Shown piece after piece: positions 1 to 64,000 of a DNA stretch of 64,000 nucleotides (position 1 is the first letter of the stretch; the number at the start of each line of letters is the position of its first letter). The DNA is taken from the NCBI GenBank assembly GCA_977020255.1, contig CDROCS010000095.1:1-64000 (forward strand), in the 5' to 3' direction. Position numbers and translations under genes: made by a program. Source of the DNA: Obrimoposthia wandeli. Lineage: Eukaryota. The notes under the pieces are model-generated. The model made no database searches, was not told the origin of the DNA, and saw only the letters and a list, made by a program, of their open reading frames with translations.

Positions 1-2
1 TG

Positions 3-479
3 TTACGTATTAAACACGTTAGTTAGGGCGTCTGTAGTGGCTAATAAAAACAGTTCTTCAGACATCTCGGTTAAACGTGATTCGGCATCTTTTTTATCAG
101 TAATGTCGGTGGCGATCATAACGATGCAATTATCTTGAACGAGCTGCTCAGAAATTTGAAACCAGCGGCCATCATGTAAATCAATTTCAAAACGACGGTA
201 TTTCTGGCTGCGCCTTTTGTTGCTCGCGTATACTAACCAAGTGTCTAAATCATCTGTATTAATGATGAGCCCAGTTTTTGTCTGGTAGCAGTGAGTAGCC
301 ATTTGATTAAAGGTTTTGCCATGCAAATAACGACAGTCTGTGATGCCATACATCTGGGCAACCATCTTATTGCAGAAAATAATCTGATCCTTACCATCAA
401 ATACCATGATTCCGTTCATTGTATCGATTATAAATTCAGAAAATATCGCTTTTAATTGATTCGAATAATTTTTAGACAT
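3..479 (-). CDS. PAS-fold sensor, N-terminal part of a probable diguanylate cyclase; frame ends just at the start of the GGDEF domain
   Basis: PAS-like motifs (DTMNGIMVFD..IIFCN, DGRWFQISE, ATDITDKK), then ELFLLATTDALTNVFN, the typical linker into GGDEF domains, then a TAA at 3-5. Confidence 0.7.
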   Translation of the reverse strand: MSKNYSNQLKAIFSEFIIDTMNGIMVFDGKDQIIFCNKMVAQMYGITDCRYLHGKTFNQMATHCYQTKTGLIINTDDLDTWLVYASNKRRSQKYRRFEIDLHDGRWFQISEQLVQDNCIVMIATDITDKKDAESRLTEMSEELFLLATTDALTNVFNT

Positions 480-622
480 GCTTCTGTGCTAATAATGATC
501 GCTGTATAATATATGAACACTTTTTACCTACTGCTGCAATTAGGTTTTGGGTCTTACTGGCTTTAGCTTAGGCAGTAATGGGGGAAAGGCCAAGTCCATG
601 GCTTTTCTGCAGCGTTCATAGG

Positions 623-1414
623 CTAAGCATCACGGCAAACTTCATCAGGCCATTCAAACTCAATCGTAGTATGTTCCAGTTTAAACTCAGCCAGTTGCTG
701 CTTAATGTCTAATTTAAGCGCTTCTTGCTGCGTAATATCCAAGTATTCTTCTAGCGATAAATGCACCGTAAGTACGTGAGATTCGCCGTCTAGGGACCAT
801 AAGTGAAAGTGATGTAGATCTGCGACAAAGTTAAGTTTCAGTAAGGTCTGTTTCACTTTGTCTGCTAAGCCCGTATCGGGACTGGATTGGGCAAAAAGTT
901 TGAGCGTAGTCCATAAATTACGGGCAACGTTCACTAAAATGAAGAGTGTGAAAGCGATGGAAAGTAATGGATCGAGTATCGGAACTTCAGCAAACATAAG
1001 TACAATCGATACGATTAATACCGCGACCCAGCCCAACACATCTTCTAACAAGTGCCAGTTTAATACGCGTTCGTTTAAGCTTTCTCCGCCACTGAGTTTG
1101 TAAGCCGCAAAACCATTTACACAGACGCCAAATATCGCTAATAGAATCATGCCTTCAGCTTCTGGCATAACAGGATTGAAGAGTCGCGGGATGGCTGCTG
1201 TCATTACCCAAATCGATCCTATAATAAGGACTAGGCCGTTCAGTAACGCACCGAATAAAGATAAGCGGCGAAAGCCATAGCTGAATTCATTGTTGGCTTG
1301 TTTTTTCCCCAGTTTATTCAGTACCCAAGCACTGCCGATTGATAGTGTATCGCCTAGATCGTGTACGGCGTCTGACATGATCGCGGTACTGTTGGTTAGC
1401 CAGCCGCCAATAAA
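623..1414 (-). pseudogene. CDF (cation diffusion facilitator, CzcD/ZitB-like) exporter copy 1, 5'-truncated (lacks His-rich N-terminus and TM1)
   Basis: SDAVHD, SYGFRR, WHLLED and HHFHLWSLDG motifs; similarity to the copy at 5558-6504 stops abruptly at about 1414. Confidence 0.8.
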
Positions 1415-1586
1415 AACTAATAGGACCCAAGATAATGGCAAAGCAAAAATATAATAATGCCTTAAGATGGATGTCCATGTAGTTACAGTAAAATTAGGGT
1501 GTTTGTAAGGTACTGAAAGCTAGGGGGATTTCAATGATTTGGAATATGCGTTAGTTATGCGAACAGGCTAGTATTCTGATAATAAA

Positions 1587-1615
1587 TTGACAAAAGCGAA
1601 CGCTAAATATAGTGT
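1587..1615 (+). promoter_or_regulatory. Candidate sigma70 promoter (Pc-like) upstream of the cassette array
   Basis: TTGACA at 1587-1592, 17-bp spacer, TAGTGT at 1610-1615. Confidence 0.4.
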
Positions 1616-1692
1616 TTCCAGTATCAATAGCAGGGATGGTCGTATGATTCATAAGCCAAATTCTCTTCATTCGTCTTTCCCATTTATAAGGG

Positions 1693-1729
1693 GTTATGCG
1701 GCATTGGTTCGCATAACTGACTGTTAAGA
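1693..1729 (+). mobile_element. Candidate integron attI-like recombination site
   Basis: GTTATGC (1693-1699), inverse box GCATAAC (1711-1717), 5-bp spacer TGACT, core GTTAAGA (1723-1729) directly before the first cassette ORF. Confidence 0.55.
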
Positions 1730-1747
1730 GGCATCAAGGATTGAGTA

Positions 1748-2011
1748 ATGAAAATATTCCAGTGGTTTAAAGCAATGACTTTTGAAGGAAAGATAAAAAA
1801 AGAAATTTCTTCTATTTCTGCCGAGAATGGAAAGTTGGAGGTTCAGCTTCTCGATAAGAAAATTAATGGTGAGGATGCTTATCGTATTAATCTGACTAGA
1901 ACTTCAATTGCTTCATTTCAGTCTTTACCAATTGTTTTGTCTAGTAGCCAAATAAAAGAGCTTACTAATTCAATATTTCGAGAGCTAGAGCATAATGATA
2001 CAAACTCTTAA
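1748..2011 (+). CDS. Hypothetical protein, gene cassette 1 (87 aa)
   Basis: AT-rich ORF 18 nt after the core site GTTAAGA; its stop codon lies inside the matching inverse core TCTTAAC. Confidence 0.7.
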   Translation: MKIFQWFKAMTFEGKIKKEISSISAENGKLEVQLLDKKINGEDAYRINLTRTSIASFQSLPIVLSSSQIKELTNSIFRELEHNDTNS

Positions 2012-2072
2012 CATTCGTGATCGTGCCTACGGCACTGGGACGCTTTCGCGCCCCACAATATTGGCGTTAGGC
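2006..2072 (+). mobile_element. attC site 1 (67 bp)
   Basis: TCTTAAC ... GTTAGGC with internal hairpins GTGCC-TAC-GGCAC and GGGACGC-TTTC-GCGCCCC; the inverse core is the exact complement of the upstream core at 1723. Confidence 0.75.
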
Positions 2073-2082
2073 AGCATTTATT

Positions 2083-2535
2083 ATGGATCGTAGATATAAA
2101 AAAAGGATTGAACGTTATTGGTCCGAGATGGAAAATAAAGCAATTGGTTATTTTGACAATTTAGACTTATCTAGTTGGTTTGATTACGCTCACTGCCATC
2201 TAGACTGGATAGGGAAAGGAGACTCCCGCCCAGAAAATCGAGTTACGTGCTTAGAATTGGGATATAAAATATTCCAACTTTCTTTGAGTAAATGTGAAAC
2301 CGCAAAAATTGATATTCAATCTTGGTGGTCTGTACACGAAGAATCCTATGGTGATGCAATATACCTTCATTCTGAAAATGATAATGGAACCCCATATCCT
2401 TACAATTATGACGGTATCGTATGGAACACAAAAGAGAACGAATTACTTACGAATATTGTTGATTTATCTTTATACAAAATTGGCGTAATAAAAAATTCTT
2501 ATGGTACAACTTTTATTGTTGCGAAAAATGCCTAA
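2083..2535 (+). CDS. Hypothetical protein, gene cassette 2 (150 aa)
   Basis: ORF starts 10 nt after core GTTAGGC; stop inside inverse core GCCTAAC; conserved-looking WFD..H.HLDW.GKG and DAIYLH..N motifs of unknown function. Confidence 0.75.
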   Translation: MDRRYKKRIERYWSEMENKAIGYFDNLDLSSWFDYAHCHLDWIGKGDSRPENRVTCLELGYKIFQLSLSKCETAKIDIQSWWSVHEESYGDAIYLHSENDNGTPYPYNYDGIVWNTKENELLTNIVDLSLYKIGVIKNSYGTTFIVAKNA

Positions 2536-2577
2536 CAAAAGTTGCTGGTTCAGCCCCTCACAACAAAAACGTTAAGC
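2530..2577 (+). mobile_element. attC site 2, short (48 bp), probably internally deleted
   Basis: GCCTAAC ... GTTGCTGG / TCACAAC (L-box pair with one extra base) ... 6-bp spacer AAAAAC ... GTTAAGC. Confidence 0.6.
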
Positions 2578-2586
2578 CGTAAAACT

Positions 2587-3072
2587 ATGAAGCGAGTATC
2601 GAGTCCAAAAAAGTACAACGCCACCCTTAATGACTATTTGAGAGAGGTTTATTGTATTTGCCCTAAGTGTGGCGGGAATGCAGTAATAACTGCGGATTCA
2701 AAGCACGCCGTACCTTGGCAGCCACTTAATGTGTCGTTAATTTGCCACAACTGCCCTCACAGAGAAAGCTGGCCAAACTCCAGCTGGCAAAGTGATTTTG
2801 TAAATTACAATCCAGCAAGTGGTGTCGAGCCATATTTTGGTTATACCTTGTCACTTCAAATATCAATCAAGGGGCAAAGCTTTTGTGTGTTCAGCCCAGT
2901 CCACGCTAAAGATATCGCAGAGTACATAGCTGCCACTGATAGGCCGTCACCAGCCAACTCAAAGTGGGCAATGGTTAACCGGTTACCAACATGGGTAAAG
3001 CTCGCAAAAAACAGAAGCGTAGTTTTGCGTTCTATTGAAAAATTAACTAGTCATGCAGCACGTATGGCTTAA
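2587..3072 (+). CDS. Zinc-ribbon (CxxC...CxxC) hypothetical protein, gene cassette 3 (161 aa)
   Basis: CPKC and CHNC pairs, EPYFG and RLPTWVKLAKNR motifs; ATG at 2587 follows core GTTAAGC; stop inside inverse core GCTTAAC. Confidence 0.75.
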   Translation: MKRVSSPKKYNATLNDYLREVYCICPKCGGNAVITADSKHAVPWQPLNVSLICHNCPHRESWPNSSWQSDFVNYNPASGVEPYFGYTLSLQISIKGQSFCVFSPVHAKDIAEYIAATDRPSPANSKWAMVNRLPTWVKLAKNRSVVLRSIEKLTSHAARMA

Positions 3073-3130
3073 CAAGTTTAGGCAAACGAGCGCGATAAAG
3101 CAGCGCCCCAAAAGTGAAGGTTTAAGAAAT
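3067..3130 (+). mobile_element. Degenerate attC site 3 (inverse core intact, right end decayed)
   Basis: GCTTAAC at 3067-3073 is the exact complement of the core at 2571; GCGCCCC motif shared with attC1; no canonical GTTRRRY end. Confidence 0.4.
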
Positions 3131-3232
3131 GCTGTGCAATGAAATTATTAGCCAATAAATTCAGTGTGCAGTTGATGGAGGATTTGAGTGCTTTGAACAA
3201 ATAATTAAAATAAAAGAGATGCTTAAGGCCTT

Positions 3233-3709
3233 ATGAATACAGAAGCACTTGTCATTAAATTAGAGGCTGATTTTCCGTTTGTTGACAAACCAATAGGTAG
3301 CTCCATTTCTTTTCATGCAGATGAGTGTTACCAATGCTCGTATTTAATAGATGATCTTTTAATTTATAATGGTAGAGAAATTCCGCCTCAAGCTATTAGA
3401 TGTATACATCAGGAAATGTCTTGTTTTTCAGCTAAAGGATGGCGCTGGGTGTTACCTTCATACTTGAGGTATTGCCTGACTGATGAGGCTAGATGCAATA
3501 AAATGGAGATAGAGTTTTTAATTTATAATCTTGCTCCTTCTGATGAGTGTAAAGCAGATACTCTTAAGCGCCTTTCTGACTTGAATAAATCTCAAGTTAA
3601 CTGTTTGATTGAATTTCTTAACTGGTGCAAAGAACAAGAGTATTGGAAAGATTATTGTTTAGAAGAAATTGAACAAGGGATTATGTTTCTAATTTCGATT
3701 GATATATAG
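3233..3709 (+). CDS. Hypothetical protein resembling the DUF6714 family (158 aa)
   Basis: AT-rich ORF with a FSAKGWRWVLPSYLRYCL motif; family resemblance from recall, not a search. Confidence 0.55.
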   Translation: MNTEALVIKLEADFPFVDKPIGSSISFHADECYQCSYLIDDLLIYNGREIPPQAIRCIHQEMSCFSAKGWRWVLPSYLRYCLTDEARCNKMEIEFLIYNLAPSDECKADTLKRLSDLNKSQVNCLIEFLNWCKEQEYWKDYCLEEIEQGIMFLISIDI

Positions 3710-3819
3710 AAAATATTTTTTAAATCAATATAAGTTAATAGCAAAAAAGGTTTCGAGCTATACACAAGAGCGAAGGCACGAAAAAATACTAAACCAAAAT
3801 GTTAGACAAGGAGCGTTTC

Positions 3820-4590
3820 ATGAACAGAGTTGAAAATAAAGTAGCCGTAGTCACTGGCGGTATCAGTGGCATCGGCCGAGCAACGTCTGTGTTATTGGCA
3901 CAAGAAGGGGCGAAGGTTGCGGTGGTCGATCTCAGCGAAGAGGGCGCTCAAGACTTGATAAACGAGATTGAAAGTTTTGGCGGAACCGCTAAGTTTTGGC
4001 AACTGGATACTACGCAAGAGCAAAATGTGAGTCGTGTTTTTGCAGAGATAGTCCATGAGTTTGGCCAGATTGATGTGTTGGTTAATAACGCGGGTATTGC
4101 GGGGGTTAATAAGCCTACTCATGAAATAGCGGAAGATGAATGGGACAGCGTTATGAACATTAATGTTAAGGGTGTGTTTTTATGCAGCAAGCATGCGATC
4201 CCCTACATGTTGAAGTCTGGCGGTGGCAGCATTATTAACATGTCGTCTGTTTATGGTCTTATTGGCGCGGGTGATCTTCCTCCGTACCATGCCGCTAAGG
4301 GAGCGGTGCGTTTGATGAGTAAGAACGATGCGATTCTTTATGCGAAAGATAAAATCAGGGTTAACTCAGTGCATCCTGCGTATATCTGGACGCCACTGGT
4401 CGAGGCGCTAGCAAAAGAGTCTGCCGAGGGTGTTGAGGCCTTTAGAAAGCAGCTTGATAGTTGTCATCCTATTGGTCATGTCGGTGAGCCGAACGATATT
4501 GCTTATGGTGTTTTGTATTTGGCGTCTGATGAATCTAAATTTGTTACGGGCAGTGAGCTGGTGATTGATGGAGGGTATACTGCGCAATGA
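3820..4590 (+). CDS. Classical SDR-family NAD(P)-dependent oxidoreductase
   Basis: TGGISGIG Rossmann motif, NNAG, YHAAK catalytic motif, VNSVHP; SD AAGGAG before ATG 3820. Confidence 0.92.
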   Translation: MNRVENKVAVVTGGISGIGRATSVLLAQEGAKVAVVDLSEEGAQDLINEIESFGGTAKFWQLDTTQEQNVSRVFAEIVHEFGQIDVLVNNAGIAGVNKPTHEIAEDEWDSVMNINVKGVFLCSKHAIPYMLKSGGGSIINMSSVYGLIGAGDLPPYHAAKGAVRLMSKNDAILYAKDKIRVNSVHPAYIWTPLVEALAKESAEGVEAFRKQLDSCHPIGHVGEPNDIAYGVLYLASDESKFVTGSELVIDGGYTAQ

Positions 4591-4623
4591 TTTAATGGCA
4601 CCAAAAAAATAGGAAGTGGAGCA

Positions 4624-5548
4624 ATGGTAAACCAAAAACAAGCGATGTTATTCGGGTTGGCTGCTGTATTGCTATGGTCGACGGTTGCCACGGCTTTTAA
4701 GTTGTCACTGCGCGAATTTTCTCCGATTCAGTTATTGGTGGTCGCGTGTTCTGCTTCGGTTGTCGTTATCGCGACTATTTTAATTGTGCAAGGTCGCTGG
4801 CATTTGGTTTTTTCGCTGAGTCGTGGCCAGTATTTGCAATCGCTTGGCATGGGGTTGATTAATCCGTGCCTGTATTATTTTCTATTATTTGGTGCGTTTG
4901 ATCGTTTGCCCGCCCAAGAAGCGCAACCGTTGAATTATACGTGGGCGTTGGTATTGGCTTATTTGTCGGTGCCTTTTTTGGGTCAGCGTTTGCGACGGGC
5001 GGATATTATTGCGGGGCTGATTTGTTACAGCGGCGTCGTTGTTAAGTACTGAGTGTGATGTGCTGGCAATGCTTTTCTGATCCTCGCGTTGGCCAGCTGC
5101 TAGTACGTTTGTTTGGGCATCTTATTGGATTATTGCGACGCGCGATACCCGTGACCCTGTGGTGGGGTTGTTTTTGAATTTTCTTTGCGGATTACCTTTC
5201 CTTATTGCTTTTTGTGCATTTACCGACGGTTTTGATTTTACGGTGGGGGCAAGTTTGGGCGCTGCGGTGTATGTGGGTATATTCGAAATGGGAATTGCGT
5301 TTGTGCTTTGGTCTTATGCGATGAAAAAGGCTGACAATACATCGAAGGTGAGTAATTTGATTTTTATCTCGCCGTTTTTATCACTAGTGTTTATTTATTT
5401 TATTCTTGGCGAGATCATTCTTTTGTCGACTTATGTTGGGCTGGTGCTGATTATGGCCGGGCTTTGGGTTCAGCAGCGCGGCCCGAAAGATCAGGGGTTA
5501 ACAGAAGACATGCCAGTTAAAAAGCATGTCGACGTTGAATCGTTATAA
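4624..5548 (+). pseudogene. EamA/DMT-family transporter, frame broken around 5040-5100 (pseudogene or sequence error)
   Basis: N-half LLWSTVATAFKLSL..AQEAQPLNYTW and C-half FEMGIAFVLWSYAMK..VSNLIFISPFLSL lie in different ORFs, separated by an indel-rich patch. Confidence 0.8.
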
Positions 5549-5557
5549 CGACATTTT

Positions 5558-6504
5558 TTAATGGGCATCTCTGCACATCTCGTCAGGCCATTCAAACTCA
5601 ATGGTTGTGTGTTCCAGCTTAAATTCTTCTAGTTGGTACTTTATTTTTTCTTTAAATTCTATTTGTTGTTGGGTATTTAAGGTTTCTTGTAATGTCAGGT
5701 GCACTGTTAATACATGAGACTCGCCGTCTAATGACCAAAGATGGAAATGATGTAAATCTGAAACACAATTAAGTGCTAATAAAGCCTGTCTTACATTCTC
5801 TGATAAGTCTGAATCGGGTGTCGATTGGGCAAACAGTTTTAATGTTGTCCATAAGTTACGAGCGACATTCACTAAGATGAAAAGTGTGAAAGCGATGGAA
5901 AGTAATGGATCGAGTATCGGAACTTCAGCAAACATAAGTACAATCGATACGATTAATACCGCCACCCAGCCCAGTACATCTTCTAACAAGTGCCAGCCGC
6001 ATCACACGTTCGTTTGGCCCGCCACCGGAGTTTTGTAGCCGCAAAACCATTTACACAGACGCCAAATATCGCTAATAGAATCATGCCTTCAGCTTCTGGC
6101 ATAACAGGATTGAAGAGTCGCGGGATGGCTGCTGTCATTACCCAAATCGATCCTATAATAAGGACTAGGCCGTTCAGTAACGCACCGAATAGGGATAAGC
6201 GGCGAAAGCCATAGCTGAATTCGTTATTAGCCTGTTTTTTACCCAGCTTGTTCAGCACCCAGGCGCTGCCGATCGAAAGGGTATCGCCTAAATCGTGTAC
6301 GGCGTCTGACATAATCGCGGTACTGTTGGTTAGCCAGCCGCCAATGAATTCGATAATGGTGAAGGCGAAGTTAAGGAAGAAGGCCCAGCCAATGCGGTTT
6401 GAACTCATATCCTTTGTGTGCGAATGGGTATGCGAGTGGGGATGTGAGTGGCTATGAGACTTACTGTGTGAATGGTCGTGGGGTGTATTACTTGAAGTGC
6501 TCAT
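5558..6504 (-). pseudogene. CDF metal exporter copy 2 with His-rich N-terminus, net 4-nt deletion at about 5997-6037
   Basis: HDHSHSKSHSHSHPHSHTHSH N-terminus; the two halves are in different frames; offset to copy 1 changes from 4938 to 4934 across the patch. Confidence 0.8.
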
Positions 6505-6700
6505 GATCTAAAACTCGGTATTTATCATTAAGTTGTATTGTTTGTATTCGCTAAGGCACTGACTGCAACTACTATTCATAAGATTAATAGATATTCAGTA
6601 TTACAAATCATTTCATTCATGACTCTGCTCTGGTTAGCATCCGTTATCGATAAAGTTTAAAGATTACAGACTGAGTTTACACAAGGCGAGGGATTTGACG

Positions 6701-7945
6701 ATGGATTTTGAATTAAGCCCAAAAGCAAAAGATTACGTTAAAAGAACCAAGGCGTTTATAAAAGAACACATCGAGCCGATGGAAGCTGATTTCTGGGCCG
6801 ATGTAAATGCCAAGCAGAATCACGGTGATTGGACAAAGTGGGAAGTGCCAGCGATTGTTGGTGAGCTAAAAGCGAAAGCGAAAGCTGCAGGCCTTTGGAA
6901 CATGTTCTTGCCTGATGATAAATTGGGTGCTGGCTTAAGCATCATGGAATATGCCTCTGTGGCCGAAGAAACGGGTCGCAGTATTTTAGCGCCGATGATT
7001 TTTAACTGTAATGCCCCAGATACTGGCAATATGGAACTCTTATGGCGTTATGGCTCTGAAGAGCAAAAAGCTCAGTGGTTAACGCCTCTGCTTGAAGGTG
7101 ATATTCGTTCAGTATTCTGTATGACAGAGCCTGATGTTGCGTCATCTGATGCGACCAATATGGCTGCAACCGCGGTGGTTGACGGCGATCAGGTTATTCT
7201 TAATGGCACTAAGTGGTGGTCGAGCGGTATTGGTGATCCACACTGCAAGGTCGGTATTTTTATGGCTAGTACCCCAGATGAGAGCAAAGACCGCCATCAT
7301 CAGCATTCTATGGTCTTAGTGCCACTTGATACGCCAGGAGTCGAAATTGTACGAATGCTGCCTGTATTTGGTGCTTATGATGCACCGCATGGCCATGGTG
7401 AAGTTAAATTCACGGATGTACGTTTGCCGGTATCAAGCTTTATCAGCGGCCCTGGTATGGGCTTTGAAATTGCCCAAGGTCGTTTAGGACCTGGTCGTAT
7501 TCATCATTGCATGCGTTGCTTAGGCGCAGCTGAAAAGTCAGTAGAGTTGATGGTTGATCGTGGTATGCAACGTACAGCCTTTCATAAGCCAATTATGAAG
7601 TTGGGTGGTAATGCTGAACGTTTAGCCGAAGCCCGTATTGCGATTGATCAGGCGCGCTTGTTAACCTTATTTGCAGCGTGGAAAATGGATAAAGTTGGGG
7701 CGTTAAACGCCATGACTGAAATCTCGGCGATTAAGGTCGTTGCGCCTAATGTTTTGCAGAAGGTGGTTGATGATGCGATTCAGATTCATGGTGGAGCAGG
7801 TGTCAGTCAAGATACTCCATTAACGGCTTTCTTTATGCAGGCGCGTTCTTTGCGTTTGGCTGATGGTCCTGATGAAGTGCATAAAGGTGTGATTGCTCGT
7901 ATTGAACTCGCTAAGCGTGGGTTCTTCAGTAAAAAGAGAAAGTAA
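6701..7945 (+). CDS. Acyl-CoA dehydrogenase (ACAD10/11-like subfamily)
   Basis: GLWNMFLP, FNCNAPDTGNME, MTEPDVASSDATN, AQGRLGPGRIHHCMR and LRLADGPDEVH motifs. Confidence 0.95.
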   Translation: MDFELSPKAKDYVKRTKAFIKEHIEPMEADFWADVNAKQNHGDWTKWEVPAIVGELKAKAKAAGLWNMFLPDDKLGAGLSIMEYASVAEETGRSILAPMIFNCNAPDTGNMELLWRYGSEEQKAQWLTPLLEGDIRSVFCMTEPDVASSDATNMAATAVVDGDQVILNGTKWWSSGIGDPHCKVGIFMASTPDESKDRHHQHSMVLVPLDTPGVEIVRMLPVFGAYDAPHGHGEVKFTDVRLPVSSFISGPGMGFEIAQGRLGPGRIHHCMRCLGAAEKSVELMVDRGMQRTAFHKPIMKLGGNAERLAEARIAIDQARLLTLFAAWKMDKVGALNAMTEISAIKVVAPNVLQKVVDDAIQIHGGAGVSQDTPLTAFFMQARSLRLADGPDEVHKGVIARIELAKRGFFSKKRK

Positions 7946-7979
7946 AAAACGCGAGTGATGGTTGCTGCGTTTTCTCAAC

Positions 7980-8013
7980 CGCTTAAATGTTAGTATCTGC
8001 TAACGTTTAAGCG
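7980..8013. terminator. Stem-loop downstream of the acyl-CoA dehydrogenase gene
   Basis: CGCTTAAA-T-GTTAG / CTAAC-G-TTTAAGCG inverted repeat with a 6-nt loop. Confidence 0.45.
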
Positions 8014-8318
8014 ATTATTCTATAAGCCCCTCCCCATTTTTTGCTATCATACTCAGTCCTGAGTGTGAGTATTCACTCTAACTAAGTCATTAAGTTAGTT
8101 AGTGACCACTTATCTATAACAAAAATGTCTAAACCAATTTCCATTAATAAGTTAGCTTTCACTAACTTAAGAGATTACTTTAACTTATATCCCCAGAGCC
8201 ACGGGTGATAAGAGTTTTCCACAACAAATTTTTTACAGTTTTGACTACCTTGGCAGGAATAGTCGCTAAGTCCTTGTGAACCAACGCAAATTTTCACATA
8301 TCCACAGCGTTTATCACC

Positions 8319-8347
8319 TTGCAAAACCGCCCTAGCGTTTCTATAGT
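8319..8347 (+). promoter_or_regulatory. sigma70 promoter of the dcw operon
   Basis: TTGCAA (8319-8324), 17 bp, TATAGT (8342-8347). Confidence 0.75.
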
Positions 8348-8390
8348 GTGCACTAGTGGAATAAAGTGGGTAAAAGTGGGTTTTTGTAGT
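8345..8390 (+). promoter_or_regulatory. MraZ operator: direct repeats with 10-bp phasing
   Basis: GTGTG 8346, GTGGA 8356, GTGGG 8366, GTGGG 8376, GTAGT 8386; MraZ is known to bind such repeats at its own promoter. Confidence 0.75.
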
Positions 8391-8449
8391 AAATTTGTAT
8401 TAAAAATCTTACTTAAAGCCTGGCTCAAACTTTTGGGGAAGGAATACCG

Positions 8450-8905
8450 GTGTTTCGTGGACTCAGTGCGGTTAATTTAGATGCTAAAGGAAGGCTAGCG
8501 ATCCCGATGAAATATCGGCAAATGCTGGTGGATCTTTGTGCTGGGCGTCTAGTAGCCACAATTGATACCGAAGAGCGCTGTTTATTGATTTATCCCGTGG
8601 ATGAGTGGGAAGTGATTCAAGCTAAAATTGAAGCGCTACCGAGTTTTAACCCCAGTGCCCGAAGAATTCAGAGATTGTTGATTGGTCATGCCACCGATAT
8701 CGAATTGGATGCCAATGGACGAATCTTATTGTCTCAGCCGTTGCGCGAATATGCGCAGTTAGACAAAGAAACTATTTTGCTGGGACAAGGTAAAAAATTA
8801 GAGCTGTGGAATAAGGATCTGTGGAATAGCCGTCGTGATGATTACATCGCTGAAGTGAATGCTCCAGAAGTACTTCCAGACGAACTATTAAATCTTTCTT
8901 TATGA
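8450..8905 (+). CDS. mraZ: Division/cell wall cluster transcriptional repressor MraZ
   Basis: MFRG..LDAKGRLAIP, DANGRIL motifs; first gene of dcw. Confidence 0.97.
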   Translation: MFRGLSAVNLDAKGRLAIPMKYRQMLVDLCAGRLVATIDTEERCLLIYPVDEWEVIQAKIEALPSFNPSARRIQRLLIGHATDIELDANGRILLSQPLREYAQLDKETILLGQGKKLELWNKDLWNSRRDDYIAEVNAPEVLPDELLNLSL

Positions 8906-8914
8906 AGAAGTCTT

Positions 8915-9955
8915 ATGGCCAAACGTAGCAGAACAAAGTTGAGTAAGACTGAGCGTCAACAAGCTGAGCAACAACAAGCCGAGCAAAAGAAAGATCAAAT
9001 TGAATTGGGTGTTGGATCGCAACAAGACCATTTTACGGTGTTGTTACATGAAACCGTAGAGGGCTGTGTCGTTGACCCTGACGGTATTTATGTCGACGGT
9101 ACTTTTGGTCGTGGTGGCCATAGTGAACTGTTGCTAAGCAAGTTATCTGAACACGGCCGTTTATTCGGTATCGATAAAGATCCGCTAGCGATTGAAACCG
9201 GTAAAGCATTAGAGCTAAAAGATTCACGCTTCCAAATTATTAATGCCAGCTTTGCTGAGTTGCAAGAGCAACTGCAGGCGCGTGGTATTGAAAAAATTGA
9301 TGGTCTGTTATTGGACCTAGGGGTTTCTTCACCGCAACTAGATGATGCTGAACGCGGTTTTAGTTTTATGCGTGATGGCCCACTTGATATGCGTATGGAT
9401 CCTACTTCTGGAATTAGTGCGGAAGAATGGATTGCCAAAGTGAGTGCCGAAGAATTAGCACGGGTGATGAAGGAATATGGCGAAGAGCGATTTGCCAAGC
9501 GCATGGCCAATGCTGTTGTGCGTGAGCGTGAGTTGCAGCATATCAACCGTACTGTGCAGTTGGCTGAAATTTTAAAAGAAGCGAATCCAGCTTGGGAAAA
9601 ACATAAGCACCCAGCAACGCGTGCTTTCCAAGGTATTCGTATTCATCTTAATAACGAGTTAAGTGATTTAGAAAAGATTCTTGATCAATCAGTCGATGTA
9701 TTAAAAGTCGGCGGCCGTTTGGCTGTGATCAGTTTTCACTCGTTAGAAGATCGTATCGTAAAGCGTTTTATTCGTCGTCAAGAGCAAGGTCGTCCGATTC
9801 CAAGAGGATTGCCGATTCTTGATGATGATTTGGGTAAAACTATGAAGAAAATGAGTAAAGCCATTAAACCGAAAGCGAATGAGATTGGTGGCAACGTGCG
9901 TGCACGTAGTGCTGTTTTACGCATTGCTGAGCGTATTGAAGGCGAGCGAAACTAA
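8915..9955 (+). CDS. rsmH: 16S rRNA m4C1402 methyltransferase RsmH
   Basis: [45 protein letters not shown]. Confidence 0.97.
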
Positions 9956-9961
9956 TACGTG

Positions 9962-10240
9962 ATGATGCCAGCTGCCAAAAAAAATGCGTTGATTTTTTGC
10001 GCTTGGTTCTTAGTTATTGTATGCGCGACGTTACAGGTGTCGGCAACGCATTGGCATCGGCAGTTGGTTGCAGGTTGGCAAGTCTCTGAGCATCTGCGTT
10101 TGAGTTTAGAGCAAGACTACGGTCGCTTATTATTAGAACAAAGTGCGCTCACAGCTCATGGTCGAGTTGAGCGCATCGCAAAAGGCAAATTGAATATGAT
10201 TGAAGCGATGGATGTGCAGGTTATTCGCAGCAGTCGTTAG
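9962..10240 (+). CDS. ftsL: Cell division protein FtsL
   Basis: Single TM, then GRLLLEQSALTAHGRVERIA; lies between rsmH and ftsI. Confidence 0.9.
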   Translation: MMPAAKKNALIFCAWFLVIVCATLQVSATHWHRQLVAGWQVSEHLRLSLEQDYGRLLLEQSALTAHGRVERIAKGKLNMIEAMDVQVIRSSR

Positions 10241-10362
10241 TGCTACCAAAGCATCAAATGCAGGTAGAGCGATTAACTTCATGGATGGGGTTAACATAAT
10301 AATTATTAACGCATTAACGGAATGAGTTTGAGGAATATTTAAGATGAAAGGCACACGATAGC

Positions 10363-12099
10363 GTGGCTAATCCCCGTACTAAAAAAGCTGCAACCACAGC
10401 ATTAACAGAAACGGTTGAATATCGTATTCCAGTCTGGCGCTTTGTGCTAGTGCTGGGCGTATTCCTGTGCCTGTTAATTGTGGTCGCAGGTCGTATGGGT
10501 TATTTACATCTTGTGCAGCAATCTTTTTTAGCGGCTCAAGGTGAGCAGCGTATGGTGCGTGACGAATCGATTCCTGCGGTGCGTGGCGATATTAAAGATC
10601 GTCATGGTGAACCACTGGCTGTTAGCTCGCCGGTGAAAAGCTTGTGGTTAAATCCTAAGCTTTTCGATGTTGCCAATGTACCAAAGCTTGCGGCAAGTTT
10701 AGGCATGTCAGCGAATAAGCTGAGCCGTCGTTTAAAACGTAATCGCCAGCAAGGCTTTATGTATGTGCAGCGTCATTTACCTCCAGAGAAAGCCAATAAA
10801 GTATTAGCATTAAAACTGAGTGGCGTTTTTTCAGAAACTGAGTACCGTCGCTTTTATCCTGCGTCAGAAGTTACCTCACATGTGGTGGGTATGACCAATA
10901 TTGATGGTAAGGGCCAAGAGGGTTTAGAGCTGGCTTATGATGATTGGTTACAAGGTACGGCAGGACAGCAGCGCGTCGTAAAAGATTTGTTGGGCAATGT
11001 CATTAAACAGTTGAATGTCTCCGCGATTGCTAAGCCAGGTCATGAATTAAAGCTAACGTTGGATTTACGTTTGCAGTACTTAGCTTATCGTGAACTAAAG
11101 GCGGTCGTGCAAGCACATAAAGCGAATTGGGGCAGTGCTGTTTTATTGGACGCGAGTAATGGTGATATTTTAGCCTTGGTGAATCGTCCTTCTTATAATC
11201 CCAATAATCGCGCCACGCTAAATGCTAAAGATATGCGTAATCGGGCATTGACCGATATGGTTGAGCCAGGCTCAACCATGAAAGCCTTTACGGTTGCAGC
11301 AGCATTAAAACAAGGTAAATACAGCCCCAGCTCTATAATTGATACCTCTCCGGGTTATATGCGTATAAAGCAAAAAACCATTCGCGATCATAGGAATTAT
11401 GGTCGCTTAGATCTTACCGGCATTATTAGAAAATCGAGCAATATTGGCGTAACCAAGCTGGCTCATGAAATGGGTGCAGAATATTTATGGACCATGCTTC
11501 ATGATGCAAAATTAGGGCAGGCAACAGCGCTTGGTTTTCCTGGGGAAGCGGTTGGTAAATTACCTTATCCAGAAAAGCTCGATAAGCTCGGCTTAGCCAC
11601 GCTGTCTTTTGGTTATGGTTTGGCAGTCACACCCTTGCAATTAGCGCAAGCTTACACGGCTTTCGCTAATAAAGGCTGCGTGCAAGAAGCTCGTTTAATT
11701 ATTACCAATGCGCAAACACCTTGCGATCAAATTATGCCAGCGACTGTGGCAAAAAATCTAACCGAAATGCTAGAAACAGTGACGCAAAAAGGCGGCACAG
11801 GAACACGGGCTAAAGTCGCAGGTTATCGTGTAGGCGGAAAAACAGGTACGTCGCACAAAGTAGGTAAAGAAGGTTATCAGGATTCAGAATATACTGCAAT
11901 TTTTGCTGGTATAGCCCCTATTTCAGATCCACGATTTGTATTGGTTGTAGTAATTGATCAACCGAAAGGGCAAGAATATTATGGTGGTGAAGTAGCAGCC
12001 CCAGTATTTGCTCGAATTATGGAAGAGGCATTGCGTACTTTGCAAATCGCTCCTGATCAGAGTAAAGATTTTCATGTTGCGGAGATTTCTGCTTTATGA
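10363..12099 (+). CDS. ftsI: Peptidoglycan D,D-transpeptidase FtsI (PBP3)
   Basis: RGDIKDR, EPGSTMK (SxxK), SSN, KTGT motifs. Confidence 0.97.
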   Translation: MANPRTKKAATTALTETVEYRIPVWRFVLVLGVFLCLLIVVAGRMGYLHLVQQSFLAAQGEQRMVRDESIPAVRGDIKDRHGEPLAVSSPVKSLWLNPKLFDVANVPKLAASLGMSANKLSRRLKRNRQQGFMYVQRHLPPEKANKVLALKLSGVFSETEYRRFYPASEVTSHVVGMTNIDGKGQEGLELAYDDWLQGTAGQQRVVKDLLGNVIKQLNVSAIAKPGHELKLTLDLRLQYLAYRELKAVVQAHKANWGSAVLLDASNGDILALVNRPSYNPNNRATLNAKDMRNRALTDMVEPGSTMKAFTVAAALKQGKYSPSSIIDTSPGYMRIKQKTIRDHRNYGRLDLTGIIRKSSNIGVTKLAHEMGAEYLWTMLHDAKLGQATALGFPGEAVGKLPYPEKLDKLGLATLSFGYGLAVTPLQLAQAYTAFANKGCVQEARLIITNAQTPCDQIMPATVAKNLTEMLETVTQKGGTGTRAKVAGYRVGGKTGTSHKVGKEGYQDSEYTAIFAGIAPISDPRFVLVVVIDQPKGQEYYGGEVAAPVFARIMEEALRTLQIAPDQSKDFHVAEISAL

Positions 12100-13700
12100 A
12101 CCTGAATCAGTTGTTGGCACCTTATATCGGCACGAATGTAGAAAGATCTGATCAGCTTGCTTTGGATGGGAATGTTCTTAATGTGAATGTTCCTAGCGTT
12201 AATATTGAAGGTTTAGTCACCGATAATCGTGATGTGAAAGCAGGTGACTGTTTTATTGCGTTAGCGGGAATTACTCAGCATGGCAAAGAATTTATTGATG
12301 ATGCGATTGCCCGTGGTGCTGCGGCTGTTTTACTTGAAGTTGGTGAAGGTGACGAAGCAAGTGCTAATCAAAATTTAAGCATCAGCTATCGTGCAGATAT
12401 TCCAGTTATTGCGTTTGGTAATTTAAAAACAATAGTGAATCAACTTTTAATCGATTTCTATCAGCTTTCCAGTACGGCTTTTAATATGCGCCTTATGGCT
12501 GTTACCGGTACTAATGGTAAAAGTAGTATTACTCGTTTTGCTGCACAAATGAGTCATGGCTTGCAGCAACCGACTGGGCTAATGGGTACGCTAGGTTTTG
12601 GTGTATGGCCAAACATTACTGAAAGTAAAAATACGACACCAGAATTAGCCGTTTTATTGCGACAGTTTGCCATGATGAAAGCTCAAGGTGCCGAACAAGT
12701 TGCAATGGAAGTTTCCAGTCATGGCATTGAACAAAAACGTATTGAAGGGTTAACCTTTGAAACGGCAGTATTTGCTAACTTAAGCCAAGATCATCTTGAT
12801 TACCATGGTGATATGGAAAGTTATTTCAACATTAAGCGTCAGCTGTTTTTATTGCCTAAATTACAGCATGCAATTATCAATATTGATGATGAATATGGCC
12901 AGCGCTTATTCGCTGATAACGCGATTACCGCGAAAAAGATCAGTTATGGTTTTGCTAAAACTGCCGATGTTCGAGTTGTAAGCTGGTCTATGCACGGAGC
13001 TGCTATTGATGCTTCAATTACAACGCCTTGGGGTGATGCCAGCTTTACCATTAATATGGTGGGTGACTTTAACCTCGCCAATGTATTGGCTGCGATTAGT
13101 TTATTAGCGGTAGAGAAACAGTTTTCTTTTGTAGAAATTATTGACTCAATTAAATACATCACTGCTGCGCCAGGCCGGATGCAAACGTATACCAAAATGG
13201 GTTGTGCTAGTGCGGTAGTTGATTTTGCTCATACGCCAGATGCGTTAAAAAATGTATTAGCGACGTTGAAAAAACAAACCCAAGGCAAGTTGGCCGTGGT
13301 ATTTGGTTGTGGTGGAAATAGAGATGCTAGCAAGCGCCCACAAATGGCGAGTATTGCGCAAACATTTGCTGATCGTATTATTTTGACCGCTGATAATCCA
13401 AGAAAAGAAAATTTGGAACGCATTATTGAAAATATGCAGGCGGGTTTAGATGTTTCTAATCCTGCGCGGGTTTCTATTGAATTAGATCGAGCGAAGGCTA
13501 TTGCCTTGGCATTGGCTGAGCTTAATGGTGATGATTTATTATTAATTGCAGGTAAGGGTCATGAAGCTTACCAAGATATAGATGGAATCAAGATTCCTTA
13601 TAGTGATGAGGCCGCACTATTGTCATTAGGGTATCAGGATATTGCACAGAAAAATCAACAACAAGCTCAAACAGATTCAACAAAGGAGGCCTTAAGATGA
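12096..13700 (+). CDS. murE: UDP-MurNAc-tripeptide synthetase MurE
   Basis: VTGTNGKSS, MEVSSH, DFAHTPDAL, DNPR, AGKGHE. Confidence 0.97.
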   Translation: MNLNQLLAPYIGTNVERSDQLALDGNVLNVNVPSVNIEGLVTDNRDVKAGDCFIALAGITQHGKEFIDDAIARGAAAVLLEVGEGDEASANQNLSISYRADIPVIAFGNLKTIVNQLLIDFYQLSSTAFNMRLMAVTGTNGKSSITRFAAQMSHGLQQPTGLMGTLGFGVWPNITESKNTTPELAVLLRQFAMMKAQGAEQVAMEVSSHGIEQKRIEGLTFETAVFANLSQDHLDYHGDMESYFNIKRQLFLLPKLQHAIINIDDEYGQRLFADNAITAKKISYGFAKTADVRVVSWSMHGAAIDASITTPWGDASFTINMVGDFNLANVLAAISLLAVEKQFSFVEIIDSIKYITAAPGRMQTYTKMGCASAVVDFAHTPDALKNVLATLKKQTQGKLAVVFGCGGNRDASKRPQMASIAQTFADRIILTADNPRKENLERIIENMQAGLDVSNPARVSIELDRAKAIALALAELNGDDLLLIAGKGHEAYQDIDGIKIPYSDEAALLSLGYQDIAQKNQQQAQTDSTKEALR

Positions 13701-15178
13701 TGGCTTCTTTTAGTCTCATGGAATTGGCGCAAGCCATGTCGGCCGTTATTAAAAGTGCCGATATGAAAGCTAATAAAGTTCAAGCACTGCGTATCAATAC
13801 TGATACACGTACGATTCAGTCAGGGGATGTTTTTCTAGCCTTGCGCGGTGATAATTTCGATGGTCATGATTATTTAGTGCAAGCACAAAAAAGCGGTGCG
13901 GTGGCGGCGATAGTCGATAGCCAATACGTTGCAGATCAGTCTTCACCGAATAACTCATTACCTTTGTTAGTGGTGGCCGATACCTTGCTGGCATTAGGGC
14001 AAGCAAGCTTATGGAATCGGCAGAAGTTTACTGGGCCGTTAATCGCGATTACTGGCAGCGCGGGTAAAACATCGGTTAAGTCGATGGCTTCTCATATGAT
14101 GAAGCTATTGGGTGACTGTTGGGCAACACCGGGTAATTTTAATAATCACATTGGTGCACCTCTCACGTTATTAGGTTTGGAGTCGCAACATAAAGCCGCC
14201 GTGATTGAATTGGGTGCTAGCGCTGAAGGCGAAATTGCATATACCTCTCAATTTGCTCAACCTGATGTAGTGATTATAACTAATGTCAGTAGTGCTCATT
14301 TAGAAGGCTTTGGCAGCATAGAAACTATTATGCGTACCAAAGGCGAAATTATTGATTCTTTAGCTGAAAATGGCTGTGCGGTATTAAATGCAGATGATGT
14401 CTTTTATGCCGATTGGGTTGTGCGAGCTGGGCAGCGTCGGGTTATAAGTTTTGGCATTAAAAATTATGCTGATGTTATAGCGAAGAATATTATTTGTGAT
14501 GAGCAAGGTAGTTGCTTCGATGTTGTCTATCAACAGCAAAATATGGCGCAACAAGTCATCAACTGTGAAATTCCGTTATTAGGCCAGCATAATGTCTCTA
14601 ATGCTTTATCCGCAATTGCAGCAGGATTAGCACTGGGCCTTGAATTAGAAAAAATAGTTGCGCAACTTAAAACCCTGCCGATGGTTGATGGTCGTTTACA
14701 GTGGGTTGACGGTGAAGGTCAAATTAGAATTTTAAACGATAGTTATAATGCCAGCCCTGCTTCAGTAAAAGCGGGCATAGATGTATTAGCGTTATGGAAA
14801 GAAAAAGCCTGGTTAGTGCTGGGTGATATGGCTGAGTTAGGAGATGACTCCGTGGCGATTCATGCTGAAATAGGTGAGTACGCACAGCAAAAAGGCATTG
14901 CGAATTTTGTCGCGACAGGTGCTGCCTGTCGTTATGCAGTTGAAGCATTCATGCAGTCTCTTGCTGGCCAAGAAACTGAAAATAGAAGTGCACACTGGTT
15001 TAAACAGCAAAGCGAATTGCTGAGCTACATTAATGAACATAAACAACCGGGGCAGATTTTCTTAATTAAAGGTTCACGCAGTGCGGGTATGGATAAAATC
15101 GTTACCGCGCTCTCCATTAAGAAAGTTCCGGCTATTAAGAGTGAACGAAACTCTTTAAATAAAATTGGGGAAGTATAA
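13697..15178 (+). CDS. murF: UDP-MurNAc-pentapeptide synthetase MurF
   Basis: [31 protein letters not shown]. Confidence 0.97.
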
Positions 15179-15180
15179 AC

Positions 15181-16263
15181 ATGTTGTTATGGCTAGCCGA
15201 ATACCTAACACAATTTCATACGGGTTTTGCCGTAGTGCAATACTTATCTTTGCGCGCTATTTTTGCTGTAATTACTGCATTAAGTGTCGCGTTGTTTCTA
15301 GGGCCAAAGGTCATTCGCAAGTTGCGCGAATATCAAATTGGTCAGACGATTCGTGATGATGGTCCGAAGTCTCATTTAAGCAAAGCGGGCACGCCTACGA
15401 TGGGTGGAGCTTTAATCTTATTGTCTATTACCGTCAGTACCTTGCTATGGGGTGATTTAGGAAATAAATACGTTTGGTTAACTTTACTCGTGACTTTGGC
15501 ATTTGGTGTTATTGGCTGGATTGATGATTACCGCAAGGTGGTGGAGAAAAATTCTCGCGGCTTACCCGCTCGTTGGAAATATTTTTGGCAATCAGCTTTG
15601 GCTATTATTGCTGCCGTTTATATGTTTGCTAGCGCGCCTAGTACCGCAGAAACTTCGTTAATTATTCCGTTCTTTAAAGATGTCATTGTAGAGCTGGGTA
15701 TTTTTTATATTGTACTGAGCTACTTTGTGATTGTAGGTGCAAGCAACGCCGTTAATTTAACCGATGGCTTAGATGGCTTAGCAATTTTACCAACAGTCAT
15801 GGTTGGCGCGGCGCTTGGATTATGTGCTTACCTTGCGGGTAATGTTAATTACTCTGAATATCTATCGATTCCTTATGTTATCGGTGCGGGTGAATTGGTT
15901 GTCTTTAGTGGTGCCTTAGTGGGAGCAGGTGTTGGTTTCTTATGGTTTAACACTTACCCAGCACAAGTTTTTATGGGTGATGTGGGTTCTTTGGCTCTGG
16001 GTGCGGCATTAGGCATGATGGCGGTGATTACTCGTCAAGAAATCGTTTTCTTTATAATGGGTGGGATTTTTGTTGCCGAAACCGTATCGGTAATTTTACA
16101 AGTCGGCTCATTCAAACTAACGGGTAAACGCATATTTCGTATGGCACCACTGCATCATCACTATGAATTAAAAGGCTGGCCTGAGCCTCGTGTGATTGTG
16201 CGTTTTTGGATTGTTACCTTGTTGTTAGTATTAGCAGGGTTGGCGACATTAAAAATTCGCTAG
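15181..16263 (+). CDS. mraY: Phospho-N-acetylmuramoyl-pentapeptide transferase MraY
   Basis: [37 protein letters not shown]. Confidence 0.98.
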
Positions 16264-16320
16264 ATAAGTTATTTAGACATGAAAAAATTAACGATATGAA
16301 GAGTGAGAAACAATAGCATT

Positions 16321-17748
16321 ATGACAAACCTGATTACTTCGGATCAAAGACGTTTAATTATCGGCATGGGCCAAACAGGGCTTTCGTGTGCGCGTTTTTT
16401 GACGGCAAAAGGTTTGTCATTTGATTTATGCGATACCCGTGAATTATTGCCTAATCAAGCTGATATTGAATCTGAGTTTCCGCAATGTCGGATTTTCAAT
16501 GGTGAGCTTGATGCTGAGGTATTGACCCAGTACCAAGAGTTAATTGTTAGTCCAGGTATTGCGATTGCAGAACCGGCTATTGTTGCTGCGTTAAAGCAAG
16601 GTAGTCGTGTTCGCGGAGATGTAGATATCTTTGCTGAATATGTGACTAAGCCAGTGATTGGTATTACTGGCTCAAATGGAAAGAGCACCGTCACAACCTT
16701 GGTGGGTGAAATTTTAGCGGTAGGCGGTCATAAGCCAGCGGTCTGCGGCAATATTGGTATTCCAGTGTTAGATGTTTTATTGAATGATGATGACTACAAC
16801 TGTTATGTGGTAGAGCTGTCCAGTTTTCAGTTAGAAACAACGCATCATTTGGCAGCTGAAGTTGCTTGTGTATTAAATCTGAGCGAAGACCATATGGATC
16901 GCTATGATTCTATGATTGCGTACCATCAAGCGAAGCATAGAATTTTTCAGGGCTGTCGTAGTATCGTGACTAATCGTGAAGATACCTTAACTCAGCCTTT
17001 AGTCAGTAGCTCTATGCCAAAGAAAAGTTTTGGTTTGCAGATGGCTGAAAATCCCGTTGCGGCAAAAAATCAGTACTCTATTGCACTGCAAAATAACGCT
17101 TCGGATGATGCGGGCAAGCATGAATTTTTAATGTTTGAACAGCAACCCATTTTCCCTGTTAGTGAGTTAAAAATTAAAGGTCGCCATAATCAATTGAATG
17201 CTTTGGCTGCCATCGCTTTGGTCGAATCTTTACCTGCTGACTTTGCTGTGACTAACAGTCAATTGCAGCAAGCCTTGTCGGAATTTACAGGGCTACCGCA
17301 TCGTTGTGCGTGGGTTGGTGAGTATGAGGGTGTGGACTACTTTAATGATTCCAAGGGCACAAATGTAGGATCAACACTTGCGGCGATTGAAGGCTTGGCG
17401 AGTATTGATGGAAAAAAGATTATTTTAATTGCTGGTGGTGTTGGCAAGGATCAAGATTTCGAACCGTTAGCAGATGCGTGTCAGTCAAGCGTTAAGCAAG
17501 CGTTGTTATTTGGTCGTGATGCTTCCTTAATTGCGAATAGTTTAGCCTCTGCTTGTGAGCTAAATATTGTAGAAACGCTAGAGCAAGCTTTAATTCAGGC
17601 TCAGCAAATGGCTTGCGCTGGGGATGTGATTTTATTCTCACCGGCGTGTGCTAGTTTTGATCAGTTTGCTAACTATATAAAGCGTGGTGAGGTTTTTGAG
17701 CAGTTGGTTGCTGAGATGACTCAAGGTGGGCAGCCTCATGACGACTAA
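16321..17748 (+). CDS. murD: UDP-MurNAc-L-Ala-D-Glu ligase MurD
   Basis: ITGSNGKSTVT, ELSSFQLE, DHMDRY, NDSKGTN, SPACASFD. Confidence 0.97.
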   Translation: MTNLITSDQRRLIIGMGQTGLSCARFLTAKGLSFDLCDTRELLPNQADIESEFPQCRIFNGELDAEVLTQYQELIVSPGIAIAEPAIVAALKQGSRVRGDVDIFAEYVTKPVIGITGSNGKSTVTTLVGEILAVGGHKPAVCGNIGIPVLDVLLNDDDYNCYVVELSSFQLETTHHLAAEVACVLNLSEDHMDRYDSMIAYHQAKHRIFQGCRSIVTNREDTLTQPLVSSSMPKKSFGLQMAENPVAAKNQYSIALQNNASDDAGKHEFLMFEQQPIFPVSELKIKGRHNQLNALAAIALVESLPADFAVTNSQLQQALSEFTGLPHRCAWVGEYEGVDYFNDSKGTNVGSTLAAIEGLASIDGKKIILIAGGVGKDQDFEPLADACQSSVKQALLFGRDASLIANSLASACELNIVETLEQALIQAQQMACAGDVILFSPACASFDQFANYIKRGEVFEQLVAEMTQGGQPHDD

Positions 17749-19108
17749 TGCTGCTAGCAAAAACATAGAAAAAAATTCTATGCCCGTCTTGTCTTGGTGG
17801 CAATCATTAGCGCTTAAAGGTGATTTTTCTCAGCTGATGGCTGTGAAGATGAATGCATTGGTTTGGTCATGGCTCGGATTGATGGCGCTAGGTTGGGTTA
17901 TGGTGATGTCAGCTTCTACCAGCATCGCTGAAACATATACCGGTAATGCAGCCTATTTTTCTACTCGTCATGGGATTTATATTGCACTCGCTATTTTTGT
18001 CGCCTTTTTAGTCAGTCGTATTCCCTTATCTTGGTGGCAAAAAACTGATTGGCTATGGTTGTTGTTGGGGTGTCTGGGTTTAGTGGCGGTATTAATCCCA
18101 GGAATAGGCCATGAGGTAAATGGTAGTGCACGTTGGTTGAATTTAGGTTTGATGAAAGTTCAACCGTCTGAAATTGTGAAGCTGACAGTTGTACTTTACA
18201 TTTCTGGTTATTTAATTCGTCGCCAAGCGGAAGTGCAAAATCAGTGGTCTGGTTTTATTAAGCCGTTGTTTATTTTAGGCTTAATTGTTGTGCTATTGCT
18301 GTTAGAACCGGATTTTGGCTCGGTTGTGGTTTTGATGGGTGCAGTATTGGTTTTATTATTTTTAGGGGGCGTTAAAGCTGGGCAGTTTTTCTTATTAGTC
18401 GTCGTTACTGTGTATTTAGGATATGAAGTTGTCACTGATTCTGCTTATCGTCTTGCGCGGTTATCTTCATATTTGCAGCCTTTTCATCCTGACCATGTCT
18501 TTGGTTCTGGTTATCAATTAGCGCAAGCGTTAATTGCGTTTGGTCGAGGAGAGTTGTGGGGCACAGGGTTAGGAGAAAGTGTACAAAAATTATTCTACTT
18601 ACCGGAAGCGCATACAGATTTCGTATTTGCAATTTGGTCTGAAGAAACGGGCTTGGTGGGCGGATTATTTGCATTGGGTTTATTGACCTTCTTTTTAGCT
18701 CAGTGCATGACGATTGGTTGGCAAGCGCAGAGAATAGGCAACTTGTATGGTGCCTTTATTTGTTTTGGAATCGCAACTTTATTTGGTTTACAGGTGATTA
18801 TTAATCTTGGGGTGAATACCGGTTTATTACCGACTAAAGGCTTAACACTACCTTTCTTTAGTTATGGTGGTAGTAGTTTATTAATTTGCTGTGTGATGGT
18901 TGCTCTGGTGTATCGCGTAAGTGTAGAAATTGATTCTATTGCTCTGAGTAAAACGGATAGCAATAAAAAAGAGATTAAAACAGACAATAGAAAAGACAGT
19001 ATTAAGTCGCATAAATCCGTGAGCAAGCACGCTGAGTCTAATAATGAGTACGTTACAAAGTTTGATGCGTATGTTGAAGAGTTAAGCGGAGGTCGTGATG
19101 AAAAATAA
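17738..19108 (+). CDS. ftsW: Peptidoglycan glycosyltransferase FtsW
   Basis: QPSEIVK, LEPDFG, LPEAHTDF, PTKGLTLPFFSYGGSS. Confidence 0.97.
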   Translation: MTTNAASKNIEKNSMPVLSWWQSLALKGDFSQLMAVKMNALVWSWLGLMALGWVMVMSASTSIAETYTGNAAYFSTRHGIYIALAIFVAFLVSRIPLSWWQKTDWLWLLLGCLGLVAVLIPGIGHEVNGSARWLNLGLMKVQPSEIVKLTVVLYISGYLIRRQAEVQNQWSGFIKPLFILGLIVVLLLLEPDFGSVVVLMGAVLVLLFLGGVKAGQFFLLVVVTVYLGYEVVTDSAYRLARLSSYLQPFHPDHVFGSGYQLAQALIAFGRGELWGTGLGESVQKLFYLPEAHTDFVFAIWSEETGLVGGLFALGLLTFFLAQCMTIGWQAQRIGNLYGAFICFGIATLFGLQVIINLGVNTGLLPTKGLTLPFFSYGGSSLLICCVMVALVYRVSVEIDSIALSKTDSNKKEIKTDNRKDSIKSHKSVSKHAESNNEYVTKFDAYVEELSGGRDEK

Positions 19109-20258
19109 AGCAGCCGCTAATAAAACAGTGATGGTTATGGCCGGAGGAACAGGAGGGCATGTATTTCCAGCCTTGGCCGTTGCCGATGAGTTGAAACAGC
19201 AGGGTTATGACATACATTGGTTAGGAACCGCTGCGGGTATTGAAGCAGATTTAGTGCCTAAGTCGGGCTATCCACTGCATTGTATTAATGTTACGGGTTT
19301 GCGTGGTAAAGGTAAGTTGGCTTTATTGGCCGCGCCATGGAAGATTATAAAAGCGATTTATCAAGCCGTGCAATTTATGCGTATTGTACGTCCAAGCGCG
19401 GTGCTTGGTCTGGGTGGTTTTGCAACAGGTCCTGGGGGCGTCGCAGCTAAGTTATTGGGCGTGCCATTATTAATTCATGAGCAGAATGCGTTTCCGGGCA
19501 TGACTAATCGTCTATTAAAGCCGCTAGCGAACATTGTGATGCAGGCCTTTCCAAATACTTTTAAAGGCAGTAAAAATTTAGCTTGCTTGTTTACTACGGG
19601 CAATCCTGTAAGGGCAAACATTGTGGCATTGGGCAATGCTAAAAAAGATGATGCAGGTAGTTGCAATCATGAGGGAAAACAAAAGCTCAATATTTTAGTC
19701 GTCGGTGGTAGCTTAGGCGCGGTTGCATTGAACAATGCAGTGATGGGTGCTTTGTCTTTGATGATTAAAGAAAGTCTTTTGAGTGATGCTGCAGAACATG
19801 AGTTACCCAATATTTGGCATCAGGTAGGCAAGAAAAATATTACTGAGGTTCAGCAAGCTTATGCGGAAAAAGGATTGCAAGGTAAGGCTAAGGTCGTTGC
19901 CTTTATTGATGATATGGCCGTCGCTTATGATTGGGCAGATTTAGTGGTATGTCGCTCAGGTGCATTAACTGTTTCTGAGCTGGCATGTGCAGGCAAGGCT
20001 TCAATTTTTATTCCGTATCCTTTTGCCGTTGATGATCATCAGACCGCGAATGCGCAAATTTTAGTTAAAGCGGGCGCAGCAGAGATTAAGCAACAAAAAG
20101 AATTAACGGCCGAATGGTTGGCTGAGCGTTGGAAAAGCTACGCTGAAAATCCAGAAAAACTTAAACATATGTCGATAGCGGCTAAAGGCGCATCGATTGC
20201 TAATGCAACCCAGGTTGTGACAGAGCAAGTAATAAAACAGATAAGGTTAAAAGATTAA
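19098..20258 (+). CDS. murG: Lipid II GlcNAc transferase MurG
   Basis: [35 protein letters not shown]. Confidence 0.97.
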
Positions 20259-21754
20259 TGGCTAACGAAAACCCACTGACTTCAGGACCAGCAGAAGCGT
20301 ACGCGATACCTGAGATGCGTCGTATTAAACGCATTCATTTTATTGGTATTGGTGGTGTTGGTATGTGTGGTATTGCCGAAGTGTTATTAAATCAGGGTTA
20401 TCAAATTAGCGGTTCTGATTTACGTCAGTCTGCGGTTACTCAGCATCTGATTAATATGGGGGCTGAGGTTTTTTTAGGTCACCAAGGTGAAAATGTAAAC
20501 GATGTTGATGTTGTTGTTGTTTCAACGGCTATTGATGAAAACAACCCTGAAATTAAACACGCGATGGAAAAACGTATTCCTATCGTACGCCGTGCAGAAA
20601 TGCTGGCTGAATTAATGCGTTTTCGCCATGGTATTGCAGTAGCAGGAACCCACGGTAAAACGACAACAACCAGTTTGGTTACGTCAATATTAGCGCAAGC
20701 AAAATTAGATCCTACTTATGTTATTGGTGGACGTCTAAATAGCTCAGGTACCAATGCGCGTTTAGGTGCGAGTCGTTATTTGGTTGCAGAAGCGGATGAG
20801 AGTGATGCGTCGTTTTTACATTTGCAGCCGATGACATCGATCGTTACCAATATCGACGCCGACCATATGGAAACTTATGGTGGTGACTTTGGTAAGTTAA
20901 AACAAACATTTATCGATTTTTTACATAATTTACCATTCTATGGCTTGGCAGTACTGTGTATAGACGACGATAATGTGCGTGAGATTTTACCGCAAGTATC
21001 CCGCAAGTTTATTACTTACGGTTTGAGTGAGGATGCTGATTTCCGTGCCTTCGATATTGTGCAAGAAGGATTGTTCACAAGCTTTAAAGTTAAGCGCCCT
21101 GATGGAGCTGTTGATTTGGTAGTGCGCATGCGCATGCCAGGAGTGCATAACGTCTTGAATGCGTTAGCGGCCATCGTGGTTGCAGCGGATGAAAAAGTGG
21201 ATGATGAATCCATCGTTCATGCGCTAGAAAATTTTGCTGGTGTGGGTCGTCGTTTCCAAGTCTGTGCGGAAGTTGAATGCACCGATACTGAGGGTAACTC
21301 AGGCAGTGTGTTATTAGTTGATGACTATGGTCATCATCCACGCGAAGTAGAAGTTACTTTAGAAGCCATTCGTAAAGGCTTTCCAGAGCGTCGGTTAGTC
21401 GCATTATTTCAACCTCATCGCTATAGCCGTACTCGTGATTTGTATGAAGATTTTGTCCGGGTTTTATCTGAGCCGGATGTTTTATTATTAATGGATGTTT
21501 ATCCTGCCGGTGAAAAGCCGATTGCAGGAGCGGAAGGTCGTGCTTTATGTCGCAGTATTCGTCAGCGCGGTGCTTTAGACCCTGTCTTTATTGAGCGTGG
21601 CGAAGATGTTTCGCAAGTACTCAGTAAGGTATTAAAGCCTGGAGATTTATTATTGACTCAGGGCGCGGGTGATGTCGGTAACTTGGCCATTACTTTAACT
21701 CAGCAATTGCCTAAGATTGTTGCCAATTGTGCTGCTGTTAAAGGTGATCAATAA
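20258..21754 (+). CDS. murC: UDP-MurNAc-L-Ala ligase MurC
   Basis: [42 protein letters not shown]. Confidence 0.98.
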
Positions 21755-21755
21755 A

Positions 21756-22688
21756 ATGAGTTATGAAATTTCAATGAGTGAAAAAGCTGCGTTAGGAAGA
21801 GTCGCTGTATTGATGGGCGGCACGTCTGCAGAGCGTCCCGTATCATTAAATAGCGGAACCGCAGTATTGAACGCGTTATTAGAAATTGGTGTAGATGCTT
21901 TTGGCATTGATGTTGGTAAAAATGCTGCGGAGCAATTATCACAAGCAAAATTTGATCGTGCATTTATTGCACTGCATGGTCGCGGTGGTGAAGACGGCAC
22001 CATGCAGGGTTTATTAGAATTATTAAATAAACCTTATACTGGCAGTGGCGTCATGGCTTCTGCGTTGGGTATGGATAAATGGCGCACCAAATTAGTTTGG
22101 GATGCTTGTGGTGTTGCTACACCCAAAGCATTTGTCTTAGAAAAAAATAGTGATTGGGATTCTATCATGCAAGCCTTGGGTGGCTTGGCGATGGTGAAAC
22201 CTGCGCGAGAAGGTTCCAGCATTGGAATGCGCAAAGTGCATAGCAGTGGAGGTTTGGCTGATAGTTATGCGTTTGCCTCTCAGCATGATGATCTTGTTAT
22301 TGCAGAGCAGTACGTGGAAGGCAAAGAGTTCACGGTTGCTATTTTAGGTGACGAAGCATTACCTGCGATACAGCTGATAACAACGCATGATTTTTATGAT
22401 TTTGATGCTAAATATAAAGCTAATGATACTCAGTACTTATTACCTTCTGGATTGCCAGATTATGCCGAAGGCGAATTACAAAAAATGTCACTGAAGGCCT
22501 TTAAGTTAATTGGTTGTACCGGCTGGGGTCGGGTCGATGCTATGCAGGATGAAGATGGTGATTTTTGGTTGTTGGAAGTGAATACCAGTCCAGGCATGAC
22601 AGATCATTCGTTAGTGCCAATGGCCGCTAAAGCTGGAGGGTTATCCTTCCCTGCTTTAGTTGTAAATATTTTACAACAGACGCTTTAG
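21756..22688 (+). CDS. ddl: D-alanine--D-alanine ligase
   Basis: GGTSAERPVSL, LHGRGGEDG, EGSSIG, LEVNTSPGMT. Confidence 0.96.
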   Translation: MSYEISMSEKAALGRVAVLMGGTSAERPVSLNSGTAVLNALLEIGVDAFGIDVGKNAAEQLSQAKFDRAFIALHGRGGEDGTMQGLLELLNKPYTGSGVMASALGMDKWRTKLVWDACGVATPKAFVLEKNSDWDSIMQALGGLAMVKPAREGSSIGMRKVHSSGGLADSYAFASQHDDLVIAEQYVEGKEFTVAILGDEALPAIQLITTHDFYDFDAKYKANDTQYLLPSGLPDYAEGELQKMSLKAFKLIGCTGWGRVDAMQDEDGDFWLLEVNTSPGMTDHSLVPMAAKAGGLSFPALVVNILQQTL

Positions 22689-22701
22689 CAGGTATTGAAA
22701 A

Positions 22702-23559
22702 ATGTTTGTTAGCTCAATGAAAGATCAAGCGACTAAGTCTCATAATGACAGGTCTAAAGCTGAAAAGTCGAAGCGTAAACAGCGCTCGACTCAGCACGCT
22801 TCATCTGCACGAGCGACAACGAATAAAGGAGCGACCCGATTAAAAACGAAAATACCTTTTTCTTTTACTCGAGTCGCAGCCTTAATACCCGCGTGGTTTG
22901 TGCAGTCGGTATTTGTTATATCGCTATTGGTTTTAGCAGGCTGGGGTTTGCAGCAAGTACGTTGGGGCTGGCCTGTTGAACAGGTAGAGATTGAAGGCGA
23001 ATTTCGTTTTTGGCAGGCGGAAGAGTTAGCAAAGCAATTGTTGTGGGTAAAAGAGCAGAACTTTTTCTCTCTTGATGTGCATCAGGTTAAAACGGATATT
23101 GAGCAGTTGCCGTTAATAAAAAGTGTGCAGGTAAAAAAGATTTGGCCTGATACTTTGTTAGTTAAATTTAAAGAAGATATTCCGGTGGCTATGTGGAATC
23201 AAAAAACATTGCTTAACCCTCAAGGTGAGGAGTTAGTTTTACCGCATCACTTTGATGCAGAGGGCCTGCCAAGATTATTTGGCCCCAAGAATAAAACAGA
23301 GCAGGTAATGCGACAGTTTCAGCGTTTTCAGTCGCGCTTATTATCTGTTGATGCGGCCATAGTGAGTTTAACTATGAATACGGTAGGAAGCTGGCAAGTA
23401 GAATTAGCAAACGGCTGGATGATTCGTTTAGGTCGTCAGCAGTTGGAACAGCGCTTAGAGCGTTTAATAGAATTACTTAAAATACTGCCACAAGAAAAAG
23501 TAGCAGTTGTTGATCTTAGATATGGAAAAGGGGCAGCGATTCAATGGCTGCCCGTTTAG
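22702..23559 (+). CDS. ftsQ: Cell division protein FtsQ
   Basis: TM plus POTRA-like region (LP.IKSVQVKKIWPDTL), C-terminal DLRY; lies between ddl and ftsA. Confidence 0.92.
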   Translation: MFVSSMKDQATKSHNDRSKAEKSKRKQRSTQHASSARATTNKGATRLKTKIPFSFTRVAALIPAWFVQSVFVISLLVLAGWGLQQVRWGWPVEQVEIEGEFRFWQAEELAKQLLWVKEQNFFSLDVHQVKTDIEQLPLIKSVQVKKIWPDTLLVKFKEDIPVAMWNQKTLLNPQGEELVLPHHFDAEGLPRLFGPKNKTEQVMRQFQRFQSRLLSVDAAIVSLTMNTVGSWQVELANGWMIRLGRQQLEQRLERLIELLKILPQEKVAVVDLRYGKGAAIQWLPV

Positions 23560-23569
23560 GAGTAGGACC

Positions 23570-24805
23570 ATGAGTCAAGGGCCGCAGAAAAACATGCTGG
23601 TTGGACTGGATATAGGAACGTCTAAAGTTGTCGCCATTGTTGGTGAAATGACTGAAGAAGGCGGAGTTGAAATTGTTGGTCTGGGATCGCATCCTAGTCG
23701 AGGCATGAAGAAAGGTGTAGTGGTTAATATCGAATCCACTGTGCAATCTATTCAGCGCGCGGTAGAAGAAGCTGAGTTAATGGCTGGATGTCGTATTCAC
23801 TCGGTTTATGTCGGAATCGCGGGCAGCCATATTCAATCTATGAATTCTCATGGCATGGTCGCGATTAAAGATCGTGAAGTCAGTTATGGTGACATTGAAC
23901 GGGTTATTGAAGCGGCAAAAGCCGTTCCGCTTCATGGTGAAAATCGTATTTTGCATGTACTTCCTCAAGAGTATTCGATTGATACTCAAGAAGGTATTAA
24001 AGAACCTATTGGCATGTCGGGTGTACGCTTAGAAGCGAAAGTTCACATGGTGACAGGTGCAGTCAATGCCGCACAAAATATTGAACGCTGCGTACAGCGT
24101 TGTGGTTTAGAAACCGACGATATTATTTTAGAGCAACTCGCCTCAAGCTATGCGGTTTTAACGGAAGATGAAAAAGAATTAGGAGTTTGTCTTGTCGATA
24201 TCGGCGGAGGCACAACCGATATTGCCATTTTTACTGATGGTGCGATTCGTCATACTGCCGTCATTCCTATTGCGGGTGATCAGGTTACCAATGATATCGC
24301 GATGGCATTACGTACTCCGACTCAGCATGCAGAAGAAATTAAAATTAAATATGCGTGTGCGTTAACGCAGTTAGCGAAAGAAGATGAAACGATCAAGGTT
24401 CCCAGTGTCGGGGATCGACCGGCAAGGGATTTATCTCGCATGGCTTTAGCAGAAGTTGTTGAGCCACGATACGATGAATTATTCACATTAATTCAGGCGG
24501 AATTGCGTCGTAGCGGTTATGAAGAATTGGTCGCTGCAGGAATCGTTTTAACAGGTGGTACGTCGAAGATGGAAGGCGTTGTTGAATTGGCGGAAGAAAT
24601 TTTTCATATGCCGGTGCGTTTAGCGAAGCCGATTGGCGTCTCTGGATTAGTCGATGTGATTAATAATCCGATTTATGCCACGTCTGTTGGCCTCTTGTTG
24701 TACGCAGCAATGCAGCAAAATGACCCAATTAAAACAAATAACCGAGAAGAAGTGCCTTTAGACTTCTTTTCGCGCGTAAAACAATGGATTCAAAACAATT
24801 TTTAA
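23570..24805 (+). CDS. ftsA: Cell division protein FtsA
   Basis: GLDIGTSKV, DIGGGTTD, VLTGG. Confidence 0.98.
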   Translation: MSQGPQKNMLVGLDIGTSKVVAIVGEMTEEGGVEIVGLGSHPSRGMKKGVVVNIESTVQSIQRAVEEAELMAGCRIHSVYVGIAGSHIQSMNSHGMVAIKDREVSYGDIERVIEAAKAVPLHGENRILHVLPQEYSIDTQEGIKEPIGMSGVRLEAKVHMVTGAVNAAQNIERCVQRCGLETDDIILEQLASSYAVLTEDEKELGVCLVDIGGGTTDIAIFTDGAIRHTAVIPIAGDQVTNDIAMALRTPTQHAEEIKIKYACALTQLAKEDETIKVPSVGDRPARDLSRMALAEVVEPRYDELFTLIQAELRRSGYEELVAAGIVLTGGTSKMEGVVELAEEIFHMPVRLAKPIGVSGLVDVINNPIYATSVGLLLYAAMQQNDPIKTNNREEVPLDFFSRVKQWIQNNF

Positions 24806-24878
24806 TATTAAATAGTGGTTGCGCATTGCGCAGCTCAGAAAAGGAGAAGGAGCTATGTCTCAGCAACGGGAAGGGGAT

Positions 24879-26057
24879 ATGTTCGAATTAGCAGATGATC
24901 CGCAACAAAATGCAGTGATCAAAGTTATCGGTGTGGGTGGCGGTGGCGGTAATGCCGTGCAACACATGGTCGTTAATAATATTGAAGGTGTAGAATTTAT
25001 CTGCGCTAACACAGATTCGCAAGCGCTACGTAAAGTAGAAGCACGTTCTGTTATTCAATTGGGCGGCGCTGTTACAAAAGGTTTAGGTGCTGGTGCGAAT
25101 CCTGAAGTAGGACGTCAAGCAGCCTTAGAAGATCGAGATCGTATCGCAGAAGCCATTAGTGGTGCTGATATGATATTTATTACAGCAGGCATGGGTGGTG
25201 GTACCGGAACCGGTGGTGCACCTGTGGTTGCTGAAGTAGCAAAAGAATTAGGTATTTTGACGGTAGCGGTTGTAACTAAGCCATTTCCGTTTGAAGGTAA
25301 AAAGCGTTCATTGATTGCTGAGCAAGGATTAGCTCAGTTGGCTGAAAGCGTTGATTCCTTAATTACAATACCTAATGAAAAGCTATTGAGCGTATTGGGT
25401 AAAAACAGCAGTTTGCTAGACGCTTTTAGCGCGGCAAACGATGTATTGCTAGGTGCCGTACAAGGTATTGCTGATTTGATCATGCGTCCAGGTATGATCA
25501 ACGTCGATTTCGCCGATGTGCGAACGGTGATGTCTGAAATGGGTCAAGCCATGATGGGCACGGGTTCTGCTACCGGTGATAATCGTGCTCGCGAAGCAGC
25601 AGAAATGGCAATTGGCAGTCCTTTATTAGAAGACGTCGATTTACAAGGTGCTCGTGGTATCTTGGTTAATGTTACTGCTGGCTTGGATCTTACTTTGGGT
25701 GAGTTTACTGAAGTTGGCCAAGTGATTGAAGAGTTTGCGTCTGAGCATGCAACCGTGGTTATTGGAACAGTAATTGATCATGATTTAGTCGATGAACTAA
25801 AAGTGACTGTTGTTGCAACAGGCCTTGGGGTAAAAACATCCGCTGCTGAAAAGCCTAAAAAGGTGGTTGATAATACCGTAGCAGCAGAACCCGTTAGAAA
25901 AGTACCGACAACGGTAGCGGATTATGCTGAATTAGATAAACCTGCTCATATTCGTAATCAAGCTGCAAAAGCGCAATCGACTAGGTCAGAAAGCGCCAAA
26001 GAGAAGGATATGGACTATTTGGACATTCCCGCTTTTTTGCGTCGACAGGCTGATTAA
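24879..26057 (+). CDS. ftsZ: Cell division protein FtsZ (alternative start at 24855)
   Basis: [19 protein letters not shown] tubulin motif, C-terminal [11 protein letters not shown]. Confidence 0.98.
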
Positions 26058-26087
26058 CGAATCGTTACTGGCGCGCTCACCTATACT

Positions 26088-26096
26088 TGGTATAAT
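26088..26096 (+). promoter_or_regulatory. Extended -10 promoter upstream of lpxC
   Basis: TG-G-TATAAT, a perfect extended -10, 55 nt upstream of the ATG. Confidence 0.6.
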
Positions 26097-26151
26097 GAGC
26101 CGTTAGTAATAATAATTAGTTAGTTTTAATCAACAATATTGGTACATCGAC

Positions 26152-27060
26152 ATGATTCGTCAGAGAACACTGAAAAATACAATCCGCGCAACTGGCGTTG
26201 GTCTGCACTCAGGTGAAAAAGTATACCTGACGCTCAAACCTGCACCTGTCGATCACGGCATTGTATTCCGACGTGTTGATCTAGAGCCCATTGTTGATAT
26301 TCAAGCAAAAGCGACCAATGTGGGTGAAACCACAATGTCGACGACGTTAGTTCAAGACGGTGTACGCGTTGATACTGTTGAGCATCTATTATCTGCCATG
26401 GCAGGTTTAGGTATCGATAATGCGATTGTTGAACTGAGTGCTCAAGAAGTGCCTATTATGGACGGCAGCGCTGGTCCATTTGTTTTCTTGATTCAATCCG
26501 CGGGTATTGCTGAGCAATCAAAAGCTAAACGCTTTATTCGTATCAAGAAAAAAGTTGAAGTGCGTGAAGGTGATAAGGTAGCGTCATTTGTACCTTATAA
26601 CGGCTTTAAAGTTACTTTTGAAATCGAATTTGATCATCCTGCATTCAAACAAAGTGCACAAAAAGCCAGCTTAGACTTCTCTTCTACCTCTTTTGTTAAA
26701 GAAGTGAGTCGTGCTCGTACATTCGGATTCATGAAAGATATCGAATTTTTACGCTCTAAAAACCTAGCGTTAGGCGGCAGCGTCAATAACGCGATTGTGG
26801 TTGATGAGTATCGTGTCTTAAACGAAGACGGTTTACGTTATGAAGATGAATTCGTAAAGCACAAAATTCTAGATGCCGTAGGTGATTTGTACCTATTGGG
26901 ACATAGTTTGATGGGAGAGTTTGTAGGCTTTAAGTCAGGACATGGTTTGAATAACAAGCTATTGCGTGAACTTGAGTTACAAACGGATGCATGGGAATTT
27001 GTTGAATACGAAGAAGAAGATGCACCTATCTCTTATACCAAACCTGTTGCGGCTATTTAG
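26152..27060 (+). CDS. lpxC: UDP-3-O-acyl-GlcNAc deacetylase LpxC
   Basis: [36 protein letters not shown]. Confidence 0.98.
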
Positions 27061-27122
27061 AGACTCGCTATTAGAGTATGGTAACGTATTGAAACGTTAA
27101 CAAATTGTGTGATTTTCAAAAT

Positions 27123-27147
27123 AAAGGCCATACTTATTATGGCCTTT
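27123..27147. terminator. Perfect 10-bp hairpin between lpxC and the M23 gene
   Basis: AAAGGCCATA-CTTAT-TATGGCCTTT. Confidence 0.55.
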
Positions 27148-27176
27148 GATATATTTGGATACCTATACTAACTATC

Positions 27177-28103
27177 ATGAATATCATTATCGTCGGTAAA
27201 CGGCATGGACAATCGAAAACATACTCACTAGGGCCAGTAGCGCGTTTTTTGCTGCTGACGTCTATTTGTGTATTGCCGTTTGCCATGGGCGCGACGGGAT
27301 ATTTATTAGCCGCACATTTAGCGGATAAAGGTTTATTAGACCCTGTTGCCGCAAAGGCTTGGGAAAAAGACCTTGATGATCAGCGTCAAGAATTACAGCA
27401 AATACGCCAGCATGCCGATCAAGAACTCGATGGTTTAACCCTCCGATTAGCAGAATTACAAGCCAAACTATTACGCATTGACGCCCTTGGCGAACGCTTA
27501 ATTGATATTACTCAGATTAATGCTGATGAATTCGATTTCTCTTCGGTACCTGCTGTTGGTGGCCCAGGAACACTGGGTGAAAGCTATCAAGCTCCTGAAA
27601 TTCAATCTGTCTTAGATAAACTGGCTTCCAGAATTGATCGTCGCGAACAGCAATTAGAAGTGCTAGATGATTTGCTGTTAGCCAATAAAATTAAAACAGA
27701 TACCTTTGTTGCTGGCCGACCTATTAAGCGCGGCTGGATGTCTTCTCGCTATGGTAAGCGTACCGACCCTTTTAATGGTCGTTTAGCTTGGCATGCCGGA
27801 GTCGATTTTGCGGGTAAGCAAGGTTCTGACGTTGTCGCTGTTGCTTCTGGTGTTGTCACTTGGGCCAGCGATCGTTACGGTTATGGTAAGTTAGTTGAAA
27901 TTAATCATGGCAACGGCTATAAAACCCGTTATGCCCATGGTGCTAAAATCCTGGTTAATCTGGGTGATGTGGTTCGTAAAGGCGATGTCATCGCCGAAAT
28001 GGGCAGCAGCGGTCGCTCTACTGGCCCTCACGTTCATTTTGAAGTCTATAAAAACGGTCGTACTGTTGATCCAGCAGCCTACTTGCACCGTACTTTGCGC
28101 TAA
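27177..28103 (+). CDS. M23-family metallopeptidase with N-terminal TM and coiled coil
   Basis: HAGVD (HxxxD) and HVH (HxH) LytM motifs; conserved position upstream of secA. Confidence 0.92.
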   Translation: MNIIIVGKRHGQSKTYSLGPVARFLLLTSICVLPFAMGATGYLLAAHLADKGLLDPVAAKAWEKDLDDQRQELQQIRQHADQELDGLTLRLAELQAKLLRIDALGERLIDITQINADEFDFSSVPAVGGPGTLGESYQAPEIQSVLDKLASRIDRREQQLEVLDDLLLANKIKTDTFVAGRPIKRGWMSSRYGKRTDPFNGRLAWHAGVDFAGKQGSDVVAVASGVVTWASDRYGYGKLVEINHGNGYKTRYAHGAKILVNLGDVVRKGDVIAEMGSSGRSTGPHVHFEVYKNGRTVDPAAYLHRTLR

Positions 28104-28222
28104 ATCTTTGTAATCTCTCTCTTTTTTGTTATAAATATGGGAAACCTTGTTTAAAGGCCTTTAAATGGTCTTCTAGGATCTTTCTCGCTGTCTCTATTTT
28201 TTGGATTTAAAAAACAATAATC

Positions 28223-30994
28223 ATGATCGGTAATCTATTTAGTAAAATTTTTGGTAGCAAAAATGACCGCGAATTAAAGCGGATGGGTAAAGTCGTTGTT
28301 AAAATTAACGCACTTGAAGAATCTTTAGCAGCGCTCTCAGATAGCGAATTACAGGCAAAAACTCCTGAATTCAAACAAAAGTTAGCGGATGGTATTGCCT
28401 TGGATGATATCTTGCCAGAAGCGTTCGCCGTCTGTCGCGAAGCCAGTAAGCGTATCATGAACATGCGCCACTTTGATGTGCAGTTGATCGGTGGTATGAC
28501 CTTGCATGAAGGTAATATCGCAGAGATGCGTACGGGTGAAGGTAAAACCCTTGTGGGTACTTTGGCAACCTACTTAAATGCATTATCCGGCAAAGGTGTT
28601 CACATTGTTACCGTGAACGATTATTTGGCAAGTCGTGATGCTGAGTGGATGCGTCCATTGTATGAATTCTTAGGTTTAACGTTGGGTGTTGTTATTCCTG
28701 GATTAGATCCTGCAAGCAAGCGTGCTCAGTACGATTGTGATATCACTTACGGTACTAATAACGAATTTGGTTTTGATTACCTGCGTGACAATATGGCGTT
28801 CTCTACGTCTGAGAAAGCCCAGCGTGAATTAAATTTTGCCATCGTCGATGAGGTAGATTCGATCTTAATCGATGAAGCCCGTACACCGCTTATTATTTCT
28901 GGCCCTGCCGAAGATAGTTCAGCTTTGTATAAAAAGATGAATATCTTGATTCCTCAACTTACTCAGCATATTGAGGCAGAAGAAGGGAAGGAAGGTAAGG
29001 AAGAGAAGCCGGGTCACTATATCCTGGATGAAAAGCAGCGCTCTATTGAACTGACCGAAATGGGTCATGAATATGTAGAAGAAATGCTAGAGCAAGAAGG
29101 AGTCTTGAAAGAGGGTGAGAGTCTTTATTCTTCCTCTAATTTAACGCTTCTGCATCATGTTAATTCGGCATTACGCGCTCACGTTATCTACCAGAAAAAC
29201 GTCGATTATATTATCCAGAATAATCAAATTGTAATCGTTGATGAGCATACGGGCCGTACTATGCCTGGACGTCGTTGGGGTGAAGGTTTACACCAAGCGA
29301 TTGAAGCCAAAGAAGGCGTTAATATTCAGGCTGAAAGCCAAACGTTAGCATCAACTACCTTTCAGAACTTCTTCCGCTTGTATAACAAGTTAAGTGGAAT
29401 GACTGGTACGGCTGATACGGAAGCGTTTGAATTCCATCAGATTTATAACTTGGCGGTGGTTGCTATTCCTACCAATAAGCAAGTTAAGCGTATTGATTAT
29501 AACGACTTGGTATTTTTAACTCAGGCCGAAAAATACGAAGCCGTGATTGAAGAAGTTCGTGAAGTTGTCGCACAAAAACGCCCTGTTTTAGTCGGTACGG
29601 CTTCTATTGAAACATCAGAGCTATTGTCCGCTGCGCTAACTAAAGCAAAAGTAGGGCACAGTGTTTTAAACGCTAAGCAGCATGAAAAAGAAGCACAGAT
29701 TATTGCGCAAGCGGGTGCTGCGGGTTCTATTACCATCGCAACGAACATGGCGGGTCGTGGTACTGATATCGTCTTAGGCGGCAACTGGGAAGTTGAAGTC
29801 AGTGCGTTAGACAATCCAACAGCGCAACAGATTGCTGATATTAAAGCCGCTTGGCAGACGCGCCATGACGAAGTATTGGCCGCCGGTGGTTTGCATATTA
29901 TTGCAACAGAGCGCCATGAATCGCGTCGTATTGATAATCAGCTACGTGGTCGTGCTGGTCGTCAGGGTGATGCGGGTTCTTCACGTTTCTTCTTATCATT
30001 AGAAGATAGCCTAATGCGTATATTTATGTCGGATCGTATCCGCAACATGATGAAAGCGTTAGGTATGGAAAAAGGCGAATCCATTGAGCACCGCATGGTG
30101 AGTAATGCGATTGAAAAAGCCCAGCGTAAAGTTGAAGGTCGTAACTTTGATATTCGTAAACAGCTTTTAGAATATGATGATGTGGCAAATGATCAGCGCC
30201 GTGTTATTTACGATCAGCGTAACGATATTATGGCCTCGGATGATATTTCCGATGTCGTGGCTAATATTCGCCATGACGTTTTGCAAGAAGCGATTGATAA
30301 GCATATTCCTCGTCAAAGCTTAGAAGAGCAGTGGGATATTACGGGTCTTGAAGCTGAACTTAAATCTGAGTTTGATTTGGATTTACCGTTGAAGCAATGG
30401 TTGGAGTCTGACGATAAACTTTATGAAGAGAATTTACGTGAGCGTATCACGACTGCACTAAATGATGCTTATAAAGCGAAAGAAGATTCAGTTGAATCGG
30501 TTCCAGGCCAGCCAAATCCATTGCGTATGTTCGAGAAGCAAGTAATGCTGCAGATCGTTGATAACCTTTGGAAAGAGCACTTGGCGACGATGGATCACTT
30601 GCGTCAGGGTATTCACTTACGCGGTTATGCTCAGAAGAACCCTAAGCAAGAATATAAGCGTGAAGCGTTTGAGTTATTCCAAGAATTATTAGAAAACATG
30701 AAGCGTGAAAGTATTCGTATTCTTTCGCACGTGAAAGTACGCCAAGAAGAAGATGTTCGTGCAATGGAAGAGCAGCGCCGCGCTCAGGCAGAAGCTCAAG
30801 CACAGCAATCTAGCTATCAGCATGAGTCTGCTCAGAGTATGACAGCAGACAATACTGAAGATGGTGATAACGCAGAAGCTGCTGAGGCGGCACAGCCTTT
30901 TGTTCGAGAAGACAAAAAGGTGGGTCGTAATGAACCTTGCCCTTGTGGGTCAAACAAAAAGTATAAGCAGTGTCACGGTAAGTTGACTGCTTAA
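28223..30994 (+). CDS. secA: Preprotein translocase ATPase SecA
   Basis: [24 protein letters not shown]-terminal SEC-C motif [14 protein letters not shown]. Confidence 0.99.
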
Positions 30995-31015
30995 GCAAGT
31001 ACTAAGCGGACAGTA

Positions 31016-31045
31016 AAGAGGGCAGCTTAGGCTGTCCTTTTTTTT
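31016..31045 (+). terminator. Rho-independent terminator after secA
   Basis: AGGGCAGC-TTAG-GCTGTCCT followed by a T run. Confidence 0.8.
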
Positions 31046-31134
31046 GTCTGATTTTTTATCTGCGTATTTTTATGAAAGATTAAAATAATGCAGGTAAAAT
31101 GGCATTAATAGAAATTTAACAGTGCGAGAAGAAC

Positions 31135-32373
31135 ATGGCTGTCGGTTTAGAAGTATTAAAAAATTATCATCCAGTAAATGGCATTCGTATCGGTATTGCT
31201 CAAGCGGGCATTAAGTACGCAGGTCGAAATGATCTCGTGATTTTTGAACTTGCAGAAGGCAGCCGAGTGAGTGGTGTATTTACACTTAATGCTTTTTGCG
31301 CGGCCCCAGTACAAGTATCTAAAAAGCATTTAGCAGAAGCGGATACTCGCTATCTGGTGATTAATACCGGTAATGCCAATGCAGGTACTGGGCCACAAGG
31401 CATGATTGATGCGTTAGCAACATGTGAACAGCTTGCCCAGCTAACCGGAGTTAACAGCAATCAAATTCTGCCTTTTTCAACGGGTGTGATTGGTGAGCCA
31501 TTACCAATGGCTAAATTGCTTGCGGGATTATCTCCAGCGCTGGAAAATTTAGCCGTGGATGTTTGGTCTAGTGCGGCCACAGGTATCATGACAACGGATA
31601 CTTTGCCAAAAGGCTACAGCCAGCAAGTTGAAGTTGCTAACCTTGCAACCAGTAAAACGGAAGTTCTTACCATTTCAGGCATCTCAAAAGGTGCTGGTAT
31701 GATTATGCCAAACATGGCAACCATGTTAGCGTACCTAACAACCGATGCTGTCATCGCCAAGCCGTTATTGGATGTGATGTGCAAAGAGCTGGCGGATAAA
31801 TCGTTCAATCGGGTCACAATTGATGGTGATACTTCGACTAACGATTCTTGTATGTTAATCGCCACCGCACAAGCCGATATGGCAGAAATCAACAGTAAAG
31901 ATGACCCTCGTTATAGTGCTGTGTTCGATGCCTTGTTAGAGGCCTTTATGATTCTCTCTCATGCGATTGTGCGTGATGGTGAAGGCGCGACTAAGTTTGT
32001 TACCATGGAAGTTCAGCAAGCGGCCAGTGTGCAAGAAGCGCTGGATGTTGCTTATACCGTTGCACACTCACCGTTGGTTAAAACTGCTTTATTTGCGTGT
32101 GATGCTAACTGGGGACGTATTTTGGCGGCCGTCGGTCGAGCAGGGGTAAAGAATATGGTTATAGAAGATATTGATATCTACCTTGATGATGTTTGCATCG
32201 TAAAAAGTGGCGGCCGTGCGGCAAGTTATACCGAGGAAGCTGGTGCGGCAATTTTTGCGCAGGCAGAGATTACCATCAGCATTCGTTTAGGTCGCGGCGA
32301 CGTGACAGAGCGAGTTTGGACAACGGACCTTTCTCATGAGTATGTCAGTATCAATGCTGACTACCGTTCTTAA
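31135..32373 (+). CDS. argJ: Bifunctional ornithine acetyltransferase/N-acetylglutamate synthase ArgJ
   Basis: KGAGMIMPNMATML autoproteolysis site, DGDTSTND, DGEGATK, NWGRI. Confidence 0.97.
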   Translation: MAVGLEVLKNYHPVNGIRIGIAQAGIKYAGRNDLVIFELAEGSRVSGVFTLNAFCAAPVQVSKKHLAEADTRYLVINTGNANAGTGPQGMIDALATCEQLAQLTGVNSNQILPFSTGVIGEPLPMAKLLAGLSPALENLAVDVWSSAATGIMTTDTLPKGYSQQVEVANLATSKTEVLTISGISKGAGMIMPNMATMLAYLTTDAVIAKPLLDVMCKELADKSFNRVTIDGDTSTNDSCMLIATAQADMAEINSKDDPRYSAVFDALLEAFMILSHAIVRDGEGATKFVTMEVQQAASVQEALDVAYTVAHSPLVKTALFACDANWGRILAAVGRAGVKNMVIEDIDIYLDDVCIVKSGGRAASYTEEAGAAIFAQAEITISIRLGRGDVTERVWTTDLSHEYVSINADYRS

Positions 32374-32385
32374 GTTATCGTAACG

Positions 32386-33552
32386 ATGAAAAAATTAGTT
32401 CATGTTGCCGTCGGAGTGATTTTCGATGGCGCACCTGATGATGCTTCTGCTTCTGAGGGTGAAAGTAGGATACTCATTGCCAAGCGTGCTGATCATCAGC
32501 ACCAAGGTGGTTTATGGGAATTCCCCGGTGGCAAAGTTGAGGCGGGCGAAAGTGTTCAGGTCGCACTGCAGCGTGAACTGGAAGAAGAGCTTGGTTTGCA
32601 ATCATCGATTGATGATATGCAGCCGCTGATCACTATTCCCTTTCATTACCCTGATAAATCGGTCTTGCTTGATGTGTGGGCTGTGCATCACGCGACTAAT
32701 TTTTTAAAAGCGAATAATGATGTCGAGTTGCTAGATTCTAAGGTGCTGGAGTCTGAGGTGCTAGATTCTAAGGTGCTAGATTCTAAGGTATTAGGCTCGG
32801 GGCTTGTTGGCAAAGAAGGTCAGCCGTTAGTATGGGTTGAGCAATCTGAGTTGGCTAATTATGAATTTCCTGCAGCGAATAAAGCGATTATCGATGCCCT
32901 GCTATTGCCTAAGCAAATAGCCATCAGTCAAGACAGTAACACCCCCGAAATTATTTTAAGTCAGGTGGCGAAGACACTAAAAAATCATGGCGATATTTGG
33001 ATTCAGCTGCGTGCTCCTAGTTTAGATCAGCTGCAATATACTCAGCTCGCGATGAAACTGTATGGTCTCTGTCATGAAGCAGGCAGTAAACTGATTTGGA
33101 ATTGCCCGCTTGATTGGTATCAAGTCGCTTTTGCCGATGGCTTACATCTGTCTAATAAAAATTTCAGTATGGCTAATGACGTTACCGGTGCTGCAAACAT
33201 CAGCCAAGAAAAACGTCCAATTCCTGCTAACCAATGGTTAAGCATGGCTTGTCATAATCTATCCGAGCTTGAAATTGCGCAAGACATTGCTGATTATGTA
33301 TTGGTTTCGCCGGTGCATGAAACCAAAACCCATCCACAAGCGAATGCGTTGACCTGGTCAGGTTTTAAAGTGATTACAGAGCAAGCTCGAATCCCTTGTT
33401 ACGCACTGGGTGGAATGAAAAAAACAGAACTTGAAAACTGCATTCAATCAGGTGGTCAGGGAATAGCGGGTATTAGTTGCTTTCTCGCTGAAGAAAAAAA
33501 TATGCTTGAGAAGAACGCTAAGCGAAAAGAATATCAAGAGGAAAAATCATGA
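32386..33552 (+). CDS. mutT: Nudix 8-oxo-dGTP diphosphatase fused to a thiamine-phosphate-synthase-like barrel
   Basis: Nudix box [27 protein letters not shown]; C-terminal QLR..ADGLHL..ACH..SPV..TKTHP..YALGG. Confidence 0.9.
32731..32790 (+). repeat. In-frame tandem repeat, 4 x 15 bp (LDSKV-like)
   Basis: ctagattctaaggtg / ctggagtctgaggtg / ctagattctaaggtg / ctagattctaaggta. Confidence 0.9.
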
Positions 33553-33752
33553 AAGTGAAATGTCCAACGTGCAGTAAAAACGTTATCTGGTCAGAGAAAG
33601 CCAAAGATCGCCCTTTTTGTAGTGAGCGCTGCAAATTGATTGACCTAGGTGCTTGGGCAGATGGCAGCCATGCAATACCGGGAAAAACCGTTGAAGAAGA
33701 AATGATGTCTCAGCAATGGGAAATAGAGCAACAAAACGCTGAACTGCATTAG
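33549..33752 (+). CDS. yacG: DNA gyrase inhibitor YacG
   Basis: [21 protein letters not shown] zinc-finger signature. Confidence 0.93.
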
Positions 33753-33824
33753 CCCTTATTTTTTGCTTTCCTCAGTGTAGTGCAGCGTTGCAGTGGTGAA
33801 TATTTTAGAGACCAGTAACTATGT

Positions 33825-34430
33825 TTACTGGATATTAGTAGTTTTTAGTAGCTCTTGATGCAGTATTTCTACCCGCGTATCTAGAGTTTCTAACGGTAGG
33901 CTATTATCAATAACCCAGTCTGCGTGGGTTAAGCGCTGTTCTCTGGATATCTGCGCGGCAATAATGCGTTTTACTTGCTCTGCATTGTTATCATCGCGTG
34001 AGCAAGTACGCTCAATCTGAGTAGCTTCTGGCACATCCACTACAATTACTTTTGCAACGAGCGCCGCTTGCTTGCTTTCGATCAAAAGCGGAGAGGCTAG
34101 TATGGTATAAGCCGAGGTTGAGCTTGTTAAATCTCGAATAATTTCGTCGCGGATTCTTGGATGGGTAAATGCTTCTAGTTGTTTGCGCTTTGCCTCGTCG
34201 GCAAATACTTGTTGGCGTAACCATGCTCGGTTTAGAGTGTGATCGGCTAATAAAACCTCAGGCCCAAAAAAGTCTTTAATATCGTGCCAAGCAGGTTGGT
34301 TGGGCTCCACAATAATGCGTGCTGCAATATCAGCATCAACAATATGAACCCCTAATGCTTTAAAGCGATCACTGACAGCGGTTTTGCCACTGCCAATGCC
34401 ACCTGTTAAACCAATAATTAATTTTTTCAT
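33825..34430 (-). CDS. coaE: Dephospho-CoA kinase
   Basis: IGLTGGIGSGKT, DADI, THPRI. Confidence 0.96.
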   Translation of the reverse strand: MKKLIIGLTGGIGSGKTAVSDRFKALGVHIVDADIAARIIVEPNQPAWHDIKDFFGPEVLLADHTLNRAWLRQQVFADEAKRKQLEAFTHPRIRDEIIRDLTSSTSAYTILASPLLIESKQAALVAKVIVVDVPEATQIERTCSRDDNNAEQVKRIIAAQISREQRLTHADWVIDNSLPLETLDTRVEILHQELLKTTNIQ

Positions 34431-34436
34431 AACGTC

Positions 34437-35363
34437 TTAGGGTTGTACCATTCCAGGCATATACCATTCCATTATCTCATTACCCCACATTGCTGCAATC
34501 CAGCCAGCGGCTGCCAAATAAGGACCAAAAGGAATTGGGATGTTCTTATCACGGCCTAATATCATAATGCCCGCGATGCCAACAACTGCACCGACTAACG
34601 AGGATAATAAAATAATCATTGGTAAAAACTGCCAGCCAAACCAAGCACCTAATGCGGCTAATAGTTTGAAATCACCAAAGCCCATGCCGTCTTTACCGGT
34701 GGCGAGTTTAAATAACCAATAAACCGACCATAGCGATAAATACCCCGCCATTGCGCCAATAACCGCACTTTGAAGGTCAACAAAAGTATGATCAATATTC
34801 AGTAATAAACCCAGCCACATAAGTGACAGCGTCATAGTATCGGGCAAAATCTGATGATCGATATCGATCACACTCATTGTGACCAAAGACCAAGTAAATA
34901 CCAGCATAGCCGCTAATTGAATTGAAAAAGGGAATTTAATTAGTAGAGCCAAACTTAATAAGCCTGTCGCTAATTCCACCAATGGATAGCGGATAGATAT
35001 TTTAGTTTCTTTACCCTGTTCAGCGCAGCCAGAGCATCGGCCTTTTAATAGTACATAGCTAATGATAGGAATATTTTGCCAAGCTTTCACTGGGCTATGG
35101 CAACGCGGGCAATGAGAAGCAGGCTTGGAAAGTGTATAAGGCGACTCAAGGTTTTTGAGTGCACTGTGCTCGGGTAAGTTATCGGCTAAGTCTTTGCTAT
35201 CAATCAACCAGCTGCGAAATAGCATGATCGGATAGCGTAAAATCACCACGTTAAGAAAGCTGCCGATTAATAGTGATAAAATCAGAATAACGATAGGTAG
35301 AGCATAAGGTTGATGCTGTAGATAATAAGCAGCATCAGACAGTGAAACAAATTCAATAGCCAT
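34437..35363 (-). CDS. pilD: Type IV prepilin peptidase/N-methyltransferase
   Basis: GSFLNVVILR, CPRC..C..C, DIDHQILPD, GMGFGDFKL, PFGPYL. Confidence 0.96.
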   Translation of the reverse strand: MAIEFVSLSDAAYYLQHQPYALPIVILILSLLIGSFLNVVILRYPIMLFRSWLIDSKDLADNLPEHSALKNLESPYTLSKPASHCPRCHSPVKAWQNIPIISYVLLKGRCSGCAEQGKETKISIRYPLVELATGLLSLALLIKFPFSIQLAAMLVFTWSLVTMSVIDIDHQILPDTMTLSLMWLGLLLNIDHTFVDLQSAVIGAMAGYLSLWSVYWLFKLATGKDGMGFGDFKLLAALGAWFGWQFLPMIILLSSLVGAVVGIAGIMILGRDKNIPIPFGPYLAAAGWIAAMWGNEIMEWYMPGMVQP

Positions 35364-36592
35364 TACATTGCATTTCCCATCTCAAAGATTGGTAAGTACA
35401 TTGCGACAATAAGACCACCAATAACAACCCCTAAAAAAGACATTACTAAGGGTTCCATCATCGCAGTCAGTCCATCAACCGCATTGTCAACTTCATCTTC
35501 AAAGTAGTCTGCTGCTTTACTAAGCATACTGTCTAAAGCACCAGATTCTTCACCAATACTGGTCATCTGGACTACCATGTTTGGGAAAACCCCTGTAGCT
35601 TTCATTGCAAAGTGCATTTGCTGACCTTGGGATACTTCATCACGAACATTGAGTACTGCTTTTCGATAAACAGAATTACCCACTGCTCCAGCAACAGACT
35701 CAAGCGCTTCAACCAGTGGCACACCAGCGGCAAAGGTCGTGGCAAGTACTCTAGCAAAGCGTGCAACAGCTGCTTTCATAATCAAATCGCCAAAAATTGG
35801 AGCTTTTAGTAGGCCGGCTTCAAATTTATCTTTAAAAGCGGGTGATCGTGCTAATGCTTGTTTTAAGCCAACAACAAACCCCACAACAACAGCCACCATT
35901 ACCCACCAATACGCTTGAGTCCATTCAGAAATTGCTACCACCATTTTTGTCGGTGCAGGTAATTCAGAGCCAAAACTTTTGAACATAGATTCAAAGGTCG
36001 GAACAACTTTTACTAATAAAATAACGGTAACGATGGCTGCGATGGAGAGAGTAACCGCAGGGTACATCATTGCTTTTTTAATTTTCTTTTTTAAAGCTTC
36101 AGTTTTTTCTTTATAAATCGCTACTTTATCAAGCATCTCTTCTAAGGCACCAGACTGCTCGCCTGATTCAATTAAGTTGCAAAATAATTCATCAAAATGC
36201 TTTGGATGTTTTTTCAGAGCAGATGCAAAGTCATTACCAGCAGAAACATCATCACGGATCTGAGCAATTAGCTCTTTCATTGTCGGGTTATCAACACCAT
36301 CGCCTACAATATCGAAAGATTGAACAAGGGGTACACCGGCTTTCATCATTGTAGCCATTTGGCGTGTGAAAAAGCTTACATCAACCGGAGTTATCTTTTT
36401 AGATCCTCCAAAACTAAACATGGGCGTTGCTTTTTTCTTTTTTACTTTACCTGGCTGAATGCCCTGCTTACGCAGTTGAGCCTTAACAGTTGCTAAGTTA
36501 GCTCCAGAGATTTCTCCCTTGACCTTTTGCCCTTTACGATTAGTCCCTTCCCACTCAAAGCTTTGTAGTTTTTTCTGTGTATCTTTAGCCAT
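35363..36592 (-). CDS. pilC: Type IV pilus platform protein PilC
   Basis: FTRQMATMMKAGVPL, GEQSG, GEESG duplicated T2SSF domains. Confidence 0.96.
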   Translation of the reverse strand: MAKDTQKKLQSFEWEGTNRKGQKVKGEISGANLATVKAQLRKQGIQPGKVKKKKATPMFSFGGSKKITPVDVSFFTRQMATMMKAGVPLVQSFDIVGDGVDNPTMKELIAQIRDDVSAGNDFASALKKHPKHFDELFCNLIESGEQSGALEEMLDKVAIYKEKTEALKKKIKKAMMYPAVTLSIAAIVTVILLVKVVPTFESMFKSFGSELPAPTKMVVAISEWTQAYWWVMVAVVVGFVVGLKQALARSPAFKDKFEAGLLKAPIFGDLIMKAAVARFARVLATTFAAGVPLVEALESVAGAVGNSVYRKAVLNVRDEVSQGQQMHFAMKATGVFPNMVVQMTSIGEESGALDSMLSKAADYFEDEVDNAVDGLTAMMEPLVMSFLGVVIGGLIVAMYLPIFEMGNAM

Positions 36593-36634
36593 TTTTAAAT
36601 TCCGCTTTCTATTTCTATAAAGTCGCTAGGCGTA

Positions 36635-38320
36635 TCAATCTGCTGTGACTCGGTTGGCTTCTTCAAGGCTGGTAACACCTTGGGCGACTTTTTCTAATGC
36701 TGAGGTACGTAAGTTATTGAAGCCTTCTGCTTTTGCAACGGCTGCAATTTCTAGAGAATTGCCATCGTCCATAATGATTCTAGAGAGTGCTGGGGTGATT
36801 TTTACTACTTCGTAAATACCAACTCGCCCTTTATAACCTTTATTACAAGAGTCACAGCCTATCGGCTGGAAGAACGTGCCATTGGCTATAAGCTCTTCCG
36901 TTAAACCAGAATCTAATAATACCTGCTTTGGAATATCAGCAGGCTGTTTGCAAGCGCTGCATAAGCGTCGCCCTAAGCGCTGGGCAATAATAAGACTGAC
37001 CGAGGTCGCAATATTAAACGATGGTACGCCCATGTTTGCTAAGCGGGTTAGTGTTTCTGGTGCACTATTAGTGTGTAGTGTTGATAAAACCAAGTGACCG
37101 GTTTGTGCTGCTTTAATCGCAATAGAGGCGGTATCTAAATCTCGAATTTCCCCTACCATGATGATATCAGGGTCTTGTCGTAAGAAAGAGCGTAATGCTT
37201 CACCAAAATCTAAACCTACTTTGTGATTTACGTTTACCTGATTAATACCTTCAAGGTTAATTTCAACAGGATCTTCTGCTGTAGAAATATTCGTTTCTTC
37301 GGTATTAAGAATGTTCAAACCGGTATATAGCGATACTGTTTTACCTGAGCCAGTAGGGCCCGTGACAAGAATCATACCTTGAGGCTGAGCCAAGGCTTCC
37401 ATGTATAAAGCTTTTTGTTTTTCTTCGTACCCGAGCGCATCAATACCCATTTTGGCGCTAGAGGGATCAAGGATACGTAATACCAATTTCTCCCCCCATA
37501 ATGTGGGTAAGCTGTTTACACGAAAATCGATGGCTTTATTTTTAGATATTTTCATCTTGATACGACCATCTTGTGGTACGCGTCGTTCAGAGATGTCCAT
37601 CTGTGACATGACTTTTAAGCGTGCGGCTATCTTGCCTGAAAGGTTGACAGGGGGGCTGGACACTTCATGTAATACACCATCAGTACGGTAGCGCACGCGA
37701 TATCGCTTTTCATAGGGTTCAAAGTGAATATCAGAAGAGCCACTTTTTATGGCGTCGAGAAGCATTTTATTAACAAAGCGCACAATCGGGGCATCATCAC
37801 CTGTACCTGGTTCATCATTCTTATGCGCATCTTCAGGATTTTCAATGTCAACATCAAGATCTTCATCGTCAAAGTCGTCAAAAGCACTATCTTCAGCCGA
37901 AATGAATTTTTCTACCATCACTGCGAGCTTGTTTTCTTCAACAAGAACAGGCTCAATATTCATACCCGTATTGAACTTAATTTCATCAATAGCGGTGATA
38001 TTGGATGGGTCGCTTTGAGCTAAAAATAGACGGTTGCCACGTTTGAACAGTGGTAAAACTTTATGCTTTTCAATTAAGTCATTACTGACGATATCTTTAA
38101 CTAATAACTCAGTATCGAAGGCTGCAAGATCTAGTAATGGTAGACCAAATTCAGTAGAAGCAAAAAGAGCCACCTGTAAAGGATCAATAAAACCTTTGGC
38201 AACCGCGGTTGTTATAAACGATGATTTTTCATTTTTGGCAATTTCCATGGCTTGTTGAGCTTTATCAGCTTCAATAAGACCAGCTTGGTGTAAAGAACGG
38301 GCTAAACCATTTAGATTCAT
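36635..38320 (-). CDS. pilB: Type IV pilus assembly ATPase PilB
   Basis: SDIHFEP, GPTGSGKT, EDPVE, LRQDPD, GHLVLSTLH, four-Cys Zn motif. Confidence 0.97.
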   Translation of the reverse strand: MNLNGLARSLHQAGLIEADKAQQAMEIAKNEKSSFITTAVAKGFIDPLQVALFASTEFGLPLLDLAAFDTELLVKDIVSNDLIEKHKVLPLFKRGNRLFLAQSDPSNITAIDEIKFNTGMNIEPVLVEENKLAVMVEKFISAEDSAFDDFDDEDLDVDIENPEDAHKNDEPGTGDDAPIVRFVNKMLLDAIKSGSSDIHFEPYEKRYRVRYRTDGVLHEVSSPPVNLSGKIAARLKVMSQMDISERRVPQDGRIKMKISKNKAIDFRVNSLPTLWGEKLVLRILDPSSAKMGIDALGYEEKQKALYMEALAQPQGMILVTGPTGSGKTVSLYTGLNILNTEETNISTAEDPVEINLEGINQVNVNHKVGLDFGEALRSFLRQDPDIIMVGEIRDLDTASIAIKAAQTGHLVLSTLHTNSAPETLTRLANMGVPSFNIATSVSLIIAQRLGRRLCSACKQPADIPKQVLLDSGLTEELIANGTFFQPIGCDSCNKGYKGRVGIYEVVKITPALSRIIMDDGNSLEIAAVAKAEGFNNLRTSALEKVAQGVTSLEEANRVTAD

Positions 38321-38467
38321 ACAATAAGTGCTTTTTTTGTTATTACGCTAGTTTCAGTGTACTGCAATTATTGACGAATGGGAAAGGCTGAGGCTGAGGA
38401 AAGTGAGTAATGAGGGGAGGAGATGTTAGAAGTGTGACGCTGGTGGATAAAACTATATTTCAGATAT

Positions 38468-38491
38468 AAAAAAGGCCCCGGAGGGCCTTTT
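38468..38491 (-). terminator. Rho-independent terminator after pilA
   Basis: AAAAGGCCC-CGGA-GGGCCTTTT; a T run follows on the minus strand. Confidence 0.85.
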
Positions 38492-38511
38492 AAATAATAA
38501 CTAATTAGATA

Positions 38512-39012
38512 TTAGCTACCGTTTACGTTACGAATTAGATAAGTCTTAATAAGAGCAACAGTATTCGCATCGTCGTCAGATCCAGTACCCGAGAACTTAC
38601 TAGTCCAAGTTGTTACAGCGCCACCAAAGGTAGGCGTTAGAATAATATTTGGAGTACCAACACCCGCACCTGCAACAGCTTCTGCTAATTGTAGGGTAAT
38701 TACGCCGTCAGCAGAAACAGAGATTTGAGCAACTTCCTCAATAGCAGCAACATCAGGTCTACGCATGCCAATTGATTGCCATGACGTATCTGTACCACTA
38801 GACGCGGTAAATGCAGTAGGGAAAGTGCCGCCTTCGTTATTAGTAATAGTTAAAGCTGTTTTAATATTGCTAACGCTAGCCAAAGCTGTCGCAACTTTAG
38901 TACGTACAATGTAATCACGGTACATTGGGATTGATACAGAAGCTAGAATACCGATAATCGCAACAACGATCATCAATTCAATTAGGGTGAAACCACTTTG
39001 TTGTTTTTGCAT
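38512..39012 (-). CDS. pilA: Type IVa major pilin (166 aa precursor)
   Basis: MQKQQSG|[17 protein letters not shown] class III signal with E5; adjacent to pilBCD. Confidence 0.95.
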
Positions 39013-39084
39013 GGACTGCTCCAAAAGTTCTTTTTTATGAATGAGCTTTCTAAAGGATCGCTCTGTCGTTTGTATTTTACATCT

Positions 39085-39100
39085 TGCAGGTAGCATGCCA
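39085..39100 (-). promoter_or_regulatory. sigma54 (-24/-12) promoter of pilA
   Basis: Minus-strand TGGCATGCTACCTGCA: GG and GC separated by exactly 10 nt. Confidence 0.8.
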
Positions 39101-39218
39101 AATAATTATATACCGGCTCAAATCCTTCAAGGTTAGCCTAGAGCATACAGCGCTGGCTTTTTTTCGTCTAGCAGTGCGAAGGAGTTTCTGCTTAAAGACG
39201 GGAATAGTGTGAACTAGG

Positions 39219-39233
39219 TGACAAAAATTGTCA
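39219..39233. promoter_or_regulatory. Candidate upstream activator site (PilR-type enhancer)
   Basis: Perfect inverted repeat TGACA-AAAAT-TGTCA about 120-130 bp upstream of the -24 box. Confidence 0.5.
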
Positions 39234-39246
39234 GATGTTGGCAATT

Positions 39247-41118
39247 TTATGGGATGTTTAGACCTTTTTTGAACTCTAGGCTTTTTTTATGAGAATTTGC
39301 GGTTGAGTCTTTCCAGTTAAATTCTATTAACGATTCTTTTTTCTGTGTGATTAGTGTATTTCCATTCCACCACGAATATTCCTTTTGGCTTACAAGCTCG
39401 GTATAAATTTCATGCTTGATCACGACTTTACCTTGCGGAGTGATCCTATAGGCATGAGCCGCTTGTTTAAAAATATCAGCTTCATTTAATTGTGAGTGTT
39501 TAACTGCACTGACATTATAGCCAGTTTCAAAGCTAAGCCATTGTCGAGTGGGCTCATGGTCTGAAAATAAATCGATGCCATCAAAGTCTGGGTGACTTAA
39601 AGGGGAGATTGAGAGCAGTTCAAGTAAAGTCGGTGCTATATCGATAAGTGATGCTAGTTGCGAGTCATCTTGTGCTATCAGTTTTGGATGCTGGATGCCT
39701 AGTACAACATGATGTTGGCTTATTTGTTTTGCGCTGGTGCCATGCCCAAAGCCCGTTAAAGTTTCTTTTTTACCACTTTCCCAAGTGAAAACTTTTTTAT
39801 CAGAAGGCAGAGTTTCGCCATGATCAGACATTATAATTTGAGTTGATAAGTCATTAATGATTCCCATGCTTTTCAAAGCTTTGTATACAGCGGCTACTTG
39901 TTTATCGGCCATTGCTACGGTATTCGCATAGGCTTCTTCGCTTGTATCTGTGTCAATGGAGTTGCGCCAACTGAAAGGATGGTGGGGTAGGCAAAAGTGA
40001 AAAGCTAAAAATAAGGGTTTATTACCAATATTTTCTTTTTGAAGACTTACTTTGTTAATCAAATAGTCGCTAAACTTTTCGGGATCATAAGTTGTGGGGG
40101 AAGCGCGATTTAGTGTTGAATAAGGAAGAATATATTCAGCGGCGGGCAATAAGGTCGCTAAATTCAATAGAGGGATATCAGAAAATGTTCCTAGAATAAA
40201 ATCTGCTAAACCGTAGGGCGGCCCAAATACTTGATCAAAGCCTAATTCAGAGGTTATGTTAGCAAACCGTTTTTCATCACTGGCATATACCGTGTAGTAG
40301 TTATTGTCTTGTAAGGTATGAGCGAGGGTTTTTATTCCTTTAAATCGCACAGGATCGGTTAAGTTAAATTCTGCTTTATGATGTGTCGGCTGTTGTCCTG
40401 TTAATACAGACATCCATGCCGGAAAGGTACGGGCTAACGGAGTATAAGCTTGAGTGAAATTATAGCTGGTTTTTAATTGCTTACTTATGAACGGCGCTAT
40501 GCTTTTTTGAGGTTGCGATGAATTTGTAATGTCGGGTCTTAAAGAATCGACACTGAAAATGATGATATTTTTATTTTTCTTAAAACCGGTATTATTAACA
40601 GTGGATAGGTAATGGATAGTTCCAAGGAATAAGGTGAAAATACTAATAGAGGCTATTGATAGTAGCTTGGTTTTACTGATAGATATGGAATGTATTTTCT
40701 TAAAATCCAAGATGGGAACTAATACTATGAGTGAAAATAAATAAACCATGTCATTAGAAAGGTCGCTATTTAACGAGAATGTTGAATGTGGAAATAAGAT
40801 AGTATTACTAATAATGGCTATGAAAAAAAGAAAACTAATAAAGAGTAGTTTGGATAGTGCAGGTCTTAGGTTGGATGAGTGTTTTATATACTGATGCAGT
40901 TTCAATACAATGCATAGGAATAATGTATGTATAAATAGAGTGATAACAAAAAATTGTAATAGCTCTATAGAAAAATAGCTGCTCAATGCTTCCTCATAGT
41001 TTAAAGAAGAAAATACCTTCTTATCGTTAAATAGTAATGCGAATTTTGCCGTTAAAAATATGACTTGAACACCTATAAGGAGAAGTGCGTAAATAAAAGA
41101 ATGTATCACTAAGGTCAT
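39247..41118 (-). CDS. Membrane-anchored alkaline-phosphatase/sulfatase-superfamily hydrolase/transferase (623 aa)
   Basis: About 5 N-terminal TM segments, then SVDSLRPD, ARTFPAWMSVLTG, SDHGE, GHG and SLIDIAPTLLELL; ATG overlaps the upstream stop (ATGA). Confidence 0.85.
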   Translation of the reverse strand: MTLVIHSFIYALLLIGVQVIFLTAKFALLFNDKKVFSSLNYEEALSSYFSIELLQFFVITLFIHTLFLCIVLKLHQYIKHSSNLRPALSKLLFISFLFFIAIISNTILFPHSTFSLNSDLSNDMVYLFSLIVLVPILDFKKIHSISISKTKLLSIASISIFTLFLGTIHYLSTVNNTGFKKNKNIIIFSVDSLRPDITNSSQPQKSIAPFISKQLKTSYNFTQAYTPLARTFPAWMSVLTGQQPTHHKAEFNLTDPVRFKGIKTLAHTLQDNNYYTVYASDEKRFANITSELGFDQVFGPPYGLADFILGTFSDIPLLNLATLLPAAEYILPYSTLNRASPTTYDPEKFSDYLINKVSLQKENIGNKPLFLAFHFCLPHHPFSWRNSIDTDTSEEAYANTVAMADKQVAAVYKALKSMGIINDLSTQIIMSDHGETLPSDKKVFTWESGKKETLTGFGHGTSAKQISQHHVVLGIQHPKLIAQDDSQLASLIDIAPTLLELLSISPLSHPDFDGIDLFSDHEPTRQWLSFETGYNVSAVKHSQLNEADIFKQAAHAYRITPQGKVVIKHEIYTELVSQKEYSWWNGNTLITQKKESLIEFNWKDSTANSHKKSLEFKKGLNIP

Positions 41119-42566
41119 TTGCAATATGTCTTGAGCAGAGTGATGTCTGGGTTAGAATGCCTAGAATAGAACCAACATTTTGTACTTGATCTAGTTAGGG
41201 CTAATTCAATAAGGTGATCCCTTGTAGTTGCGTCTTTTTCGGGTATCCAGTTTTCAGGCGAAAAATACAATGGGTATTTTGCATTCCATTCTATCCAGCC
41301 ATCACTCATTGAGTCGTTTTTAGAATTGGCAACTTGAGAAGAAAATATTACATAAACAATCAAAGCTATAGCGGAAAGTAACAATGCTGTTTTTAATCGA
41401 GGCTCTATTTTTTTGTTTGTTGGAGGGATACACACTGCTAATAATATAAGAACTATGAATAAACCAAAGGCGTGATATAGCACTCCGTCTGTAAGGGCGT
41501 GAGTTGCGGCTGAAATAATGCAGAGAAATACGAGTGAGTTTTGTCTGTTCTCTAGCGTAAGCTGTCTGATAGATAGTTGGGCGATCAAGCCTAATGGAAT
41601 TATTAAACCAATAATTCCGTATGAGAAAATTAACTGTATGATAATGCTGTGGGGTTGAGAAATTCCAGAAATGCTGGGCATTATGTAGCGGAATGCATCT
41701 GCTCCAGCACCGAGGATAGGTGCATTGCTCCACCAGTAGTTAATTGAATCTTGATAGATTTTTAATCTATTGGCGGATATTTGATTTAAGTCAATGTCAT
41801 TTCCAGGATTAAACCAAGCTAAAAGATGAAATAAATTTAAACCGCCAGATTGTACAATGAAAAATTGTGAGAGTACTGCCCCTATTAGTATTGAAAGCAG
41901 TACCCACTTTATGTTCTTCGTAGAGATAATCATGTAAATGAGAGTGGCGACGATAACCCCAAGTAGTGCGCCGCGGCCTCCTGACCAGAAAATTAAGCCC
42001 CAAGCTAATGAAAGATAAAATATGGCAAATAGGCGTTTATTTTTTTTATTACTGTCTAATAACCAATAGCCTAAAGGAAGCGCTGTTGCGATAAAATAAC
42101 CATAGTGACGAATGTTATTAACAAAGGGGGAGCTTGGTACCCAGCTATAGGTATAAGGGTCTTCTAAAGCAATCCATAGACCTATGTAGCAGGTAAGAGA
42201 GAATAATAATGCAGCGATAATGCTGTGTAGAACGAGATTTTTATATTGTGGCGATTGTTGTATTAACAAATAAATAAAAAGTCCAAAAATAAAACTTATT
42301 AATAGTTCAAACCAGCGAATTATTCCAGCCCAAGGATATTCTCCGAGGACGGTAGATAGGCCTGCCCATAATAGCCATATTATGATTAATGAGGTATAGC
42401 GGCGAGAAATATTCCATTGCTTTAAGTTTACGATGCTAAGAGTTGCAAGTGCAATAAAACCGAGTTCAAGAAATACTGTAATTGCTCGTAGCAACAGAGG
42501 GCCAAAATGCGGTAAAAGACTCTCGTAACAATAAAAAATGCTATCGGAGAGCATGCTAAAAAACAA
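41115..42566 (-). CDS. O-antigen ligase/O-oligosaccharyltransferase (Wzy_C, WaaL/TfpO-like) (483 aa)
   Basis: About 12 hydrophobic segments, SGGRGALLG, NRLKIYQDSINYW..PILGAGADAF..QPHSIIIQL..YGIIG. Confidence 0.85.
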   Translation of the reverse strand: MFFSMLSDSIFYCYESLLPHFGPLLLRAITVFLELGFIALATLSIVNLKQWNISRRYTSLIIIWLLWAGLSTVLGEYPWAGIIRWFELLISFIFGLFIYLLIQQSPQYKNLVLHSIIAALLFSLTCYIGLWIALEDPYTYSWVPSSPFVNNIRHYGYFIATALPLGYWLLDSNKKNKRLFAIFYLSLAWGLIFWSGGRGALLGVIVATLIYMIISTKNIKWVLLSILIGAVLSQFFIVQSGGLNLFHLLAWFNPGNDIDLNQISANRLKIYQDSINYWWSNAPILGAGADAFRYIMPSISGISQPHSIIIQLIFSYGIIGLIIPLGLIAQLSIRQLTLENRQNSLVFLCIISAATHALTDGVLYHAFGLFIVLILLAVCIPPTNKKIEPRLKTALLLSAIALIVYVIFSSQVANSKNDSMSDGWIEWNAKYPLYFSPENWIPEKDATTRDHLIELALTRSSTKCWFYSRHSNPDITLLKTYCK

Positions 42567-42637
42567 AAAGGTATCGAGGACGATTTAAACTGATTCCAAA
42601 TAACTGCATGATTAATATCCCATCATCTATCGTCAAG

Positions 42638-43543
42638 TTAAACCAACCGCATAGACAAATCAACCGCAGTGCAGTCTTTAGTCAAAGCCCCAATAGAAAT
42701 ATAATCCACTCCAGTCTCAGCATAAGCGCGTAACGTTTTGGTAGTAATACCACCAGAAGCTTCAAGCTTCGCGTGCTTTCCAATACCAGAAGCATTCTTT
42801 GCGTTAGCAAACGTCTTATTCAATTCAACTGCTTCAACCATCAAGGCAGGGCTAAAGTTATCCAGCATGATAATGTCGGCACCGGCTTTAAGCGCTGTGG
42901 TTAGTTCTGCTAGCGATTCGACTTCGACTTCTACTTTCTTGCCCGGTGCAATTAGGTGAGCTTTTTCTACCGCATTTTTGATACTGCCACAGGCGTGGAT
43001 GTGGTTTTCTTTAATCAAAAACGCATCGTATAAGCCTAGGCGATGGTTGTAGCAGCCACCAATACTAACAGCGTATTTTTGACCTATGCGTAAGCCCGGC
43101 AAGGTTTTGCGGGTATCGAGTAATTTAACCCCCGTCCCTTCTACTATTTGTGCGTAATGCTGGCACAAGGTGGCAGTTGCCGATAATGTTTGTAGAAAAT
43201 TCAAGGCGGCGCGTTCTCCCGTTAATAGCGATCGGGCAGAGCCTGTGAGTTCGAACAAAACTTGATTTGGGCGTACCCATTGGCCATCGCTGACTTTCCA
43301 GTTAATACAAACGCTGGGGTCGAGTTGTTTGAATACTTCATTTACCCAAGCTGAACCGGCGATGATGGCGCGGTCGCGGCTGATAATCCGGGCCTTTGCT
43401 TGATTTTCTGCAGGTATCAGTTGCGCGGTAATATCACCGTTTATGAGCAGATTTCCCGAGGCATCAGTGCCTATATCTTCTAATAACGCTTGTTTAACGG
43501 TATTGCGGATATCGTCTTTAAAGGGGGTTAAATCAAGCGGCAT
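42638..43543 (-). CDS. nadC: Quinolinate phosphoribosyltransferase (nicotinate-nucleotide diphosphorylase)
   Basis: [47 protein letters not shown]. Confidence 0.97.
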
Positions 43544-43698
43544 GGTTTGCTGTCTCGTGAATCTGTTTGATAGGGTTTTCTTAGCTAGAAATTTTGAGCG
43601 AGTATTGATGTCAGCGTCGCTCAATCCTTTCTAGCTTCAGATGTCTTTGTTTCTTTTTCGGCTAGTTTTTACACTAGCCTTTTTAAAACTTCTTAAAT

Positions 43699-45081
43699 TT
43701 AAATGTTTGTATTAGAAGCTTCTTTCTCTAATGCACTTTTTTCTTGAGCCGCTTTCGTCAGCTTAAATACCACTGGGCTAAGTAATAGCAGGGCAATCAA
43801 GTTCGGTAATGCCATCAGTGCATTCAAAGTATCGGCCACTAACCAGGCTAAATCTAGCTGGAAAGTAGCGCCTACCGGAATGGCTAAAACCCAAACAATG
43901 CGGAAGATAATAATCGATTTTACACCGAACAGGTATTCAGCGCACTTCTCACCGTAAAAAGACCAGCCTAAAAGTGTAGTAAATGCGAAGACGATTAAGC
44001 CGAACGTTACTATGTACTCACCTATCGAAGGTAAACCTTGGCTGAACGCCGCAGCGGTTAACGTTGCTCCCGATAATGCTTTACCTGTTTCAGGATCGAT
44101 TATCTGCCAAGCGCCAGAGGCAACAATGACTAAGCCAGTGATTGTGCAAATCACTAAGGTATCGATAAAGGTCCCTAGCATTGCGATGGTGCCTTGCTGT
44201 ACGGGATTGTTAGTTTGCGCGGCTGCGTGGGCGATCGGTGCACTACCTAGGCCTGCTTCGTTAGAGAAAACACCGCGTGCGATACCGAAACGAATCGCCA
44301 TCCAAACACTGGCGCCTGCAAAGCCGCCAACCGCTGAAATAGGGGTAAAGGCGTACGTTAAAATGGTATTAAACGCTTCTGGAATACGATCAAAATAAAT
44401 AACTAAAAGAATCAGGCCGCCAATAATATAAGTGATGGCCATAAAGGGAACGAGCTTACCGGCGACGATAGCGATGCGTTTGATGCCGCCCAATAAGACC
44501 AGCGCGGCTAGAATAGCCATGATAATTCCACTGGCTAGTTCTGGCACCTTAAATGAATTGTACATAACATCGGCAACCGAGTTGGCTTGTACGCCATTAC
44601 CGATACCAAAGCCTGCAATCATGCCGAAAAAGGCAAAGGCGGTCGCCATCCACTTCCAGTTAACCCCAAGGCCATTTTTGATGTAATACATTGGGCCGCC
44701 AACGAAGTTGCCGTTTTCATCTTTTTCACGATAGTGCACCGCCAGAACAGCTTCCGCGTATTTTGTTGCCATGCCGATTAAGGCGATCATCCACATCCAA
44801 AATAATGCGCCGGGGCCGCCCATTGCGATAGCTGTTGCTACCCCTGCGATATTACCGGTGCCAATGGTGGCTGACAGAGAGGTCATTAATGCGTTAAAGC
44901 CGGAGATATCCCCTTCGCCTTTCGCCTTGCGGCCAGACCATAAAAGGGAGAAACCTTTTTTGATATTGAGGATTGGGTAGGCTTTTAGGCCGATGGTAAG
45001 AAAGAGCCCTGTGATCGCAATCAGCAATAACATTGGGGGACCCCATGCCCAACCATTAACGGTATTGATAATGTCGACCAT
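43699..45081 (-). CDS. Alanine/glycine:cation symporter (AGCS family)
   Basis: LSATIGTGNIAGVA, GGPGALFWMW, GGPMYYI, RGVFSNEAGLGSAPIAHA. Confidence 0.95.
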   Translation of the reverse strand: MVDIINTVNGWAWGPPMLLLIAITGLFLTIGLKAYPILNIKKGFSLLWSGRKAKGEGDISGFNALMTSLSATIGTGNIAGVATAIAMGGPGALFWMWMIALIGMATKYAEAVLAVHYREKDENGNFVGGPMYYIKNGLGVNWKWMATAFAFFGMIAGFGIGNGVQANSVADVMYNSFKVPELASGIIMAILAALVLLGGIKRIAIVAGKLVPFMAITYIIGGLILLVIYFDRIPEAFNTILTYAFTPISAVGGFAGASVWMAIRFGIARGVFSNEAGLGSAPIAHAAAQTNNPVQQGTIAMLGTFIDTLVICTITGLVIVASGAWQIIDPETGKALSGATLTAAAFSQGLPSIGEYIVTFGLIVFAFTTLLGWSFYGEKCAEYLFGVKSIIIFRIVWVLAIPVGATFQLDLAWLVADTLNALMALPNLIALLLLSPVVFKLTKAAQEKSALEKEASNTNI

Positions 45082-45190
45082 AAAGTCTGCCTTCTATTAT
45101 TTGATTTTTATTTAATGATTCTGACACTATACTCGGCTGATTGTATGAGTCAAAATCAATGCCATAATTTTTTAAAAATAAGGCTGAAAT

Positions 45191-45757
45191 GTGAAGCAGA
45201 GCCACGCTACGGCGCTTGTTGTTAATGATCACTGGTTGAATATTGCACAAAAATGCCCATCGCCTAATTTTAATGCACGCCCTAATGATGAAATCTCATT
45301 ATTGGTTATTCACAATATCAGTTTGCCGCCCAAGCAATACGGTGGACCCTTTGTTGAAGATTTTTTCTGCAATCGCTTAGAGACAGATGCAGACCCTTAT
45401 TTTTCTGAGATATCGCATTTACAGGTATCCAGCCATCTATTTATTCGTCGTGATGGTTCAGTTGTTCAGTTTGTAGCGTTTAATCAGCGTGCTTGGCATG
45501 CGGGCTTGTCTCATTATGCGGGTCGAGATAACTGCAATGACTTCTCCATTGGCATCGAAATGGAGGGGTGTGATGATGAAGCTTATAGCGCAGATCAGTA
45601 CGCGTGTTTACAGCAAGTCGCGCAGTCGCTGATGTTAGCATATCCACAGATTTCAAGTGATCGTATTACTGGGCATGAATTTATCTCGCCTAGGCGTAAA
45701 ACCGATCCGGGCCCTGCGTTTAAGTGGCAGACGTTATTTTCTGGTTTGAACTGCTAA
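45191..45757 (+). CDS. ampD: 1,6-anhydro-N-acetylmuramyl-L-alanine amidase AmpD
   Basis: IHNISLPP, VSSHLFI, RAWHAG, NDFSIGIE, RKTDPGP. Confidence 0.96.
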   Translation: MKQSHATALVVNDHWLNIAQKCPSPNFNARPNDEISLLVIHNISLPPKQYGGPFVEDFFCNRLETDADPYFSEISHLQVSSHLFIRRDGSVVQFVAFNQRAWHAGLSHYAGRDNCNDFSIGIEMEGCDDEAYSADQYACLQQVAQSLMLAYPQISSDRITGHEFISPRRKTDPGPAFKWQTLFSGLNC

Positions 45758-45879
45758 GCTTCTAATATAAAGGCTTTAAATGATGCAGGACTATTTATAA
45801 GCGGAATGTCTTGAAACGGATGTTTGTGAAGCAGAACGATTATCGCTAGACTCATACAAAAATCTTAGTGGGTTATTAC

Positions 45880-46770
45880 ATGAAGTTTTTGATCTTATTT
45901 ATCACTCTTGTCTTGCAACATTATCGTGGGATCAATCGAAGTACGACCACGAGCCGCAGTTTTAGTAAGTGGTTTTACCTGTTTCAAGGGCGCCCGTGGT
46001 TACAAAAACTTGGGCGAACAGGACGATATATTTTAATCGTTTTTATACCATCAATTCTTATTGGTGGTTGTTTTATGCTGATAGAAGATCAGCTATTAGG
46101 CTTACCCGCTATTATTTTAGAAGTCGCTTTATTACTGTACGTATTAAGTCATGCTGACTTTGAACGCCACATTACTCAATATCGTAAAGATCTAGAAAGT
46201 GGCGATGTTCAGGGGGCTTATCACTGTGCAGAGCAATACTTATCGATTCCTGAAATTGAACTGAGTGATGAATTGGCTAAAATGCACGATCAGGTGTGTC
46301 ATACCATCTTGCATCGTTGGTTTGAATTCTTCTTTTTAATGATTTTTTGGTTCTTAATATTAGGTGTGCCAGGGGTTTTGTTAGCTTGGTTTAGCCTGCA
46401 GTATTCTCAGCTTGTGCATTGTGAAGAGAAGGCTTGGCGTCCGATGCATTGGTTGTCTTGGATTCCTGCGCGCTTATTAGGCTTAACGTTTGCGCTGGCG
46501 GGAAACTTTGTGCAGGGAATTGGTATCTGGAAGCAATCATTGTGGAAGGGACGTGCGCCAGCGGATGTCGTATTGTATAAAGTTGCCTTAGCCTCTTTAT
46601 CGGGGAAAAACGATAAAGAGAGCTGCATGGAAACGATGACTAATGCTGAAGCAGATACCAAAGATGCGTGCGATCAGATGTTAGAATTGCAAATGCTGCA
46701 TCGTCGCAGTGCGATTGTTTGGCTGGTTATTATCGCGTTAATTACTATTGTGGGGGGAACGCTTTTCTAA
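45880..46770 (+). CDS. ampE: AmpE-like (CobD/CbiB-fold) membrane protein
   Basis: Directly downstream of ampD; FFFLMIFWF and WIPARLLGLTFALAGNF motifs. Confidence 0.8.
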   Translation: MKFLILFITLVLQHYRGINRSTTTSRSFSKWFYLFQGRPWLQKLGRTGRYILIVFIPSILIGGCFMLIEDQLLGLPAIILEVALLLYVLSHADFERHITQYRKDLESGDVQGAYHCAEQYLSIPEIELSDELAKMHDQVCHTILHRWFEFFFLMIFWFLILGVPGVLLAWFSLQYSQLVHCEEKAWRPMHWLSWIPARLLGLTFALAGNFVQGIGIWKQSLWKGRAPADVVLYKVALASLSGKNDKESCMETMTNAEADTKDACDQMLELQMLHRRSAIVWLVIIALITIVGGTLF

Positions 46771-46786
46771 GTTGCTTTCTTTATTA

Positions 46787-47767
46787 TCAAAGAAACGCTG
46801 CCCCACGCACCCCGCTTGAGTCCCCATGCTCGGCTTTTACTAGCCGAGTCAGTACTTGATCAGAGAAAACGTACTCGGGTAAAATTTCGGGTACTCGCTG
46901 GTACAAATAATCAATATTCGACATTCCACCGCCCAATACAATGACTTCTGGATCGAAGATGTTAATAACACTGGCCAGTGATTTCGCCAGCTGGCGCGCA
47001 TAAGTATCGAATACCGTGATCGCTTGTTGATTCCTCTCAAGCAAAGCTTGATGCCATTGTTCGGCAGTATGGCTCGTATTGCTGCTGTTATTGGCATGTT
47101 GTGTAAACCCCGGGCCAGAAAGAAAGGTCTCAATACAGCCTTGTTTGCCGCAATAACAAGGCATCAATACTTCATCTGCTTGCGGCCAAGGCAGGGGATT
47201 GTGTCCCCATTCACCACAAATAGCATTTGGGCCTGAAACCAATTGCTGATTGATGACTAAGCCGCCGCCACATCCCGTACCGATAATAATCCCGAAAACT
47301 GAGCTTGCACCTTTAGCAGCCCCATCTTTTGCTTCAGACAATACAAAGCAATCAGCATCATTAGCAATTTTTATTGGGCAGTTAAGCGCACGTTCTAAAT
47401 CTTGTTGAAAAGGCTGTCCGATTAAACAGGTGGTATTGGCATTTTTAACCAAGCCTGTGGCGGGGCTAATTGCGCCTGGAATGCCAATGCCTATGTGATG
47501 AAGTGTTTGATTGAGTAGTCTTGCGTGTAATTGATCTTGGCTAGCTGAGATCAATTGTTTGATCGCCGCAATAATGGCTTGGTACTGGTCTTGATCAGAA
47601 TTGAAATCGTGTTTGGCAGGAGTCGATATACGTTGGCGAAGTAAAGTATCCCCTTGTGGGGAGAGGACTATAATCTCGATTTTAGTCCCGCCTAGATCAA
47701 CCCCTACTTTTAGAGGGGTTGTCGATAAATAATCTGTGGATAAAGAATCTGTGTGGCTGTCGTGCAT
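46787..47767 (-). CDS. ROK-family sugar kinase (fructokinase Mak-like)
   Basis: GVDLGGTKIE, NDADCF.LSEA, IIGTGCGGG, GEWGHNPLP, CYCGKQGCIE, HGDSSGVRGAA. Confidence 0.93.
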   Translation of the reverse strand: MHDSHTDSLSTDYLSTTPLKVGVDLGGTKIEIIVLSPQGDTLLRQRISTPAKHDFNSDQDQYQAIIAAIKQLISASQDQLHARLLNQTLHHIGIGIPGAISPATGLVKNANTTCLIGQPFQQDLERALNCPIKIANDADCFVLSEAKDGAAKGASSVFGIIIGTGCGGGLVINQQLVSGPNAICGEWGHNPLPWPQADEVLMPCYCGKQGCIETFLSGPGFTQHANNSSNTSHTAEQWHQALLERNQQAITVFDTYARQLAKSLASVINIFDPEVIVLGGGMSNIDYLYQRVPEILPEYVFSDQVLTRLVKAEHGDSSGVRGAAFL

Positions 47768-47778
47768 TGAAATTTCAT

Positions 47779-48117
47779 TTAAGTATTAGTTGGGTGATAC
47801 GAGGCTAACATTAATTGGGCATGATCGCTCAGTTCGATCACTTTGCAGCCATTACCATACATACTGGGGGTTATACGGTCGGTCCACATGACTTGAGCTT
47901 TGACTTGGCCGGTGCGGCGACTATCGATATTAGGCGGAATATCGACCATGTCGACTTCTAATATGGTGCCTATTTCTAACGGCATATACGATGACAACAT
48001 GATGCCTGTGGCAGAGAAATCGACCATTAAACCTAGGTATTCTTTTGAGTCATGCATAAACAAGCTGACGGTAGCTTCCAAAACTTGTCTGGCATGCATG
48101 CGATTTTCTTTGCTCAT
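47779..48117 (-). CDS. Stand-alone PilZ-domain protein
   Basis: RMHAR (RxxxR) and DFSATG (DxSxxG) c-di-GMP motifs. Confidence 0.85.
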   Translation of the reverse strand: MSKENRMHARQVLEATVSLFMHDSKEYLGLMVDFSATGIMLSSYMPLEIGTILEVDMVDIPPNIDSRRTGQVKAQVMWTDRITPSMYGNGCKVIELSDHAQLMLASYHPTNT

Positions 48118-48216
48118 AGCGGTATACTTCCCCGAATTTTATTAACTAAATTATAGACGTTATTTAGCAAAGCGTTTGTTGATTAACAGGCATGAACAGC
48201 GACATGAGTGACTGAC

Positions 48217-48765
48217 ATGAATAATCAAGTGCATTTGGTATTGGGTGGGGCGCGTTCGGGTAAAAGTCGTTTTGCTGAGAAAACGGCGACTGAAGCGGGA
48301 AAGAATGTGGTCTACGTTGCGACCGCCACGGTTTATGATGATGAAATGCAGCAGCGTATTAACCGCCACATTGATGACAGGCCTGATCATTGGTTGACGG
48401 TAGAAGAGCCGTTATTATTAGCCAAAGTACTCAAGCAGCATGCGGATAAAGATACCTGTTTATTGGTCGATTGTTTGACGTTATGGCTTACTAATGTGCT
48501 TATGGGTGAGCAAGGTCAATCTGTGAATCTTGAGAACGATATAAAATCGCTGGCTGAACATAAGGCAGAATTATTAGCGGCTTTAACCCGTTTACCTGGG
48601 CAGATTATTCTGGTCAGTAACGAAGTTGGTCAAGGCATTGTGCCCATGGGTGAGTTGAGTCGACGTTTTGTTGATGAGGCGGGCTGGTTACATCAAGACA
48701 TCGCTGGTATAGCGAATAAAGTTACGCTGGTTGTGGCAGGCTTACCCATGGTATTGAAAAGTTAA
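48217..48765 (+). CDS. cobU: Adenosylcobinamide kinase/adenosylcobinamide-phosphate guanylyltransferase
   Basis: GGARSGKSRFAE, EM..RI..H, DCLTLW, VSNEVG. Confidence 0.96.
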   Translation: MNNQVHLVLGGARSGKSRFAEKTATEAGKNVVYVATATVYDDEMQQRINRHIDDRPDHWLTVEEPLLLAKVLKQHADKDTCLLVDCLTLWLTNVLMGEQGQSVNLENDIKSLAEHKAELLAALTRLPGQIILVSNEVGQGIVPMGELSRRFVDEAGWLHQDIAGIANKVTLVVAGLPMVLKS

Positions 48766-48811
48766 ATAATTAAACTAGTTATTATCACAAAATCTGAATC
48801 GAGTTTAAAAA

Positions 48812-49882
48812 ATGAAAAAACTTTGGTGGAAAAACGATTGCTTGGCGATCAACGAAAAAGTAAAAACTCAGGCTCAAGAGCGTCAGGGGATGTTAACAAA
48901 GCCGCCAGGTTCGTTAGGGCTTTTAGAAGACGTAGCGATTACATTAGCCAGTTTATATGGCGATGATAAACCAGAAATTAAGCAGCCTTTGATCACGGTT
49001 TTTGCTGGTGATCATGGTGTTGTTGCACAAGGTGTTTCAGCTTTTCCACAAGCCGTTACGGTTGAGATGATTCGTAATTTTGTTAACGGTGGTGCTGCTA
49101 TTTCGGTATTGGCTAAAACTAATAATGCGGAATTGAAAGTTGTAAATTGTGGAACGGCATTTGAAGTTGATTTTGCCGATGATTACGAGGCTTTACTCGA
49201 TAAGCAAGTCGCGCCTGGCACTGCAGATTTAAGTTTAGAAAGTGCGATGAGTGCTGAGCAGTTAGAGCAAGCGCTGAGCATTGGTCAGCAGGTTGTTGAG
49301 CAGGGTAAGAAAGATGGCATTGATTTTTTCATTGCGGGTGAGATGGGCATCGGTAATACCACGCCGGCAGCAGCATTAGGTTGTGCTTATACAGGCCAGT
49401 CGGCCGCTGTGATGACGGGGCGTGGTACGGGTATTGATGATGCTGGATTAAATAATAAAATTAAGGTTATCGAAAAAGCGTTAGCACGTTTGCAGCTGAC
49501 TGAGCTAAGTGCAAAGCAGATTTTACAAGAATTAGGGGGGTTTGAAATTGCGGCGATTGCGGGTGCTTATATTCGTTGTGCTCAAATGGGTATTCCTGCA
49601 CTGGTGGATGGTTTTATTACCACAGCAGCGGCTTTGGCTGCGTGTAAAATGAATCCACAAGTTCAAGACTGGTTATTGTTTAGTCATCAGTCTGAAGAGC
49701 AGGGTCACAAGTTGATGCTGGAAGCGTTAGTAGCTAAACCACTATTGAATTTGGGCTTACGCTTGGGTGAAGGCAGTGGTGCCGCCATCGCTTTACCGTT
49801 ATTGCGTCAAGCTTGTGCATTGCATAATGGCATGGCAACTTTTGCTGAAGCGGCCGTCTCTGAAGCGGCTGTATCTGAGTAA
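48812..49882 (+). CDS. cobT: Nicotinate-nucleotide--dimethylbenzimidazole phosphoribosyltransferase
   Basis: TKPPGSLG, DHGV, GEMGIGNTT, GGFE, RLGEGSGA. Confidence 0.96.
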   Translation: MKKLWWKNDCLAINEKVKTQAQERQGMLTKPPGSLGLLEDVAITLASLYGDDKPEIKQPLITVFAGDHGVVAQGVSAFPQAVTVEMIRNFVNGGAAISVLAKTNNAELKVVNCGTAFEVDFADDYEALLDKQVAPGTADLSLESAMSAEQLEQALSIGQQVVEQGKKDGIDFFIAGEMGIGNTTPAAALGCAYTGQSAAVMTGRGTGIDDAGLNNKIKVIEKALARLQLTELSAKQILQELGGFEIAAIAGAYIRCAQMGIPALVDGFITTAAALAACKMNPQVQDWLLFSHQSEEQGHKLMLEALVAKPLLNLGLRLGEGSGAAIALPLLRQACALHNGMATFAEAAVSEAAVSE

Positions 49883-49906
49883 GTTAGCTCGTTTTAATAA
49901 GAAGAG

Positions 49907-50656
49907 ATGAAAATGCAACCAACCTTTATTGATGTGATGCGTCATGGCGAACCTGAAGGGGTTTGTCCTGATGGGGGTACGATTTTACGCGGCAGTACCG
50001 ATCATGCGTTAACACAAAAGGGTTGGGCGCAAGCGCGTAAGCGTACTGAGATGCTATTAGGTGATGGGAATAAGTGGGACGTTATTATTTCTTCCCCTTT
50101 AATTCGTTGTGCAGATTTTTCTGAATCTTTGGCTTCTAAGCAGTTTGATGAAGATAGTGATCGCTTTTTTATAAAACCAAGCTGGCGTGAGATTCATTAC
50201 GGCGATTGGGATGGCTTAAGTACGGCTAAAATTTGGCAAGACCAACCTGAGCTAATGGAGAAGATGTGGCAAGATCCGTTGGGGTTTTGTGCGCCTAATG
50301 GTGAGTCTGTAAAAGATTTTAGTCTGCGTATTGAACAGGCTTGGTTGGAGTTGATTACTGAGTTTCAAGGTAAGCGAATTTTATTGGTTTGCCATGGTGG
50401 TGTAATGCGACTTTTATTAAAGCAGTTATTATTGCTAGCCCCTGAAGCGATGAATCGTTTTGCTATTCCGTATGCGGCGGCTTCGCGCTTTCGAGTTGAT
50501 CATAGTCCGGCTGGTGAAGAGCCTGTTCAGCATTGGCCAAGCTTGCTGTCTCACTTGGGTGAGGCAATTAGCTGTGATGGCATTGAAGCTGATGCGATTA
50601 AAAATGATAGAAGTAAGGTCGGTGACGAATTTAATGAAGAGCTAAAAAATGAATAA
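49907..50656 (+). CDS. Histidine phosphatase, probable alpha-ribazole-phosphate phosphatase (CobC-like)
   Basis: RHGE, SSPLIRC, WREIHYGDWDG, CHGG; lies between cobT and cobS. Confidence 0.85.
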   Translation: MKMQPTFIDVMRHGEPEGVCPDGGTILRGSTDHALTQKGWAQARKRTEMLLGDGNKWDVIISSPLIRCADFSESLASKQFDEDSDRFFIKPSWREIHYGDWDGLSTAKIWQDQPELMEKMWQDPLGFCAPNGESVKDFSLRIEQAWLELITEFQGKRILLVCHGGVMRLLLKQLLLLAPEAMNRFAIPYAAASRFRVDHSPAGEEPVQHWPSLLSHLGEAISCDGIEADAIKNDRSKVGDEFNEELKNE

Positions 50657-51479
50657 TATAAAACTAGCCTGGTTTTCTTTCTGGTATGCCATCGCGTTTT
50701 TAACCCGCATTCCTGCGGTTAATTTATCTAAAGTTTTAACGTCTCATAACAAAAAAGTTGGTCAAGGCTCGCTCTATTTTTATCCTCTAGTGGGTTTGAT
50801 TATTGGTTTGTTGATGTGCGTCGTTTATTTCATTTGCGCTTGGCAGGTGAGCAATTCGTATTCTTTATTACCCGCGGCTATTCCTAATGTGGGGTTTGAT
50901 AGTTCGAGTTTAGTCATTGCCGCTCTGATGTTATTGGCTTGGTGTTTGGTGACGGGTGGCTTGCACCTAGATGGTTTAGCCGATGCGGCGGATGCTTGGG
51001 TCGGCGGTTACGGTGATAAGCAGCGCACGTTAGATATTATGAAAGACCCAACAATCGGCCCTATGGGCGCTATGCTGGTGGTTGTGGTTTTATTATTAAA
51101 GTTTTCAGCGCTGGTAGTCGTTGTTGATAAAGCGCAAGGCTTCTCTTTGATTGGGGCCGTTCTCGCGGTGCCTATGTTGGCGCGATTTAGTATTTTGCCA
51201 TTATTTTATTTTACCCCTTATGTGCGTGAGAAAGGCTTAGGCAGTAATCTTAAACAGTCGATTAGCCCGTTATTATTTATGATCGTGACCGTTGTTTCTG
51301 TGTTGCTGGCGGTTGTTTTCTTGCAGCAGAAATCGATTTTCATTCTGATTCTTTCTGCGGCTATTTTACTCTGGGCGCGTAATATTATGATGCAACGGAT
51401 TGGCGGCACGACGGGGGATACCGCGGGCGCGATGATTGAAGTTCAAGAAGCTTTGTTATTGTGTGCTTTGGTTTTGTAG
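50649..51479 (+). CDS. cobS: Adenosylcobinamide-GDP ribazoletransferase (cobalamin synthase)
   Basis: FLTRIP, TGGLHLDGLAD, IMKD, GGTTGDTAGA. Confidence 0.96.
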   Translation: MNNIKLAWFSFWYAIAFLTRIPAVNLSKVLTSHNKKVGQGSLYFYPLVGLIIGLLMCVVYFICAWQVSNSYSLLPAAIPNVGFDSSSLVIAALMLLAWCLVTGGLHLDGLADAADAWVGGYGDKQRTLDIMKDPTIGPMGAMLVVVVLLLKFSALVVVVDKAQGFSLIGAVLAVPMLARFSILPLFYFTPYVREKGLGSNLKQSISPLLFMIVTVVSVLLAVVFLQQKSIFILILSAAILLWARNIMMQRIGGTTGDTAGAMIEVQEALLLCALVL

Positions 51480-51557
51480 TGCGTGACTCTAAGTACCTAG
51501 CGTCGATCTTTGAGCGAATCATGCTAGATTTATCGTCACGGCGTTTTTAAAATACAG

Positions 51558-53177
51558 CTATTGGCTTTGAAACTCAGCCAATGATTTCTCAAGCTTCACC
51601 CAATCAAAACTTTCAAAAGCAGAATCGGCCAAAGCGTCCAAACTTTTTTCACGTAACTCCTGATAATCAACCAGCTTAGTTTCTGCACCTGCCCAGCGTA
51701 AAATAGATTGCAGCGCGTCAGGAGTATCCATTAAACCGTGCCAATAGCTGGCTAAAATTTGTTGATCTTCTGAAAGAAGAGCGCAAATGTGATTGTCTTC
51801 AGTGGTGATGATCGACGTATTTTCAACCGAGTCCGATGACGCTAAGGTTAAGCCCGCATGAATTTCATAACCCTGAATATCGCAGCTTTCTTGATTCGGC
51901 AGTTTTAAGGTGCCCACTACGTTCTTTAATGTTTTCTCTGGCTGTAACTCAGTTTCAATATTCAGCCAACCAAAGCCTTCACTATTGCCGGGTAGACCTT
52001 CTAAACCTAGAGGATCATTTATGGCTTTACCCAACATCTGCAAACCGCCACAAATTCCAAGTACCTTGCCACCATAACGTAAATGCTGCTGCAAATAAGG
52101 TAACCAGCCTTGCTCTTTTAACCAGGCTAAATCAGCTCGCGTATTTTTTGAACCCGGTAAAATAACTAAATCAGCCTTGGGAATATGGGCGGCCTCTGTT
52201 ACTTGGTTACCTGAAATAGAAGGGCCGATTAATTCCAAATCTACTTGTGGATGGGCTGCGACCGGGTCCAAGTCGGTATGATTACTCACCCTAGGATAAA
52301 TCGGCACAACCACTTTTAACTTTTTCTGATTATTAGACTTTTCATCATCAGAGTCTTTGTCTTCTAAGGTCTCTGATAAGCTAACAGAATCTTCGCTATC
52401 CAAATGCAAGCCCATCAAATAAGGCATAACCGCTAATACAGGCTTACCCGTCTTTTCTTCGAGCCAATCTAAACCGGGCTGTAATAAACTCACATCACCA
52501 CGAAAACGGTTGACCACAAAGCCGACGACTCGGTTGCGCTCCGATTCTGACAAGCAATCCAGCGTGCCAACGATGTGCGCGAATACACCACCACGATCAA
52601 TATCGGCAACAATAATTACTGGGCAATCTACCGCCTCAGCAAACCCCATGTTCGCAATGTCACGATCACGCAAATTAATTTCAGCTGGGCTACCCGCACC
52701 TTCGGCAACGACCCAGTCATATTGCTGTCTTAATCTTTTGTGCGAGGCTAATACTGCTTTCATCGCCGTAGGTTTATAGTCGTGATATTGGCGAGCTTTC
52801 ATTTTGCCACCCTCTGCTTTGCCATCAGGGCTTAGGATCGGTTTACCGTTGATGATGACTTGGCAACCAATGTCAGACGTTGGTTTTAATAAAACCGGGT
52901 TGAAATCGGTGTGTGACTTTAATCCACAGGCTTGCGCTTGTAGGGCTTGAGCGCGGCCAATTTCGCCCCCATCTTCAGTAACGGCACTATTAAGCGCCAT
53001 GTTTTGCGACTTAAACGGAGCCACTGCAATTCCTTGGCGTTTGAATACTCTCCCCAATGCGCAGCAGAGTGTGCTTTTGCCTGCATCAGAGGTCGTGCCC
53101 TGAACCATTAACGTGAGCTGTTTGTTATTGTGAAGAAGGTGATCAAGTGCACGTTGTTGTTCAAGTTGTGGAAGCAT
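51558..53177 (-). CDS. cobQ: Cobyric acid synthase
   Basis: [51 protein letters not shown]. Confidence 0.97.
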
Positions 53178-53281
53178 AAAAAGGGTAAGCCTGTTAAAAT
53201 CAGCGGACTTGTTAATACACTTTGAAAAGTACTAACAAGTCGTTAAAAAATTCATGAAAACCTATTTTAAGAGATTTTATC

Positions 53282-54226
53282 TTGATCCTCAGCTTTTTTT
53301 CATTGTTATTGGCTTTAGCGTTAGATTATCGCTTTGCAGAGCCCAAAAAATACCATCCTTTAGTTGGGTTTGGACGCTATGTTGATTTTTTACAACAGAA
53401 ATTGAATAGCCCAGCGAGCCCAGCTGTCGACAGTCGAGCGCAATTTATTAATGGCGTATTGGCCTGCTTGCTGGCGGTGACTCCGATTATTGGTACGATT
53501 ATTATTGTTCAGCATTCCTTGCCAAGTATTATCAATATTTTCATCGATGCTGGCTTATTGTATTTGTGTATTGGCTGGTCGAGTTTGCAGCAGCATGCCC
53601 GCGCGGTTTTTATCGAGCTGAATATTAATCAACTCGACTTAGCGCGTACGAAACTGAGCTGGATCGTAAGTCGTGAAACTCAGCAATTAGACAGCACTCA
53701 AATTGCTCAAGCTTCAGTTGAAAGTGTATTGGAAAATAGCTCAGATGCATTATTTGCCACAATATTCTGGTTCATGGTTGCGGGTATTGAAGGCGCTGTT
53801 TTACACCGTTTAATCAATACACTGGATGCGATGTGGGGTTATAAAACACATCAATTTTTATACTTTGGACGTTTCTCAGCCTACTTTGATGATCTGCTAA
53901 ATTATATTCCTGCCCGATTAACGGCTTATGGCTTTGCATTTTGTGCAAGCTCCATTGAACAAGGAAAAAAGGCATTAATGTGCTGGCGAACACAAGCTAA
54001 GCAATGCTCTAGTCCAAACGGTGGTCCAGTAATGACAGCGGGTGCGGGGGCGTTAAATGTACGCTTAAGCGAAGGCGCTTTCTATCATGGTAAGTGGGAA
54101 GTAAAGCCTGTTATGGGCTGTGGTGAAGTTGCGCAAGCGCATACTATTATTGAATCATTAGAGCTGGTGCAGAAAACCTTATTCTTTTGGTTATTCAGTC
54201 TTGGAGGACTGGTTTTTGTCCTCTAA
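53282..54226 (+). CDS. cbiB: Adenosylcobinamide-phosphate synthase CbiB
   Basis: EP..YHPLVGFG, IVSRET, ESVLEN..D, NTLDAMWGY, SPNGG. Confidence 0.93.
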   Translation: MILSFFSLLLALALDYRFAEPKKYHPLVGFGRYVDFLQQKLNSPASPAVDSRAQFINGVLACLLAVTPIIGTIIIVQHSLPSIINIFIDAGLLYLCIGWSSLQQHARAVFIELNINQLDLARTKLSWIVSRETQQLDSTQIAQASVESVLENSSDALFATIFWFMVAGIEGAVLHRLINTLDAMWGYKTHQFLYFGRFSAYFDDLLNYIPARLTAYGFAFCASSIEQGKKALMCWRTQAKQCSSPNGGPVMTAGAGALNVRLSEGAFYHGKWEVKPVMGCGEVAQAHTIIESLELVQKTLFFWLFSLGGLVFVL

Positions 54227-55352
54227 TCAAACGACGTCTAACTCAGCAGCTTCCAAAACTTTCTTGCCCGTGCATGGCGGAGCACTCAACGCGGCGTCAG
54301 ATTTTTTTAATATTCCTCGCGAACAGTGGCTGGATATCAGTACGGGAATAAGCCCTGCCAGTTGGCCTATACCTGAAATTCCTACTCGGGTATGGCAGCG
54401 CTTACCTGAAACGCACAGTGATTCGGGTGAGAGTTTAGAAAATGCTGCTTTAGGATACTATTTAGATAAAAACCAAATAGCTGAACAGAAGCAGGGCGAA
54501 GTTCAGGTAACGGTAGCCAATATTTTATCGTGTGCAGGTTCGCAGCAAGGAATTCGTTTATTGCCTTTCTTGTATGCTGCCTATCAGCACGGGCGCAAAC
54601 ATGAAGCAAAGGTATGGGTGACATCGGGCAGTTATGCTGAGCATGGTATCGCTTGGGAAGAACAAGGGCACAGAGTCTGTAAGGTCGCTTGCGATAAAAT
54701 TTCCGATCTATTAACTCAGCAGCCTGTGGATGTACTTATTTTATTAAATCCAGACAATCCTAGCGGTCATCGTTGGAGTTCTGAGCAACTACTAAAATGG
54801 TGGTCTATTTTGCACCGTCGCGGTGGTTGGTTAATCGTTGATGAAGCCTTTATGGATACGACACCTGAGCACAGTATTGTGGGCAGTGCCGAGCGCGAGG
54901 GCTTATTTGTCTTGCGTTCATTGGGGAAGTTTTTTGGCCTTGCTGGCTTGCGCTTAGGTTTTATGCTCGCGGCAAAAAAGAACATTCAGCGCATGCAAAA
55001 AATGCTTGGTCCTTGGATTATTAGTCATCCTGCACAATACTTGGGGACATTAGCCCTGCAGGATCAGGCTTGGATTAATCAGCAGCGTTATGATCTAGCC
55101 CAGCAATCTTTGCGCTTAGCCTCTTTGCTTGAGCAGCACAGTCGTTGCCAGTGTGACGGTACAGATTTGTTTCAGACGTTGTACCATGAAAAGTCGGAAA
55201 ATTTATTCAATCAGTTAGCGCAGCAAGGTATTTTAGTGCGTTATTTGCCGGAAACATCAAAAACTTTGGCGGGTTTACGTTTTGGTTTGCCTGGGAATAA
55301 TGAAGAGCACTGGCAGCGTTTAGATGAGGCTTTAGGTCAGCTAAAGTTTTAA
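54216..55352 (+). CDS. cobD: L-threonine-O-3-phosphate decarboxylase (PLP-dependent)
   Basis: HGG..DISTGISP, NPDNPSG, VDEAFMD, RSLGKFFGLAGLRLG; TTG start 8 nt after SD GGAGG. Confidence 0.9.
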   Translation: MSSNQTTSNSAASKTFLPVHGGALNAASDFFNIPREQWLDISTGISPASWPIPEIPTRVWQRLPETHSDSGESLENAALGYYLDKNQIAEQKQGEVQVTVANILSCAGSQQGIRLLPFLYAAYQHGRKHEAKVWVTSGSYAEHGIAWEEQGHRVCKVACDKISDLLTQQPVDVLILLNPDNPSGHRWSSEQLLKWWSILHRRGGWLIVDEAFMDTTPEHSIVGSAEREGLFVLRSLGKFFGLAGLRLGFMLAAKKNIQRMQKMLGPWIISHPAQYLGTLALQDQAWINQQRYDLAQQSLRLASLLEQHSRCQCDGTDLFQTLYHEKSENLFNQLAQQGILVRYLPETSKTLAGLRFGLPGNNEEHWQRLDEALGQLKF

Positions 55353-55410
55353 AGTTTATTCTCGATTTCTCTTTAACTGAATTTTTATATTATTAAATAA
55401 TTGGATTATT

Positions 55411-56301
55411 ATGTTTCGTATTTTCTCACTTATCGCAGGGATTGTGTTCTCGATTAATTCACTGGCTTTAACGTTACCTGCAAATTCAAAAATCAAAGTG
55501 ACAGATGATGATGGGATTGAACATACCTTCGACCAGCCAGTAAAACGCATTGTTAGTTTGATGCCCCACGCGACGGAATTATTGTTTGAGGTAGGAGCTG
55601 GTGATCACATTGTTGGCGCTGTGCAATACTCCGATTACCCTGAAGCAGCCAAAAAAATCCCTCGTGTTGGTGGCTACAGCGCATTAAATATTGAAGCCAT
55701 TGTTGCCTTGGAACCTGACCTGTTGATTGCTTGGCCAGAAGGCAATCGTAATCGTGAGCTTGATCGTTTAAAAGCGTTAGGGTTACCTATTTTAGTCTCA
55801 GACCCGCGCGAGTTTAAGGATATTGCCAATGCCTTGTCTATTTACGGAAAAATTACCGGTAACGATCATCAAGCTGCTATCGCCTTGGCCGCATTTAATA
55901 AAAAATTAACCTACTTGCGTAATACCTACAGTCAACAAGAAAAAGTCAGCGTTTTTTATCAGGTATGGAATGCGCCTTTAATGACGCAAAACGGCAATAC
56001 TTTTATCAGTCGCGCAATTGAATTGTGCGGCGGTAATAATATTTTTTCTGACTTGCCGATGACCAATCCTCAGGTCAGTATTGAATCTATTTTAGTTCAA
56101 GACCCTCAGGTGATTGTTGCGAGCGGAATGGGGCAAGCTCGCCCTGAGTGGCTAGATGATTGGCGCCAATATAAGACCTTGCAGGCTGTGCAAAAAGATA
56201 ACCTATTTCATATATTGCCTGAACTTTTTCAGCGACCGACTTCCCGCTTTTTAATTGGCACGGAACAACTATGCCAAGCAATGGAGAAAGCTCGTCATTA
56301 A
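55411..56301 (+). CDS. btuF: Cobalamin-binding periplasmic protein BtuF-like
   Basis: Signal peptide, RIVSLMPHATELLF, SDYPEAAKKIPRVG, QRP..R. Confidence 0.85.
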   Translation: MFRIFSLIAGIVFSINSLALTLPANSKIKVTDDDGIEHTFDQPVKRIVSLMPHATELLFEVGAGDHIVGAVQYSDYPEAAKKIPRVGGYSALNIEAIVALEPDLLIAWPEGNRNRELDRLKALGLPILVSDPREFKDIANALSIYGKITGNDHQAAIALAAFNKKLTYLRNTYSQQEKVSVFYQVWNAPLMTQNGNTFISRAIELCGGNNIFSDLPMTNPQVSIESILVQDPQVIVASGMGQARPEWLDDWRQYKTLQAVQKDNLFHILPELFQRPTSRFLIGTEQLCQAMEKARH

Positions 56302-56494
56302 TGAATAAGTGTTATCCATTCATGCAGCTATTTATGCGTCGATACAGAATAGCTACTGCATTGATCGAAATGTATCAAATTAGGACACTTTAGCTAAAAC
56401 CTGTCCCTTTGGTCAGAATTGATTTGTTTCTCTTTTGATTCTTTAACTATACTGAATTACAGCTATGCATAATTCTATTAGGAATAAGGATTTT

Positions 56495-59188
56495 ATGGAC
56501 GACTATCAAGAGACTCAAGACAACGATCCGATTGAAACCAAAGAATGGGTGGATGCAATTCATTCTGTTATTCGAGCTGAAGGTCTTGAACGTGCACATT
56601 TTTTAATCGAGCGGATTGCTGAGCGTGCAACGCGCAATGGCTCGCCATTGCCTTACGCAATGACAACCCCTTACCGAAATACCATTCCCCCAGAAGCAGA
56701 AGCGCCTTTACCTGGCGATTTATTTATTGAACGACGTATTAGATCGTTAATTCGCTGGAATGCCCTCGCGATGGTGAGTCGTGCCAATGCTGCTGATGCC
56801 GGTGATTTAGGTGGGCACATTTCCAGTTTTGCTTCCAGTGCCACACTTTATGATGTGGGCTTTAACCACTTTTTCCGCGCACCGAATCCAAACAGTGAAG
56901 AGTCACCGCTGGGGGATTTAATTTATTATCAAGGTCATGTTGCTCCTGGTATTTATGCTCGTTCTTATTTAGAAGGGCGGTTTGATGAAAAAGACTTAGA
57001 GTCGTATCGTCGAGAAGCGTTAAAGCCAGGTTTATCCTCTTATCCACACCCTAAATTGATGCCAAATTATTGGCAATTTCCGACTGTTTCAATGGGCTTA
57101 GGTCCTTTGCAAGCGATCTATCAGGCGCACTTTATGCGCTATATGTCTGCGCGTGAATTAGTACCGCGCAAAGATCGTAAAGTTTGGGCGTTCCTTGGGG
57201 ATGGCGAGTGTGATGAGCCAGAAAGCTTAGGCGCTATTTCCTTAGCGGGTCGTGAGAAATTAGAAAATTTAATCTTCGTCGTGAACTGCAACTTGCAACG
57301 TCTTGATGGCCCAGTGCGCGGTAATGGGAAAATTATTCAAGAGTTAGAAAGCTCTTTCCGCGGTGCCGGTTGGAATGTTATTAAAGTCGTTTGGGGCCGG
57401 TTCTGGGATCCGCTATTAGCGAAAGATCGTAAAGGCTATTTGCAAAAACGCATGGATGAAACCGTTGATGGCGAATTTCAAAACTATAAAGCCAAAGGCG
57501 GAAAATATACACGTGAGCATTTCTTTAATAAGTATCCTGAGTTAAAAGAACTGATTAAAGATATGAGCGATGAAGATATCTTTAATCTAAATCGCGGTGG
57601 TCATGATCCTTATAAAGTCTTTGCGGCTTATCAACAAGCGATGAATCATAAGGGCCAGCCTACCGTTATTCTTGCTCATACGGTTAAAGGTTATGGCATG
57701 GGGCCAGAAGCTGAGGCGCAAAACCCAGCGCATTCGGTTAAGAAGCTTGATTTTGATAGTTTGAAAGCCTTTAGAGATCGCTTTGATGTTCCTATTCGTG
57801 ATGAAGACTTAGAGAAGTTGCCGTTTTATCGCCCATCAGAAGATAGTCCAGAAATGATCTATCTTAGAAAGCAGCGTGAAAAATTAGGCGGCTACATGCC
57901 TGTGCGCACCGAAACCTGGCAAGCATTGAAAGCACCAGAACTGTCTAGCTTTAAAAGCCAGCTTGATGGCAGTGGTGAGCGTGAAATTTCATCGACAATG
58001 GCGTTTGTTCGAATCTTATCTCAAATAATAAAAGATAAGTCTTTAGGTGAACGAATTGTGCCGATAGTGCCGGATGAAGCGCGTACTTTTGGTATGGAAG
58101 GTATGTTTCGTCAACTGGGTATTTATTCTTCTGAAGGTCAGCTTTACAACCCAGTGGATTCTGGCCAGATGATGTATTACCGCGAAGATAAAAAAGGCCG
58201 CATTCTAGAAGAAGGTATTAACGAAGCGGGTGCATTTGCAGCTTGGATGGCGGCGGCAACGTCTTACAGCACCAATAGTTTAGCCATGGTTCCGGTTTAT
58301 GTTTTTTACTCTATGTTTGGTTTCCAGCGTATAGGTGATCTAGCGTGGGCAGCAGGGGATATGCAAGCGCAGGGTTTTTTAATTGGTGCAACGTCAGGCC
58401 GTACAACCTTAAACGGTGAAGGTTTACAGCACCAAGATGGCCATAGCCATATCTTAGCGTCCAGTATTCCTAATTGCGTCAGTTACGACCCGACTTATGG
58501 TTATGAGCTTGCGGTGATTATGCAAGACGGATTACACCGTATGTACGAGAAGAAAGAAAAAGTCTTTTATTACATCACCACCATGAACGAAAATTATACG
58601 CATCCTGCGATGCCAGAAGGTGCAGAAGAAGGTATTCGTCGTGGCATGTATTCATTGAAAACAGTCGGTGAGGCAGCAAAAGATAATAAAAACTGTATTC
58701 AGCTGTTAGGCAGTGGTGCGATTTTATTACAAGTAGAAAAAGCCGCAGATTGGCTAGCAGAAAAAGGTATTTGTTCCCAGGTATGGAGTGTAACTTCTTT
58801 TAATGAACTTCGTCGTGATGGCCTTGGCTGTGAGCGCCAAGATTATTTGTCGGCGGGTGAAACGATTGAAGAGCCTTATGTTAAACGCCAATTGAAAAAT
58901 ACAGCGGGGCCTATTATTGCCGCAACCGATTATATAAAAACCTACGCCGATCAAATTCGCCCTTATATTCCAGAAAATCGTGAATATAAAGTACTGGGTA
59001 CTGATGGTTTTGGTCGTAGTGATACCCGTGAAAACTTACGATATTTCTTCGAGGTAGATTGGCAACATGTTGCTTGGGCGGCTTTATACGAACTCAAGAA
59101 GCAAGGAACAATTTCTGTTGAAACATTAAATAAAGCGCGAGAAGAGCTGGGTATTAATCCTGCGAAACTTGATCCGCTATACAGCTAA
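56495..59188 (+). CDS. aceE: Pyruvate dehydrogenase E1 component
   Basis: DNDPIETKEW, GGHISSFAS, QFPTVSMGLGP, GDGE, NCNLQRLDGPV, GEGLQHQDG. Confidence 0.98.
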   Translation: MDDYQETQDNDPIETKEWVDAIHSVIRAEGLERAHFLIERIAERATRNGSPLPYAMTTPYRNTIPPEAEAPLPGDLFIERRIRSLIRWNALAMVSRANAADAGDLGGHISSFASSATLYDVGFNHFFRAPNPNSEESPLGDLIYYQGHVAPGIYARSYLEGRFDEKDLESYRREALKPGLSSYPHPKLMPNYWQFPTVSMGLGPLQAIYQAHFMRYMSARELVPRKDRKVWAFLGDGECDEPESLGAISLAGREKLENLIFVVNCNLQRLDGPVRGNGKIIQELESSFRGAGWNVIKVVWGRFWDPLLAKDRKGYLQKRMDETVDGEFQNYKAKGGKYTREHFFNKYPELKELIKDMSDEDIFNLNRGGHDPYKVFAAYQQAMNHKGQPTVILAHTVKGYGMGPEAEAQNPAHSVKKLDFDSLKAFRDRFDVPIRDEDLEKLPFYRPSEDSPEMIYLRKQREKLGGYMPVRTETWQALKAPELSSFKSQLDGSGEREISSTMAFVRILSQIIKDKSLGERIVPIVPDEARTFGMEGMFRQLGIYSSEGQLYNPVDSGQMMYYREDKKGRILEEGINEAGAFAAWMAAATSYSTNSLAMVPVYVFYSMFGFQRIGDLAWAAGDMQAQGFLIGATSGRTTLNGEGLQHQDGHSHILASSIPNCVSYDPTYGYELAVIMQDGLHRMYEKKEKVFYYITTMNENYTHPAMPEGAEEGIRRGMYSLKTVGEAAKDNKNCIQLLGSGAILLQVEKAADWLAEKGICSQVWSVTSFNELRRDGLGCERQDYLSAGETIEEPYVKRQLKNTAGPIIAATDYIKTYADQIRPYIPENREYKVLGTDGFGRSDTRENLRYFFEVDWQHVAWAALYELKKQGTISVETLNKAREELGINPAKLDPLYS

Positions 59189-59212
59189 TAAACTAAATTA
59201 GGAATTAATGGT

Positions 59213-60874
59213 ATGACGATTGAATCATTAACAGTCCCTGATTTAGGTGGGGCTGAGCAAGTAGAAATAATTGAAATCTTGGTTGCGTCTGGCGATCAAG
59301 TTGCTACTGAAGATAGCATGATTGTTTTGGAAACAGATAAGGCAACGATGGAAATTCCATCACCACTTGATGGCACAATTGTGTCTTTATCCTTGAAGGT
59401 GGGTGACAAGTTAAGTGAAGGGGATAAATACGGTGAAATTGAAACCGCTGCCTCAAATTCGACTGCCGTTGGGAGTAGTGATTTATCGATACAGGCAGAA
59501 GATATTAAGCCAGAAGCAGTAAAGGAAGAAGTTGTAAAGCAAGAAGAAGCAGAACCCGCTGCGGAAGCAGTTACGTCGGGTACTCGTCGTATAGAAACTG
59601 TTTTAGTGCCAGATTTGGGTGGTTCGGATCAGGTAGAAGTGATTGAGCTGTTGGTGAAGGTCGGTGAAGAAGTCGAGGCAGAGCAATCAGTCTTAACGTT
59701 AGAAACTGATAAAGCCTCGATGGAAATTCCTGCTGGAAAAGCAGGAAGAATAGAAAAAATATTGCTAACCCTTGGGGATAAAGTCTCCGTAGGAGATGCC
59801 ATGATTGAGTTAATGGTATCTGAATCTTCTGCTGACTCTGCTCCTGAAGGCTCAGAGAAGGCTGCATTGGTTAGTGATAATAAATTGGTTAGTGATAATA
59901 AATTGGAGAGTAATAATAGCGCGGTCGCACACAATAGCAGCATGATGAAAGCTACTGCCCCCGCTGCTGATATAAAACCTTCTGGTAAAGTGCATGCGGG
60001 TCCTGCTGTTAGAAAACTGGCGAGAGAATTTGGTGTTGATCTTTCTTTAGTTAAAGGAACAGGGGTTCGTGGTCGAGTAACAAAAGACGATGTTCAGAAT
60101 CACGTTAAGTCGGCCTTACAAAATCCAACCGTTGCGGGTTCGGGTATTCCAAAAGTAGCACAAATTGATTTCAGTAAATTTGGTGAGATTGAGACTTCAG
60201 CACTGAATAAAATCAAGCTGGCGACGGCAAAAAATATGACCGCTGCTTGGCTGAATGTGCCGCAGGTGACTCAATTTGATCAGGTGGATATAACTGAACT
60301 TGAAGCCTTTAGAAAGCAGGTAAATAGCACACCTAATATTGAACAGAAGTTATCGGCAGTGCCTTTTGTTATGAAAGCACTGGCGATGGCGATGAAAGAA
60401 TTCCCGCAATTTAATGCGTCACTATCACCTGACGGCCAGTCATTAATTTATAAAAAATATCTTAATATTGGCGTCGCAGTTGATACTCCCAATGGATTGT
60501 TAGTGCCAGTAATTCGTGATGTAGATAAAAAAAGCATTACAGAAATAGCACAAGATCTAACCGATAAAGCACAGAAAGCACGCGCAGGTAAGCTAGGATT
60601 AGCGGATATGCAAGGTGGCTGTCTCAGTGTTTCCAGTTTAGGTGGTATCGGTGGAACAGCATTTACGCCTATCGTTAATGCTCCAGAAGTCGCTATTTTA
60701 GGCTTATCTCGCGCAGAAATGAAACCCGTGTGGAATGGTAGCGAATTTGTGCCTAAGCTTATGTTACCACTGTCGCTTTCTTACGATCATCGAGTTATTG
60801 ATGGCGCAGAAGCCGCACGCTTTAGTCAACGTTTGACTGTGCTGCTAGGAGATATTAGACACTTAATATTGTAG
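59213..60874 (+). CDS. aceF: Dihydrolipoamide acetyltransferase E2 (two lipoyl domains)
   Basis: ETDKATMEIP and ETDKASMEIP lipoyl motifs, HAGPAVRKLAREFGVDL, YDHRVIDGA. Confidence 0.97.
   Translation: MTIESLTVPDLGGAEQVEIIEILVASGDQVATEDSMIVLETDKATMEIPSPLDGTIVSLSLKVGDKLSEGDKYGEIETAASNSTAVGSSDLSIQAEDIKPEAVKEEVVKQEEAEPAAEAVTSGTRRIETVLVPDLGGSDQVEVIELLVKVGEEVEAEQSVLTLETDKASMEIPAGKAGRIEKILLTLGDKVSVGDAMIELMVSESSADSAPEGSEKAALVSDNKLVSDNKLESNNSAVAHNSSMMKATAPAADIKPSGKVHAGPAVRKLAREFGVDLSLVKGTGVRGRVTKDDVQNHVKSALQNPTVAGSGIPKVAQIDFSKFGEIETSALNKIKLATAKNMTAAWLNVPQVTQFDQVDITELEAFRKQVNSTPNIEQKLSAVPFVMKALAMAMKEFPQFNASLSPDGQSLIYKKYLNIGVAVDTPNGLLVPVIRDVDKKSITEIAQDLTDKAQKARAGKLGLADMQGGCLSVSSLGGIGGTAFTPIVNAPEVAILGLSRAEMKPVWNGSEFVPKLMLPLSLSYDHRVIDGAEAARFSQRLTVLLGDIRHLIL
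59867..59920 (+). repeat. In-frame tandem repeat, 2 exact + 1 degenerate x 18 bp (LVSDNK)
   Basis: ttggttagtgataataaa x2 then ttggagagtaataatagc, in the E2 linker. Confidence 0.85.
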
Positions 60875-60968
60875 ATGTTTGAAAATATGGATATCTAAGA
60901 TTTACTCTTTAAGGGGGTGATAAAATAGGTATGTTGAATAATGAGCATAATAGAGAAGTGAGGGCGTT

Positions 60969-62987
60969 ATGCTAAAAACAATTTTGTGGCCTGCTATTCG
61001 TTTAATGGGGCGGTTGAGCTATGCCGCTAAGTTTGGACTAATTAGCTTTTTATTCATGGTGCCTTTGGTCTTTTTAAGTGGCCAAGTATTTTACGCCTCT
61101 TACCAGAGCCTACAAAAAACTGAGAGTGAGTTGGTTGCTGTACACAATATTCGAGACATTATGAGTGTTGTGTATGCGCTTGAAGATTATCGTAATTATG
61201 CCGCGCCAGTAATTTTTCAGAAAGATTCAACACTTAATAGTCGTATGCTTGATTATCGCACCAGTGTCGATGACAAGTTTAACAAAACTATTAAGGCCAT
61301 CGATAATGATGATCTAAGAGATCAACTAACTGCTTTTAAGAAAAATAATTTCAGTAAGCTAAGTATCGATGGTGATTCACGCATGCCAACCTTGACTGAT
61401 CAATTTAAATTTTATCAGCAAGTAATTGATGAGCTTTATCTTGTTGTCAATAAATACGCACAGAGCACGGGGCTAGCACTGGATTCAGATCCAGAGATTC
61501 AGCAGCTGTTGATAATTTCTCTCGCCAACTCGCCCGTAATACGTAATGCGGCAGGTCTTGGTTTGACTGCCGGCATTTACGCGATGATTGAAAAATATCT
61601 TCAATCCATGACTTATGATTTATTAAATGATGTGTTTGACAGCATGTCTGCGGTTGAACCAGACATACAGCTAATAATCAGTAGTCTAGAGGCGCTAGGT
61701 TTAGAGGCGATTGCTGAGCAAGCTCAAAAATCAGGTAAGGGCATGCTTGCGATCCAAACTACTCTCGATGAAGAGGTTATTGCGGCGACGAGTGTGACCA
61801 TGAATTGGATTGATTTCGAAGCAACTGCTCAACCTAAGATACAGACATTGCGTGATCTTGATGGCATGGTACTTCCTTTAATTGGAATAAAACTACAAGC
61901 TCGCTTAGATGATCAAAGCTCGCATATGTTATTGACCGCTTCAGTATTATTGACGGTGATGACGATTATTATTTATCTTTATTCTGCTTTCTTCTTATCC
62001 GTTCAATACTCCATTGCTCGTTTCTTTTCTGCTGCACAGAAAATTGCTCAAGGGGATTTAACTCAGGTAATAAACTTTGCGGGTCAAGATGAAATGGGGC
62101 AATTAAGAGATGCTTTTAATGAAATGACATCAGAGGTTCGAGGGATTCTTTCAACGGTTAAAGATACCGCTGAGAATGTGGGTAAAAAGGTTGCTGATGT
62201 AGAGACTATCGCGAATAACAGCCGTAAATCGGTGAGTACTCAAATGGCAGAAACTGAAGAGGTTGCCAATACCATTATCAACATGTCTGAACGAGCCAGT
62301 ACAGTAATGACCATGGCTGGAGAAGCCGAGCAAGCAGCCTTGTCGGGAGCCGATCGCTCTACTCAAGCAGGTAAAGTTGTGCTTAATGTTATTACCGATG
62401 TTGAGCAGTTATCAGAAGAAATGAGTAACTCAATGGAAGCAGTTAACCGTTTAGCGGATAACTCTAATAACATCAGTTCTATCTTAGGCACGATTAAAGG
62501 CATTGCTGAACAAACTAACTTGTTGGCCTTGAATGCGGCGATTGAAGCAGCACGAGCGGGTGAGCAAGGTCGTGGTTTTGCAGTGGTTGCTGATGAAGTG
62601 AGAACGTTGGCTAGTCGAACCCAAGGTTCTGCCGCAGAAATTGAAGGCCTTATTAAAGAGGTGCAACAAAATATTCAGCGTGCTGTCGAGACCATGGAAA
62701 TTAATCGCACTATGGTTAATAAAACGGTGGATAGTTCAGGTCAGGTGGGTGATGCCTTGGAAAGTATTAAAGGCAGCATGCAAGAAATTCAAAGAAAAAC
62801 ATTAGAAATCGTTTCCACCGCCAGCAGCCAGCAAGAAGCGGCTAAAGCCTTGAATAATAATCTATCGGCTATTCGAGTACATGGTGAAGAAACAGTTCAT
62901 AATGTAGAAGGAACGTTAGATGCTGTGCGTCAGACCCAGTCGTTGACTGAGTCTTTAACACAGCGAGTTGAACGCTTTAAAGTTTAG
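60969..62987 (+). CDS. Methyl-accepting chemotaxis protein
   Basis: Two TMs, HAMP (GDLT..DEMGQL), signalling core [34 protein letters not shown]. Confidence 0.97.
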
Positions 62988-62999
62988 AGTTAGGACGTT

Positions 63000-63584
63000 C
63001 TAAACGTCTTTTTTAGATTTGGTATGACGGCTTTTCCATAAGACTTCTTGGCCGCCATTCTTTCTGGAAATATCTCTGGCTAAAACAAAGAAAAAGTCCG
63101 ATAAGCGGTTTAGGTATTGAACCGCTAATGGATTAATTTCATTACCCGCTTTGGCTTCTTCGTTGGCAAAAGCAACGATCGAACGTTCAGCTCGACGACA
63201 AACCGTTCTCACCATGTGGCAATAAGATGCGGCCTTGCTGCCACCCGGTAAGATGAAATCTTTTAACGGTGGCAAAGCCTCATTGATATCAACTAATGTA
63301 TTTTCTAAATCCTCAAGCATACTTGGTGCTATAGCTTTATAGCCCGGCACACAAATCTCACCGCCTAGATCAAACAAATCATGTTGAATTTGGCTTAGAA
63401 TAACTTGATGATGGTCGTCTGAATCAAGTTCCGCCGCTAAAACACCGACCCAGGAATTCACTTCATCAACTTCGCCAATGACATGAATTCGAGCAGAGGT
63501 TTTACTAATCCGACTACCATCACCTAAGCCGGTTTCGCCTTTATCACCTGTTTTAGTGGAAATCTTTGATAGTCGGTTGCCCAT
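63000..63584 (-). CDS. PduO-type ATP:cob(I)alamin adenosyltransferase
   Basis: TKTGDKGET, GEVDEVNS, QHDLFDLG, FILPGG, RTVCRRAER, YLNRLSD. Confidence 0.95.
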   Translation of the reverse strand: MGNRLSKISTKTGDKGETGLGDGSRISKTSARIHVIGEVDEVNSWVGVLAAELDSDDHHQVILSQIQHDLFDLGGEICVPGYKAIAPSMLEDLENTLVDINEALPPLKDFILPGGSKAASYCHMVRTVCRRAERSIVAFANEEAKAGNEINPLAVQYLNRLSDFFFVLARDISRKNGGQEVLWKSRHTKSKKDV

Positions 63585-63593
63585 GATATTTTC

Positions 63594-64000
63594 CTAGAAG
63601 TTAAAAGTTCCATTAACAAGATAAGTTCTTTCTTGAGCTGGATAGCCTTTAGCGGCTTGATATTGTTTATTTGCTAAATTATTAATACGGATACCGATAC
63701 TTAAATTTTCAGTTGCTGTGTAATCACCGTAAGCATCAATAATAGTATAGGCTGCTAATAAATCATTATTTGCAGCATCATCATAGCTTTCGGATTTATC
63801 TCATGCCAGTACTATATTGATTCTTTTAAATAGGTTAAATTACCAATTGGCAACTAGCAGATTGGCTTTCGAAGCCATTTTTTCAAATCTGCGCATGACG
63901 ACTCCACTCATAAGAAGCTTGGCTTGATAATCCATTTAACCAATTGTAATCCCAAGAAACTACGGTATTACGTAATAAAACTTGGTCTACGTTAACGGGC
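63594..64000 (-). pseudogene. 3' end of a TonB-dependent receptor (BtuB-like); frame broken upstream of 63800; continues beyond the window
   Basis: Manual translation of 63800-63594 gives ..YTIIDAYGDY..GIRINNLANKQYQAAKGYPAQERTYLVNGTFNF*, a typical TBDR C-terminus ending in Phe; in-frame TGA at 63801-63803. Confidence 0.75.

What the first reader, a model, noticed from the sequence alone, without database searches (positions are those of the whole stretch)
1723..3130. Integron-type gene-cassette array with perfectly matched core and inverse-core pairs
Seen: three consecutive small AT-rich ORFs each start just after a GTT core and stop inside the exact complement of that same core: GTTAAGA(1723)/TCTTAAC(2006), GTTAGGC(2066)/GCCTAAC(2530), GTTAAGC(2571)/GCTTAAC(3067). 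Known: this reciprocal match is the footprint of circular cassettes integrated by IntI at G/TT. No integrase is present in the window, so this is a CALIN-type array. All three cargo proteins are of unknown function.
Basis: partly seen in the sequence, partly recalled or inferred. Interest (0 to 1): 0.72.

Follow-up and report, generated by a model that had tools for sequence, protein, structure and literature searches.

The report
Orphan integron cassette array with leader
This is a real but ordinary relic of a bacterial gene-capture system (an integron): three small mobile gene cassettes sit behind a conserved docking-site leader, the recombinase gene is absent, and the cassettes' recombination sites are weak, so they are probably stuck in place.

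Summary
Of 98 ORFs in the window, only these three consecutive ones show the reciprocal core/inverse-core match; shuffled windows give none.

Each cassette (1724-2066, 2067-2571, 2572-3120) matches foreign DNA only within its own G|TT boundaries, with different neighbours each time. ORF3 relatives lie next to true integron integrases.

Two qualifications:
- The three attC sites are weak. A covariance model built from 19 foreign attC sites scores genuine sites at about 13-36 bits (18-36 in the intI-linked arrays), but gives these 7.4 bits, 16.1 bits (partial match) and nothing. attC1 lacks its R''-L'' spacer and attC2 lacks its central stem.
- The array is headed by a ~250-nt leader (about 1472-1722) found in 17 other loci. 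It is conserved up to the G|TT crossover and followed by a different first cassette each time. In one locus it sits beside an intI, so it is an attI-type region.

No intI lies on the contig, and no cognate intI is in the assembly. The scan already noted a sister array in this genome (s1-204578, probably my contig C5781), with the same conclusion.

This is a new member of a known kind (CALIN / integrase-less integron). Cargo functions remain unknown.

The parts
1472..1722 (+). Conserved attI-type leader module. Strong homology covers 1577-1722, with diverged homology back to about 1472. It contains TTGACA (1587-1592) and TATAGT (1608-1613) separated by a 15-nt spacer, and the inverted repeat GTTATGCG (1693-1700) / CGCATAAC (1710-1717), 5 nt before the crossover.
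   Evidence: 80% identical to C5781:97556-97706. The same element is in 16 metagenome contigs, conserved up to ...ACT-G|TTA and then divergent. In L133 it lies next to an intI. The left edge G|TTCGCC is shared by all copies. No Rfam family matches.
1723..1729 (+). First crossover core GTTAAGA. The G belongs to the leader and TTAAGA to cassette 1.
   Evidence: Homology to L119, L120 and L121 begins exactly here.
1724..2066 (+). Cassette 1. ORF1 is 1748-2011 (87 aa, no family).
   Evidence: 88% DNA identity to L120/L121 over 1723-2013 and 80.5% to L119 over 1723-2072, each in a different array. Substitutions in the X13 contig fall largely at 3-nt intervals, which indicates a real coding gene.
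2006..2072 (+). attC1 (67 nt): R'' is TCTTAAC, the L box is ATT[C]GTG/CACAAT, R' is GTTAGGC. The 4-5 nt R''-L'' spacer is missing.
   Evidence: 7.4 bits with model R1. The L119 orthologue has TCTTAAC-AAGC-ATTCGTG and C5781 site f has CTAAC-AAAAC-ATTCGTG. In circular form it folds at -13.5 kcal/mol with a paired R box.
2067..2571 (+). Cassette 2. ORF2 is 2083-2535 (150 aa, no family).
   Evidence: 90.7% DNA identity to L112 (2063-2558) and 81% to L108. 42% protein homologues sit in arrays L109-L111 and end in the same GCCTAAC.
2530..2577 (+). attC2 (48 nt): R'' is GCCTAAC, the L box is GTTG[C]TG/CACAAC, R' is GTTAAGC. There is no stem beyond the L box.
   Evidence: 16.1 bits, but only as a local match that skips the L box. 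It folds at -3.0 kcal/mol in the array and -6.4 in circular form. The 91% identical cassette in L112 carries an attC of more than 85 nt.
2572..3120 (+). Cassette 3. ORF3 is 2587-3072 (161 aa, two CxxC pairs, no family).
   Evidence: 85.9% DNA identity to L105/L106 over 2566-3076. A contig of run X3 matches exactly 2571-3077 with unrelated flanks. Homologues lie beside IntI in L101 and L107.
3067..3127 (+). attC3 (about 61 nt): R'' is GCTTAAC, the interior is poorly paired, and R' is the non-canonical GTTTAAG.
   Evidence: No full-length R1 match. It folds at -5.1 kcal/mol in the array and -7.7 in circular form. The orthologous cassettes in L105 and L107 have clean 55-61 nt hairpins.
3233..3709 (+). 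ORF4, a DUF6714 protein (158 aa). It may be a fourth, fully decayed cassette or simply the flanking chromosome; this is unresolved.
   Evidence: Pfam PF20461, E = 3.4e-9. A DUF6714 gene is a cassette in array L110. But no attC follows ORF4, and no homologue appears in any fetched array.

Best explanation
The locus is the remains of a chromosomal integron that has lost, or never had locally, its integrase gene. It consists of an attI-type leader (about 1472-1722) followed by three gene cassettes.

Shown:
- Each cassette is a discrete unit bounded at G|TT. Each is found elsewhere with other neighbours, and two of the three families occur in arrays, one of them beside genuine IntI genes.
- The leader is a conserved module. 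In 18 loci it ends at the same G|TT and is followed by a different first cassette. In at least one relative it is the intI-cassette intergenic region.

Inferred:
- The cassettes were inserted one at a time by an IntI. The folded bottom strand of each circular cassette's attC recombined with the leader's G|TT, which left each cassette's first six bases complementary to its own inverse core.
- The ORFs, which have no promoters of their own, are now read through from a leader promoter.
- The array is now largely frozen. No cognate integrase is present, attC1 has lost its R''-L'' spacer, attC2 has lost its central stem, and attC3 has a poor stem and a non-canonical R'.
For: - Coordinates confirmed and chance excluded.
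- Cassette-limited homology: 1723-2013/2072, 2063-2558 and 2566-3076. Contigs from other metagenomes stop at the same junctions.
- ORF3 homologues are next to IntI (TIGR02249 453 and 433 bits, cut-off 265) and in an Aquipseudomonas array. ORF2 homologues are in arrays L109-L112.
- Sister array on C5781: eight or more cassettes, the same attC family, the same leader, and tetranucleotide r = 0.975 with C95.
- Model R1 finds 35 sites on the expected strand in four intI-linked arrays that were not used to train it, and 5 on C5781. The window sites score 7.4 bits, 16.1 bits (local) and nothing.
- Leader: 16 metagenome copies, attI-like divergence after G|TT, an IntI neighbour in L133 (366.9 bits), and attC sites downstream.
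- No intI on C95, and the best assembly match to the L133 IntI is 48% identical.
Against: - R1 is my own surrogate model, trained on 19 sites of which about half are one Pseudomonas-type family. It is not IntegronFinder's model, and low scores may understate function.
- In circular form all three sites still fold with a fully paired R box. attC1 at -13.5 kcal/mol is within the range of genuine sites, and integrases tolerate much sequence variation, so mobility with an IntI in trans is not excluded.
- The promoter call is weak: the spacer is 15 nt and the scan tool did not flag it.
- Whether C95's organism carries an intI elsewhere is unknown, because the assembly is a 1.35 Gb mixture and I could not bin it.
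- Every intI found beside this leader is frameshifted or fragmented. That could partly reflect metagenome assembly errors.
Confidence: 0.8

Rival explanations
1. A functional CALIN. The three attC sites are unusually short but still recombinogenic, and an integrase encoded elsewhere in the same genome can excise and reshuffle these cassettes.
For: - R boxes are intact and exactly reciprocal.
- The L boxes keep a single bulged base on the R''-L'' arm in attC1 and attC2.
- All three sites fold with a paired R box in circular form.
- attC2 reaches 16.1 bits.
- About half of known CALINs lie in genomes that encode IntI elsewhere (PMC4889954).
Against: - Scores are well below those of the 35 sites in intI-linked arrays (18-36 bits).
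- attC1 lacks one side of the unpaired central spacer that its orthologues keep.
- attC2, at 48 nt, has no stem beyond the L box and folds at -3 to -6 kcal/mol.
- attC3 has no model match and a non-canonical R'.
- No cognate intI is in the assembly.
- The only joint seen in reads (2069 to 2537) is not at the G|TT positions and has a 22-nt side.
Confidence: 0.25
2. The leader-plus-array unit was moved here as a block by integrase-mediated recombination at the leader's left G|TT edge, rather than the integrase gene being deleted in place.
For: - The left edge G|TTCGCC is identical in seven or more intI-less contexts with unrelated flanks: LysR, DUF3187, dCTP deaminase, an exonuclease, and the truncated CDF gene here.
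- Two leader-headed arrays lie in what is probably one genome.
- In L123 and L133 the same neighbourhood holds the leader, but the intI side is swapped for PPK2 + LysR.
- The terminal R' here is GTT followed by non-consensus bases, as expected for insertion at a bare genomic GTT (bioRxiv 10.1101/2022.09.11.507474, seen only as title and abstract).
Against: - The invariant G could simply be the first base of the conserved module.
- The last site of the C5781 array has no GTT at all.
- No empty target site was found.
- The window's flanks (a truncated CDF gene on the left, ORF4 on the right) are not two halves of one gene.
- That C95 and C5781 are one genome rests on composition alone.
Confidence: 0.25
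3. A chance arrangement of GTT-containing heptamers around small AT-rich ORFs, unrelated to integrons.
For: Unconstrained folds of the three spacers are weak, and the model scores are low.
Against: Only 3 of 98 ORFs show the property, against 0 in shuffles. The homology is limited to each cassette. Homologues lie beside IntI. The leader is shared with 17 other array heads.
Confidence: 0.01

Closest known systems
CALIN (cluster of attC sites lacking an integron integrase; Cury et al. 2016, PMC4889954)
   Same: A same-strand row of small cassettes bounded by attC-type sites, with no intI within 4 kb or anywhere on the 103-kb contig. The cargo is uncharacterised.
   Different: A CALIN is defined by at least two attC sites that pass IntegronFinder's model. 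Here only one or two sites come close with my surrogate model. The array also keeps an attI-type leader, which the CALIN definition neither requires nor looks for, since attI is unknown for most integrons.
Sedentary chromosomal integrons (for example the Vibrio superintegron) and their decayed forms with inactivated intI
   Same: The location is chromosomal. The attC sites belong to one lineage-specific sequence family shared with the sister array on C5781. The leader occupies the intI-cassette intergenic position in relative L133. ORF3 has homologues in Vibrio arrays (L101, L102).
   Different: There is no intI, not even a remnant, next to the leader. There are only three cassettes, and their attC sites vary in length (48-67 nt) and are shortened.
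ΔattI-type gene cassettes of mobile integrons (Gonzales Machuca et al. 2026, PMC12901181)
   Same: attI-derived sequence is found away from its usual place beside intI, bounded by integrase-type junctions.
   Different: Those are resistance cassettes of class 1/2 integrons in which part of an attI replaces the attC. Here a whole ~250-nt attI region heads an array. I read only the abstract.
Cassette insertion at genomic attG/secondary sites (bioRxiv 10.1101/2022.09.11.507474)
   Same: It is a route by which cassettes reach chromosomal positions lacking intI, and it needs little more than GTT. The window's terminal junction is GTT followed by non-consensus bases.
   Different: That route describes single cassettes inserted outside att sites. 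Here the cassettes follow an attI-type site in array order. I saw only the title and the start of the abstract.

Membership tests
Integron gene cassette | Unit bounded at G|TT, with its first six bases complementary to its own inverse core (R'' RYYYAAC / R' GTTRRRY) | tested here: met
   There are three exact 7/7 reciprocal pairs, unique among 98 ORFs and absent from shuffles. GTTAAGA and the closing GTTTAAG depart from the strict consensus.
Integron gene cassette | attC site recognised by a covariance model of attC structure | tested here: inconclusive
   Surrogate model R1 (19 foreign sites, 13 pairs) detects 35 untrained sites in intI-linked arrays. In the window, attC2 scores 16.1 bits (E about 0.01 in 5 kb, partial match), attC1 scores 7.4 bits (E 1.3), and attC3 is not matched. 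None is reported in the 133-kb search with default filters. IntegronFinder's own model was not available.
Integron gene cassette | Bottom strand folds into a hairpin with paired R and L boxes, an unpaired central spacer and extrahelical bases | tested here: inconclusive
   In circular form the R box is fully paired in all three sites, at -13.5, -6.4 and -7.7 kcal/mol, against about -10 to -20 for most genuine sites. The L boxes of attC1 and attC2 have one bulge. attC1 lacks the spacer on one arm, and attC2 has no stem beyond the L box.
Integron gene cassette | The same unit occurs in other arrays with different neighbours | tested here: met
   Homology blocks are limited to each cassette in L105, L106, L108, L112 and L119-L121 and in contigs of runs X3 and X13.
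Integron gene cassette | Relatives found in arrays adjacent to an integron integrase | tested here: met
   ORF3 homologues lie beside IntI in L101 (453 bits) and L107 (433 bits), TIGR02249 cut-off 265.
CALIN (IntegronFinder definition) | At least two attC sites (model E < 1), under 4 kb apart on one strand | tested here: inconclusive
   With R1 only attC2 passes E < 1, and only in the local 5-kb search. attC1 is at E 1.3. A third hit at 2684-2742 inside ORF3 is not conserved in homologues. The definition's own tool was not run.
CALIN (IntegronFinder definition) | No integron integrase nearby | tested here: met
   The TIGR02249 search of the whole assembly lists 110 matches, none on contig C95.
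Complete integron | intI gene adjacent to attI and the array | tested here: not met
   The left neighbour of the leader is a 5'-truncated cation-efflux gene (623-1441). There is no intI on C95.
attI site | Conserved sequence ending at a fixed G|TT, followed by variable first cassettes | tested here: met
   18 copies are conserved up to ...ACT-G|TTA, with at least ten different continuations. attC sites follow on the same strand.
attI site | Lies between intI and the first cassette | tested here: met
   This holds in relative L133 (IntI 366.9 bits, start codon 259 nt left of the hairpin), and in L130, L131, L134 and L137 with fragmented intI. It does not hold in the window itself.
attI site | Bound and recombined by the cognate integrase | not testable with these tools
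   This needs binding and recombination assays.

The most novel reading that the evidence does not exclude
The ~250-nt leader may be a mobile 'array head': an attI- and promoter-bearing unit bounded by G|TT on both sides, which an integrase can move together with downstream cassettes to new chromosomal sites. That would give a site-specific origin for the many integrase-less cassette clusters that have no intI pseudogene nearby.
Probability: 0.22. Interest if true: 0.65.

Novelty: new member of a known kind. Interest (0 to 1): 0.4.

Why it matters
As a cassette array the locus is ordinary. It adds three uncharacterised cassette families, each with documented boundaries and foreign copies.

The more useful by-product is the leader. 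attI regions are known for very few integrons and are not searched for by standard tools. This one is defined at base resolution from 18 copies, with both edges mapped. Its recurrence without intI, at one fixed left edge in unrelated contexts, bears on an open question: how integrase-less arrays arise, given that about 95% of CALINs have no intI remnant nearby (PMC4889954).

The window copy is the most diverged of the leaders (about 80% identity, against 84-95% for the others). With its shortened attC sites, it gives a view of how such arrays decay into ordinary chromosome.

Tried and rejected
- Taxonomic placement failed. The acyl-CoA dehydrogenase at 6695-7945 gave best hits of about 74% in unrelated lineages. 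SecA reached at most 68% identity among 300 evenly drawn gammaproteobacterial species. An earlier scan note calls the organism Oleispira-like; I did not test that.
I did not work around it.
- Rfam has no family for the leader or the spacers.
- The promoter scan did not flag the leader, because its spacer is 15 nt.
- The leader has no similarity to the attI regions of the assembly's four complete integrons.
- The attC-like hit inside ORF3 (2684-2742, 16.5 bits) is a chance match. Its R' and L' boxes are altered in the 86% identical L105 copy.
- The apparent resemblance between the terminal sites of the window and C5781 arrays is not significant (local score 28 against a shuffle mean of 37).
- The single read joint 2069 to 2537 has a 22-nt side, comes from one contig and is not at G|TT. 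I do not take it as excision.
- PADLOC, PHROGs, Pfam and the protein atlas gave no function for ORF1-3.

Full report
**Setting.** The window is the first 64 kb of a 103-kb contig (C95) in a 1.35 Gb mixed assembly of 6,912 contigs. It has 42.5% GC and carries core bacterial genes, including what by size and order look like the dcw cell-division cluster and secA. SecA is at most 68% identical to any of 300 sampled gammaproteobacterial species. The organism therefore has no close relative among those sampled.

**Observation.** All six heptamers are at the stated positions. Each inverse core overlaps the TAA stop of an ORF. I tested every ATG-ORF of at least 60 aa on both strands for the same property: a 7-mer over the stop whose reverse complement starts with GTT and lies within 70 nt upstream of the start. 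Only these three consecutive ORFs of 98 have it, and 20 shuffled windows gave none.

GTTAAGA is not a strict GTTRRRY. The third cassette is closed by GTTTAAG (3120), and short-read contigs of the source sample cross that junction without gaps.

**Are these integron cassettes?** Comparative evidence is decisive.
- Cassette 1: blastn against contigs that encode homologues of the cargo shows homology over 1723-2013 (88%, L120/L121) and 1723-2072 (80.5%, L119).
- Cassette 2: homology covers 2063-2558 (90.7%, L112) and 2067-2522 (81%, L108).
- Cassette 3: homology covers 2566-3076 (85.9%, L105/L106) (all).
- In each foreign contig the neighbours are different cassettes, and the preceding site ends in the same core (GTTAAGA, GTTAGGC, GTTAAGC).
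- Contigs of unrelated marine and ice metagenomes stop at the same junctions. Run X3 matches 2571-3077 exactly, with unrelated sequence on both sides.
- ORF3 homologues lie beside divergent integron integrases in a Vibrio genome (L101, TIGR02249 453 bits) and in L107 (433 bits; cut-off 265). They also lie in a long array in Aquipseudomonas alcaligenes.
- ORF2 homologues lie in arrays L109-L112, one of which also has a DUF6714 cassette.
- Substitutions in the X13 copy of cassette 1 fall largely at 3-nt intervals, so ORF1 is a real gene under purifying selection.

**State of the attC sites.** IntegronFinder's model was not available, so I built a covariance model (R1) from 19 non-redundant attC sites. 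They came from foreign arrays only (L103, L105, L107, L109-L112). The model uses 7 R-box and 6 L-box pairs, and the L-box pairs held in 17-19 of the 19 sites (one in 12 of 19).

R1 generalises. It finds 7, 5, 7 and 16 sites on the expected strand in the arrays next to the assembly's four full-length intI genes. It also finds the Vibrio repeats and the orthologous cassette-1 sites of L120/L121, all at 18-36 bits and none used in training. It finds five sites in the sister array on C5781 at 12.8-27.8 bits.

The window sites were not reported with default filters. With filters off:
- attC2 scores 16.1 bits, but only as a local match that skips the L box.
- attC1 scores 7.4 bits.
- attC3 has no full-length match.

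Comparison with relatives explains the low scores.
- attC1 lacks the 4-5 nt spacer between R'' and L'', which L119 (TCTTAAC-AAGC-ATTCGTG) and C5781 site f keep.
- attC2 (48 nt) joins the 5' and 3' ends typical of its family but has no central stem. The 91% identical cassette in L112 has an attC of more than 85 nt.
- attC3 has a poorly paired interior, while the orthologous cassettes in L105 and L107 have clean hairpins.

Folding of the bottom strands gives a graded picture. In array context the minimum-energy folds do not pair the R boxes (-12.5, -3.0, -5.1 kcal/mol). In the circular form, with each cassette's own R', all three pair the R box fully (-13.5, -6.4, -7.7). Most genuine sites fall between about -10 and -20. 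The sites are weak and atypical, but they still fold.

**The leader.** The 150 nt just upstream of the first core (1577-1722) are 80% identical to a stretch of contig C5781. That stretch also precedes a same-strand array, of eight or more cassettes with reciprocal matches of up to 8 nt and attC sites of the same sequence family. C5781 matches C95 in tetranucleotide composition as well as C95 matches itself (r = 0.975 against 0.980). The two contigs probably belong to one organism.

A scan of public metagenome contigs for the leader's 3' block found 16 more copies. All 18 copies are conserved up to ...ATAACTCACT-G|TTA. They then diverge completely, with at least ten different continuations. Model-detectable attC sites follow on the same strand. 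A fixed site followed by variable cassettes is the signature of an attI-type insertion site.

In L133 the leader lies directly beside a divergent integron integrase (366.9 bits; its start codon is 259 nt from the hairpin). L130, L134 and L137 carry homologous but fragmented intI, and L131 has a 97-aa stub. L133's own intI is frameshifted just before the catalytic-tyrosine motif.

In the other contexts the left neighbour is unrelated: LysR, DUF3187, dCTP deaminase, an exonuclease on C5781, and a 5'-truncated cation-efflux gene in the window. Homology still ends at one and the same point...G|TTCGCCTATCAG, about 218 nt left of the hairpin.

The leader also contains:
- TTGACA and TATAGT separated by 15 nt, which is a weak promoter candidate.
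- Several GTTCGC/GCGAAC repeats.
- A near-perfect palindrome, GTTATGCGAAC-TCG-GTTCGCATAAC, which includes core-like GTTATGC/GCATAAC boxes 5 nt before the crossover.

The window's copy is the most diverged. Its left half is barely alignable, and three pairs of the palindrome are lost. No Rfam family matches.

**Integrase.** No TIGR02249 match lies on C95. The four complete integrons of the assembly are on contigs with different composition. Their integrases are only 39-48% identical to the L133 type, and their attI regions are unrelated to the leader. The assembly holds only two leader copies, and both lack intI.

**Mechanism.**
- Shown: the cassette boundaries and modularity, the attI-type behaviour of the leader across loci, and the absence of a local intI.
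- Inferred from established integron biology: each cassette entered as a circle by recombination of its folded attC with the G|TT of the leader, which produced the reciprocal matches.
- Inferred: transcription comes from the leader.
- Inferred: the shortened sites and the lack of a cognate integrase mean the array is now largely immobile.

I put about 0.8 on this overall reading. I put about 0.25 on the sites still being mobilisable in trans. I put about 0.2-0.25 on the leader-plus-array having been moved here as a block through its left G|TT edge.

**Comparison and novelty.** The locus fits the idea of a CALIN (PMC4889954), although a formal model-based call would be borderline. It is equally well described as an integron that lacks its integrase but keeps attI. 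That is a known kind of element. An earlier follow-up in this scan reached the same conclusion for a sister array in this genome (s1-204578), which is very probably my C5781 locus. I arrived at it independently before seeing that note. Cargo functions remain unknown. ORF3 has two CxxC pairs and belongs to a widespread family of hypothetical proteins.

Noticed in passing
window 623-1441 and 5558-6504: Two cation-efflux (CDF) gene copies lie in direct orientation and bracket the leader, the cassettes, an SDR gene and an EamA gene. Copy A lacks its first ~45 codons and ends about 30 nt from the leader's left edge. Copy B is full length but split by a frameshift near 5983-5989. Identity between the copies is mosaic: 93% over 1094-1393 and 72% over 627-926. 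The scan already noted this as s1-208606.
   Followed up: partly
window 4624-5548: The EamA-type transporter gene is split into two ORFs (4624-5052 and 5159-5548), so it may be a pseudogene. Together with the broken CDF copy, this suggests a decaying region.
   Followed up: no
G000:C5781:97556-102200 (L116/L117): A second integrase-less array with the same leader, eight or more cassettes, better-preserved attC sites (up to 27.8 bits) and reciprocal matches of up to 8 nt. It is followed by LysE and glutaminase genes.
   Followed up: partly
G000 contigs C253, C5466, C2866, C666 (L001-L004, L010-L017): Four full-length integron integrases (395-470 bits) sit beside large arrays. The first 10 kb next to them hold 7, 5, 7 and 16 model-detected attC sites. 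The contigs have 37-40% GC, so they probably belong to other bacteria in the same sample.
   Followed up: partly
L130, L131, L133, L134, L137 (metagenome contigs): Every intI found beside this leader family looks disrupted: a frameshift before the catalytic-tyrosine motif in L133, several frame changes in L130/L134/L137, and a 97-aa stub in L131. This could be real decay across the lineage or partly assembly error.
   Followed up: partly
window 2684-2742: A well-formed attC-like site (16.5 bits, with paired R and L boxes) lies inside ORF3 on the cassette strand. It is not conserved in homologues, so it is a chance match.
   Followed up: yes
window 2069/2537 in run X1: One contig of the source sample joins 2069 to 2537, skipping 467 nt of cassette 2. 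It has only 22 nt on one side, and the junction is not at the G|TT positions. It probably comes from another array with related attC sites.
   Followed up: no
window 1568-1735 and 1988-2071 in runs X13, X14: Leader-like and attC1-like sequences reach depths of 100-480 in an ice metagenome, against about 5 for cassette 2. They also occur in contigs of a marine metatranscriptome library. This leader/attC family is therefore abundant in cold marine samples. Transcription is not shown.
   Followed up: no

Follow-up and report, generated by a model that had tools for sequence, protein, structure and literature searches.

Type IV pili function in motility and adhesion and are major receptors for phages; what can bind to them depends on the chemistry of their surface. 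To our knowledge, the pilin accessory genes described so far encode the glycosyltransferases TfpO, TfpW, TfpM and PglS together with the TfpX/Y/Z helpers, and phospho-form decoration of pilin is known essentially from Neisseria. There, the pgl and ppt genes lie apart from pilE and from one another; PglL is a general oligosaccharyltransferase (OTase) of 550-600 aa that acts at internal sequons, and PptA belongs to the EptA family. TfpO and TfpM attach glycans to the adjacent pilin at its C-terminal Ser/Thr (PMC9829042), and Neisseria pilin carries a glycan as well as phosphoethanolamine, phosphocholine (PptA) or phosphoglycerol (PptB) (PMC10948894). The locus described here would follow the same double-decoration logic as Neisseria PglL/PglO plus PptA/PptB, that of a Wzy_C-family ligase combined with an alkaline phosphatase (AP)-superfamily membrane transferase (PMC10948894, PMC11130364).

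The gene order on the minus strand of the 64-kb window (the whole stretch of DNA that was analysed) is nadC, a Wzy_C gene, a gene for a five-transmembrane (5-TM) sulfatase-fold (AP) enzyme, pilA and pilBCD; the enzyme pair and its pilA cassette are carried by a marine bacterium. The conserved upstream border of this variable island is nadC (quinolinate phosphoribosyltransferase, 42638..43540 (-), in an ORF spanning 42638-43624 (-); Pfam QRPTase_N and QRPTase_C), which forms the same border in the related loci L001, L003, L005, L013, L020 and L063. Downstream of pilA and co-oriented with it lie pilB, pilC and pilD (assembly ATPase, platform protein and prepilin peptidase; 34437..38320 (-)), with pilB called from Pfam T2SSE and MshEN, and pilC and pilD from ORF order and synteny with L001. 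A preliminary description of this DNA had reported two AT-richer, co-oriented genes between nadC and pilA, and both ORFs are found there with the lower GC detailed below; the ATGA stop/start overlap by which it had joined them is confirmed by direct reading of the sequence at 41115..41118 (-) (...TGC AAA TGA / ATG ACC...). On balance, we think it probable that these genes form a pilin modification cassette, composed of a TfpO-like pilin O-oligosaccharyltransferase and a new pilin phospho-form transferase that is unrelated to PptA.

The Wzy_C gene (41115..42566 (-)) encodes a 483-aa membrane protein of the O-antigen-ligase fold, a candidate pilin O-oligosaccharyltransferase. Its earlier assignment as a Wzy_C/WaaL-like membrane transferase agrees with a Pfam Wzy_C match of 1.7e-15, the sole domain at E < 0.01, and with a match at 2e-16 between a profile of 24 homologs and WaaL from Cupriavidus metallidurans (PDB 7tpg), in which the catalytic His is aligned (PHN/AHN). 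We find that R153, R198, R267 and H306 are invariant in the 24 homologs, with H306 at the position of the WaaL catalytic His, and that the AF2 model (pLDDT 85.5) returns only WaaL in Foldseek (7tpg, E 1.7e-5). A PglL/PglO-type general OTase was considered and rejected, as Pfam finds neither PglL_A nor Wzy_C_2 in the protein, which is 483 rather than 550-600 aa long. The 610-aa 'oligosaccharyltransferase' 9rmk matches the profile weakly (E 0.005), and no named OTase came up in a word-based profile search.

Likeness to TfpO/PilO of P. aeruginosa 1244 and Acinetobacter and to TfpM is one of domain, size, gene context and pilin end, the nearest solved relative here being WaaL. All have a Wzy_C domain with the catalytic His, are similar in length (420-470 aa for TfpO/TfpM vs 483 aa), and are encoded in a pilA cassette with a Ser-ending cognate pilin (PMC9829042); the TfpO/TfpM gene, however, lies immediately downstream of pilA, whereas here the gene is upstream, with the AP gene in between and a second enzyme as its partner. 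The protein shares its fold and conserved Arg and His residues with WaaL, but has an added C-terminal segment of ~90 residues, and its gene resides in the pilA accessory slot rather than in an LPS core (waa) cluster, a placement that is conserved.

The AP gene (39247..41118 (-), in ORF 39247-41124, with an ATG start at 41118) encodes a 623-aa candidate phospho-form transferase. The initial description as a 5-TM AP-superfamily enzyme is upheld by a Pfam Sulfatase match of 9e-20 and by five long N-terminal helices (residues 2-171) in the AF2 model (pLDDT 84); loop charges predict a periplasmic catalytic domain. T231 aligns with the sulfatase Cys that is the formylglycine site (ARTFPAW vs FCGPSR), D191, T231, H374, H379, D432 and H433 are invariant in 25 homologs, and within the T-F-P-A-W motif the Thr is invariant and the Trp at least 90% conserved. 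With Thr at the nucleophile position and invariant metal ligands, the protein is therefore no true sulfatase, and the Cys/Ser-x-Pro-x-Arg motif of S1 formylglycine sulfatases is missing; judged from these residues, the enzyme is more likely a phosphoryl transferase.

Profile matches to the PDB are led by hydrolytic S1 sulfatases (1e-24), with LtaS at 7.6e-11 and LtaP at 1.5e-10; in structural comparison S1 sulfatases score Z 31, YejM/PbgA Z 30 and LtaS/LtaP Z 28-29. The best 60 PDB profile matches include neither EptA nor MCR, and neither EptA_B_N (Pfam) nor the Ept models (NCBIfam) match the enzyme. Membership in the PptA/EptA family was thus rejected in spite of the shared Thr nucleophile, the enzyme lacking EptA_B_N and being closest in sequence to S1 sulfatases; the earlier label 'phosphoform-type transferase' fits the invariant Thr and 5-TM anchor, but does not carry over to that family. 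The architecture is LtaS-like: a membrane anchor of five helices is followed by an extracytoplasmic AP domain that has Thr as the nucleophile and Asp and His as metal ligands. A multi-TM anchor, a periplasmic AP fold, the Thr nucleophile and the Asp/His metal site are common to LtaS, EptA-MCR, OpgB, BcsG and PbgA(YejM), yet the AP enzyme matches none of their family HMMs, has an extra C-terminal beta-rich part (~residues 530-620) and, unlike these, has a pilin gene as its genomic partner.

Relatives of the AP enzyme are encoded in at least 363 species genomes, and 24 of the 77 loci fetched have a type IV pilin gene no more than 700 bp away. Among neighbours, the most frequent families are pilin (28 loci), PilB (13), Wzy_C (10), PilC (9) and PilR (6). 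About half of the fetched homologs belong to one Coxiellaceae-like clade set among housekeeping genes; without it, 33 of 45 rows of the AP tree adjoin a pilin gene, a Wzy_C gene or both, and context labels are clustered on the tree (0 of 200 shuffles as low). Homologs at 28-53% identity adjoin pilin genes in Gamma- and Betaproteobacteria, and those of Desulfobulbia adjoin a Wzy_C gene, with pilin-like genes ~5 kb off in one locus. Tight AP/Wzy_C junctions occur in either gene order in 11 related loci, where the two genes overlap by up to 11 bp or are at most 40 bp apart; a Desulfobacterium MAG has the tightly joined pair close to a minor-pilin cluster. At 16 or more loci, the direct neighbour of pilA is an AP gene and no Wzy_C gene is nearby.

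Every Wzy_C homolog at 40-82% identity is located between nadC (or ampD) on one side and pilA on the other. At 40-44% identity the order is nadC, Wzy_C, the AP gene and/or a gene for a 214-233 aa protein with three TM segments, pilA and pilBCD, and an Oleispira MAG (L013) reproduces the gene order of the window, its pilin ending in VNGGGS. Close Wzy_C relatives in L001 and L005 are without any AP gene, and because each enzyme is also found alone beside pilA, the two appear to be separable modules. In close relatives the slot of the AP gene is taken by a TfpY-like pilin accessory gene; the TfpY/TfpZ/TfpX-like proteins of this variable slot (214-233 aa, three TM segments; PMC11841053) are non-enzymatic assembly helpers, unlike the AP enzyme, and the 64-kb window contains no such gene.

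Linkage of the pair to pilA in other genomes had been named beforehand as the decisive test, and the synteny survey shows recurring pilin adjacency. The upstream arrangement, to which the preliminary description had drawn attention, is real here but lineage-specific, being characteristic of Oceanospirillaceae-type loci; elsewhere the genes follow pilA, as in the pilA, AP, Wzy_C order of Zooshikella, Pseudomonas sp. L-22-4S-12 and a Burkholderiaceae MAG, in which the pair is likewise tightly joined. Conserved synteny strongly supports that the pair belongs functionally with the pilin, and its recurrence beside pilus-subunit genes in many distantly related bacteria indicates that it most likely decorates the pilus.

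The pilin gene itself (type IVa major pilin, 38512..39012 (-); Pfam N_methyl 7e-10 and Pilin 2e-5) lies in ORF 38512-39096 and most probably starts at the ATG at 39012, which gives the leader MQKQQSG and the mature start FTLIELM. The pilin has no Cys and, as noted previously, is Ser-terminal (NVNGS). Of 27 distinct pilins beside Wzy_C and/or AP relatives, 18 by raw count have a C-terminal Ser or Thr, as do 8 of 11 pilins adjoining related Wzy_C genes; Gly/Ser tails are frequent at AP-only loci (...TGGS, ...GGGS, ...GFGS, ...SGGS and ...GGAS), and several pilins beside the pair have other ends (Zooshikella ...KICD, L034 ...PKLK and L082 ...SPKI). A candidate sigma-54-type -24/-12 promoter element of pilA, TGGCATGCTACCTGCA, is located between the AP gene and pilA (39085..39100 (-)); it is the only match within the window, although at least one match arises in 37 of 100 shuffles. 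What supports a sigma-54-type pilA promoter is conservation: of 24 related loci, 14 carry a like element ~85-95 bp before pilA. Since pilA would have its own promoter, the enzyme genes form a two-gene unit, and of the operon proposed upstream of pilA the two coupled enzyme genes stand, with pilA outside a simple operon. No RNA sequencing run that includes this locus was found.

For donor substrates, acceptor site and biological role, we infer the following scheme. The cassette would occupy a variable slot between nadC and pilA, with the enzyme pair translated in a coupled manner and at low level from a unit separate from sigma-54-driven pilA. The TfpO/PilO-like Wzy_C protein would take an undecaprenyl-pyrophosphate-linked oligosaccharide on the periplasmic side of the inner membrane and hand it to the pilin, probably at the C-terminal Ser; the AP enzyme would draw on a phospholipid for its head group (phosphoethanolamine or phosphoglycerol), bind this as a phospho-Thr intermediate and pass it on to a pilin hydroxyl. 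The role may be one of surface variation, e.g., against pilus-specific phages.

The AP enzyme might instead add a phospho-substituent to a sugar of the pilin glycan, made by the Wzy_C protein or a general PglL, rather than to the protein, which we regard as unlikely. Campylobacter EptC places a phospho-substituent on N-glycans. The AP/Wzy_C coupling in 11 loci, in either order, suggests one pathway; AP-superfamily head-group transferases also take sugars elsewhere, as does BcsG on cellulose (bioRxiv 10.64898/2026.09.23.753746). Against a glycan target are the AP genes that adjoin pilA with no Wzy_C gene nearby, and the Wzy_C relatives in L001 and L005, which show that the enzymes are separable. 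Service of the pair to LPS or another envelope glycolipid, with the Wzy_C protein as WaaL, the AP enzyme as a lipid A/core phospho-substituent transferase and the pilA adjacency incidental, is improbable: WaaL is indeed the best solved-structure match, PglL_A and Wzy_C_2 are indeed absent and the window holds no second Wzy_C gene, but there are no LPS core genes near the pair, the AP gene is replaced in the same slot by a TfpY-like gene, and pilin adjacency recurs across gene orders and bacterial classes in otherwise different surroundings. Equally improbable is an AP protein that acts as a modification-trimming phosphodiesterase or as a PbgA/YejM-like lipid-binding pilin-handling factor, as its sequence proximity to S1 sulfatases and phosphonate monoester hydrolases and its structural proximity to the YejM/PbgA periplasmic domain are countered by the missing formylglycine motif, the fully conserved metal and nucleophile sites and a membrane-anchored architecture that matches head-group transferases.

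Transfer of a phospho-group to the pilin itself, if general, would make the AP family a new and widespread class of pilin phospho-form transferases that is independent of PptA; we propose only tentatively that it serves in pilA cassettes of hundreds of species of Proteobacteria, modifies pilins that end in Ser (often with a Gly/Ser tail) and acts alone or with a TfpO-like ligase, the latter giving doubly decorated pili. The family appears undescribed in such a role, and our literature search found no paper on a pilin-linked AP (sulfatase-like) family. If this proposal is true, a pilA-linked, sulfatase-derived transferase in so many species would add a new type of chemistry to those known on pilins, would account for the Gly/Ser-tailed pilins, and would serve as a simple marker by which genomes of environmental Gamma- and Betaproteobacteria could be screened for modified pili, with a compact cassette of two genes plus the pilin.

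The overall GC of the two enzyme genes is 36.2% and 37.6%, vs 42.5% for the window, but their GC3 of 32-34% equals that of pilB and pilC and so gives no sign of recent transfer; the low GC is explained by the content of hydrophobic amino acids and does not obviously point to a foreign origin. An intrinsic terminator follows pilA at 38470..38491 (-), with a 9-bp GC-rich stem and then a T run.

All genes of this region of the window lie on the minus strand, in the order sodium:alanine symporter, nadC (42638-43624, likely start 43540), the Wzy_C protein gene (41115-42566, 483 aa; Pfam Wzy_C, 1.7e-15), the alkaline-phosphatase-superfamily (AP) protein gene (39247-41118, 623 aa; Pfam Sulfatase, 9e-20, and Phosphodiest), pilA (38512-39012; Pfam N_methyl and Pilin), pilB (36635-38320), pilC and pilD. 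A sigma-54-type -24/-12 element (TGGCATGCTACCTGCA, 39085-39100) is found by motif matching between the AP gene and pilA, and an intrinsic terminator lies directly 3' of pilA. The element is the sole match in the 64-kb window, with at least one match also in 37 of 100 shuffles, and its support derives from its conserved position: in 14 of 24 related loci the same element precedes the pilin start by ≈85-95 bp. This conservation argues for a strong predicted promoter belonging to pilA itself, and for the two enzyme genes as a separate, probably translationally coupled unit. The preliminary description of an operon upstream of pilA is borne out as regards the ATGA common to the Wzy_C stop and the AP start, read directly at 41115-41118, but a single operon that includes pilA is rejected in favor of the two-gene unit, given the conserved element. 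The two genes were also said to be AT-richer, which holds for overall GC (36-38%, against 42.5% in the window), but at third codon positions they match pilB and pilC (GC3 32-34%), and recent horizontal transfer as an inference from low GC is rejected on that ground; the AT-richness is membrane-protein composition and no evidence of recent acquisition.

A word search returns 942 AP homologs, and an AP relative is encoded in 363 of 185,579 species genomes; the closest genome match of the window, itself bacterial, is an Oleispira MAG (53% for the AP protein). Of the 77 genome loci fetched, 24 have a type IV pilin gene no more than 700 bp from AP and 11 a Wzy_C gene no more than 300 bp away, and the commonest neighbor families are pilin (28), PilB (13), Wzy_C (10), PilC (9) and a PilR-type sigma-54 activator (6), the others being lineage-specific housekeeping genes. 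The AP phylogeny was built with FastTree and has weak deep branches, so it is read for the distribution of contexts only: linkage is mostly absent from a Coxiellaceae-like clade (35 rows), and outside that clade AP is immediately next to a pilin gene, a Wzy_C gene or both in 33 of 45 rows, with part of the other 12 ending at a contig edge inside the nadC-pilA slot (relatives' loci L020 and L063). The AP-Wzy_C pair is tightly joined, in either order, in distant taxa, as pilA, AP, Wzy_C in Zooshikella, as the pair in Pseudomonas sp. L-22-4S-12 and a Burkholderiaceae MAG, and adjoining a minor-pilin/PilY1 cluster in a Desulfobacterium MAG. AP alone adjoining pilA is common (Thiobacillus, Allochromatium, Povalibacter, Sedimenticola, Nevskiaceae), and because each enzyme is found alone beside pilA, an obligate two-enzyme complex is unlikely. 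Both genes very probably serve the pilus as accessory genes.

Wzy_C homologs are few (20 proteins, 28-82% identity, in a word-based search), and every one with readable context occupies the same slot. Two marine metagenome contigs read nadC, Wzy_C, a 214-220 aa protein, pilA, pilBCD; a third reads nadC, Wzy_C, AP, a 233 aa protein, pilA; a fourth reads ampD, Wzy_C, AP, pilA; and the Oleispira MAG has Wzy_C, AP, pilA. The content between nadC and pilA thus differs, and in this Oceanospirillaceae-type lineage the gap is a slot for a variable set of accessory genes. The 214-233 aa proteins share 58-63% mutual identity and have three TM segments and a soluble part; as compared by description only, they fit the published TfpY-like pilin accessory proteins (PMC11841053), and the window contains none. 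Slot proteins at L001:9514-10158, L005:9518-10180, L003:11373-12074 and L066:10007-10801 (locus coordinates) are without a Pfam match. In close relatives this 214-233 aa protein fills the space separating pilA from the Wzy_C or AP gene; a Nevskiaceae MAG has it downstream of AP.

The Wzy_C gene is of an already known kind. An alignment of 24 homologs, some of them distant and drawn from AP-linked loci, shows no variation at R153, R198, R267 and H306; the profile hits the WaaL O-antigen ligase, solved by cryo-EM (7tpg, 2e-16), with its PHN motif on the AHN of WaaL; and WaaL is the sole PDB match of the AlphaFold2 model (pLDDT 85.5). Together these point to an intact ligase with the WaaL fold, similar in size to TfpO. 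A 610-aa "oligosaccharyltransferase" (9rmk) is matched weakly by the profile, no named oligosaccharyltransferase appears among the matches of the word-based protein search with this profile, and no PglL_A or Wzy_C_2 domain is found in the protein by Pfam.

In the AP protein model (pLDDT 84, pTM 0.85), five TM helices at the N-terminus (residues 2-171) precede an alkaline-phosphatase-superfamily domain, which is followed by a small C-terminal part rich in beta structure, and we read the positive charges in loops 2 and 4 as placing the catalytic domain in the periplasm. All of 25 homologs (27-76% identity to the window protein) retain D191, T231, H374, H379, D432 and H433. The AP domain profile is closest to S1 sulfatases (1e-24), followed by LtaS (about 1e-10), and among structural neighbors sulfatases score Z 31, the periplasmic domain of YejM/PbgA Z 30 and LtaS/LtaP Z 28-29, effectively a tie. 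Pairwise alignments to S1 sulfatases place Thr of the AP protein's ARTFPAW at the Cys of the FCGPSR formylglycine motif; the protein, without that motif, is therefore not a true sulfatase. EptA/MCR is absent among the best 60 profile matches, and the EptA_B_N domain is not found, which rules out PptA/EptA membership and separates this enzyme from PptA, which is EptA-like. Sequence and model together predict an enzyme built like the membrane-anchored head-group transferases (LtaS, EptA, OpgB, BcsG) and sharing their nucleophile, but forming a family of its own.

The window prepilin has the leader MQKQQSG and a mature start FTLIELM and, as first described, ends in Ser (NVNGS). Having no Cys, the 38512-39012 product is without the C-terminal disulfide loop that type IVa pilins usually have. 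Ser or Thr ends 18 of 27 distinct pilins adjoining AP/Wzy_C genes, a raw count taken without a pilin background set or phylogenetic correction, and in many pilins of AP-only loci the last Cys is followed by a Gly/Ser tail (ECRTTGGS, RGGAGGGS, SCRTGFGS, PGGGSGGS, RSGFGGAS). By analogy with TfpO and TfpM, for which a C-terminal acceptor site is known (PMC9829042), these tails are suggestive of such a site and offer a lead. Both enzymes would act at the periplasmic face of the inner membrane, where processed pilin awaits assembly: the ligase would transfer an Und-PP-linked oligosaccharide to pilin, the C-terminal Ser being the first candidate, and the AP enzyme would take a phospholipid head group to form a phospho-Thr231 intermediate and donate phosphoethanolamine or phosphoglycerol to a hydroxyl of the pilin, the glycan being a less likely acceptor. 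We infer these donors and acceptor sites, as well as a role in phage or predator evasion. Low, coupled enzyme expression beside a sigma-54-driven pilA would match catalytic to structural stoichiometry, as has been proposed, via a terminator after pilA, for cassettes with downstream accessory genes (PMC11841053). The pilin-modification pair of the preliminary description stands as to its existence and pilin linkage, homologous pairs being clearly linked to pilins elsewhere (Zooshikella, Pseudomonas, Burkholderiaceae), and its interpretation is partly supported overall; we lean modestly toward two transferases acting directly on pilin.

The functional analogue is the Neisseria PglL and PptA/PptB set, whose genes (pglL, pptA, pptB) are not known to be linked to pilE. 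There, PilE is doubly decorated by PglL and PptA or PptB (PMC10948894). The genetic analogue is the pilA-tfpO or pilA-tfpM cassette (PMC9829042), from which the window cassette differs in its second enzyme and, in this lineage, its upstream position. In the open-access literature we found no pilin cassette described as containing a sulfatase-like gene, and the TfpY paper never mentions "sulfatase" (PMC11841053); the apparent novelty lies in the sulfatase-fold family linked to pilA and in how it is coupled to the ligase.

AP paralogs occur in tandem or divergently (L020:5944-9785; L040:5662-10070 and L068:5605-9998; L060:7638-11773): Bermanella has two sulfatase-fold gene copies in tandem after nadC, Povalibacter a divergent pair adjoining a pilin with a GFGS end, and at one locus the gene is apparently in pieces. 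At Coxiellaceae-like loci (L016, L023, L032, L035, L047 and L052, around 9500-11700), AP is often near a small divergent pilin-like gene, usually within about 750 bp, encoding a pilin or pseudopilin with an unusual N-terminus (…GVTLLEVMLVLA). A gammaproteobacterial MAG (L019:7068-15454) carries pilA, AP, Wzy_C and, 3 kb on, a second Wzy_C, downstream of a PilR-type regulator.
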